DNA from: a virus
DNA: 34,760 bases
Strand: one strand, 5' to 3'
Virus record (IMG/VR): IMGVR_UViG_2600255154_000001
Span: 1-34,760 of that record
Shown here one piece after another: positions 1 through 34,760 of the stretch. Below the pieces are notes generated by a model. It saw nothing but the letters and a program-made list of their open reading frames with translations. It was not told where the DNA came from and did not search any database. The translations under genes and the position numbers were made by a program. How positions within the stretch are numbered: the stretch's first letter is position 1; every line of letters begins with the position of its first letter.

Positions 1-171
1 ATGACGATTCGAGCGTTCAAGACGATCAAGGCGATGACGCAGCTCGTCGGCGCAGCGGCCGGGGTGTACTCGATGTACCTCGGTGCGGACCCGCTGACGG
101 CGTTCGCGCTTATTGCGTTCATCGTATCCGGACCGGAAGCGCTCGAGTACGTCATTTCTGAACAGAACTGA
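1..171 (+). CDS. Small membrane protein (56 aa)
   Basis: Manual translation MTIRAFKTIKAMTQLVGAAAGVYSMYLGADPLTAFALIAFIVSGPEALEYVISEQN; two hydrophobic stretches; its TGA overlaps the next ATG at 171. Confidence 0.7.
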   Translation: MTIRAFKTIKAMTQLVGAAAGVYSMYLGADPLTAFALIAFIVSGPEALEYVISEQN

Positions 172-278
172 TGGCCACGTGCTCGAGCTGCGGACTCGAG
201 GACATCTTCGATGCGCCGGCGACGACCGACGCGGGAGATGACGTCTGCCTCGGCTGCCACGAACCTACCGAGAATTAA
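171..278 (+). CDS. Zinc-finger microprotein (35 aa)
   Basis: MATCSSCGLEDIFDAPATTDAGDDVCLGCHEPTEN with two CxxC pairs; coupled to the upstream gene by a TGATG overlap; below the ORF-track cutoff. Confidence 0.7.
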   Translation: MATCSSCGLEDIFDAPATTDAGDDVCLGCHEPTEN

Positions 279-327
279 ACATATCTAGAGGCCGCCGGGG
301 GCGATGGCGACGACCCGTGCTCGAGCA

Positions 328-342
328 TATTTAAAGTATAAA
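328..342 (+). promoter_or_regulatory. Archaeal TATA box, probable late/packaging operon promoter
   Basis: TATTTAAAGTATAAA, an AT island in GC-rich DNA, about 35 nt upstream of the ATG at 377. Confidence 0.6.
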
Positions 343-376
343 CCACCCCGCGACACTGCACGACGCTTCTGACCCT

Positions 377-1090
377 ATGTCGACCAGAGAACGCAGAGTC
401 ACGCTCGCCCTGAAGTGGCATCATCTCGACAATCTCTCAGCAGGAGAGGTTCGAGACCGCTTCGAGCGCGAGGGGATCGGAGACTACGCACTCTCGACGA
501 TCCGGGACTACCTCAACGAGCAGCCGAAGGAGGAGGTCCTCGAGGCGATCGAGCAGGAGCACGCCGACGTCCGGCTGCAGATCGCCGAACGTGAGGAGCG
601 GATGTACCGCCGGGCTCGCGAGGCTGAAGCCGCGGCGACCGAGGACGAACCCATCCGGCGTACCGTTCCGAAGACCGACACCGTCCCTGCAGACCGGGAA
701 AGCCCGATGCCGTGGCCGGCGTGGGAGATCGTCGAGCCTGACGACCCTGACCGCCCCGAGTGGGCCGAGGAACGAGACATCGTGATTCGGTTCGACGAAG
801 ACCACCGCACGCAGGTGATGCCTGGAGAGCCCTACCCAGTTCGTTCGATCGACGGATCGCCGACCTACACGACCGAGATGGTCGGCCTCGAGCGCGACGT
901 CGACGACCTGAAGCAGCAGGCGATGGCGCGCCAAGAGCAGTCGAGCCACCTGCAGGCGAAGGGCGACGTACTTGGCGTCTACTCCGAGAAGATCGAGCTG
1001 GAGGGCGACCTCGAGCACAGTGGCGGCTTCGACGTCTCGATCACGCACCACCGCGTCACCGAGGAGGACACTGATGTCGATAACGAGTAA
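377..1090 (+). CDS. Probable terminase small subunit
   Basis: N-terminal HTH-like segment, coiled middle, C-terminal EKIELEGDLEHSG beta tail; overlaps the terminase large subunit start. Confidence 0.7.
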   Translation: MSTRERRVTLALKWHHLDNLSAGEVRDRFEREGIGDYALSTIRDYLNEQPKEEVLEAIEQEHADVRLQIAEREERMYRRAREAEAAATEDEPIRRTVPKTDTVPADRESPMPWPAWEIVEPDDPDRPEWAEERDIVIRFDEDHRTQVMPGEPYPVRSIDGSPTYTTEMVGLERDVDDLKQQAMARQEQSSHLQAKGDVLGVYSEKIELEGDLEHSGGFDVSITHHRVTEEDTDVDNE

Positions 1091-2411
1091 AGGGGTTGCG
1101 GTCGACACGACCGGTGGCACCCTCGATCTCGACTGGGGGTTCTGGGACGCCCAGCTCGACGCGATCGCGGCGCTGGAGTCCGGCCAGTACGACGTCGTCA
1201 ACTTCCGGGGTGGCTACGGCTCCGGGAAGACGATCCTTGGCTCGCGATGGATTATGGAAAAGGCGACGGAGGTCTCCGGCTCTGACAACCTGATCATCGC
1301 ACCGGACTCCCAGAAGGGCGGACCGACGACGTACAAAGTCTTCTTCGAGGAGCTCCCAGGCGAGGACACCGTCCCCGACGAGGGCGGCGACCCCGAGAAC
1401 TCGCCGTTCGTTGCCGAGTACAACCGAAACGAGCGGCGCATCACGTGGTTCAACGGCTCGGTCGTCCGTCTCGGCAGCGCCGACGTCTGGAACCGGTACG
1501 CTGGCGGGGAGTTCAACGCCATCTGGTGTGACGAGGTCGCTCACTACGAACACACCGACATTTTCGACCTCAACCGGATGCTGCTCTCTCGACAGCGCAC
1601 CCGTGATGGGCCGAACGTCACCCTCTGGACGTCGACGGGGAACGGGTATAACCAGTACCACGACTTCGTCGAGCTCCAGGAGACACCCGACGGTGACGAT
1701 CTCCCGACGCGCCTCATCAACGTCGTCGCCGACTCGCGGAACAATCCGTTCCTCTCCGAGAAGGAGAAGCTGGTTCGGCAGTTCGAGGGAACGGCGAAAG
1801 AGGATCAGGGCCTCGCCGGCGGCTTCGCCGCTGCGGAGGGACTCGTCTACTCGGAGTTCTCACGACCCACACACGTCCGCTCTCGTTGCGACGTTGACGT
1901 CCGAGACGACTGGCGGCTGTACGGATACGACTACGGGTTCAAGGACCCGCGTGTGCTGCTGGAGATCGGCAAGACGCCGGCTGACCAGTACGTTGTGCTC
2001 GACTCATACTACGAGCGCCAACAGCCGGTCGAGCACCTCGTCGACCCTGACGATGGCTCAGGTTGGGTGATCCGGGAGGAGAAGCCCACCGGAGAGCTCT
2101 ACTCCGACCACGAACCCGAGCACATCCAGAAATTCCGTGACGCTGGCTTCGAGGCGTACGCCGCGACTAAGGACATCAGTGAGGGTATCGACGAAGTACG
2201 GAGCGTTCTCGACACTGACGTCGACGATCGTCCTGGTCTCCTCGTCCTCGAGGACTGCACGGATCTCATCAAGGAGTTTCAGAGCTACAAGGAGGAAGAC
2301 GTCGGGACGAGTCGGGCCGATGACCACGCCCTCGACGCGCTTCGGTACGCCCTGATGGGCGATCGGTATGTTGAGGAAGACGATGGCGCCGGCGGCTCGG
2401 GGACCTGGTGA
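1074..2411 (+). CDS. terL: Terminase large subunit
   Basis: Walker A GGYGSGKT, Walker B AIWCDE, nuclease motifs YDYGFKDP and DHALDALRY; start moved to ATG 1074, which follows GAGGAGG at 1061-1067. Confidence 0.95.
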   Translation: MSITSKGVAVDTTGGTLDLDWGFWDAQLDAIAALESGQYDVVNFRGGYGSGKTILGSRWIMEKATEVSGSDNLIIAPDSQKGGPTTYKVFFEELPGEDTVPDEGGDPENSPFVAEYNRNERRITWFNGSVVRLGSADVWNRYAGGEFNAIWCDEVAHYEHTDIFDLNRMLLSRQRTRDGPNVTLWTSTGNGYNQYHDFVELQETPDGDDLPTRLINVVADSRNNPFLSEKEKLVRQFEGTAKEDQGLAGGFAAAEGLVYSEFSRPTHVRSRCDVDVRDDWRLYGYDYGFKDPRVLLEIGKTPADQYVVLDSYYERQQPVEHLVDPDDGSGWVIREEKPTGELYSDHEPEHIQKFRDAGFEAYAATKDISEGIDEVRSVLDTDVDDRPGLLVLEDCTDLIKEFQSYKEEDVGTSRADDHALDALRYALMGDRYVEEDDGAGGSGTW

Positions 2412-3913
2412 TACCTATGGCTGATGATACTACCGAGACTGATGAGATGACGGGAGCATCGACCGACGACGTCTCCGATGCTGATAGCGTGGAGGAACTC
2501 ATCGCTGCGGATGACGGGTTCTCGTCCCGCCAGGAGTTCCAGATGCGGTTCGCCCTTGCCCAGGCGCTCGGTGATAACCTGCCGGGAGACGAGGACTACT
2601 ACGAGGTCTTCAACTGGGATGAGCAGCCCACGATTGAGGACTTCTTCTCGCTCGCGCTCCGGAACCCGTACGCCTATGCGGTGACCTTCCTACCACCGCA
2701 AACGACGTGGCGAGACCCGCCGAAGATATCCGATAAAAAAGAACCCTCCGGGGACGTCGATGAGACGGAGTTCGAATCGGACGTCAACACCCTCGTCGAC
2801 GATCTCCGTCTCTGGCACTACTGTCGTCGCTCGGACAAACTCGCCGGCATCGGGAAATTCGGCGTTCTCGTTCTCGAGTTTGACGACACCAATTCGACGG
2901 ATGATTTCTCAAGTCCGGTTGACGAAGGGGCCGAGCTGACTGGTCTCCGGCCGTTCTCTCGGATGTCGGTCACGGACCTCTCAGTTGGCGGTCCGGGTTC
3001 GGGGCGCTGGGGAGAACCACTCGAATATACACTCGACTTTTCGGACGAGAACGAGACGGAAAGCATCATCAGCCAGAAGGGGCCGGAAACGATCGACGTC
3101 CATTGGCAGCGGGTGATCCACATCCCGAGTGAGGAGCTGCTGGACGATGAGCTCCGAGGCGTGGAGCGACAGAAGCCGGTCTACAACAACCTGATCGACA
3201 TCGAGAAGTCGCTCGGCGCCGCCGGCCAGCTGGCGTATCGGGCGGCCGCCTGGGGCATCCACGTCAACATCGACAAGGATTACCAAGTGGACGATGACGG
3301 TGATAAACTCCGAGAACACCTTCAGCGCTGGCAACACGGCTTGGAGAACGTTCTACGCACTCACGGCGCCGACGATGTGAAGAGTCTCGGTGGTGAGGAC
3401 ATCGATCCCGGTCCCATCATCGACCCGAATGTCGAGGCGATCTCCGCCCAGACCGGCATCCCTCAGAGCGTCCTCAAGGGGAACGAGACTGGCGAGCGGG
3501 CGACGTCTCAAGACCTCAAGGAGTGGTACGGGAAGATCGCTGAGCGGCGGAACGAGTTCGTCGAACCGCAGATCGTCCGGGCACTCCTCGACCGGCTTCG
3601 AGACATCGGCACGATCGCGGACCCCAAGGGCGAGGGATACGACGTCGACTGGACGCCACTGGCGGAGATGTCCGAGGCCGACCGGGCAAACGTCCGGGAG
3701 ACGCGGGCGAAGATTCTCGACACCTGGCCGTTCGCGACGGACCTGCTGACTCCGGAACAACAGCGTGCGTTCGTCGAAAACGGCGAGATCCCGTCCGAGC
3801 TTGAGCAGACGGAGCTCCCGCCGTTGGATGAGTCGAACCCAGACGTCCAGGCTCAATTTGACCGCCTCAAGGCGCTTGCCGACGGCGGCCAGGTGGCTGA
3901 CAGTGGCCAGTGA
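2408..3913 (+). CDS. Portal protein (DUF1073-like)
   Basis: About 500 aa directly after terL; GIPQSVLKGNETGERATSQD and WYGKIAERR segments are typical of this portal class. Confidence 0.88.
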   Translation: MIPMADDTTETDEMTGASTDDVSDADSVEELIAADDGFSSRQEFQMRFALAQALGDNLPGDEDYYEVFNWDEQPTIEDFFSLALRNPYAYAVTFLPPQTTWRDPPKISDKKEPSGDVDETEFESDVNTLVDDLRLWHYCRRSDKLAGIGKFGVLVLEFDDTNSTDDFSSPVDEGAELTGLRPFSRMSVTDLSVGGPGSGRWGEPLEYTLDFSDENETESIISQKGPETIDVHWQRVIHIPSEELLDDELRGVERQKPVYNNLIDIEKSLGAAGQLAYRAAAWGIHVNIDKDYQVDDDGDKLREHLQRWQHGLENVLRTHGADDVKSLGGEDIDPGPIIDPNVEAISAQTGIPQSVLKGNETGERATSQDLKEWYGKIAERRNEFVEPQIVRALLDRLRDIGTIADPKGEGYDVDWTPLAEMSEADRANVRETRAKILDTWPFATDLLTPEQQRAFVENGEIPSELEQTELPPLDESNPDVQAQFDRLKALADGGQVADSGQ

Positions 3914-4910
3914 AGACCCGACCCGGACAAAGACCATCCGTCGAACCTACGAACAGCGTCTCCGGGGCGGATTCGGGCGCATCAACTCGACGATCCGGGA
4001 GGCCGTAATCAAGGACGACGTCTTTGGCCTTCGAGAACCGGAAACGTCTGACGGCGTGGAGGTCTTTGCAGCTGACGACGTCGACCCCCCGCCAGACCTT
4101 CGGACGTTGTCGGAAGCTGAACAGGTGGAGCGCTTCGAGGAGTGGCTTGCCGAGGCTCAGGAATCGGAAGTCCTCGAGGTCATCGAGCGTGACGAGAACC
4201 GGTTCGTTCGACGGGCGTACGAGCGTGGCCTCGAGGACGCTGATACGAACCTCCGGAAGGCAGGTGTTGATGTTCCGGGGACCGACGTCGAGTCCCTGAT
4301 GCGGCGGCCAGTTCACGAGGAACGGCTTCAGCTCATCTTCTCGAGGAACTTCGCCGAGTTGGATGGTATCACGAACGCGGTCTCTCAACAGGTCTCCCGT
4401 GAGCTGGCTGACGGGATTGCACAGGGGCAGAGCCCGAGTGCGATCGCACGCCGGATCACTGATCGGGTCAACAAGATTGGGAAGACGAGGGCGTCGGCCC
4501 TGGCTCGTGACCAGGTCGTCTCAACGCACGCGGAGGCGACACTGCAGCGCTACAAGGAGCAGGACGTCGAGGAGGTCGGTATCGACCCAGAGGTTCGCGT
4601 TTCCACTGCCGGCGACACCCTCGTCTGTGACCGCTGTCAGGCGGCCGCCGATGGCAGCCCTTACACGATCGAGGAGCTCGAGCAGAACTCGCATCTCCGA
4701 CCTGCAATCCATCCGAACTGCAGGTGTGCCGTGGTCCCCGTGGCGAACACCGAGGCGGCAGCCGCCTACCGAGCCCATCCCACGGCATTCCGGGAGTTAC
4801 ACGCGGTTGGTGCGTTCCGTCGCGGTGTAACCTACGAGGCGCTCGCCGGCGCCGATCGTGATGGCGCTGCCGAGCTGGTGGCGACGCATACGGGTGCTGT
4901 TCTAGCGTGA
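3903..4910 (+). CDS. Head morphogenesis protein (SPP1 gp7 / MuF family)
   Basis: After the portal; ARDQV, CDRC and HPNCRC motifs; start inferred at GTG 3903, overlapping the portal end. Confidence 0.88.
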   Translation: MASEDPTRTKTIRRTYEQRLRGGFGRINSTIREAVIKDDVFGLREPETSDGVEVFAADDVDPPPDLRTLSEAEQVERFEEWLAEAQESEVLEVIERDENRFVRRAYERGLEDADTNLRKAGVDVPGTDVESLMRRPVHEERLQLIFSRNFAELDGITNAVSQQVSRELADGIAQGQSPSAIARRITDRVNKIGKTRASALARDQVVSTHAEATLQRYKEQDVEEVGIDPEVRVSTAGDTLVCDRCQAAADGSPYTIEELEQNSHLRPAIHPNCRCAVVPVANTEAAAAYRAHPTAFRELHAVGAFRRGVTYEALAGADRDGAAELVATHTGAVLA

Positions 4911-4920
4911 CCTGACCGAC

Positions 4921-4975
4921 CAGGTCCGATGACCCCCTGACGAATTCACGTGAGAGCGTGCGGGGCGAGGACCTG
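4921..4975 (+). promoter_or_regulatory. Predicted kink-turn RNA element upstream of the prohead protease gene
   Basis: CAGGUCC/GGACCUG stem, GAU bulge, tandem G.A/A.G pairs, C.C pair, CCCC/GGGG stem. Confidence 0.55.
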
Positions 4976-4990
4976 GGCTGCATTTGAACT

Positions 4991-6346
4991 ATGGACGATA
5001 CACAGGACATCCGCGTCTCGGCGCGGACAGCGCGACTACTCGCCAGCGATGACGACGTCGATGACGGCCCACCGTGGCGGTTTTCGGGCGTCTCTGTCGC
5101 TGCGGGTGACATTCTCCATATGGATGACGGGACGCCAGTCCTGTTTACCAAGGAGGAATTGCGTAAAGCCGCCGAGACTCAGGCTGGCGAACCGCTCACC
5201 AAAGACCACCCGGCGGACGAGTCGGGCAACCCACAGTATCCCCCACCGACCGACGAAACGGTTGGAAAGGTCCCGAAGGCGAACTACGTCGAGGCCCACG
5301 AGGCCGTCGGGTACGAGGCAACCACCCACGTCAAGGAGATCGCCCAGGGCGTCCAGGGCGAAAGCTACGACGTCTCCGTTCATCCGACGTTCGAGCTCGG
5401 AGAGAAGGACCCCGAGACGGGTGCATACATCGCTCGGAACATCCAGTTCCTCGATCTCTCGGTCGTCAGCAAGGGCGACTCTCCCAGCAACACGGCCAAG
5501 TGGGGGCCCAATCAGGCGCTGGCGTCAGCGACCCGGTCGGGCGAGATCACAGCTGAACTGACGTCTACCGGTGACGGAGCTGATGGAAGCAGTACGCAAG
5601 GGGGCGTCAGAGAAGCAGTTCGTGGGACGCTCGATGCGCTCGGTCTCTCCTTTGCGGACGTCCAGGCGGACGCCGACGGCTGGCAGCCATCTGACGGGGC
5701 GGGACATCTCCCGACCGAAGACGGTGACGGTGGACAGCGCGGGAACGAAGGGGCGGAATCCTCTGCGGATCGCGGTTCTTCAACACAGATGGACGAAACC
5801 ACGCGAGAGCAGTACGTGTCGTTCCTGACCGCGAACGCCGGCTTCGACGAGGAGTCGGTCAACGCGATGGACGACGACGTACTCGAACGGACGTACGAAC
5901 TCGCCGCTGAAGGCGCCGCCAGTGATGGCGGCGGTGACGGGGGCAGCACTACTGAGGACGACGATGACGAGGAGAAGACGCTCGCCGAGATGACGCCGGA
6001 TGAGGCAGCGTCGGAACTCGGCGATGCGCTTCGCGACCAGGGCTTCATCACCGAAGACAACGCGGACGAGGTCGTCGCGCAGGTGAAGGAAGAAGCCTCG
6101 AAGGGAGAGAAGGTCGACGCGATCATCGCTCACAGTGACGACTACGATGAGGATGACCGGGAAGATCTGATGGCCTCTGCGGACAGCCTCGTCGAGCGAG
6201 AGCACGATCGAGTTACTGGGCAGAGTGGCGTCAGCATCTCTGGCTCCGCCGGCGTGACGGCGTCGGTTGGTGCCCCGATGCCCGGCGCCGCTGACGGTGA
6301 GGCCGACGATCTCGATGACTACGACACGGGCGTCGCGGACCAGTGA
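4991..6346 (+). CDS. Prohead protease / scaffold protein
   Basis: Between MuF and the capsid genes; N-terminal folded domain with DHP and LSVVSKG motifs; long acidic low-complexity C-terminal scaffold. Confidence 0.8.
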   Translation: MDDTQDIRVSARTARLLASDDDVDDGPPWRFSGVSVAAGDILHMDDGTPVLFTKEELRKAAETQAGEPLTKDHPADESGNPQYPPPTDETVGKVPKANYVEAHEAVGYEATTHVKEIAQGVQGESYDVSVHPTFELGEKDPETGAYIARNIQFLDLSVVSKGDSPSNTAKWGPNQALASATRSGEITAELTSTGDGADGSSTQGGVREAVRGTLDALGLSFADVQADADGWQPSDGAGHLPTEDGDGGQRGNEGAESSADRGSSTQMDETTREQYVSFLTANAGFDEESVNAMDDDVLERTYELAAEGAASDGGGDGGSTTEDDDDEEKTLAEMTPDEAASELGDALRDQGFITEDNADEVVAQVKEEASKGEKVDAIIAHSDDYDEDDREDLMASADSLVEREHDRVTGQSGVSISGSAGVTASVGAPMPGAADGEADDLDDYDTGVADQ

Positions 6347-6357
6347 GGTGATCCTGA

Positions 6358-6849
6358 ATGGCACCACTATCTACTGAGAACTCGGTCAAGGCAAAGACCC
6401 ACAACCAGCCTGCGTTCGACGACGACGTCGCTCTCGAGGAGCTCGAACCTGGCCAGGGCGCTGTCCGCGGTGACGGCGGCTTCGCAGCTGCCGGCGTCGA
6501 CTCGCCGACCAAGCGGGTCGTCCGCGAGCAGCGAAACCCGGGTGGGCTCGGCATCGAGGACGATGAAAGTCCTCTGATGAAGTCGTACCCGGCAGGGAAG
6601 AACGCGGAGACGCTCGGCTTCCAGAGTCACGATCAGGCCCGCCTGCTCGTGGCCTACGCCGACGTCGACGGCGATGGATCCAACGACACCTACCAGGAGG
6701 GCGCCGATCTCGGCTGGAACGCCAACGGCTACCTCGAGGTGATCAGTGGCGGCACCCCCACAGAGGCTGTCGGCTTCATCGCACAGGAGGAGAGCGTGAC
6801 GATGGCCAGTGCAGACAACCCGACCCACGTTCTCGTGGAGTTCTACTGA
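6358..6849 (+). CDS. Probable head decoration / capsid cement protein
   Basis: 163 aa, Gly-rich, beta-type, immediately before the major capsid gene; preceded by GAGGTGAT. Confidence 0.65.
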   Translation: MAPLSTENSVKAKTHNQPAFDDDVALEELEPGQGAVRGDGGFAAAGVDSPTKRVVREQRNPGGLGIEDDESPLMKSYPAGKNAETLGFQSHDQARLLVAYADVDGDGSNDTYQEGADLGWNANGYLEVISGGTPTEAVGFIAQEESVTMASADNPTHVLVEFY

Positions 6850-6860
6850 GGTGATTCACT

Positions 6861-8012
6861 ATGTCAACTAAGTCTAACGTTACGGAGCATCAGCCGGAGA
6901 TGGCCGAGGAGTTCGAGGGCCCCAGCCGCCTACACGAGACGGCGCTGTTCAACCCGGTTCGGCGGGCTCGGGAGAAGGCGTGGAAGCAGATCCGCGCCCA
7001 GTCCCCGCTCGGTCCTGACCAGTGGGACGACCTCGACGAGGCGGTCGGAATCAAGAACCCATCTGCAGAGCTCACTGCGGACTCGACGGTCACTGTCGAC
7101 TCCTGGCAGGAGTACGCGGAGACGATCCTCGATGACCAGTTCGTCGAGAGCACGGTGATCGACCAGCTGCTCGGCGCTGGCTTCGGCGTGTCCACCAGCC
7201 TGTTCCGCTACGCGTACTTCGACCGTCTCCGTAGTGAGCGGATGGAAGCCGATCGGACGATGAACGCTCGCTCTCGAAGCGTGCAGTCGATGCCCAGCCA
7301 CGGGCTCCACGGTGTCCCGCTCTGGGTCCACCACGTCGACTACGAGTTCGACAGCCGGGAGTTCCAGAACGCGATGCAGTTCGGCGACGACCTGGACACG
7401 TCGATCGGGCAGGAAGCTCGTCGAGCGCTCAACCGCTCAGAGCACGGGCTTCTGTGGAACGGTGAGGGCCGCGAGATTCAGACCGAGCGTGGAACGCTGA
7501 TGGTCACCGGTCTCGACACGGATGACAGCCTGATTCTCCAGGCCTCTGGGTCGAACGGCTGGATCAACGATCCGAACGAGATCCTGGCGGACTTCAAGGA
7601 ACTCCACGATACGATCGAGGACCAGACCGACGTCCAGGACACCGACGACGTCCCGCTGGTTTCGCAGGTCGGCGGCTGGGTGTTCGTGCCGCGCGCCCTC
7701 TGGGGTGAAGTCGACCGGGAAGACTACGAGACGTCCGCGACCGACGAGCCGATTATGGAGCGGCTCCAGCGGAAGTACCCGTACATCAACATCGTCCCGG
7801 CCCCGCGGCTGGATGCTGACACGTGCATCCTGCTGCTGAACGACCCGCGGTACTTCCAGATCGTCACTGCCCAGGGCGTCACCAACACGAACTGGGAGGT
7901 CGACGGCGGGTTCGGACTCCGCAACAAGACGCTCAGCTCTCGGACGCCGTTCGTCCGTCGCAGCCCCGACGGCATCCGTGGACTCGTTCGGATGACCGGC
8001 ATCAACGCCTGA
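6861..8012 (+). CDS. Major capsid protein (HK97 fold)
   Basis: 383 aa at the canonical position; ALNRSEHGLLWNG segment and a C-terminal beta strand pattern typical of HK97-fold capsids; preceded by GAGGTGAT. Confidence 0.85.
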   Translation: MSTKSNVTEHQPEMAEEFEGPSRLHETALFNPVRRAREKAWKQIRAQSPLGPDQWDDLDEAVGIKNPSAELTADSTVTVDSWQEYAETILDDQFVESTVIDQLLGAGFGVSTSLFRYAYFDRLRSERMEADRTMNARSRSVQSMPSHGLHGVPLWVHHVDYEFDSREFQNAMQFGDDLDTSIGQEARRALNRSEHGLLWNGEGREIQTERGTLMVTGLDTDDSLILQASGSNGWINDPNEILADFKELHDTIEDQTDVQDTDDVPLVSQVGGWVFVPRALWGEVDREDYETSATDEPIMERLQRKYPYINIVPAPRLDADTCILLLNDPRYFQIVTAQGVTNTNWEVDGGFGLRNKTLSSRTPFVRRSPDGIRGLVRMTGINA

Positions 8013-8017
8013 TCGCT

Positions 8018-8443
8018 ATGACTGACAACACAGTCCAGGTCCGTGTGTCCGGTGCGCAGTACCGCTTCAACCGCGAGCAGTACACGGAAGGCGACGAGCT
8101 CGAAGTCCCCGAACGCGTCGCCGAGCGTCACCCGCGGAGCCTCGAGGTCATCGGGGATGGTGATGACGAGTCGGCCGACGCCGGCGACGAGGATACCCCT
8201 GACGCTGAGGATGGGGCTGCTGACTCCGAGGGTGGTGATGAACCGCCCGACTTCGGGGTCGATCTCGAAGAGGTCGATCCCCACCCGAACGACCTGTCGG
8301 TCTCGGAGCTCCGCGACCGGATCAGTGACGTCAACGACGTCGATCTGCTGCAGGCTATCCGACACCTGGAGAGTGAGTCGGAGGACCGGAAGACGGCGCT
8401 GGAGGCGATCGACGACCGCATCGCCGCTGTTGAGGAGGAGTAA
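8018..8443 (+). CDS. Virion-associated protein: beta module, acidic linker, small helical (HeH-like) module
   Basis: Start refined to ATG 8018; located after the capsid gene; C-terminal motif ESESEDRKTALEAI. Confidence 0.75.
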   Translation: MTDNTVQVRVSGAQYRFNREQYTEGDELEVPERVAERHPRSLEVIGDGDDESADAGDEDTPDAEDGAADSEGGDEPPDFGVDLEEVDPHPNDLSVSELRDRISDVNDVDLLQAIRHLESESEDRKTALEAIDDRIAAVEEE

Positions 8444-8449
8444 CTCCCG

Positions 8450-8815
8450 ATGGTCGACCCAGTTGCTACCCCGTCGGACGTCCGCGTGGAGATCTCCACG
8501 TACCTCGACGACACCGAGATAACCCCCATCATCGAACGTGTTTCCCGCGACATCGAACGGGATGATGACGTCGTCGGTCTGGACGGTCCAGATCGGAAGG
8601 ATCTGGAAGCTGTTCTCGCAGCACGCCATATCGCCACGACTCGGGACCGGGCTGAGTCGAGCAGTAGTGCAGGCCCGGCGTCGGTCGAGTACGAGCAGTC
8701 TCTCATCGACGAACTGACAGCCCGTGCTCGCCGACTCGGCGCGACCGACGAGCTGCTGGGTCTCGAGGCCACGAAGCCGACTGCCACGATCGACGTCCCG
8801 GAGACGAGGGGCTGA
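8450..8815 (+). CDS. Probable head-tail adaptor
   Basis: 121 aa helical protein with SSSAGPASVEY (S.s.G..SvsY-type motif); neck position. Confidence 0.65.
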   Translation: MVDPVATPSDVRVEISTYLDDTEITPIIERVSRDIERDDDVVGLDGPDRKDLEAVLAARHIATTRDRAESSSSAGPASVEYEQSLIDELTARARRLGATDELLGLEATKPTATIDVPETRG

Positions 8816-8816
8816 G

Positions 8817-9188
8817 ATGCAGGGGGCGCTCTACCGACTGATCGACAAGCTGGGTGTTGAAGTCCAGCTGGTCAATTACGAGTCGCAGGGGAGTAGCTCC
8901 CGCGGGACTCATTGGACCCCCATCGACTCGGATCCGGACCCGATTATGGCGATCCCCGACCCGGGATCGAAGTCGCTGGGATACGACGCGCTGTTCGGCG
9001 CCGAGGTTGACGCCGACACGGTCTACCTGCTCCGTGATGAGTACGACCAGCTTCGCGATGGCGGTGGCGATGGGGCCAGTCGGATCATCGATGGCGACGA
9101 CGTCTTCGTTGTCGTCGACGCGGAGACCAGACGTCAGCACGGGTTGGCTGTCCTCGAGTGTAACCGCGACACGGAGAGTGACCTATGA
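8817..9188 (+). CDS. Probable head closure / stopper protein
   Basis: 123 aa beta-rich ORF from ATG 8817; follows the adaptor; DRI/IDG-type strand pattern. Confidence 0.6.
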   Translation: MQGALYRLIDKLGVEVQLVNYESQGSSSRGTHWTPIDSDPDPIMAIPDPGSKSLGYDALFGAEVDADTVYLLRDEYDQLRDGGGDGASRIIDGDDVFVVVDAETRRQHGLAVLECNRDTESDL

Positions 9189-9469
9189 TCGACAACTACC
9201 CCGAACTGAACCGAGATGAGACGATCGCCGCCGTGTCCGACTTCGGCGCCGATCGTCTCCAGGAGTTCATCGCCTTCGAGCGAGAGCACAAGAATCGGAC
9301 GACGGTGGTCGAGCCGCTCGAGCGGAAACTCGTGACCGTCACGCCCGCTGGGGGCCAGAAGTACGTCGCCGGGCTCTGGTTCGATGACCCCGATGAGACG
9401 CAGGTCACTCGACGAACCACGCGTGTCGAACGCGCCATCGCGAACGAGGACCTTCGCGAGGTGGCGTGA
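9185..9469 (+). CDS. Hypothetical neck-region protein sharing modules with 8018-8443
   Basis: ATGA-coupled; motif FEREHKNRTTVVEPL. Confidence 0.7.
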   Translation: MIDNYPELNRDETIAAVSDFGADRLQEFIAFEREHKNRTTVVEPLERKLVTVTPAGGQKYVAGLWFDDPDETQVTRRTTRVERAIANEDLREVA

Positions 9470-9906
9470 TGGTCGACGACCAGAACAACTTCGACGAGGC
9501 CCGGGAAGCCCTCGAAGACGGTCTCGAAGCCGGTCTGGTCAACCTTCACGACGAGTCGCTGGACCGCCTCGATAAGAATATGCGCCGAGGCAAGGACGCA
9601 CTCGGAAACCCCTGGGCACCGCTTCAGGAATCGACCATCCGAGCGAAGGGGCACGACACGCCCCTCATCGAGACTCGGACCTTACTGAGTGACCTGATGG
9701 CAACGTCACAGGTGTACCGTTCCGAGCTCGTCGCGGTGATCGGCTCCACGTTGGACTACTTGGTCCACCACGAGTTCGGCGCTCCCGAGGCCGGCATCCC
9801 AGCACGGCCAGTCCTCGGGCCTGTCGCACAGTATGCGGAGCAACGAGCGCCTGAGGTCATCGGGACGGAGATCGACACGCGTCTTGAACAGGCAGAGGTC
9901 GACTGA
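9466..9906 (+). CDS. Phage virion morphogenesis / tail completion protein
   Basis: DPLGNPWAPL-like segment, PLIETRTL and HEFGAPEAGIPARPVLG motifs. Confidence 0.8.
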   Translation: MMVDDQNNFDEAREALEDGLEAGLVNLHDESLDRLDKNMRRGKDALGNPWAPLQESTIRAKGHDTPLIETRTLLSDLMATSQVYRSELVAVIGSTLDYLVHHEFGAPEAGIPARPVLGPVAQYAEQRAPEVIGTEIDTRLEQAEVD

Positions 9907-10502
9907 TGCTGACGACGGCAGAAGAGGACCGCCTCGAGGCCGCGATCCCCACGACGGGGCTCACGGTTACCTACGAAGGTGGCACCTATGACTACGATCT
10001 CGACGTCCACTGGACGGGCGGCGACGATACTGACGCGGCGCCGGGCCCGGAACCGGAGTATCCGGTTCTCGTTCTGGGATGGAATTCGCAGAACAACCCG
10101 CAAACAGAGCGTCAGCCTGCCAACGGCCTCTACTCGATCGACAATCCCGTCGACGAGCCAGGCTACACTGAGACGGAGACCAACGAGGTTTCTGATGAGC
10201 TGGCTGTGGCGATCGCAGTCCGAACGACTCACGACGATAACGGCGTCCCGCCACAGGTGCGTTCGACGCAGCTGACCCGTGCGATATGGCGGGCGTTCGA
10301 CAACGAGATCGACCTCAACAGCGAGGGGCCGAACGGGGAGCGACCGATGCGCCTCTCCATCAGCTCCTCGCCGACTCCGGCACGTGTCGAGCGGACCTAC
10401 CGCCATCAGTGGGCAGTTCAGCTGCATCACGCTGAGCGGTACGTCACCGAGCACGAGACCGCCGCAGGCGCCGAGTTCACCGCCGAACAGACAGACAACT
10501 AA
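9906..10502 (+). CDS. Probable tail terminator
   Basis: 198 aa beta-rich protein directly before the sheath gene; TGATG coupling. Confidence 0.65.
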   Translation: MLTTAEEDRLEAAIPTTGLTVTYEGGTYDYDLDVHWTGGDDTDAAPGPEPEYPVLVLGWNSQNNPQTERQPANGLYSIDNPVDEPGYTETETNEVSDELAVAIAVRTTHDDNGVPPQVRSTQLTRAIWRAFDNEIDLNSEGPNGERPMRLSISSSPTPARVERTYRHQWAVQLHHAERYVTEHETAAGAEFTAEQTDN

Positions 10503-10520
10503 CTCCCTTCAGACACACAG

Positions 10521-11816
10521 ATGACAGTTTCACCCGTTGAGATTGACGTTTCGGCAGAGACCGGAGCGCTCCCCCAGGAGACCTTCACCGACGTCGCAGT
10601 GGTCGGCACGAGCGAGACGTCGCCGTCCGGTGCGGCGTTCGGAGAGGTCAACCGGTACCAGAGCGCATCCGAAGTAGCAAACGACTACGGCGACGGCAGC
10701 GACGTCCACGTGGCTTCGCAGGCCGTCGCCGAGATGGGCGCCGACGCCTGGTACGTCCTCGTCCTCGAGTCGACCGAGGTCGTCGACGAGAGCGTGGATG
10801 ACGGCACGACCGTCGCGAATACGCCCATCCACGGCGAGCCCGGCGTCATTGCCAGCTCTCGTGACGTCGTCTACACCGTCGAGTCGCCCCCGGCAACCCC
10901 CGCCACCGGCGAGGTGGCTATCAACACGGCGACCGGCGAGGTCACCACTGACGACGGCACGGCCGCGACACTGACGTACTCGTACGTCGACTGGAGCGGC
11001 CTCGAGGAGCTCGAGTACAACGGCGTCAATCGGGCCCACCTCGCCGACACGCGAGCCGGCCGGGAACACATCGGCGACTACGACGAGTTCGTCAGCTGGG
11101 CGTCGGCTGCCCAGGTGGGCGTCCCGCTCCCCATCAAGACCCCGAGCACGTTCAACAGCGACGAGGAGGCGATGACGGCCGCCCACGAGGTCGCCGGCTA
11201 CGTCCCTGGCGGGCACGTCCTCGGAGTGGTCGCCAAGACGAGCGCCGACGTCGGCGCGTACAAGCTCGGCCAGATGGCGATCAACGATCCGTGGTTTGAC
11301 CCGTACTTCGATTCCGACGGCTACCCCTACGCGATCGACTCGCTCCCCGGGCGCCTGATCGGCGACCCCGAGACGACCGAGACCTTCGTCGGCGGCGATG
11401 CGGACGGGGACGGCCCGGTCAACGTCGTCGTCTCCATCAGTGGCGTGAACGTCCTGTGGCGCTCGGTCTCGACGGCCGGCGCCGCGAGCGACTACCAGTA
11501 CTGGGACGTCCAGATGACGGAGTACTTCGCCACGTCGGTCATCGACAACACGCTGACGGAACTCCAACTGGACCGGGATCGCATCCCGTTCACCGGCGAT
11601 GGGCAATCGATGATCGAGGGCGCGATCGTCGCGGCACTCGCCGAGTACACCGGCGGGCCGGACGACCCGTTCGCGTCGGTGGACATCAACGTCCCCGACC
11701 CCGAGGACCTCCCGGAGGACGACCGGGCGAATCGGAACTGGACCGGCATCCAGCTGGACTACCAGCTGACCGGCAGTGCGCAGACGTACAGCGTCAAGAT
11801 GACGCTCAGCGTCTAA
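10521..11816 (+). CDS. Tail sheath protein
   Basis: 431 aa; N-terminal DVAVVGT, C-terminal RIPFTGDGQSMIEGAI and DRANRNW sheath motifs. Confidence 0.9.
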   Translation: MTVSPVEIDVSAETGALPQETFTDVAVVGTSETSPSGAAFGEVNRYQSASEVANDYGDGSDVHVASQAVAEMGADAWYVLVLESTEVVDESVDDGTTVANTPIHGEPGVIASSRDVVYTVESPPATPATGEVAINTATGEVTTDDGTAATLTYSYVDWSGLEELEYNGVNRAHLADTRAGREHIGDYDEFVSWASAAQVGVPLPIKTPSTFNSDEEAMTAAHEVAGYVPGGHVLGVVAKTSADVGAYKLGQMAINDPWFDPYFDSDGYPYAIDSLPGRLIGDPETTETFVGGDADGDGPVNVVVSISGVNVLWRSVSTAGAASDYQYWDVQMTEYFATSVIDNTLTELQLDRDRIPFTGDGQSMIEGAIVAALAEYTGGPDDPFASVDINVPDPEDLPEDDRANRNWTGIQLDYQLTGSAQTYSVKMTLSV

Positions 11817-11850
11817 CTGACCAGGCTCAGCACTTACGAGGCTCCTACAT

Positions 11851-12249
11851 ATGGCGCAATACAACAAGGACGAGGTCACCATCCTCGTCAACGGCGAGCG
11901 AGTTGTACAGCTGAAGAACTTCGACCCACCGGAGGAGAGCTACTCCCGGAGCTACGACGAGACCGTTGGCGACGACGACAACGTCCTGCTCAATAACACA
12001 GATCCCGAGCTCGAAGGGGAGCTCGAGGTCGCTCCGACATCGAGCACCATCACGTCGCTCAACGAATACCTCTCGAGCGGGCAGCAGGTCCCGATCACAG
12101 CCCGGTATCCGTCCGATGACGTCCGGGAGAACGATACCTGGACGGGCGTCGTGTTCACGGATAAGGCGTTCGCGAACAGCTTCGACGACGATCCCGAGTC
12201 GCCACCGAACCGGACCTACACCTTCATCGCGGACGACATCCAGAACTAA
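11851..12249 (+). CDS. Tail tube protein
   Basis: 132 aa after the sheath; YNKDEVTILVNG start and RTYTF end. Confidence 0.85.
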   Translation: MAQYNKDEVTILVNGERVVQLKNFDPPEESYSRSYDETVGDDDNVLLNNTDPELEGELEVAPTSSTITSLNEYLSSGQQVPITARYPSDDVRENDTWTGVVFTDKAFANSFDDDPESPPNRTYTFIADDIQN

Positions 12250-12250
12250 G

Positions 12251-12649
12251 ATGTCGGACGAACTCACCATCCAAGAGCTCGAGGAACAGGATTGGGATGT
12301 GGGTGGCGACTCGCAGTCGGATATCACCCACGAGTTTATGAATGGGAACGAGGTGACGTTCCGCGTTCAGGACCCCGAATCGGACGACATAATGGAATTC
12401 GTGTCGCCGGCGCCGGATGATGCGGATCATTCGGAAGAGCTGTTCTCGTTCGTCAGCAAGGCCATCATCGCCCCGGAGATCACGATGGAGAAGTGGCGCG
12501 ATATGCGGATCGCCGACCGCATCATCCTGGCTGACAAGGTCGGCAAAGAGGTCGGGGTCGACCGGATTATGGGTTTTTCCGACGGTGGGCTCGAAGCCCA
12601 ACTGGAAGAACTACTATCCGAATCGCAAGAGAGTGGCGACTCCCAATAG
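12251..12649 (+). CDS. Tail assembly chaperone (short, lambda G-like form)
   Basis: Acidic 132 aa ORF from ATG 12251, between tube and tape measure genes. Confidence 0.8.
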   Translation: MSDELTIQELEEQDWDVGGDSQSDITHEFMNGNEVTFRVQDPESDDIMEFVSPAPDDADHSEELFSFVSKAIIAPEITMEKWRDMRIADRIILADKVGKEVGVDRIMGFSDGGLEAQLEELLSESQESGDSQ

Positions 12650-12819
12650 AGGAGGTCGACGCCTGGCCCTGGGCTAAGAAGCTGTTCTACGCCGAGTGTC
12701 TGGCCGCGACCGACCGCGACGTCGACGAGGACCAGTTCGATATGGACATCGAGAACCTGGTCGACCAGATGCAAAACGCGTCAGAAACTCCCTCGAACCC
12801 GCAGCAGTGGTCTCCGTGA
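12251..12819 (+). CDS. Tail assembly chaperone, -1 frameshift-extended (GT-like) form
   Basis: In-frame slippery G GGT TTT at 12571-12577, hairpin at 12586-12600, -1 frame open to TGA 12817-12819. Confidence 0.8.
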
Positions 12820-12837
12820 CTGACGCTCATTCAACCG

Positions 12838-13011
12838 TCATTCAACCGGCCGCTCGAAGATGAAGAAGACGGTACTTCCCGATTGATCGACTTTTTCCTT
12901 CAGCTGCCACCCTTGCTCAGCCAGTTGGTTTATTTTCTCATCTCCGACCTCGCTGAAGTCTAGGACATTGAGGTTGATTGACTTATACTCGAACCGTTGA
13001 TCCTGCGACAT
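12838..13011 (-). CDS. DUF4177-like small protein (57 aa), antisense moron
   Basis: MSQDQRFEYKSINL...INQLAEQGWQL...FIFERP matches the FEYK / N..G..GWEL / F.RP pattern; lower GC; has its own TATA. Confidence 0.75.
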   Translation of the reverse strand: MSQDQRFEYKSINLNVLDFSEVGDEKINQLAEQGWQLKEKVDQSGSTVFFIFERPVE

Positions 13012-13035
13012 TGGTCGTAGTTGACTGCAGTCATT

Positions 13036-13045
13036 CATAAAAATA
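13036..13045 (-). promoter_or_regulatory. TATA box of the DUF4177-like gene (leaderless type)
   Basis: TATTTTTATG on the - strand, ending 25 nt before ATG 13011. Confidence 0.55.
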
Positions 13046-13055
13046 CTCACCAAAA

Positions 13056-16000
13056 ATGGTTGGAACAGGCGGGCATCGAGCGATCGCGACAGTCCTGACT
13101 GCCCGAGATCGTGCGTCCGGAAAGCTAGACGACGTCGAGGAAGCCGGCGACCGGGCATCCAAGTCGATGGAACGCACCGAGGAGCGACTGGACGGGATGA
13201 CCCAGGCGCTCGGGGTTGCCGGTGGCGCGACTGCTGCCCTCGGGGGATCGATCGGGCTGTTGGTCAGCAAATTCGGGAAGCTTGATCAAGAGTATCAGAC
13301 GATCCAGACGACGTCCGGAGCAACCGCTGAGCAAATGGAGAAGATCCGGGAGGCAGCAAGAGGTGTCTCGACGACACTCCCGATCTCTCTGATGCAGTCG
13401 ACGCAGGCGATGAAGGCGCTGTCGTTCGCCGGACTCTCGGCCTCGGAATCGATGGCTGCCCTCAGCGAGACGAGTCAGTTGGCGATCGCCGGCAACTTAC
13501 AGGCCTCCCAGGCTGCCGAGATCGTGGCACAATCGCTGAATGCCTTCCAGCTAGAGGCTGATCAGGCGAATGCGGTTGTTGGCGCGCTCGGAGCGACCTT
13601 CAGCAACTCGACGACTCGGATCCAAGGGCTCGCCAGCGCACTCTCGAATGTTCAGGCAACTGCGGCTGCTGCAGGCATCTCCGTCTCCGGGACTGTCGCT
13701 AGCCTGGGGCTGCTCGCTGACAACGGCCTCCAGGCATCAAAGGCCGGGACGTCCCTGAATGCAGTGCTATCTCGGCTGACTGGGAGCAGCAGTGAGACCC
13801 AGAAGGCGATGGAAGAGCTCGGCTTGTCGACGTCGGACTTCACCAACGAAGCGGGGGAGCTCCAGGGAGTCACATCGATAATGTCGACGCTGTCGACACA
13901 GATGGAAGACGTCGACTCCCAGGCCGAGCGGATCCGGCTCGCCCAACAGCTTGCTGGTCGCGAGGGCGCACGTGCGCTCCTGCCGATGATTCAGCAGACT
14001 GATAAGCTGGAGCAAAAGCTCCAGCAGAACCTGCGGGCGCAGATCCAGGGCGCAATTGGCGACATCTCCGAGATGAATGAGCAGGAGATCTCGATGGCGT
14101 CCGAAGCGCTCGGAATGGAGAATCTCTCTGGGCAGACGACGACTCAAGAGCTCATCACCAACCTGCAGAGGCTGGATGAGCAGGGCGAATCGACTGAACA
14201 GATCGTCTCCCGACTGCAGGTTGGCCTCGGGCTGACCGATGAAGCAGCACAGTCCCTGGCGGCTGACATCACTGAGACGAACAAGTCGGCCGAAAAACTC
14301 GCCGAGGGGATCGGCGGAGTCGTCACTGCAGAAGAGCTCGCACAGAAACAGACGGAGACGCTCAGTGGCCAGATCCAGCAGCTGCGTTCTGACCTGCAGG
14401 TCCTCGGTGACCAGATGTACCAGGGCACCAGGCCGGCAGTCTCAGCACTCGTTGGCGGGCTTCGATCCATATCGACACCTCTCGCTCAGAATGAGACAGC
14501 AGCCCGTGCGTTAGGCGTTGGACTTGTAGCGCTCACTGGGGCGGCAGGACTTGCGACTGCTGGCCTCGCTGCCCATACTGCACAACTCAAAATCGCGACA
14601 CTAACCCAGAGTGGTTTCGCCTCTCAGACGGTTGCTGGGACTGCCGCGCTGAAGGCGCACGCTGTCGCGACGGGCGCTGCCTCTCGAGCGCAGTGGTTGA
14701 TGACAGCGTCGACGGGACAGCTGATCGCCGCCACCCAGGCGAAGACGACCGCGATGTGGACGTCGATCACGGGGCTGTACTCGTCGGCGACGGCTGCGAT
14801 CGTGGATGCAACCGCGAAGGGGGTGATGACCACCGCAACGCTGCTGGCCGCGGGTGCGATGTCGACGCTGTGGGCGACGCTCGGCCCCGTCGGGCTGGCC
14901 ATCATCGGGCTGACTGCAGGGGCGATCGCCTTGGCGGGTGTCCTGAAGACGGACTTTATGGGCGCCGGCGAGGAGGCTGGCGCCGTGATCGGCTGGTTCG
15001 GCCAGAAGGCAGGCCAGGCGTGGGCGATCACCAAGCAGTTCCTCGGGATACTCTACGAGCTCGGCCGCATCTCCGTGACGCTCGGAGGGATGGCGTTGCT
15101 TGCTCCCTTCGCGGCGCTCCTAAAACTCCCCGGGACGCTCCGGGGCATTGCACCCAAGGCGAAGCAGGCGGCGATGGAGCTCCCGGGAGAGGTTGTCGCC
15201 GGGCTGAATTCGTTAGGTCGCTGGAAGTACCTGGTCCCGCTGGTGGGTCCGTTGATGGGAGCCCACGAGCTGATCACTGGAGTCGGCCCGGACGTGAAGG
15301 GGGCAGCGAGGCAGCTCCCGGGAGAGGTCATCGCCGGGCTGAACTCGTTGGGTCGCTGGAAATACCTGGTCCCGCTCGTCGGACCGTTGATGGGTGCCCA
15401 CGAGTTGATCACTGGAGTCGGCCCGAACGTGAGGGCGGCTGCGGCCGGCCTTCCGGAACAGATCATCGCAGGTCTGGGGAGTATGGGTCCGTGGAAGTAC
15501 GCCATTCCGCTCATCGGTCCGCTGCTCGCGGCCCGGAGTATGATCACTGACCCACAGAAGTGGCTCTCGGCTGGAGAGCAGATCCCGATGATGGTCGCCC
15601 GTGGAATCCGGTCGACGGCCACGGCGCCGATCGATGCGGTGGCGGGCGTGGCCGGCGGGATTCGTGACCGGTTGCCGTTCTCGCCGGCGGCGGCAGGCCC
15701 GCTGCAGTCGCTCGACGAGACGGGACCAGCGCTGGTCCAGACGATCGCGAGCGGCATCGAGGGCGAGCAGGGGACGCTGGTCTCCACGGTGTCGTCAGTA
15801 CTGGCCGCGACGCCGGCGGGTCAAGGTGCCCAGGCGGTCGGCGGCCTGTTGTCGTCAACGCCGCTCGGGATGGCCGTCGGCGCCGCGGCCGACACGGTCG
15901 GGGGGCAGTCCGGCGGCGCTACCGGACAGTCGTTCGACGTGACGGTCACGAACAACATCACGATCGAGGGCGGCGCCGGTGGGTCGACTGAGGCGTCGGT

Positions 16001-16076
16001 CGAGCAGGCTGCGGAGGCCGGGACGTCGACGGGCCTCGAGAACTTCTTCGATCGCTTAGCGAGGGAGAACAGATGA
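13056..16076 (+). CDS. Tape measure protein (TP901-like core)
   Basis: 1006 aa, Ala/Gly-rich and helical; ALSFAG, LADNGLQASKAGTSLNAVL and FTNEAGEL core motifs. Confidence 0.95.
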   Translation: MVGTGGHRAIATVLTARDRASGKLDDVEEAGDRASKSMERTEERLDGMTQALGVAGGATAALGGSIGLLVSKFGKLDQEYQTIQTTSGATAEQMEKIREAARGVSTTLPISLMQSTQAMKALSFAGLSASESMAALSETSQLAIAGNLQASQAAEIVAQSLNAFQLEADQANAVVGALGATFSNSTTRIQGLASALSNVQATAAAAGISVSGTVASLGLLADNGLQASKAGTSLNAVLSRLTGSSSETQKAMEELGLSTSDFTNEAGELQGVTSIMSTLSTQMEDVDSQAERIRLAQQLAGREGARALLPMIQQTDKLEQKLQQNLRAQIQGAIGDISEMNEQEISMASEALGMENLSGQTTTQELITNLQRLDEQGESTEQIVSRLQVGLGLTDEAAQSLAADITETNKSAEKLAEGIGGVVTAEELAQKQTETLSGQIQQLRSDLQVLGDQMYQGTRPAVSALVGGLRSISTPLAQNETAARALGVGLVALTGAAGLATAGLAAHTAQLKIATLTQSGFASQTVAGTAALKAHAVATGAASRAQWLMTASTGQLIAATQAKTTAMWTSITGLYSSATAAIVDATAKGVMTTATLLAAGAMSTLWATLGPVGLAIIGLTAGAIALAGVLKTDFMGAGEEAGAVIGWFGQKAGQAWAITKQFLGILYELGRISVTLGGMALLAPFAALLKLPGTLRGIAPKAKQAAMELPGEVVAGLNSLGRWKYLVPLVGPLMGAHELITGVGPDVKGAARQLPGEVIAGLNSLGRWKYLVPLVGPLMGAHELITGVGPNVRAAAAGLPEQIIAGLGSMGPWKYAIPLIGPLLAARSMITDPQKWLSAGEQIPMMVARGIRSTATAPIDAVAGVAGGIRDRLPFSPAAAGPLQSLDETGPALVQTIASGIEGEQGTLVSTVSSVLAATPAGQGAQAVGGLLSSTPLGMAVGAAADTVGGQSGGATGQSFDVTVTNNITIEGGAGGSTEASVEQAAEAGTSTGLENFFDRLARENR
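15180..15584 (+). repeat. Three tandem 135-bp (45-aa) repeats in the tape measure gene
   Basis: Units start at 15180, 15315 and 15450 (LPGEVVAGLNSLGRWKYLVPLVGPLMGAHELITGVGPDVKGAARQ); the third is more diverged. Confidence 0.9.
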
Positions 16077-16591
16077 CGCGCGTCACCATCGACGACGTCG
16101 TCCTCCACGCGACGAGTGTCTCGAATAGTGGTGGCTGGAACACGACGTCGAAGCAGACTGAAGAGGGATTCGAGTTCACGAGCTACATTCGGTCGGAGCC
16201 GATCGAGGCATCCATTGAGGGATGGATCCCGGTCGAAGACTACAGCACGCTGCAGAACCTTCGGGACTCCGCCGAGCCCTTCCCGGCATCGATCGGCGAG
16301 TTGTCCATTCGGAGGGCCTCGCTGGAGTCGCTCGACATCTCCGAAGAGCAGGGGACCTCCTCACACTACAAGGTCTCGGTGACGATCAAGGAGCTCCGAC
16401 AGGCGTCGATCGAGACAGCCGAGATCTCGATCGAGACGGAGTCGTCGGGGTCGATGGGGACGGCCGCCGAGGACGTCGAGAAGTCGGCGGCACAACCCGA
16501 GGGTTCGAACGGCGGCGAGACCGAGGAGGAAACGGGCGGTGTGGCGGGGACGCTCGCCGGCATTCGTGAGTCGCTGTCGGGGGTGCTCTAA
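16073..16591 (+). CDS. Baseplate / tube-initiator (Dit-like) protein
   Basis: After the tape measure gene; KQTEEGFEFTSYI...P motif typical of this class. Confidence 0.7.
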   Translation: MTRVTIDDVVLHATSVSNSGGWNTTSKQTEEGFEFTSYIRSEPIEASIEGWIPVEDYSTLQNLRDSAEPFPASIGELSIRRASLESLDISEEQGTSSHYKVSVTIKELRQASIETAEISIETESSGSMGTAAEDVEKSAAQPEGSNGGETEEETGGVAGTLAGIRESLSGVL

Positions 16592-16932
16592 TGGAGCGCA
16601 TCCCGATTCCGGAAGATCGTGCCCAGGAGAAGCGCCCGATCCACCTCGAGTTCATCCCTCGGTCGTTCCCGGGCCAGCGGTTCGCGGTGCGTTTCGACTG
16701 GAACGACTACGCTGAACAGTGGACGATCGAGCTCGAGCACGTGCGCCGAGAGTACATGATCACGAAGTCAGTCGCGACGCCGTTCCGGCCGTACTCGTAC
16801 CTGCCGTATCTCGTCTTCGTGCTGGCAGATACGGCGGGTGAGGTCGAGTCGGTGACCCCGCAGAACCTCGGTGACGAGGTGAAGCTGTGGGTGCTTCCGG
16901 GACCGTCCGGGCAGCCGCCGGAGGAGCAGTAG
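16591..16932 (+). CDS. Small baseplate plug-type protein
   Basis: 113 aa with FDWNDYAEQWTIEL motif; TAATG coupling. Confidence 0.65.
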   Translation: MERIPIPEDRAQEKRPIHLEFIPRSFPGQRFAVRFDWNDYAEQWTIELEHVRREYMITKSVATPFRPYSYLPYLVFVLADTAGEVESVTPQNLGDEVKLWVLPGPSGQPPEEQ

Positions 16933-17775
16933 ATGGTTTGGAGTCAGTACCGGAGCGTCGACGCCGGCGAGGTCACGCTTGACGGCTTGGATCTCGAGAT
17001 CGTCGTGACGAAGCCGAAGGACGACCCGCTCGAGTTCGAGGTGACCACGTGGAACTTGACGTCGGAAACGTGGGGTCGCATCGAAGACGGCGACCTCTGT
17101 CGTATCGAGCTCGGCTGGGATGATGGTCCCTCGGAGACGGTGATGATCGGACAGATCGACACCCGGGACCGGACGTCAAACCAGGGGGACATCTCGTATA
17201 CGATCAAGGGCATCGACGAGACGGAGGCCGTGACGAAGACGCGGCCGGACGATTCCTGGTCGCAGAAGTCGTGGCTGAACAAGCGCCCCGACCAGATCGT
17301 TCAGGCGATCGCCGGCGAGCTCGGGCTGTCGGCACAGACGGCCTCGGCCGGCCCACCGATCCAGGGCTCGTGGGCAGTTACGCCAGACAAGACGGTCGCG
17401 GGCTGGCTCGATGACCTGCTGCAGCTGGCTGCCGAGGGGACGGGCGTCGAGTGGGAGTGGTTCGCGTCACGGGGTCAGATCTTCTTTATGCCTCGCAGCG
17501 AGGGCACGGTCGAGGCGCCGGAGTTGAGCTACGACGGGATGCTGCTGTCCGTTGGGCCGAAGTCGGACACGAACGACGACGCCGAGGGACAGCTCTCGTT
17601 CGAGGCGATGCTCGAGCCGAGAATCACCAAGGGCGCGACCGTGTACGTGAACACCGACGACTACCAGGGCCCGTACCGCGTCAGTGATTACGAGTTCCAG
17701 TCGTCGACGGACTCCGGGGATCACCTCGTCAGTGGCACGCTGATCCCGATCGAGGGCGACTACTCCGTGGAATAA
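16933..17775 (+). CDS. Baseplate hub protein
   Basis: 280 aa; IELGW, EWFASRGQIFF, LEPRITKG and YRV motifs of myovirus hubs. Confidence 0.8.
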   Translation: MVWSQYRSVDAGEVTLDGLDLEIVVTKPKDDPLEFEVTTWNLTSETWGRIEDGDLCRIELGWDDGPSETVMIGQIDTRDRTSNQGDISYTIKGIDETEAVTKTRPDDSWSQKSWLNKRPDQIVQAIAGELGLSAQTASAGPPIQGSWAVTPDKTVAGWLDDLLQLAAEGTGVEWEWFASRGQIFFMPRSEGTVEAPELSYDGMLLSVGPKSDTNDDAEGQLSFEAMLEPRITKGATVYVNTDDYQGPYRVSDYEFQSSTDSGDHLVSGTLIPIEGDYSVE

Positions 17776-17813
17776 CTCGGACGAATTCGCGAAGACATCA
17801 CTCAGAGGATACG

Positions 17814-17954
17814 ATGAGCGCTTGGGAACGATCGACGGTCGAGTGTATCGACTGCGACGGGACGGCCGTCGCGAAGACTGATCAGTGGGGCAAGGTGATC
17901 GCCTACGAGTGCCCCCAGTGTGAGTGCTCCATCGATCCGGAGGACCTCGGATGA
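17814..17954 (+). CDS. Zinc-binding microprotein (46 aa) in the baseplate cluster
   Basis: MSAWERSTVECIDCDGTAVAKTDQWGKVIAYECPQCECSIDPEDLG; fills the gap between hub and spike genes; ATGA overlap with the spike gene. Confidence 0.75.
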   Translation: MSAWERSTVECIDCDGTAVAKTDQWGKVIAYECPQCECSIDPEDLG

Positions 17955-18589
17955 CCGGATTCATAGAGATCCTCCGGGAGTTCGTCCAGGGCGAGATCCG
18001 CGGCATCTACACGGTGACGTTCGTCCGTGTCGAGGAGATCAACGAGTCGACTCGCCGAGCGGTCGTCTCGCTGAAGAGCGACTCGGACATCCTCGTCGAC
18101 AACGTCCCCGTCGCGTCACCGTTCGCCCGGTCCGGCGCCGGGATGATCGTTCCGGTCGAGCGGGGCGATGAGGGACTAGTGCTTCACGCCCAGGAGCCGC
18201 TCGACAAGCAGATCCAGGAGCGCGGGGAGCAACCTCCGGACTCGGAGCGCCGGTTCCAGCTTGAGGACGCCGTCCTGCTGCCGATGGTGTGGCTCGACGA
18301 GGACGACGTCCCCGACCACGAGGCGGGCGAGTTCCAACTCGCGCTGCCAGGTGACGGGAGTGTGTTTCGTATGCTCCCCGATGGCCGGGTCCGCATCGAG
18401 CACGCATCGGGGAACGCCATCGCGATGGCTGCTGACGGGTCCGTGACGATCGGCGCCGAGGACGGCGCGTCGGCGGTGCTCAACGAGACCGCGGCGATCG
18501 AGTACGAGGACACTCAGCCGGACGGGTCGACGTCGACGAAGACGGCGACGATCACCGACCCGGGGTCGGAGGACCTCAACGCATCCTGA
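17951..18589 (+). CDS. Baseplate central spike (Mu gp45 / P2 gpV / Gp138-like)
   Basis: OB-fold N-terminus with VPV...G...VPVERGDEGLV, then short beta repeats; start ATG 17951. Confidence 0.8.
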   Translation: MTGFIEILREFVQGEIRGIYTVTFVRVEEINESTRRAVVSLKSDSDILVDNVPVASPFARSGAGMIVPVERGDEGLVLHAQEPLDKQIQERGEQPPDSERRFQLEDAVLLPMVWLDEDDVPDHEAGEFQLALPGDGSVFRMLPDGRVRIEHASGNAIAMAADGSVTIGAEDGASAVLNETAAIEYEDTQPDGSTSTKTATITDPGSEDLNAS

Positions 18590-18606
18590 CTGGAGTTGAC
18601 GAGACG

Positions 18607-18963
18607 ATGAACTACAAACGCACACTCGCCCTCGAGGCGGACGGCTCGTTCCGGACGGAGAACGGCGAGCTCGTCTGGATCGATGGCGTGGCGGCAGTCG
18701 AACAGGAGCTGAAGACGACGATCGCGACCGTCCGCGGCGAGGACCCGTTCGACGAGGATCACGGTCTGGACGTCTTCTCCGCGAGCGGCGCACCGGCGCC
18801 GGTGATCGAGCGGGAGATCCGGGACACGTTGCTCCAGGACGACCGCGTTGACCGAGTCGATGACGTCGACGTCGATGACATCGACGAGAACCGGCGCACG
18901 TCAGTCGAGGTGACCGTCACGCTCGTCGACGGTGACGGGCTCACCGTCTCCACTGCAGTCTGA
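18607..18963 (+). CDS. Baseplate wedge / sheath initiator (gp25 / P2 gpW-like)
   Basis: 118 aa with GEDPFDEDHGL and LLQDDRV motifs. Confidence 0.8.
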   Translation: MNYKRTLALEADGSFRTENGELVWIDGVAAVEQELKTTIATVRGEDPFDEDHGLDVFSASGAPAPVIEREIRDTLLQDDRVDRVDDVDVDDIDENRRTSVEVTVTLVDGDGLTVSTAV

Positions 18964-18973
18964 TACCACACTT

Positions 18974-20242
18974 ATGAGCGACACAGAGTACGGCGTGCAG
19001 GAGGACGGCTCGTTCACCCGGAAGCACATCGACGAGATCCGGAGTGATCAGAAACAAAACTTCAAGAACGCTGTTGGTGAGGACATCGAGGTACGGCAGT
19101 CCTCACCACAGATTCAGCTCCTCGATGCGAACGCGATCGAGCTCGCCCGGCTGTGGCAGGTCGTCGAGGATATGTACTACGCATCGTTCTTCGAGGACGC
19201 CACCGGCGAGCAGCTGGACAAGCAGCTCGCGCTGGCAGGGTACTCACGGATTCCGGCTCGGTCGGCGACCGGCGAAGTCGAGTTCTCGAGAGGAGACCCG
19301 GCGCCGGACGATATCACGATCTCGTCGGGGACCGTGGTCACCACGCAACGGACCGAGACGAAGCCCGCCATCCCGTTCGAGACGACCGAGGGTGTCGTTC
19401 TCAGTGAAGGGACGACGTCGGTGACGGCGCCGATTGAGGCACTGAAACCGTGGCAGACGGAGCTCGATGAGGAGTGGCTTGGCGAGGAGACGAACGTCGG
19501 AGCGAACTCGATCACGGTGATCGATGACCCGGTCGCCGGCGTCGACGCGGTGGCGAATCCTGCCCCGACTGGGGACGAAGACCTCGGCTTCGTGAGCGGT
19601 CGTGATCGCGAGACGGACCCGGAGTTCAAGCTCCGGTACCAGAACACGTTGGCGGGTGGTGGAAAGGCGACGCTAGGGGCCGTTAAGGCGGATGTGTTCA
19701 ATGCTGACCCGGACATCCGGTCAGTTGGGGCCACCGAGATTCGTGATAGCAACCAGGGGTACGGCGTCGAGGTGACCGTGCTCGCACCGGGCGTGCCCGA
19801 CGACACAGTCGCGCAGGCGATCGTAGAATCCCGGGCGGGTGGCCTCGAGTCCTTCGGCGCCGAGTCGGGAACGGGCGTCCTGGACGACGGCACGGAAACG
19901 ACGGAGTTCTTCGAGCGTGCGACCGAGGTCACCATCACCGTCGACGCGACGATCACAACGTCCGGGACGTTCCCCACGGGCGGTATCGAAGAGATCGAGG
20001 ACCGGATCGTTCGGTACATCGGCGGCGTCGCGAACGACGGCCTGCGGTACCCTGGCCTCGAGATCGCGGAGGACGTCATCTACGACCAGGTCTTCCGTCG
20101 ACTGATGGAAGAGCAGGGCGTCATCGAGGCGGACCTGCAAATTGCCATCTCGGGGAACGCGCTCGGCACGTCGAACGTGACGATCAACGCGGGCGAGGCA
20201 GCGATGACCGACCTCGCAGAAATCAGCATCACGGAGGCGTGA
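18974..20242 (+). CDS. Baseplate J-like protein
   Basis: ATGEQLD, ATGEVEF and GRDRETDPEFKLRY motifs; start ATG 18974. Confidence 0.92.
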   Translation: MSDTEYGVQEDGSFTRKHIDEIRSDQKQNFKNAVGEDIEVRQSSPQIQLLDANAIELARLWQVVEDMYYASFFEDATGEQLDKQLALAGYSRIPARSATGEVEFSRGDPAPDDITISSGTVVTTQRTETKPAIPFETTEGVVLSEGTTSVTAPIEALKPWQTELDEEWLGEETNVGANSITVIDDPVAGVDAVANPAPTGDEDLGFVSGRDRETDPEFKLRYQNTLAGGGKATLGAVKADVFNADPDIRSVGATEIRDSNQGYGVEVTVLAPGVPDDTVAQAIVESRAGGLESFGAESGTGVLDDGTETTEFFERATEVTITVDATITTSGTFPTGGIEEIEDRIVRYIGGVANDGLRYPGLEIAEDVIYDQVFRRLMEEQGVIEADLQIAISGNALGTSNVTINAGEAAMTDLAEISITEA

Positions 20243-20245
20243 CCG

Positions 20246-20863
20246 ATGTCGACTCCACGAGAGCGTCTCGAGGACAGCCTCAAGACGCCGTACCCACCGG
20301 ACGGAGAGATTTGGAACGCGATGCTGACCGCGTTCGCTGCCGAGTATGAGGAGCTCGAAGCCGCACTTCAGGGCGTGCTGGCCGCGAAGAGCGTGACGAC
20401 CGCGACCGGCGGGCAACTCGATCGCCTGGCGAGCATCTTCGAGCTCGAGCGGCGCACCGGCGAACCTGACGCGAAGTTCCGACTGCGAATTCAGGTTGCA
20501 CTTCGACGGTTCATCAGCTCGGGGACGATCGACGAAATTCGCGAGACAGTGTCCGCACTTCTGGAGACGTCGCAGTCGGAGGTCCTCGTCGACGAACCGT
20601 TCGACGTCGAGCCAGCGCGGATCGACCTCAGCGTTTGGGAGTCCCAGCTCAACGATGCCGGATTCACGCCGGAGGAGTTCAGCGAGATCGTCGGAGAGCT
20701 GACTGCTGGAGGCGTTGGGGTAGAAACGTTCGCTCGAGGGACGTTCCAGTTCACGAGTGAGAACACGACGGTTGACAGCGACCGCGGGTTCGCGGAGCTG
20801 AACGCTGAGAACACGGGTCCGGTCGAGGGGACCGGCGGGACCTGGCCGGAAATTCTCCAATAA
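20246..20863 (+). CDS. Baseplate wedge protein (P2 gpI-like)
   Basis: ATGGQLDRLASI and DAKFRLRI motifs; follows baseplate J. Confidence 0.8.
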   Translation: MSTPRERLEDSLKTPYPPDGEIWNAMLTAFAAEYEELEAALQGVLAAKSVTTATGGQLDRLASIFELERRTGEPDAKFRLRIQVALRRFISSGTIDEIRETVSALLETSQSEVLVDEPFDVEPARIDLSVWESQLNDAGFTPEEFSEIVGELTAGGVGVETFARGTFQFTSENTTVDSDRGFAELNAENTGPVEGTGGTWPEILQ

Positions 20864-20869
20864 CATACT

Positions 20870-22108
20870 ATGGTTGACAAAGAAAGTCGCATCTGGGGAG
20901 ACTCAGGTACAGAACCAACAGCTGGTGATGAGGTCATCCCGGGCGGGGAAGAGTACCCTTCCGATTGGATGAACTGGGCGATGTGGGCAATGTCCGTCGA
21001 CATCGATGCGCTCGTCGACGTCGTTGGATCGCTCGAAGCAGTCAACGGGGTGACCGAAGTCCGCTACGAGACGCTCAGCAACCGCCCAGATGCGGGCACG
21101 GCGGGGCGGTTCAGTATCCTGTCGGATGAACAGCGTGTAACTATCGACGATGGGAATCAATGGCGGACTGTGGGGGCGCACTCCCACGACGATCTCACGG
21201 ACGTCTCTGAGGAAGACCACCGGTCGAACGAGCAGGTGCGTGACCTGGCTGGTGGTATGGCCGGGACAGCGCTCCAGCACGACGATGCAAACGACTCGAT
21301 CAACGTCGTCCGGGAGGACGTTGAGGACTGGATCGGGTCGCTCGTCAGCGGGCAGGGGAATATCTCAGTCACGTATGACGACGGGAACGATGCCCTGCTC
21401 GTTGATACGTCGGGGTTAAACCAGGAAGAGGTCAAGGATGCGGTCGCTGGACTCCTGTCGGCAGGGGACAACCTCAGCTGGAACTACGACGATTCGAACG
21501 ATGTGCTGACTGTCTCGCTATCTGGCCCGATAACGGGTGTACAACTCGGAACTTCGACAGATCGGCTGGATGCATACCTGGGATCGGCGGACGTAGAGTC
21601 GCTCAGTGTAGGGCAACTAACGCGCGACGGAAAATCTATTGATCGATCAGAGAAACTTATCGAAACCTGGGATCCCTCAAACAATACACCCTCTTATGAG
21701 TTCACGAATATCCCTACGTTTGATGCGTACATACTCGATATGGAACTTCAGAATGATTCGGGTTCCGCCGACATATTGATGCGGTTTAACGGGGATGGCG
21801 GCTCGACTGGGAACTACACCTATTGGGACGAAACCGGTACTAAACAACCCGACGAAAATGAAATTCTTATTATGAGTTTAACTACTGGATTTGCGAGAGT
21901 CGGTGGCGAGATATTAGTGGATACTCCTCTGGAAGGTGGTATATGCATTCACAATGCTACAACTCCGGGGCGAGCAGACAGGGTATACGGATTTTCTCAG
22001 AAGGGCGGGTATCACTCTTCCGAGGCGCTCAATGCAATTGAGATCTTTGTAGATTCTGGAAATATACAGTCTGAGACGGTCGTTCGACTCTATGGAATCG
22101 CCCGTTGA
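20870..22108 (+). CDS. Tail fibre / receptor-binding protein
   Basis: N-terminal W...G..P...E.YPSDWMNW anchor, HSH motif, three internal repeats, lower-GC C-terminal beta domain. Confidence 0.82.
   Translation: MVDKESRIWGDSGTEPTAGDEVIPGGEEYPSDWMNWAMWAMSVDIDALVDVVGSLEAVNGVTEVRYETLSNRPDAGTAGRFSILSDEQRVTIDDGNQWRTVGAHSHDDLTDVSEEDHRSNEQVRDLAGGMAGTALQHDDANDSINVVREDVEDWIGSLVSGQGNISVTYDDGNDALLVDTSGLNQEEVKDAVAGLLSAGDNLSWNYDDSNDVLTVSLSGPITGVQLGTSTDRLDAYLGSADVESLSVGQLTRDGKSIDRSEKLIETWDPSNNTPSYEFTNIPTFDAYILDMELQNDSGSADILMRFNGDGGSTGNYTYWDETGTKQPDENEILIMSLTTGFARVGGEILVDTPLEGGICIHNATTPGRADRVYGFSQKGGYHSSEALNAIEIFVDSGNIQSETVVRLYGIAR
21230..21518 (+). repeat. Three degenerate protein-level repeats in the tail fibre shaft
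   Basis: EQVRD...HDDANDSINV, EDVED...YDDGNDALLV, EEVKD...YDDSNDVLTV. Confidence 0.75.
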
Positions 22109-22161
22109 CTTGGTATAGATAAGCCGTTAGAACTATCACATAAGCCACTACAACCAAATAT

Positions 22162-22944
22162 ATGGAGAGAGCTGGAAGAACTATTCATTCTTCCATAAAT
22201 ACAGCAAGACAGTTTGCCGCTAATTACCCTCCTTTCAGGATTTTAGCCGGCGCACCGTCCGAGGATATAGGAGGTGTAGAATCTTATCTGTCAGCAAAAA
22301 TTGCGGAGCACCTTCCTGAGGACGCAGAAAGGATACTTGATGTAGGAGGAGGTCAAACTATTGAAACATATACTTCAAATATTGCTGAAGAATTCGATGA
22401 AGTCAGCGTCTTTTGTTCGGATATTCAAGATGTAGCAAATCAAGACGACATAAATTATCTACAATCAGATGCTTGTAATCTTCCATATGAGGATGGTACA
22501 TTTGATCTTGTTTATTCGAAGAGCTTTTTTTCACACGTTTGGGATCAGTCTAAGGCCCTTGATGAGCAGATAAGGGTTCTTAAACCGGGTGGGGTACTCA
22601 TCATCATTGATGAGAGTTTGACGAACCCGGATAGATTATTTGACTGGTTGGTTCTTTGGCCAATACGGACCTCATTTGAAAGGGGAGGGCCATCATGGCT
22701 ACTGAATAAAAATGAAGTGAAAGTAAACGAAAGCGGGAGGAAATATAAGGACGAGGATCATCATACTGCCTTTTATTGGGCCAACACTCTGGGGGAGAGA
22801 AGCGACTTCGAATTGAACTGTATAACATCTCCCTATATCGAATCGTGGCCGCCAATCCATTCGATCGCTAAATCGAACGAGTTCCTTAGGAAGTTGATGG
22901 TCAGTTATTCCATTCGTACCGTTGCGGTAGGATCTAAGCTATAA
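22162..22944 (+). CDS. Class I SAM-dependent methyltransferase
   Basis: ILDVGGG (motif I), DACNLPYEDGTFDLV and RVLKPGG; markedly AT-richer than the flanks. Confidence 0.9.
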   Translation: MERAGRTIHSSINTARQFAANYPPFRILAGAPSEDIGGVESYLSAKIAEHLPEDAERILDVGGGQTIETYTSNIAEEFDEVSVFCSDIQDVANQDDINYLQSDACNLPYEDGTFDLVYSKSFFSHVWDQSKALDEQIRVLKPGGVLIIIDESLTNPDRLFDWLVLWPIRTSFERGGPSWLLNKNEVKVNESGRKYKDEDHHTAFYWANTLGERSDFELNCITSPYIESWPPIHSIAKSNEFLRKLMVSYSIRTVAVGSKL

Positions 22945-23170
22945 AACTAAACTCCAGGACGCTCACTACGCATACTGTACTGAACACGACTTTCACGAGT
23001 TACTTTGAGTGAGTAGGGATCAGCCATTCTATCAGACCGCGTCCTGAGTGCAACTCGTTCATTCTGACAAGACTCCAGTGCTGATCGCGTCGTCGACGTC
23101 GACGAGAGAGTAACCAACACCAGCAGCGGCCGGGCTCGCGCTGTTGGTTCCGACACCGAGCCCACCTAAA

Positions 23171-23449
23171 ATGACTGATTCAGACACCAGCGAACAGATC
23201 GATGAACAGCCCGATGACACGACTGACTCCACATCGACCCGGTGGGCGTTCACGAACGACCTCCTCGCAGGGTGGCTGTTCCTGTCCTACGCGCTCACCA
23301 TCGCCGGCGGCGCGATCGGCTGGGCCGAGCTCGAGGCGATACCGCAGTCCTTCGGCTGGGGATTCACGATCCTCGTCGCCGCTGCAGGAACGTGGGCATT
23401 CGGCGTCGACGTCGTCGAACGACTCACCGGTTCGGGAGGGGATGAGTAG
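23171..23449 (+). CDS. Holin-like two-TM protein
   Basis: Acidic N-terminus then two hydrophobic helices; located after the tail module; start refined to ATG 23171. Confidence 0.6.
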   Translation: MTDSDTSEQIDEQPDDTTDSTSTRWAFTNDLLAGWLFLSYALTIAGGAIGWAELEAIPQSFGWGFTILVAAAGTWAFGVDVVERLTGSGGDE

Positions 23450-23746
23450 ATGCCGTTTTCGCCTGAAGAGGAGCCCGATGGAGCGGTCGATGCGCCGCAT
23501 CATCTCTACCTCGGGGTGATCATCCAGGGCATCGGAGGCGCATTCACGTGGTTCTTCTTCCAGTACGTTTGGCCATACTATCCTCGAGTCGGAGCTGCAG
23601 GCACGCTTGCGGCGGTCGGACTCTCGGGACTCGGCGTCCTGGTTGCGCTCGACGACGTCGTCGAACACTCGATGCCCGTGCCGACGCCACTCGACGAGCT
23701 GTGGGTGCGGGTGATCTATCCAATCGTCAGGCGAATTGAGCGCTAA
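23450..23746 (+). CDS. Small membrane protein, possible lysis factor
   Basis: HHLYLG motif and 2-3 hydrophobic helices; abuts the previous gene. Confidence 0.6.
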   Translation: MPFSPEEEPDGAVDAPHHLYLGVIIQGIGGAFTWFFFQYVWPYYPRVGAAGTLAAVGLSGLGVLVALDDVVEHSMPVPTPLDELWVRVIYPIVRRIER

Positions 23747-23762
23747 CGCAGTACGCCACCAA

Positions 23763-24086
23763 CTATTTAGATCCTCTTTCAATATATTCGTTGAGTGAAT
23801 CTTCCGTTACTTGGCTCGAGTTGTCCGAGCCATCATTCATAAAAGGTAGAAAGTCATCTAATATGTCGCCGAATTTCCCCTTCAGCGCTGGAATGACGAC
23901 ATCGTCGACTTTCTGGAGAACCTGATCGGTGCCCATCTGAGCAGTTATCTCTGAATCTTCTTCGAGTTCTGTATGGATCTCTGCTGCAAGTTCACACTCC
24001 CATTTGACGAGCCTCTTGATCTGCTCTCGGTTCTCATCTAGGGCATTATTGAACTCTTCGAGATCTTGGATTTGGTCATCCGACAT
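23763..24086 (-). CDS. Hypothetical acidic helical protein (107 aa)
   Basis: Acidic composition like genuine haloarchaeal proteins; AT-richer DNA; convergent with the lysis genes. Confidence 0.7.
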   Translation of the reverse strand: MSDDQIQDLEEFNNALDENREQIKRLVKWECELAAEIHTELEEDSEITAQMGTDQVLQKVDDVVIPALKGKFGDILDDFLPFMNDGSDNSSQVTEDSLNEYIERGSK

Positions 24087-24178
24087 ACCATACCAAACAA
24101 TATATTCGACGATTAAATCACTATCTGCAGATTAGACCAACTCACGATTCTGAGTGTATGCTGTGAGTTAGATTCGTT

Positions 24179-24340
24179 CTACAGCACTTGGACGTATACA
24201 AAGAGGCCCAACAGAACCCATCCCAGAAGAGTTAGATACGAGATATCCCCGTTCTTCTTTTTCCCGAGTGCTCTCGCAACAACACTGGTTCGAGCTTTAC
24301 CCCACACGATATTCCATCCCCGATCATTGTCGGATGACAT
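24179..24340 (-). CDS. Small single-TM protein (53 aa)
   Basis: Basic stretch followed by C-terminal YLTLLGWVLLGLFVYVQVL. Confidence 0.5.
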   Translation of the reverse strand: MSSDNDRGWNIVWGKARTSVVARALGKKKNGDISYLTLLGWVLLGLFVYVQVL

Positions 24341-24382
24341 ATCTCTATTATGACGTAGTAGATTCAAAAAGGTCCGTGAAAT

Positions 24383-24700
24383 ATGTATTCTCTATTACCA
24401 TATCTAATACTCCTATGCAGTTCCTATACTATTGCTGTACAGGCTATCTTTTTGATTCCAAGTGCTGTATCCCGATTTATGCGTGTTAGCATTTTGCCAC
24501 TATTCATTGAGGCTGCGAAGAATATGATTACAGGGGCAGCAGCAGGCCTCTACGTTACACATACTGGTCAAAGCCATATCTTGAGCGGCATTCAGGCACT
24601 TCTTCTATTATCTATCGTAGTTGTGGTTTACTTGGCACTAGAATACGCTCGCCTCTATTACCAAGAGTCCCAGCAGGACCCACCTCAACAGGCTTCTTAG
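24383..24700 (+). CDS. Small multi-TM protein (105 aa)
   Basis: About three hydrophobic segments; AT-rich DNA. Confidence 0.5.
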   Translation: MYSLLPYLILLCSSYTIAVQAIFLIPSAVSRFMRVSILPLFIEAAKNMITGAAAGLYVTHTGQSHILSGIQALLLLSIVVVVYLALEYARLYYQESQQDPPQQAS

Positions 24701-24855
24701 ACTCCTACAACTCCGTTGATGTCATCAATGTTTGACAAAACTAGCCACTGAATACACAGAGCCCACCTCGCCAGATAGGAGTTCATTCAAGATCGCCGGA
24801 TCGGTCAATCCAGTCTAAAGCGTCTACACTAGCGTACTTGGTCTGGTTTTCTAAC

Positions 24856-27081
24856 TCAGCTGTCTTCAAGTATGTCTTTGTGGTACTCCACAAACTCCTC
24901 GGCCCTATTTTCAAAGTCATCCTCATCCAGATACTGCGGAAGGTCAACAAACGGTTTTCTGCTTTTCAGCGAGTTTACAGTAGCCTGGATCCTCCGTAAA
25001 TCATCCTCACTTATTGATTTCCCCTTTAACGGGTTCTCCTCACAGATATCAGAATGGTGTCCAGTCATAATACCCGTGAAGCAATAGAATTCAGCTAAAC
25101 TAAACTCGGGTTCGATCGAGTATGACCGGCCGCGGACTTGCTGAATAATATCATGTTCCTGCCGATCCCATTTTCCCCACCGAGTACGCATCCCTCCCTT
25201 GGCCTTAATCCGGAAGTAAATCTCAAATAGATCCGCCAAATCACCATACGCTTTGACGATGCATTGACTGTAGATTTTCTTGAACGTGTCCTGATACCGC
25301 TCCTCGTCTTTAGCTATATCATAGGTCATCGCAGCAGCATTGAACAGCATATCCTGTTTTTCATAGCGCACCGGTTCACCGACGGCATCGTTTTTACCCG
25401 CTTGTGGAATATCAACCTCCGTCCAGATCTTAATAAATGCACGACCATCCTGATTCTCAAACGCGTATTTGAACATCCGGTGAGCCTGCCGCAACGCCAC
25501 CTCACTGTAGCTCTCGATCTCGATCCGAAATCCGCCGTCCAACTCATCGAAATTCTCAAAATCTGCCTGCATCCCGGCTCTAGCAGAGGAGCCCAGATCT
25601 TCGATGATCGCATCGTTGATCTCGGTCACAAAATTATCTGGAAGGTGGCTCTGTCTCATCGCAAAATAAAAACGGGCATAGAGTTCCATATACCGTTGAT
25701 ATGCTCCGTGAAGGTCTATTTCAGCTGCCCTCCCGGTGATACTATAGACTAATGCAACGATGTGGTGTGTGAATTCGCGGTTCACGTCCTCCAGTGCTTC
25801 CTCAAACACCCGGAATAGCACCTGATCGAGATTGTAAAAGGGTAAGTCCGCGTTTAGGTATCTGTTCTCCTCGATCAAGAACCGCATTTCATCCAGATCG
25901 TGAAGCGTGTGATAAACTATTTCCTGATACTGCTCTAAAAACTGTAGGAAGGATCGTGTCTGGGAATTTCTGACGATGCGCTTCCCCTCACTGTCCATAA
26001 AATCAGTGTACTTGTGGATCTGCCGGACCGTATCGTCTCGTCCCTCTCCAGGATGAGTTAAGATACTGGCCGCTAAGGTCGGGTAGACGTCTTCCATCGT
26101 GGGATCGAATACATCAGAGCTTATCTGCAGTATTGATGAGAACTCCTGCAGGTTGTCCCCAATCTTCACCTGAACCTCAATACCCTCTGCTACAGATTTG
26201 AAATCACTGTCCTCTTCACCGCCGTTTGGGTTGCGGTTCTGTTCACCAATTCGGATGAGTTCCGAGAGAGCGTAGACGAAGGTCGGAACGTATATATCTG
26301 TGACAGAACCGCTCAGGTCTAAGTCATCCGCAGTCACCGAGTCCTTTCGTTTGCCGTAGAACGGGTACAACGGTTTCTGGGTTTCAACGCCGTCGGGAAG
26401 GCTATCCTGTAACTCCTGGTCGTATTCGTATACCGCGACATCCTCCTTGATTTTCTTCGAGATGTGTTTCTTCAGTTCGGTGTATACATCCTCGTCGGCT
26501 GGTCCCGCCAATGCGAGCTTCACAACCTTCCCGTAGACAAACATAATTCCTAGTATGGTGACGACGAAGATCGTGGCAGGGACGTTAGGACTGACCCAGT
26601 CTCTGATCGGGTCAGGGTATAGCACAAGGATGCCGATGGCTATGCTTCCTAACAGGGAGTAGAACAGGACAGGGAGAACACGTGACCGTTGTAGGAACTG
26701 TTGTAGAACGTCTTCGACGTAGCGGCTTCGAGATACGATTTCGAGGAGAAAGACGAGGACGACGAAGCTGAGGCCGATGATTGTGGCGTGGACTTGCCAG
26801 ACAGTTTCGATGTCAATCCAGAGAGGTTCGGTCAGGGGTGAGGAATCGACTGCAAATGCGATGACAAGGGTGGCTGCTAAGAGCAGGTGGGCCTGGATCA
26901 GTGCGTGTTGCCGATCACTGAGTAACGTGCGCAGCTTGTCTACTCGGCTCTGATCGTTGTTCGATTTTCTTCTCCAGGTTTGGAGGCGAAGTGACCCAAG
27001 ATATGGGAAAAATCTGAGCCGCTGGTAGATGGGTTTGAGCAGGCCCATCAATTTGAGAACGGTCCGTCGCCGTTTCTGCAT
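24856..27081 (-). CDS. Large membrane protein of unknown function (4 N-terminal TM helices plus about 550 aa soluble region)
   Basis: 741-codon ORF in low-GC DNA; four clear hydrophobic helices within residues ~60-200; the true start may be the later ATG (MGLLKP). Confidence 0.85.
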   Translation of the reverse strand: MQKRRRTVLKLMGLLKPIYQRLRFFPYLGSLRLQTWRRKSNNDQSRVDKLRTLLSDRQHALIQAHLLLAATLVIAFAVDSSPLTEPLWIDIETVWQVHATIIGLSFVVLVFLLEIVSRSRYVEDVLQQFLQRSRVLPVLFYSLLGSIAIGILVLYPDPIRDWVSPNVPATIFVVTILGIMFVYGKVVKLALAGPADEDVYTELKKHISKKIKEDVAVYEYDQELQDSLPDGVETQKPLYPFYGKRKDSVTADDLDLSGSVTDIYVPTFVYALSELIRIGEQNRNPNGGEEDSDFKSVAEGIEVQVKIGDNLQEFSSILQISSDVFDPTMEDVYPTLAASILTHPGEGRDDTVRQIHKYTDFMDSEGKRIVRNSQTRSFLQFLEQYQEIVYHTLHDLDEMRFLIEENRYLNADLPFYNLDQVLFRVFEEALEDVNREFTHHIVALVYSITGRAAEIDLHGAYQRYMELYARFYFAMRQSHLPDNFVTEINDAIIEDLGSSARAGMQADFENFDELDGGFRIEIESYSEVALRQAHRMFKYAFENQDGRAFIKIWTEVDIPQAGKNDAVGEPVRYEKQDMLFNAAAMTYDIAKDEERYQDTFKKIYSQCIVKAYGDLADLFEIYFRIKAKGGMRTRWGKWDRQEHDIIQQVRGRSYSIEPEFSLAEFYCFTGIMTGHHSDICEENPLKGKSISEDDLRRIQATVNSLKSRKPFVDLPQYLDEDDFENRAEEFVEYHKDILEDS

Positions 27082-27133
27082 CAGAAGTGGTTTTCTGACG
27101 AGTACCCAGTAAGGTTTCGGTCAGTACAGCTCC

Positions 27134-27364
27134 CTACGGTTCTGGGTGATCGTACTTATCGTACGCGTACTTCCTCTTCCGGATCACCCAGTACTTCGAG
27201 TCCGTTTCGAGGATGAGGTCCCGCTCGAGCGCTGTCTCGAGTAGTTCCTGTGTCCGATCCGGAGCGATCTCCTCTTCATTTACGACGTCCGCAAGGTCGT
27301 CAGCTGTTCGCCCAGGATGTTCGGCGACCAGCTCCACGATCGCGTCGACGTCGTCACTCGGCAT
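27134..27364 (-). CDS. Small winged-helix-like protein B
   Basis: MPSDDVDAIVEL...LILETDSKYWV; overlaps the end of the upstream paralogue. Confidence 0.75.
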   Translation of the reverse strand: MPSDDVDAIVELVAEHPGRTADDLADVVNEEEIAPDRTQELLETALERDLILETDSKYWVIRKRKYAYDKYDHPEP

Positions 27365-27584
27365 CGTCAACGTCCTCGGCTACCCAGTACTTCCCATCCC
27401 GTTCGATGACCTCACCCTCGGCGACGAGTTCCGCGAGGACGTCCTCGACCTGTGCGCCGTCGTAGTTCGCGTGCGTCGCGATCACGCCGATCGACGTCAC
27501 CGGCGACCCGCGGTTGTGCTTGACGACGCTCCGAACGAACTCCTTCGGCGGACGCCCACGAGAACGGCGTGACTTCTCAGACAT
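27354..27584 (-). CDS. Small winged-helix-like protein A
   Basis: MSEKSRRSRGRPPKEF...EVIERDGKYWV; start refined to ATG 27584. Confidence 0.75.
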   Translation of the reverse strand: MSEKSRRSRGRPPKEFVRSVVKHNRGSPVTSIGVIATHANYDGAQVEDVLAELVAEGEVIERDGKYWVAEDVDDAE

Positions 27585-27817
27585 ACGCGGTTGTTCGTGA
27601 TTCCCGTGGATAGGTCTTCGTGACGTCGACATCGATGTCGCGAGGAGAGACGCAGCCGGCCGAACTCGGTGGGTGGTGTGGGTGGTGAGTGTGATGATGT
27701 GGGAATCACCGGCCGGCCGCGACTTGTGATCGTCTGCAGGGTGAAATAATGGCTTCGGATCGGGCGATGGATCTACTCTCCACTGATACGGTTGCGTAAT
27801 TCTATCTGACTGTGAAC

Positions 27818-28840
27818 CTATTCGAAAGACTCTACTAGATAATCAAGTGCGCTATGCGCATCAAGCTTGTAGTAGGTATCGTCGTCGATCGGTGCTGACG
27901 TTCTTCGTATTGCAGTCTGTATTGCTTCTGGGGGCGTCTGCCCACCTAGTTCGTCCGACTCCGAGAGAATAGTTGCTACAATACCGGTGATTATCGGGGC
28001 AGAATAACTCGTCCCTGCATTAAGAGTCACACCATCCTCGAGCCCAGCTACGTAGAGAGCGGGTGCAATCACATCCGGGGTTGCGTTATGGAATAGAACA
28101 TTCCCATCCCAGAGCTCCTCTCTCCGGTACTCGCTACAGCTGACACCATCACAACAGTCAAGTTGACCACAAAACGGCCCATATACTGTGCCATCCTCTT
28201 CTGGACACCACCACTGCCCAGAGTCCTCGCTGTCGACGAGATCGTGTGAGCAATGCGGAATATAACCTCCAACACTAATCACGGATTCAACCACACCTGG
28301 GCAGTGAACGCCTTCACGATCCGCTTGAGGCTGTTTGTTTCCTGTAACAGACACAATCGTTGTTTCATATTCCGCGATAACGCGTTTTGTTTCCCTCGCG
28401 AGCGAGCAGAACCCCTGGCACTCGTGTCGTATCCCGAGAGATAAATTGAGCATATCGACATCACCAGCCCCAGCGTCGGCAATCGCGTCTGCCACAGCGC
28501 TTCGGTTTCCATGTGCCTGGGTCTGATCGTCACCAGGTTCGTCGATTACCTGAAACGTACTAAATGTCGCTTCAGGCGCGAGTGTTGATAGTAGATGGAG
28601 GACATTGGATCCATGACCGCAGACGTCTGCCTCCTCTGCCGTCGTGTACGAGTCATAAACCGTATCTAGATCTATCTGTGTTCGGAGCGACGATGGTGGT
28701 GTGGAAACCGAGTCGACAACACCGATGTGGATACCCGAACCTCCGTTTCTCAAATCCGAGGCATTCAGCGATTTAACATACGAGGCGTAGACGAACGAGA
28801 GATACTCCCCTACATCACTGAACCGGGACGGGATTCCAAA
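27818..28840 (-). CDS. S8 (subtilisin-like) serine protease catalytic domain, reached by -1 frameshift or a broken gene
   Basis: Triad motifs GVVDS, GHGSNV and GTSYSAP, oxyanion TGN; frame open upstream to 28903 without an ATG. Confidence 0.88.
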   Translation of the reverse strand, partial: FGIPSRFSDVGEYLSFVYASYVKSLNASDLRNGGSGIHIGVVDSVSTPPSSLRTQIDLDTVYDSYTTAEEADVCGHGSNVLHLLSTLAPEATFSTFQVIDEPGDDQTQAHGNRSAVADAIADAGAGDVDMLNLSLGIRHECQGFCSLARETKRVIAEYETTIVSVTGNKQPQADREGVHCPGVVESVISVGGYIPHCSHDLVDSEDSGQWWCPEEDGTVYGPFCGQLDCCDGVSCSEYRREELWDGNVLFHNATPDVIAPALYVAGLEDGVTLNAGTSYSAPIITGIVATILSESDELGGQTPPEAIQTAIRRTSAPIDDDTYYKLDAHSALDYLVESFE

Positions 28841-29109
28841 TTTCGGGTCTCCTCCACAACGACGTCGTCGGAGTCGAGTTCCACAGACACAACCGTATCC
28901 AGGTTACAGATCGAATCAACGATTCGTTCGGGCGCCTCAACGCGGAGTGAAACATCGCCGATCTCCGTAACGGTGTCCGCTCCGAGACCATCAATCTCGG
29001 CTGCAACCTCATCGCGCCCTCCGTCAATGCAACTCACGAGCAGTGCGACGCTCTCGTCGCTGGAACTGCCGCGCAAGTCGCGGACTGCGGGCTCGATGAA
29101 TTCAGGCAT
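28810..29109 (-). CDS. Propeptide / inhibitor-like protein (99 aa), N-terminal part of the S8 protease
   Basis: Acidic alpha/beta pattern ending in TVVSVELD, like I9-type subtilase prodomains; own TATA (TTTAAT) about 25 nt upstream. Confidence 0.7.
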   Translation of the reverse strand: MPEFIEPAVRDLRGSSSDESVALLVSCIDGGRDEVAAEIDGLGADTVTEIGDVSLRVEAPERIVDSICNLDTVVSVELDSDDVVVEETRNLESRPGSVM

Positions 29110-29182
29110 AGTACACCCTATCACCCGAGGGTGCATTAAATGTAGGTGATCGTACCAAAAACCCGATCAAAATCGAACTCAG

Positions 29183-29656
29183 TTATTCGTCTCCGTCGAG
29201 CACCTCCTCGAGAATCCGCTGGGCATCCTCAGCAGCTGCGCGGCCGGGAACGTCCTCCGGGAGCTCCGACAGCGCCCGATCGATGAACACGCGAGCGTCC
29301 TTGAGGTCGTCCAGGTCGACGGTCGTGTCGCTGGTCCGCGCGGCCTCAAGCTCGCGACGCAGCTCGTCGACGCGCTCCTGGAGACGGTCGCGATCGTCCT
29401 GGTCGCGACCGGCGCCGTCCTGGTCGACATCGTCTCGAGGGTCGTCCGATAGCTCCCACAGACCACGGGCGAGATTTTCGACGTGACCGTGTTCATCAAG
29501 ACGTCGAAGTCGCTGGTTGATGTACGTCTGTTCGATCCCAGTTACCTCGGAGAGATAGCTCGGTGACGCACGCCCCTCGTGGAGCGCATCGAGGATAGTC
29601 CGATCCGCCTCGTTGAGTTGGTCCGGTGTCAGCACTGGTTGGCCTTTGGCCGCCAT
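29183..29656 (-). CDS. Winged-helix repressor (phiH Rep-like) with coiled-coil C-terminus
   Basis: LNEADRTILDALHEGRASPSYL...YINQRLRRLDEHGHVENLARGLWEL..DP; divergent from the early operon. Confidence 0.85.
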   Translation of the reverse strand: MAAKGQPVLTPDQLNEADRTILDALHEGRASPSYLSEVTGIEQTYINQRLRRLDEHGHVENLARGLWELSDDPRDDVDQDGAGRDQDDRDRLQERVDELRRELEAARTSDTTVDLDDLKDARVFIDRALSELPEDVPGRAAAEDAQRILEEVLDGDE

Positions 29657-29760
29657 ACACTAACTATCCTTTCGAACTACAAGTAATTACTGATAGTGCT
29701 AATCTAAAGTACTAACTAATAGTTAGCTATAAGTGCCTAGGGAATAGACTATGAAGTAGG
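29657..29760. promoter_or_regulatory. Divergent promoter/operator region (lysis-lysogeny switch)
   Basis: AT-rich; palindrome CTAACTA-A-TAGTTAG at 29712-29726; extra half-site at 29660-29666; rightward TATAAG at 29728; leftward TAATTA at 29684-29689. Confidence 0.75.
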
Positions 29761-29761
29761 A

Positions 29762-29820
29762 AGCACCGGGACGCCGGTCAGAAATGGCCGGGGCGTGCTG
29801 GCACACGCCCGACCGGTGCT
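29762..29820 (+). ncRNA. Predicted three-way-junction RNA leader
   Basis: Outer stem AGCACCGG/CCGGTGCT enclosing CCGGTCA-GAAA-TGGCCGG and GGCGTG-CTGGCA-CACGCC hairpins. Confidence 0.5.
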
Positions 29821-29836
29821 GTCCACTAACGACAGC

Positions 29837-30157
29837 ATGTTCGAAAACGAACCCAACTCCCAAGATAGTACTGCTTCCGACCTTCCGACGTCAGCCTACC
29901 ACCTCGGCCGCGACGCGGATGGTCGCGACCACTACCACGACCCGATGAGCACTCACGTGTGGGTCGCTCGTGACGGCGACATCGTTCACGAAACCGACCT
30001 CGAGCAGCGCTCTATCGTCCTGTGGGTCCAGTTCGTCGACGAGGAATGCGGTGGCTGGGCCGAGCGCGAGCGCGTCGAGGAAACCGGCGGTCTAGACGAG
30101 CTGCTCGAGGGCGTCTTCGAGCGCGAAGCTGAGTGCCGCGAACGGAGGATCGCCTAA
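29837..30157 (+). CDS. Hypothetical early protein
   Basis: First ORF of the rightward operon (YHLGRDADGRDHYHD); start ATG 29837; TAATG coupling. Confidence 0.75.
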   Translation: MFENEPNSQDSTASDLPTSAYHLGRDADGRDHYHDPMSTHVWVARDGDIVHETDLEQRSIVLWVQFVDEECGGWAERERVEETGGLDELLEGVFEREAECRERRIA

Positions 30158-30345
30158 TGGGCGTCCCGATCGGTGATGCCGAGGGCAACCACACTGCACT
30201 CCTCGAGTGTGGCAATTGCAGCGAGCGATACGAGACTGACGAGACGATGGGCAACGAGTGTCCTCACTGTGGGATGGTCAGCTTCGAGATCGTGACCGGT
30301 GGCGACCCGGACGCGTGGCGGCCGGACGGGGAGGTGTCGGCCTGA
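30157..30345 (+). CDS. Zinc-finger microprotein
   Basis: ECGNC...ECPHCG motifs. Confidence 0.8.
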   Translation: MGVPIGDAEGNHTALLECGNCSERYETDETMGNECPHCGMVSFEIVTGGDPDAWRPDGEVSA

Positions 30346-30845
30346 TGTCCGAAGACGACCACGCGCTGACGATCGTCGCGACCGGTCAGGCCCGGTTCGA
30401 CACGGTCCAGGATGACGCCGACTCGATGACGATCGCGCGGTCGCGGACCGAGGAGGTGACCGCCGAGATCGAACTCGATGCGGACCGGCTCTACGACAGC
30501 GACGTCGCGACCACGCACCGGGCCGGCGCAACGATCTCGGCAAGCGACGTCGCGAACGTCGTCTGCGAGGAGCTCGAGGCGACGCCGGTCGATCCTCTCG
30601 AGTGGGACCTCACGGTTCGAGGATCACTCGACGACTGGCAGAAGGTCTGTCTCAAGGCGGCGAAGCAGCGCCGCAGCTTCGAGAGCAGCCGCACCGACAC
30701 GGCGCTTGACGTCCTCCTATCGCTGCACGAGCGCCACGCTGAGACGGATCGCCCGATCTACGCAGCGCTCAACATCGACGAGACGTACGAGGCTGGCCGG
30801 CGTGACGAGCTGTTCGCGGAGGTGGCTCCCGATGGCGATGAGTGA
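30345..30845 (+). CDS. Hypothetical early protein
   Basis: TGATG-coupled, preceded by GAGGTG; acidic composition. Confidence 0.75.
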   Translation: MSEDDHALTIVATGQARFDTVQDDADSMTIARSRTEEVTAEIELDADRLYDSDVATTHRAGATISASDVANVVCEELEATPVDPLEWDLTVRGSLDDWQKVCLKAAKQRRSFESSRTDTALDVLLSLHERHAETDRPIYAALNIDETYEAGRRDELFAEVAPDGDE

Positions 30846-31203
30846 GACACCCGATACCGGCGAGCTCTTCTCCGAGCGGGCAGCCGACGCGCTCACCTCA
30901 TATATGACCGTTCTCGAGGATCTGCCGAAAGTTGCCGACGATCCCGAACAGTTCATCGTCGTGTCCAACAGCGGTCGCGAGTACCGCGTCGATCTCCGCG
31001 CCGAGTCGTGCACGTGTCCCGACTGCCTTCACCGCGGCCACACCTGCAAGCATATCTACCGGGTGCGGTTCGCGACCGGGCGCGTTCCGATTCCAGGCTG
31101 GGTGAACCGCGAGGCGATCGATCCACAGCTGGGACTCCACGTCTCAGCCGACCCGCGTATTCGAACCACCACCGGGATAGAGGTGTTTGAAGATGGCGAG
31201 TGA
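30838..31203 (+). CDS. SWIM zinc-finger protein
   Basis: YRVDLRAESCTCPD...CKHI SWIM motif; start ATG 30838 after GAGGTG. Confidence 0.88.
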   Translation: MSETPDTGELFSERAADALTSYMTVLEDLPKVADDPEQFIVVSNSGREYRVDLRAESCTCPDCLHRGHTCKHIYRVRFATGRVPIPGWVNREAIDPQLGLHVSADPRIRTTTGIEVFEDGE

Positions 31204-31399
31204 CGAACTCGCGATCGAGTACACGACCTCATCGGGCCAACGTCGCCGAGTTGTGTTCGAATCACGATATCCTCAACGTGGATACCACCGCCGGGAGGAG
31301 GCTCGGCGTGGTTGCTCGTGGAAACCGGTCGGTGAGGAGATCGTCGTTGATCTCACAGTGGATGGCGATCTGGATATGCCGGTACCAACTCTCGAGTGA
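31193..31399 (+). CDS. Hypothetical protein
   Basis: Coupled ORF preceded by GAGGTG; RRRVVFE and GCSWKPVGEE. Confidence 0.7.
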   Translation: MASDELAIEYTTSSGQRRRVVFESRYPQRGYHRREEARRGCSWKPVGEEIVVDLTVDGDLDMPVPTLE

Positions 31400-31620
31400 C
31401 GATGCGTTCGTTTGCTGATCCCGATACTACGTTCCACCTCGTTCGTTCACAGACGCCCGTCAACGTCGACGGCTTCAAGCTCGGCGAGCCTACTGGCGAG
31501 GTTGAGTGCCTAGAGTGCGGTGCCGTCGAAGAGAACATCGATGAGATCTCCCACGAGCCTGACTGTCCGCAGCGATTCGTCCACTCGCGGTGGTACGCCG
31601 AGATGATGGACCAAGACTGA
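31396..31620 (+). CDS. Small zinc-binding protein
   Basis: ECLECG...HEPDCPQ (CxxC...HxxxC). Confidence 0.75.
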   Translation: MTMRSFADPDTTFHLVRSQTPVNVDGFKLGEPTGEVECLECGAVEENIDEISHEPDCPQRFVHSRWYAEMMDQD

Positions 31621-31646
31621 CGCGAGCCACGATCAACGCTTCTCGA

Positions 31647-31663
31647 TCTTCTCTTTCAGTTTC
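31647..31663 (+). terminator. Possible pyrimidine-rich archaeal terminator
   Basis: TCTTCTCTTTCAGTTTC about 25 nt after the operon's last stop codon. Confidence 0.35.
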
Positions 31664-31684
31664 GACCCGGAAGTCAACCCCCCG

Positions 31685-31692
31685 TATAAGTA
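31685..31692 (+). promoter_or_regulatory. TATA box of orc1/cdc6
   Basis: TATAAGTA about 27 nt before ATG 31719. Confidence 0.6.
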
Positions 31693-31718
31693 CCAGCCAC
31701 GCGACGTGACACGTCAGT

Positions 31719-32795
31719 ATGATCACCGACCCCCGGGTGTTCACCGAGCGGCACCTCCCACAGCGTTTGATCGGCCGGAACGCGGACGCACGCCACCTCT
31801 CACGGATTCTGCGACCGGCGGTTCACGACCGGCGCGCGGGCGACGCGCTCATCTCCGGATCGTCAGGAGTGGGGAAGACAGCGCTCGCACGCTTCGTCCT
31901 TCGTCGCCTCAACTACCGTGCTGACGTCGTCGACGTTCACGTTCAGTGCCTCGGATCAACGCGAGGCGACATCCTTCGCGAGATCCTCCAGGAGCATCCC
32001 GACGTCGACCAACGGATTCATCGGGGAACGCCGAACGCCAACCTGCTCCCGCTGCTCGACCAAGCTGTGTCCCGACCGTGTATCATCGTCCTCGACGAGG
32101 GCGACGATCTGCCCGCGACCGGACTCGTTCGCGAGCTCGCCGGTGTGACCAATGTATCCGTCATCGCGATCTGCCACGACCCGGATCAGTGGCTGGCCGA
32201 CGTCGACACCTCGGTCACCGACCTGTTCGACGGCGACCAACATCTCCCGCTCGATACGTATTCGATCGACGATCTCGCAGAGATCCTTGACCAGCGGGCA
32301 CAGCTGGGGCTCGTGTACGACGCGGTTGACTGGGCTGTCCTCGAGGAGATCGCCGACTTCGCCGCGGGGAAGGCGCGTCCAGCTATTCAGACGCTGCGGT
32401 GTGCTGCCGAGATCGCCGGTGAAGCCGACCGCTCGCAGATCCGATCAGTGGACGTCCAGCCCGGGTACGAGCGAGCGATGACGTATATTCGGGAGCGGAA
32501 CCTGCAGTCGCTGTCGATCCATCATCACGTGCTATACGAACTCGTTCGGAGTGGCGGTGAGGACGGCATCTTGAGCGACGATCTCCATGACCGGTACGAT
32601 GCGGTCGCCGAGAAGGTGTACCAAGGACGGGAACAGACGCCTATCGGCCAGCGTCAGCGTCGGACGAAGCTGCGGAAGCTCCGCTACTACGAACTGATCG
32701 ACTTCCCCGATCGACGGTCGCGACGTCAGTATGAGGCGGTAGATCCGAGCATTGAGTCACCACTCGAGGGTATCAGTATAGTGTGTCATACCTAG
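31719..32795 (+). CDS. cdc6: Orc1/Cdc6-family replication initiator
   Basis: P..LIGR, Walker A GSSGVGKT, Walker B IIVLDE, G.AR sensor, C-terminal winged helix. Confidence 0.93.
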   Translation: MITDPRVFTERHLPQRLIGRNADARHLSRILRPAVHDRRAGDALISGSSGVGKTALARFVLRRLNYRADVVDVHVQCLGSTRGDILREILQEHPDVDQRIHRGTPNANLLPLLDQAVSRPCIIVLDEGDDLPATGLVRELAGVTNVSVIAICHDPDQWLADVDTSVTDLFDGDQHLPLDTYSIDDLAEILDQRAQLGLVYDAVDWAVLEEIADFAAGKARPAIQTLRCAAEIAGEADRSQIRSVDVQPGYERAMTYIRERNLQSLSIHHHVLYELVRSGGEDGILSDDLHDRYDAVAEKVYQGREQTPIGQRQRRTKLRKLRYYELIDFPDRRSRRQYEAVDPSIESPLEGISIVCHT

Positions 32796-32999
32796 AGGGG
32801 ACTGAGCCTTTGGTGTGCCGGTACTATACCTAACCTGATGGCCACTAATCGATCTACAAATTGATATAAATGATCCACTCATACGAATTATACTCAAAAA
32901 TTCATCTTCGTTTAATGCACATATATGCTTAACCAGAAAACAAGTGTAATCTCCCAAAGTACTTTAAGCACGCCACTTATTTCTCACCTGTGTCGGACA

Positions 33000-33200
33000 A
33001 TGACCGAGGAAGCCACCAAAGAGAAGTACGAGTCCGAGCTAGAGGAGTTACTCCCGGACAACGATGATCCATTAGGTACGGAGGAGTACAGCGAGATCGT
33101 CGATGAGTCCGAACAGGTCTCTTCCGAAGTGGATACCTATATTTACAAAGCAGAATCTGGACCTGCGAAGACTAAGCTCACCAACCACTCTGATTCATAA
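33000..33200 (+). CDS. Small acidic protein (66 aa) coupled to the ClpP-fold protease
   Basis: ATG 33000, about 30 nt after TACTTTAAG; its TAA overlaps the next ATG (TAATG). Confidence 0.65.
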   Translation: MTEEATKEKYESELEELLPDNDDPLGTEEYSEIVDESEQVSSEVDTYIYKAESGPAKTKLTNHSDS

Positions 33201-34216
33201 TGCCGAGTTGGGGCGAGATACTTGAAGAGATTCAAGATCGAACACAACCGAAAGATCCGGGACCCCATGATTCACTCAGAAGAGAATACCTGAGCAATCT
33301 AAGTGAACATACTGGACGAGACGTTATCCTCTATTCCAGCGGCTGGAGTCATCTAAACCAGCCATCCGCCGACTTCTCGATGAGTGATGGAGACATCCAA
33401 GGGCTGATGGAGGTGATTTACGAGATGGACGGGGACGAGTTGGATATGATCCTCCATAGCCCAGGTGGAACGCCAACCGCAGCTGAAGCAATGGTTGATT
33501 ATCTGCGTGAGATGTATGATGATATCCGGATCATCGTCCCTCACGCCGCGATGTCAGCTGCGACGATGATGTGTTGTGCTGCGGATAAGACTATTATGGG
33601 TAAGCACTCCTCGTTGGGCCCAATCGATCCGCAAATCACCTTACCTACAGCAACTGGTCGTCGATCTGTCCCTGCGCAGGCCGTGTTATATCAATTCGAA
33701 CAAGCAAAGGAGGAAATTCAGGAGAATCAGGATAACCTCGCGCATTGGACACCGATCCTCCGCCAATACGGACCGAGTCTGCTGACCGAGTGTGAACAGG
33801 CTGTTAGCTTGTCTGAGGAGCTTGTTCAGGACTGGGCAGAATCGTATATGCTCGCCGATGATGAGAACGCTAGTGAAAAAGCAGCCGAACTCGCGAGTCG
33901 CCTCTCGGATTGGAGTCAGTTCAAAACCCACTCGCGTCCGTTAAGTAAGGACAAGGTAGACGATCTGGGTTTTGACGTTAAAGCTCTTGAGAGTGATCAA
34001 GACCTCCAAGAACTGGTTCTCTCTGTGTATCATGTGACGACGCATACACACGTCCATACTCAGACTGCTAAGATAATCGAGAATCACAAAGGACGAGCAT
34101 ATATGACTAACCTGAGGGAGGAATCCAGTACTAATGAGAATGAGTCCTCATCTATTTTCGGGCCCGGATTGCGCTCGCCTCCGCCAGGTCCACCCCAACC
34201 GACTGATGATGAGTGA
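33200..34216 (+). CDS. SDH-family ClpP/crotonase-fold serine protease
   Basis: LHSPGG, AMSAAT (catalytic Ser), LGPIDPQ and THSRP motifs. Confidence 0.9.
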   Translation: MPSWGEILEEIQDRTQPKDPGPHDSLRREYLSNLSEHTGRDVILYSSGWSHLNQPSADFSMSDGDIQGLMEVIYEMDGDELDMILHSPGGTPTAAEAMVDYLREMYDDIRIIVPHAAMSAATMMCCAADKTIMGKHSSLGPIDPQITLPTATGRRSVPAQAVLYQFEQAKEEIQENQDNLAHWTPILRQYGPSLLTECEQAVSLSEELVQDWAESYMLADDENASEKAAELASRLSDWSQFKTHSRPLSKDKVDDLGFDVKALESDQDLQELVLSVYHVTTHTHVHTQTAKIIENHKGRAYMTNLREESSTNENESSSIFGPGLRSPPPGPPQPTDDE

Positions 34217-34287
34217 ATCTACTCTGAGAGTCCTATTATCCGGAAGTTTACCCCCCGTATATACTGACTCCCGACCCATAGTCGGGT

Positions 34288-34548
34288 ATGCCGTCGACGA
34301 CCATCCAGACGGTCCCGGTTGAAACGCTCGACCACGACACGAAGGCTCCCGCCAATACGATCGACATCGAGAGACGCGACCTCGCCTCCAAAACGATCCT
34401 CGAGATAGCCCACGGCAGCGAAGAGTGGACACTCGAGTTCAGCGAGAGCGGGAGTCTCTCCGACCAAGACCCCGCGCCGCCGGCAACGCCCCCGCGGTGG
34501 CTGCCCGAAGTTGTGGATCGAGTCGCACCCGAGCTCTCGCTACGGTGA
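34288..34548 (+). CDS. Hypothetical protein
   Basis: 86 aa, return to high GC, typical haloarchaeal composition. Confidence 0.65.
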   Translation: MPSTTIQTVPVETLDHDTKAPANTIDIERRDLASKTILEIAHGSEEWTLEFSESGSLSDQDPAPPATPPRWLPEVVDRVAPELSLR

Positions 34549-34556
34549 TCTCGATG

Positions 34557-34760
34557 TCACTCGGTGTCCTCAACCTTCGAGAGGTGGATCCCGCCGTCGT
34601 CGAGGTCAGCCTCGAGGAGAACGTTATCCCCCTCCTTCAACCCCGCACCCTCGAGGACTTGGGTTGGGATAGAAACGACGATGCTGTTTCCGGACTTCCG
34701 GACGGTGCGTTCCGCCCGAACAACACCATCGTCGGCATCAACCTCGACACGCTTGCCCAT
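34557..34760 (-). CDS. AbrB/MazE/SpoVT-family DNA-binding protein
   Basis: RKSGNSIVVSIP...GLKEGD.V motif. Confidence 0.9.
   Translation of the reverse strand: MGKRVEVDADDGVVRAERTVRKSGNSIVVSIPTQVLEGAGLKEGDNVLLEADLDDGGIHLSKVEDTE

Follow-up and report, generated by a model that had tools for sequence, protein, structure and literature searches.

A conserved hairpin with the hallmarks of a standard kink-turn at the MuF/protease gene boundary of haloarchaeal tailed viruses, a candidate docking site for host L7Ae

Kink-turns (k-turns) of box C/D RNAs are built from a C box, RUGAUGA, and a D box, CUGA. From the complexes of k-turns with L7Ae and 15.5K, an invariant bulge, including the flipped-out U at position L3, is to be expected where a protein of the L7Ae family recognizes the RNA, more than where the RNA has only to fold. 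Through binding to k-turns, which lie in the leaders or the coding regions of mRNAs, archaeal L7Ae represses translation (PMC5539422, PMC6298567). The k-turns in the leaders of the l7ae mRNA itself have few Watson-Crick pairs and fold only on binding of L7Ae (PMC6298567; PMC5539422), they lack 3b=C (or 3n=G) with one exception and never have C:G at -1b:-1n (PMC6298567), and the Shine-Dalgarno site is buried in their C helix (PMC5539422; PMC6298567). All k-turns tested fold upon L7Ae binding, while 3b=C together with -1b:-1n=C:G enables a k-turn to fold in metal ions alone (PMC6298567). A double K-turn is found in P12 of euryarchaeal RNase P, where the helix shared by the two k-turns has three base pairs by the wording of the paper (PMC5499556); these are taken here to include G.A pairs because the 2b,2n substitution is placed in that helix.

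The DNA analyzed here, referred to as the window, is a provirus record of IMG/VR with a length of 34,760 nucleotides, in which a tailed-virus head module occupies the left end. The genes of this module are as follows.

Positions 972-2411, large terminase (ORF list, Pfam/PHROG searches)
Positions 2408-3913, portal (ORF list, Pfam/PHROG searches)
Positions 3765-4910, plus strand, MuF-like head morphogenesis gene (Pfam Phage_Mu_F, 1.7e-14; PHROG 758, head morphogenesis, 4e-40)
Positions 4908-4910, plus strand, TGA stop codon of the MuF gene (ORF list)
Positions 4991-6346, plus strand, 451-aa protein with an N-terminal prohead protease domain and a helical, acidic, scaffold-like C-terminal part (structure match)
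Positions 6358-6849, small ORF (ORF list)
Positions 6861-8012, HK97-like major capsid protein (ORF list, Pfam/PHROG searches)

The closest isolates are HJTV-4, from Natrinema, and Humcor1, from Halorubrum coriense, with about 70% nucleotide identity over the head genes. The C-terminus of the MuF protein is similar to that of HJTV-4, and a frameshift at the end of this gene, which would give an alternative-frame ending in RVLF, was rejected given that the annotated frame is the one that matches HJTV-4. The 451-aa protein, whose gene starts with the ATG at 4991, had no match in Pfam or PHROG. An AlphaFold model, for which an alignment of ten homologues was the input, gives its N-terminal domain with moderate confidence (pLDDT 70-86); after this domain come long helices, together with acidic stretches that are disordered. 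Residues of about 30-165 in the model match the capsid assembly protease gp21 of T4 (5jbl; E 1.4e-5, prob 1.0), the structure matches of the same domain include predicted prohead proteases such as that of Halobacterium phage ChaoS9, and the homologue in Humcor1 is annotated as a prohead protease. From this model and these matches, it is reasonable to regard the protein as a fusion of prohead protease and scaffold. The gene for the scaffold itself also includes the protease, a low-copy protein.

Between the MuF and protease genes, the mRNA-sense strand holds a hairpin of 57 bases at 4920-4976, which begins 9 nt past the MuF stop and ends 14 nt short of the protease AUG. Its parts, all on the plus strand, are listed below with their state in the relatives.

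Positions 4920-4927, plus strand, 5' (bulged) strand of the C helix, CCAGGUCC; -1b and -2b are the invariant CC, and the outer pairs covary
Positions 4928-4930, plus strand, k-turn bulge L1-L3, GAU; GAU in 36 and AAU in 1 of the 37 distinct relatives
Positions 4931-4933, plus strand, G1b and A2b of the tandem sheared pairs, then 3b = C; invariant in 37 of 37 copies
Positions 4934-4937, plus strand, 5' strand of the NC helix, CCCC; all 4 pairs changed on both sides in relatives
Positions 4938-4946, plus strand, asymmetric internal loop, UGACGAAUU, containing the conserved YGA; its class-2 homologue is the bulge and GA of a second k-turn
Positions 4947-4960, plus strand, apical hairpin made of CACG (4947-50), the loop UGAGAG and CGUG (4957-60); 6 of 6 model pairs changed on both sides
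Position 4961, plus strand, lone C without a partner on the 3' side; in nearly all relatives an A, which belongs to a second GA
Positions 4962-4965, plus strand, 3' strand of the NC helix, GGGG; pairs with 4934-37
Positions 4966-4968, plus strand, 3n = C, then G2n and A1n; the GA is invariant, and 3n reads C in 34 of the 37 copies and A in the other 3
Positions 4969-4976, plus strand, 3' (non-bulged) strand of the C helix, GGACCUGG; pairs with 4920-27 over 8 bp
Positions 4977-4990, plus strand, spacer of 14 nt from the helix to the start codon, of lower G+C and lacking a Shine-Dalgarno motif

All the bases that the earlier note had assigned to a k-turn are found where it placed them, and the C-stem is paired as it had proposed, with a length of 8 bp and not 7 bp. 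A bulge of 3 nt separates the C and NC helices, in the window as in the 37 distinct relatives, and it is followed on its 3' side by tandem G.A/A.G pairs, conserved beside pairs that vary. The non-Watson-Crick pairs are G4931.A4968, A4932.G4967 and C4933.C4966. Above the NC helix, the 5' internal loop of 9 nt faces a single C (C4961). The C-stem is present in the minimum free energy fold with pair probabilities of 0.99-1.0, and the predicted energy of the hairpin is -29.5 kcal/mol, in a nearest-neighbor folding that models the k-turn motif as an internal loop.

Taken by itself, the k-turn motif in the sequence of the window is not beyond chance. Simulated windows of the same composition are expected to contain 0.25 occurrences each of a descriptor with an 8-bp C-stem, a 3-nt bulge, GA/GA and a 4-bp NC helix, and 21% of them have at least one, weaker k-turn-hairpin descriptors occur 5-36 times per simulated window, and the fold z-score of the hairpin region is -1.0. 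The element is judged real because it is conserved and covaries in relatives, and not from the single sequence.

Related loci in IMG/VR contigs and in haloarchaeal genomes with proviruses were collected by homology of the protease/scaffold protein, independently of the RNA motif. With the single protein of the window as query, no related locus was retrieved from either collection, and the alignment of ten homologues was used instead. Among the loci that include the start of the gene, 42 of 47 have the element in the spacer between MuF and protease, while it is absent from the other five, whose spacers are short or unrelated. The hosts belong to at least seven genera (Halorubrum, Haloarcula, Halosimplex, Natrinema, Halostagnicola, Haloparvum and Halarchaeum). 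In HJTV-4 and Humcor1, the element lies in the equivalent spacer, of 74-84 nt, and their GenBank records leave it without annotation; complete virus genomes have one unannotated copy each, always in the head module. In five host genomes, the proviral copies are the only ones, and a genuine class-1 copy was found in 3 of 151 sampled Halobacteria genomes. With Rfam 15, neither the window nor 11 related loci gave a match at the gathering threshold, and the best sub-threshold matches are unrelated. The literature searched for k-turns or L7Ae together with archaeal or haloarchaeal viruses, including the Humcor1 paper, does not describe the element, which is apparently a new cis-acting RNA element.

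Both GA dinucleotides are invariant in the 37 distinct copies, as is the RAU form of the bulge. The same holds for 3b, which is always C (3b.3n being C.C in 34 copies and C.A in 3), and for C:G at -1b:-1n, while -2 is C:G in all copies except one. Identity amounts to 81-83% in the element and to about 70% in the coding flanks. The spacing to the start codon clusters: counted from -1n, the AUG of the window lies 22 nt away, and among 26 relatives with spacer-type copies 19 have a distance of 20-24 nt, which reaches 31-32 nt in the group of Humcor1, where a three-codon mini-ORF overlaps the start.

The earlier note had called for a covariation analysis of this intergenic region in related viruses, and its outcome supports the k-turn that the note had proposed, with helices that covary and a bulge and two GA dinucleotides that are conserved. 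In the covariance-model alignment of 26 class-1 copies, 15 of 19 pairs are changed on both sides, in the NC helix, the apical helix and the outer C-stem. Paired cells make up 84.8% of this alignment, a share that drops to 52% or lower once the partner column is shifted, and none of 500 shuffles reached the observed pairing values. An alignment fitted with a covariance model is biased in favor of the structure of the model; the pairs near the k-turn were also scored by their position from the invariant GA, which leaves no freedom of alignment. The NC helix occurs as CCCC/GGGG, CCCG/CGGG, CUC/GAG, CCUC/GAGG, GGC/GCC, CGC/GUG, CGU/GCG, GGC/GCU and GGCC/GGCC, the last in L116, which also has G:C at -2, and in L094 the outer C-stem is fully compensated (CUCG/CGAG). 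A4971 pairs with U4925 in the window, whereas the equivalent base of most relatives is bulged or has no partner, pair 12:82 of the alignment being unpaired in 23 of the 26 copies. The alignment contains about 35 G.U cells, therefore the sense strand is the strand that folds. The comparison of these sequences shows that the hairpin is real, strand-specific and under selection, that its sequence has every hallmark of a standard k-turn, and that it is linked to the MuF/protease gene boundary.

Several searches gave candidates that were set aside. The covariance-model match L117 of model R1 is a false positive. The class-2 model R2 gave matches with E of at most 0.01 in 44 of the 151 haloarchaeal genomes, which were discarded because the best 20 loci are ordinary coding DNA without GAUGA...GA and the E-values of this model are untrustworthy at this composition. 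Loose DNA patterns yielded, among the matches listed, mostly chance occurrences in GC-rich coding DNA, and the few candidates that passed a flank-pairing filter were excluded from the evidence. As for other functions of the spacer, an intrinsic terminator was rejected, a U-run after the hairpin being present in few relatives only, and recoding of the stop codon or Sec insertion was rejected in view of upstream stops that are TGA, TAG or TAA and a spacer that does not keep the frame (83 nt, counted from stop to start). A resemblance of GUUCGAAUC in the Humcor1-type copies to a tRNA T-loop was dismissed, the flanking T-stem being missing and the sequence varying in other copies.

According to the earlier note, the hairpin is one of two mutually exclusive folds, the other being a hairpin over the MuF stop codon, and either L7Ae or ribosomes terminating on MuF would choose between them. 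The 6-nt complement on which this model is built does exist in the window, GACCUG at 4909-14 being complementary to CAGGUC at 4921-26. Furthermore, in every relative the bulge is found 9-22 nt downstream of the MuF stop, so that ribosomes terminating there must briefly open the C-stem at its 5' strand. Nonetheless, an equal or better upstream complement arises in 23% of shuffles, the predicted pair probability of the competing hairpin is about 0, with an energy of -11.4 versus -29.5 kcal/mol for the k-turn fold, and the relatives have no excess of upstream complement, their longest one being on average 4.18 nt versus 4.39 nt in shuffles. The complement thus stands as a chance-level feature of one sequence, the alternative fold is thermodynamically negligible and absent from relatives, and the two-state model as it was written is largely refuted by these comparisons and was rejected, a switch of this kind being extremely improbable.

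The invariant GAU bulge and the tandem G.A pairs are features recognized by L7Ae-family proteins, which supports the suggestion that the element is, most likely, a docking site for the L7Ae of the host. All five provirus-bearing host genomes that were checked encode L7Ae, and no L7Ae-like domain or gene was found in the window. The element resembles the k-turn of the l7ae mRNA leader in having its terminal loop on the side of the NC helix, as in half of the l7ae leaders, and, by analogy, in its expected ligand L7Ae. By the same analogy, it would work like the known L7Ae/k-turn mRNA elements, but it lacks two features that define the l7ae leaders. Instead of a weak fold, the viral element has 8+4 GC-rich pairs, an energy of -29.5 kcal/mol and the invariant 3b=C and -1b:-1n=C:G, from which folding in the absence of protein is predicted. 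Instead of an occluded ribosome binding site, the start region is left free: the AUG lies 14 nt past the helix, the spacer has no Shine-Dalgarno sequence, and the sole GAGG is found 20-24 nt upstream of the AUG. These features are predicted to make the viral element the opposite of the weak, protein-dependent switch of the l7ae leader. It differs also in being internal to a polycistronic viral transcript and in preceding, and putatively controlling, a virion assembly gene and not l7ae.

A k-turn that is expected to fold unaided brings in the main rival explanation, that of an architectural RNA that acts independently of protein, or at least of L7Ae, as an mRNA processing boundary and 5' stabilizer. 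The transcript would be cut upstream of the hairpin, and the self-folding k-turn would block 5'-to-3' decay of the protease/scaffold/capsid RNA, which would accumulate above the terminase/portal/MuF part. The C at 3b and the C:G at -1b:-1n, which predict folding in ions alone (PMC6298567), suit this explanation, as do the long GC-rich stems with their -29.5 kcal/mol. It is also compatible with the search for an upstream promoter: in the sequences of the relatives, no TATA-like motif is conserved at 25-30 nt ahead of the helix, and the element therefore lies inside a longer transcript. It would cover, in addition, the duplicated element of L098, with one copy on each side of two inserted ORFs, and the copies of L092 and L116 that lie inside an ORF and are followed by an in-frame AUG. 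What it leaves unexplained is the invariance of the bulge sequence, which folding alone does not need, the tight spacing of 20-24 nt to the AUG, which a simple 5' cap structure does not need, and the copy inside the ORF of L093, which has no start downstream. A boundary for processing or stability is, for these reasons, considered unlikely.

The copies inside ORFs are informative in their own right. In L092, L093 and L116, the hairpin lies within one ORF, between the protease and scaffold domains, and is translated in frame as ...Asp-Asp...; the stems differ among the loci and complementarity is kept, so that one RNA structure is under a double constraint, coding and structural. L116 has an additional, minimal copy upstream of the protease start. 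An in-frame AUG follows the hairpin within 28 nt in L092 and L116, and none is found nearby in L093. Nested expression of protease and scaffold is known from lambda (C/Nu3) and from HSV (UL26/UL26.5), and the arrangement in L092 and L116 is alike, with the hairpin between the two domains and a few nt before the in-frame AUG. By this analogy, the AUG could yield scaffold alone through internal initiation. We know of no such RNA structure at the internal start of systems of the lambda or HSV type.

In nine loci, which form class 2 (L071, L072, L073, L077, L084, L085, L089, L094 and L102), a perfect second k-turn is found directly past a middle helix of 3 bp. Its parts follow in the order of helix, GUC/GGC bulge, GA, C.C or C.U, covarying stem and GA on the return strand, and one helix serves both k-turns, as NC helix in the first and as C helix in the second. 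The topology is that of the double K-turn in P12 of euryarchaeal RNase P (PMC5499556), which predicts two copies of L7Ae and a fold-back shape. Compared with the three pairs worded in that paper, the shared helix of class 2 is longer, with G.A, A.G, C.N and 3 Watson-Crick pairs, and the context is a viral mRNA and not a ribozyme; these loci thus represent a natural tandem k-turn outside RNase P. The copies of class 1, that of the window included, keep the 5' YGA and usually the 3' GA, and they have extra nucleotides, because of which a simple second k-turn cannot be drawn. In the window, the 5' side of the would-be second k-turn reads as a loop of 4 nt followed by GA and by 3 additional nt (3-4 extra overall), and C4961 stands in place of the 3' A, in this copy only. 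The window, unlike the nine class-2 relatives, has no canonical second k-turn because C4961 replaces the A of the second GA.

The YGA conserved in the internal loop is not explained by a single k-turn, and this would be expected if the hairpin were an operator for an RNA-binding protein of the virus itself, for example the protease/scaffold or MuF protein regulating its own translation or that of its neighbor. Its strict linkage to a single boundary between genes of the head module agrees with such an operator. Nonetheless, the conserved core is the generic GAUGA...GA of k-turns of the L7Ae and box C/D type, the window, as stated, has no L7Ae-like domain, and searches of Pfam and PHROG detected no RNA-binding domain in the MuF or protease/scaffold proteins, which makes an operator of this kind improbable.

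With the box C/D k-turn, the hairpin shares GAUGA followed by a non-Watson-Crick 3b.3n pair, and the GAU of the bulge is identical. It differs in its 3' strand, which is (G)CGA and not CUGA, in a 3b.3n pair that is C.C and not U.U, and in an NC helix that continues as a stable stem, without guides or a C'/D' motif. The boxes read CCGAUGA and GCGA with base-paired flanks, and the snoRNA and sRNA models of Rfam gave no match in the window with E up to 10. These observations bear on a further possibility, that the hairpin is set free as a stable small non-coding RNA with L7Ae bound to it, either box C/D-like or of a new class, which would act in trans through its single-stranded loop. The likeness of GAUGA to a C box, the compact size of 57-70 nt, which is that of an sRNA, and the conservation of the loop as GUACGACACC / GUUCGAAUC speak in favor of such an RNA. 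The lack of a D box (CUGA), of a C'/D' pair and of a free guide region argues against it, as does the absence of Rfam matches even at that E-value, and the copies inside ORFs have to be translated through. A released RNA is for these reasons very unlikely, and both this RNA and a viral operator are less likely than the processing and stability boundary.

The evidence leans, by a modest degree, toward a k-turn element that is constitutively folded, occupied by L7Ae and tunes protease/scaffold expression through translation initiation. The hairpin is part of the polycistronic head-morphogenesis transcript in a lineage of haloarchaeal tailed viruses and proviruses, and it would be folded at all times, which is inferred because of 3b=C, -1b:-1n=C:G, the GC-rich stems and the high-salt cytoplasm. 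Host L7Ae would occupy it in the cell, presumably with two molecules bound wherever a relative has the second k-turn in tandem. The compact RNP, at a near-fixed distance from the AUG, would set the amount of protease/scaffold relative to the upstream low-copy genes, the route being control of translation initiation at an internal start without a Shine-Dalgarno sequence, with expression either raised or lowered. That the element acts on protease/scaffold expression post-transcriptionally is most likely. The near-fixed spacing to an AUG that lacks a Shine-Dalgarno sequence points to translation initiation over mere protection of an end, and the occlusion mechanism of l7ae is not directly applicable because the start codon and spacer are outside the helix and no Shine-Dalgarno sequence is sequestered.

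Some observations do not sit easily with control of initiation by L7Ae. Repression by an abundant host protein right before the high-copy scaffold and capsid genes is counter-intuitive. A role linked purely to initiation does not fit every case because three copies lie inside ORFs and L093 is without a nearby internal start, and five relatives that have short spacers are without the element altogether. A more specific proposal is that a dedicated module of one or two k-turns recruits host L7Ae to the late mRNA and sets protease/scaffold stoichiometry at a fixed distance, by internal initiation independent of a Shine-Dalgarno sequence or by gating of ribosomes; this remains tentative and is, on the whole, doubtful. 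Under this proposal, the module would sit in the spacer between MuF and protease, or at an in-frame site between the protease domain and the scaffold domain.

To our knowledge, hardly any structured cis-regulatory RNA has been described from archaeal viruses. The motif described here is compact and well delimited, shows abundant covariation and occurs in systems that can be cultivated, the Humcor1 provirus of Halorubrum coriense and HJTV-4 on Natrinema, therefore it is open to direct experimental testing. If L7Ae binds the element, the control of mRNA by this protein would extend from l7ae and a few cellular mRNAs to the assembly genes of viruses. Should the module indeed set protease/scaffold stoichiometry, it would be the first virus-encoded translational control element that depends on L7Ae, and it would offer a way to study how the ribosomes of haloarchaea initiate at internal start codons that lack a Shine-Dalgarno sequence.

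The spacer between the MuF stop codon and the protease start carries a perfect tandem (double) k-turn in the related viral and proviral loci L071, L072, L073, L077, L084, L085, L089, L094, and L102. In these nine loci, the 3-bp helix past the first k-turn is also the C helix of the second, the bulge of the second k-turn is GUC or GGC, and covariation is found in all helices. L073 also contains, at 2459-2489, a 19-nt tandem duplication (AGAGGTTCTGGACTCCTTT, twice) that covers the C-helix 3' strand and the spacer; the near-identical L085 does not have this duplication.

The element is present twice in the Haloarcula montana provirus L098, where the copies bracket a pair of additional ORFs that have been inserted in the interval from MuF to the protease gene:

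L098 1301-1370, upstream copy, with C.C at position -2 and CGAGC in place of CGAGG
L098 2407-2476, downstream copy

In the loci resembling Humcor1, the Halorubrum coriense provirus (L067, L078, L080, L081, L083, and L100), ACAUGACAUGA lies immediately 5' of the protease start. This is a mini-ORF of three codons (AUG ACA UGA), and its stop codon overlaps the true protease AUG, which looks like a termination-reinitiation arrangement. In the window, the longest MuF ORF (GTG 3765) shares about 150 nt (3765-3913) with the 3' end of the portal ORF, which spans 2408-3913; the true MuF start is probably downstream of this GTG.

K-turn hairpins of the same family also occur in frame within a single protease-scaffold ORF, between the two domains:

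L092 2247-2298
L093 1920-1961
L116 1501-1584

Their GAU GAC translates in frame as Asp-Asp, and the stems vary in sequence among the three loci while complementarity is kept. Minimal hairpins (CC-GAUGA-C-CCC...GGG-C-GA-GG) with complementary flanks were found in other high-GC viral contigs:

L235 3918-3941; likewise L270 and L296
L238 1414-1437; likewise L260
L279 6995-7017; likewise L243

Each lies inside a very long open reading frame that matches the protease domain at its N-terminus; these hairpins may be additional intra-ORF members or chance matches in acidic coding sequence.

Besides its intra-ORF copy, the L116 provirus has an extra minimal k-turn hairpin (CC GAUGA CCCC GUC GGGG CGA GG) at about 775-870, after the MuF stop codon and ahead of the protease start. 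Unlike L093, where no in-frame AUG follows the intra-ORF hairpin, L092 and L116 have one 13-28 nt 3' of it, which could be the start of a scaffold-only product.

Follow-up and report, generated by a model that had tools for sequence, protein, structure and literature searches.

How a protease is made from a reading frame that is open well beyond its conserved N-terminus but has no start codon there is the question raised by a minus-strand locus in a haloarchaeal provirus sequence. The window, by which we mean the whole analysed stretch of 34,760 nt, is a provirus record (IMG/VR IMGVR_UViG_2600255154_000001) that sits inside the 2.89-Mb chromosome CP048032.1 at NCBI, where the locus is annotated as two separate genes encoding 99 and 311 amino acids. 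Our comparative analysis makes it likely that a propeptide-like ORF and a subtilase are connected, at the boundary between the pro and mature parts, by a programmed −1 ribosomal frameshift that is conserved.

Two overlapping frames and a slippery heptamer

The features of the locus are as follows.

29135..29140, minus strand: TATA-like box TTTAAT, 26–31 nt upstream of the ORF1 ATG (sequence read)
28810..29109, minus strand: ORF1 (0 frame), 99 aa plus TAG, with ATG at 29109 and TAG at 28812–28810; precomputed match to PF26036 (Peptidase_inhib_put), propeptide/inhibitor-like
28810..28903, minus strand: overlap zone in which the ORF1 and S8 (−1) frames are both open (ORF list)
28851..28855, minus strand: GGAGG, 7 nt 5′ of the heptamer (sequence read)
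28837..28843, minus strand: candidate slippery heptamer A_AAT_TTG, with 0-frame codons AAT TTG and −1-frame codons AAA TTT
27818..28840, minus strand: S8 subtilase coding part in the −1 frame, 340 codons from the slip site to TAG (Pfam, AF2, structural alignment)
28754..28840, minus strand: conserved S8 N-terminal segment (FGIPSRF..., helix 10–24), 29 codons without a start codon of its own
28751..28753, minus strand: TTG, first ATG/GTG/TTG of the S8 frame and the NCBI-annotated start (311-aa product)
28712..28714, minus strand: catalytic Asp (GAC), D43 of the 340-aa frame, an invariant alignment column
28613..28615, minus strand: catalytic His (CAT), H76, invariant in the alignment
28007..28009, minus strand: catalytic Ser (AGT), S278 in the motif GTS, invariant in the alignment

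Read directly from the sequence, the ORF1 frame runs ACC CGA AAT TTG GAA and contains an exact X_XXY_YYZ heptamer. Relative to ORF1 the S8 frame is shifted by −1; it is open from 28903 to its stop at 27820–27818, the heptamer included, and its first ATG, GTG or TTG lies 29 codons past the slip site. A first-pass annotation, made from the letters of this DNA, had described the in-frame heptamer at 28843–28837 within the 99-aa ORF and the open −1 S8 frame, and both are confirmed by the sequence; it had noted that the S8 frame lacks an ATG of its own at the junction, which holds equally for GTG and TTG as far as TTG 28753. The same annotation had put the heptamer ten codons before the stop, whereas its TTG codon is the ninth before it, with eight sense codons between the heptamer and the ORF1 stop. 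The 430-aa fusion that it predicted for a −1 slip agrees with our codon count (90 + 1 + 339). The residue at the junction would be Leu under the standard tandem-slip model (..TRN-L-GIPSRF..) and Phe only if the P-site tRNA slips alone. Haloarchaeal leaderless mRNAs have a characteristic spacing between TATA box and start codon, and the position of the TATA-like box suggests that the ORF1 transcript is leaderless, beginning at or near ATG 29109.

A subtilase and a propeptide-like partner

The downstream frame matched Peptidase_S8 (PF00082) with 48.8 bits against a cut-off of 21.8 (E 8e-13), and the AF2 model of the 340-aa frame (mean pLDDT 93.6) aligned with known subtilisins at Z 30–31 and an rmsd of 2.4–2.7 Å over about 250 residues, so that the earlier identification of the protein as a subtilase stands. 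In addition to the invariant catalytic triad, the oxyanion Asn (N168) is nearly invariant across the aligned homologues; the catalytic domain carries seven conserved cysteines, and there is no evident signal peptide. When the 340-aa frame that begins at the slip site was used as query, an exhaustive phmmer search returned 291 relatives, nearly all of 280–360 aa. In searches for close homologues, neither the S8 frame nor ORF1 brought up anything besides the window's own proteins, single-protein searches for related loci in genome contigs and viral contigs returned nothing, and isolated phage and virus genomes gave no match.

A precomputed PF26036 match is on record for ORF1 and eight homologues. 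Fourteen ORF1 homologues align without large gaps, with a beta-alpha-beta-beta-alpha-beta secondary structure, and the AF2 model of ORF1 (pLDDT 79) has the same topology with a disordered tail past residue 80. The low-rmsd Foldseek matches of this model included the propeptides of Tk-subtilisin, Tk-SP, subtilisin E and CspB, with rmsd values of 1.6–1.8 Å over 60–66 residues for Tk-subtilisin, subtilisin E and CspB and a target TM of 0.79 for the Tk-subtilisin propeptide 2z58_B (rmsd 1.6 Å); the E-values of the propeptide matches are weak (0.017–0.09) because the fold is common. Weaker matches, at 3.1–5.3 Å, include the prodomains of PC1/3 and PCSK9. As modelled, ORF1 has a subtilisin-propeptide-like fold and immediately precedes the catalytic domain on its N-terminal side.

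Candidate slip site in homologous loci

We compared eleven loci (the window and L003, L004, L005, L006, L019, L020, L022, L023, L024 and L025), the homologous DNA coming from independent NCBI, Logan, JGI and ENA assemblies picked from the best sequence matches and not randomly. In this set the S8 domain lies in the −1 frame of an overlapping upstream PF26036-type ORF in 11/11 loci, and a perfect heptamer in the upstream frame stands 42–45 codons before the catalytic Asp in ten of them. Two classes of heptamer were found, A_AAT_TTG/C/T in three loci and G_GGA_AAC/T in seven, distributed as follows.

A_AAT_TTG: the window
A_AAT_TTC: L019
A_AAT_TTT: L006
G_GGA_AAT: L020
G_GGA_AAC: L003, L005, L022, L023, L024, L025
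GGA_GAT_TTT (imperfect heptamer): L004, the sole locus of the eleven without a perfect one

The background rate of in-frame heptamers in the rest of ORF1 and S8 in ten loci is 9 per 4435 codons, or 0.2% per codon, and set against this rate the recurrence of a heptamer at one aligned position in 10/11 loci is, by sequence comparison, in excess of chance. The ten 75-codon junction zones contain a single further in-frame heptamer, and the −1 frame is closed at that point. Relatives that are fused or start on their own do not conserve the protease-frame residues (G-K or K-F) for which the heptamer codes, which argues that selection acts on the nucleotides. Heptamers ending in G, as that of the window does, are listed as disfavoured (review PMC8211752).

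This pattern also bears on a deflationary account in which a continuous pro-subtilase has been broken by a 1-nt indel, whether in a pseudogene or through an assembly error. Such an account could draw on the existence of two fused homologues and on the presence of the exact window sequence in one assembly only, but an identical split recurs in 11 independent assemblies at 25–45% protein identity, with both ORFs intact and the catalytic residues invariant, and we regard an indel as extremely unlikely.

Where the protease begins

Among the start-less loci, the position of the first canonical start of the S8 frame relative to the catalytic Asp varies widely, being −13 codons in the window, −14 in L019, −21 in L024, 1 codon before the Asp in L023 and 2 codons after it in L022. 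No active enzyme could thus be started independently at a standard codon in L022 or L023. Neither ATG, GTG nor TTG is present near the junction in eight loci (the window, L019, L003, L005, L022, L023, L024 and L025), while L004, L006 and L020 have a GTG 7–9 codons upstream, just 5′ of the junction, which is a possible independent start for the protease.

The segment without a start is nevertheless protein-like in the −1 frame. In the AF2 model, residues 1–30 of the 340-aa frame have pLDDT values of 96–98 and include a 15-residue helix, and many relatives align over these query residues with the motif F-x-(I/L)-P-x-R-F...E-L...F..Y; conserved sequence thus precedes TTG 28753 in the relatives, and the annotated TTG start truncates a conserved part. 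A profile HMM of the N-terminus, built from 31 S8 relatives with their own start at the junction, matched the start-less −1-frame segment in 7/9 loci (E 8e-5 to 0.04; window 6e-4) and found nothing better than E 2 in the other frames of the same segments. Structural alignment placed residue 1 of mature subtilisins BPN′, Carlsberg and E at model residue 10–12, while the alignment with unprocessed pro-subtilisin E begins at model residue 1, and on the model the slip site is thereby coincident with the classical pro/mature junction.

These observations weigh on a reading with two ordinary genes, in which the protease starts by itself at TTG 28753 to give a 311-aa product and the heptamer is incidental. 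No canonical start in the frame precedes TTG 28753, which is also the start chosen in the NCBI annotation, a GTG occupies the corresponding position in the closest homologue, a TTAAAT motif lies about 20 nt upstream of the TTG, and separate genes do occur in one clade of the family. Initiation there would however remove 29 codons, including an integral, confidently modelled helix and the counterpart of roughly 19 N-terminal residues of the mature enzyme, whereas all relatives with their own start begin at −41 to −45 codons and not at −13; the equivalent first starts in L022 and L023 lie, as given above, beyond or next to the catalytic Asp, and the conservation of the heptamer would be left unexplained. 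We therefore consider independent translation from TTG 28753, which the first-pass annotation had named as the outcome that would speak against a frameshift, to be quite improbable.

As a rough proxy for the prevalence of the start-less layout, we tallied the called starts of 150 representatives: 25 are at the junction position, 44 at ≤30 residues before the Asp, 76 after the Asp or in fragments, and 2 are of fused size. The homologues are accordingly not continuous ORFs for the most part, a point on which the first-pass annotation had made its frameshift reading depend.

Other gene layouts, phylogeny and genomic neighbourhood

Five loci (L008, L015, L016, L017 and L021) carry the two parts as ordinary genes. 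Their junctions comprise stop/start overlaps of the GTGA and TAGTG kinds, an overlap of 13 nt with a GTG start and a 15-nt spacer before an ATG belonging to the protease; in L017 both ORFs share one frame with a single TAG between them. The S8 domain in this clade starts 41–45 codons before the catalytic Asp, which is the position of the slip site elsewhere, and the end of its ORF1 coincides in the alignment with the slip site of the other loci. In L015 the 4-nt coupling overlap likewise puts S8 in the −1 phase, and since any 4-nt GTGA or ATGA overlap yields this phase, the −1 phase alone is no evidence of slipping. The existence of the two-gene clade implies that the prodomain can work in trans, and as two ordinary coupled genes suffice there, a frameshift is not obligatory for the module. 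Natural in-frame fusions also occur, namely P0025 (449 aa) and P0052 (446 aa), which have an N-terminal ORF1-like domain of about 90 aa in the same order.

A quick, weakly supported maximum likelihood tree groups the two-gene loci in one clade (support 82), spreads the loci of the frameshift type over most of its extent on branches near 1 substitution per site and puts the P0025 and P0052 fusions in different places. On this tree, the slip site would be either old and maintained or the product of repeated origins.

The coupled GTGA and TAGTG overlaps that are usual in the two-gene clade, together with the GTG just 5′ of the junction in L004, L006 and L020, make a further possibility worth weighing, namely that the protease is translated from a non-canonical start near the junction, or by termination and reinitiation after ORF1, with no slip. 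Against this stand the eight loci without any of the three standard start codons near the junction, the window among them. A −1-frame stop directly abuts the 5′ side of the heptamer in L022 and L025, where only GGG and AAA codons are left as starts, and such a stop is found at a distance of 2 codons upstream in L023 and of 7 codons in L019; in the window, reinitiation after TAG 28810 is limited to TTG 28753. Translation of the protease by either of these routes is on this evidence very unlikely.

There is no conserved neighbourhood between the loci, and no homology links the 741-aa neighbour in the window with the 740-aa one in L004. A search for defence systems with PADLOC gave only generic subtilase matches.

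Stimulatory elements

The site offers runs of three only (AAA TTT or GGG AAA), and this speaks against slipping of the RNA polymerase, which would have the same outcome as slipping of the ribosome and cannot be told from it by sequence alone. Known transcriptional slippage requires longer homopolymer runs, and the frame-specific X_XXY_YYZ pattern fits tRNA re-pairing, so that polymerase slippage is barely plausible here and the ribosome is the preferred agent.

The 70 nt after the heptamer in nine loci were no better folded than shuffled sequences (z-scores −1.0 to +1.1), and RNAalifold found zero consensus pairs after the heptamer, so that neither a hairpin nor a pseudoknot is predicted on its 3′ side. 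The GGAGG that the first-pass annotation had pointed to 7 nt upstream of the heptamer is present exactly there in the window, but it is absent from most homologous loci and we rejected it as a conserved stimulator. The 0-frame stop follows the heptamer immediately in L003, L024 and L025 (GGGAAAC TGA/TAA) and 1 to 10 codons later elsewhere; an adjoining stop could stimulate slipping in those three loci, not in the window.

Proposed mechanism

From these comparisons and models we infer the slip itself, its efficiency, autoprocessing, inhibition and a role in the provirus as follows. A leaderless mRNA would be translated from ATG 29109, the two ORFs constituting one recoded gene. Most ribosomes would probably terminate at TAG 28810 and release the 99-aa propeptide-like protein, predicted to adopt a ferredoxin-like fold of two beta-alpha-beta units, like that of subtilisin I9 propeptides. 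Some of the ribosomes would instead slip one base back at A_AAT_TTG into the −1 frame and produce a 430-aa pro-subtilase. By analogy with pro-subtilisins, the fused prodomain may help the catalytic domain to fold, be cleaved and stay bound as an inhibitor, while the excess of free ORF1 product would inhibit in trans, keeping a cytoplasmic protease latent. The core of the first-pass annotation, that a −1 frameshift joins a propeptide- or inhibitor-like ORF to the S8 domain, is supported by the comparative evidence, and its expectation that a slippery heptamer is kept at the homologous position agrees with the loci compared.

A more far-reaching proposal is that the frameshift is a ratio device, in which a large excess of prodomain over pro-protease, made from a single leaderless mRNA, would keep the cytoplasmic subtilase latent until a change in translation or in the stability of the prodomain, such as superinfection or prophage induction might bring about. 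A release on superinfection or induction had already been suggested in the first-pass annotation. The module might then act as a one-gene toxin-antitoxin or abortive-infection-type switch of haloarchaeal proviruses and chromosomes. We put this forward as a speculative and rather unlikely extension of the frameshift reading.

Comparison with known systems

The only experimentally shown −1 programmed frameshift in archaea is that of the alpha-L-fucosidase gene fucA1 of Saccharolobus (Sulfolobus) solfataricus (PMC1616953; review PMC8211752), while predicted archaeal cases include halovirus tail chaperones and methanococcal Mg-chelatase (PMC8211752). As in the present locus, fucA1 is an archaeal gene split into two overlapping ORFs, with a heptamer in the overlap and a −1 slip that yields one functional enzyme. 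Only a few strains have the fucA1 split, most homologues being full length (PMC8211752), whereas the subtilase split and its slip site persist throughout a family that has diverged deeply; the subtilase is moreover split at a domain boundary, so that its 0-frame product could plausibly function as a protein in its own right.

The G/GT-type tail assembly chaperones of tailed phages and haloarchaeal tailed viruses likewise use an X_XXY_YYZ site and make short and long products with a common N-terminus in a fixed ratio. They differ in their role in virion assembly and in the proteins involved, which are unrelated, whereas here the long product would be an enzyme and the short one a putative chaperone or inhibitor. 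The same provirus carries a canonical tail-chaperone −1 site of its own, G_GGT_TTT at 12571–12577, with an 82-codon −1 extension ahead of the tape-measure gene.

Classical pro-subtilisins (subtilisin E/BPN′, Tk-subtilisin, Tk-SP) share with the predicted fusion the domain order, both folds, the D/H/S triad, the oxyanion Asn and a junction about 10 residues before the mature N-terminus. They are single continuous ORFs, usually secreted, in which the I9 propeptide is an intramolecular chaperone and inhibitor, whereas the pro and mature parts here lie in different frames (or, in one clade, in separate genes), a signal peptide is not apparent and there are the seven conserved cysteines of the catalytic domain.

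Retroviral gag-pro and pro-pol −1 frameshifts, such as that at A_AAU_UUA in Rous sarcoma virus, resemble the present case in the AAAUUUN type of heptamer and in a protease that is the minority transframe product. They differ in involving an aspartic protease, eukaryotic ribosomes and a strong 3′ pseudoknot or hairpin, and they have no inhibitor logic.

A full-text literature search returned nothing on a subtilase/propeptide frameshift or on PF26036, and no mention of the host accession was found in the literature. A propeptide and a subtilase joined by a frameshift thus appear to be undescribed, and we know of no earlier case of a protease being set apart from its own propeptide or inhibitor through recoding.

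Significance

Taken on the sequence evidence, the locus is a strong candidate for a programmed frameshift that is conserved, which would be a rarity among archaea. If the reading is true, it would constitute a deeply conserved, non-structural archaeal −1 frameshift, as against the strain-specific fucA1. On the present evidence current annotations of these genes are in error, several deposited protein models beginning at or after the catalytic Asp. The family offers two interchangeable slip sequences with no obvious RNA stimulator, and it includes natural controls in the form of the two-gene clade and the in-frame fusions; it would therefore be a good system for learning how archaeal ribosomes frameshift, and one that is testable in Haloferax volcanii. 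The arrangement would also bear on how intracellular subtilases are silenced.

Putative promoter and domain features of the prodomain-protease module

A putative promoter element precedes the propeptide/inhibitor-like ORF of 99 aa (ORF1), which is followed by the frame of the subtilase (S8) domain:

29135-29140, minus strand: TTTAAT box, 26-31 nt 5' of ATG 29109, the start codon of ORF1
27821-28840, minus strand: S8 frame with seven conserved cysteines (alignments A1 and A2 of the S8 family)
27134-27632, minus strand: a pair of short ORFs, of 92 and 78 aa, that overlap each other directly downstream of the protease

The position of the TTTAAT box fits a leaderless ORF1 transcript and argues against the alternative start at ATG 29136 (108-aa ORF), which would lie inside the box. 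The cysteines conserved across the family in both alignments (positions 141, 145, 180, 197, 224, 229 and 235 of the 340-aa frame) include four within one insertion, with the pattern C-x26-C-G-Q-x-x-C-x5-C, and as judged from sequence suggest a metal site or disulfide cluster, which would be unusual for a cytoplasmic subtilase. The products of the 92-aa and 78-aa ORFs, both with a similar '..D(G/S)KYWV..' motif at their ends, look like paralogous small winged-helix-type proteins, and one of them has a weak match to PsyrT (PADLOC, E 0.0017).

Probable frameshift site in the tail assembly chaperone

12571-12577, plus strand: G_GGT_TTT heptamer, in frame within the tail assembly chaperone ORF

This appears to be a classical -1 frameshift site of the G/GT type: the -1 frame is open over 12535-12819 (plus strand) and provides 82 further codons, ending just short of the 1006-aa tape-measure gene, with a hairpin (TGGGCT-CGA-AGCCCA) 8 nt 3' of the heptamer.

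Homologous loci and their annotation

At a homologous locus of the two-gene clade (L017:1222-1500, metagenome Ga0207813_100264), the prodomain and protease ORFs share a frame and are separated by one TAG (..MEVQT*SAVLPNW..), with a GTG two codons past it; this locus is possibly a stop-codon readthrough variant of the module, or merely a case of tight coupling. The deposited or predicted protease homologues P0005 and P0006 (from L022, NCBI GCA_019599505.1, RKLT01000025.1, and from L023) have their first residue at the catalytic Asp or beyond it, since gene callers required a start codon, and public annotations of this protease family are therefore systematically truncated.
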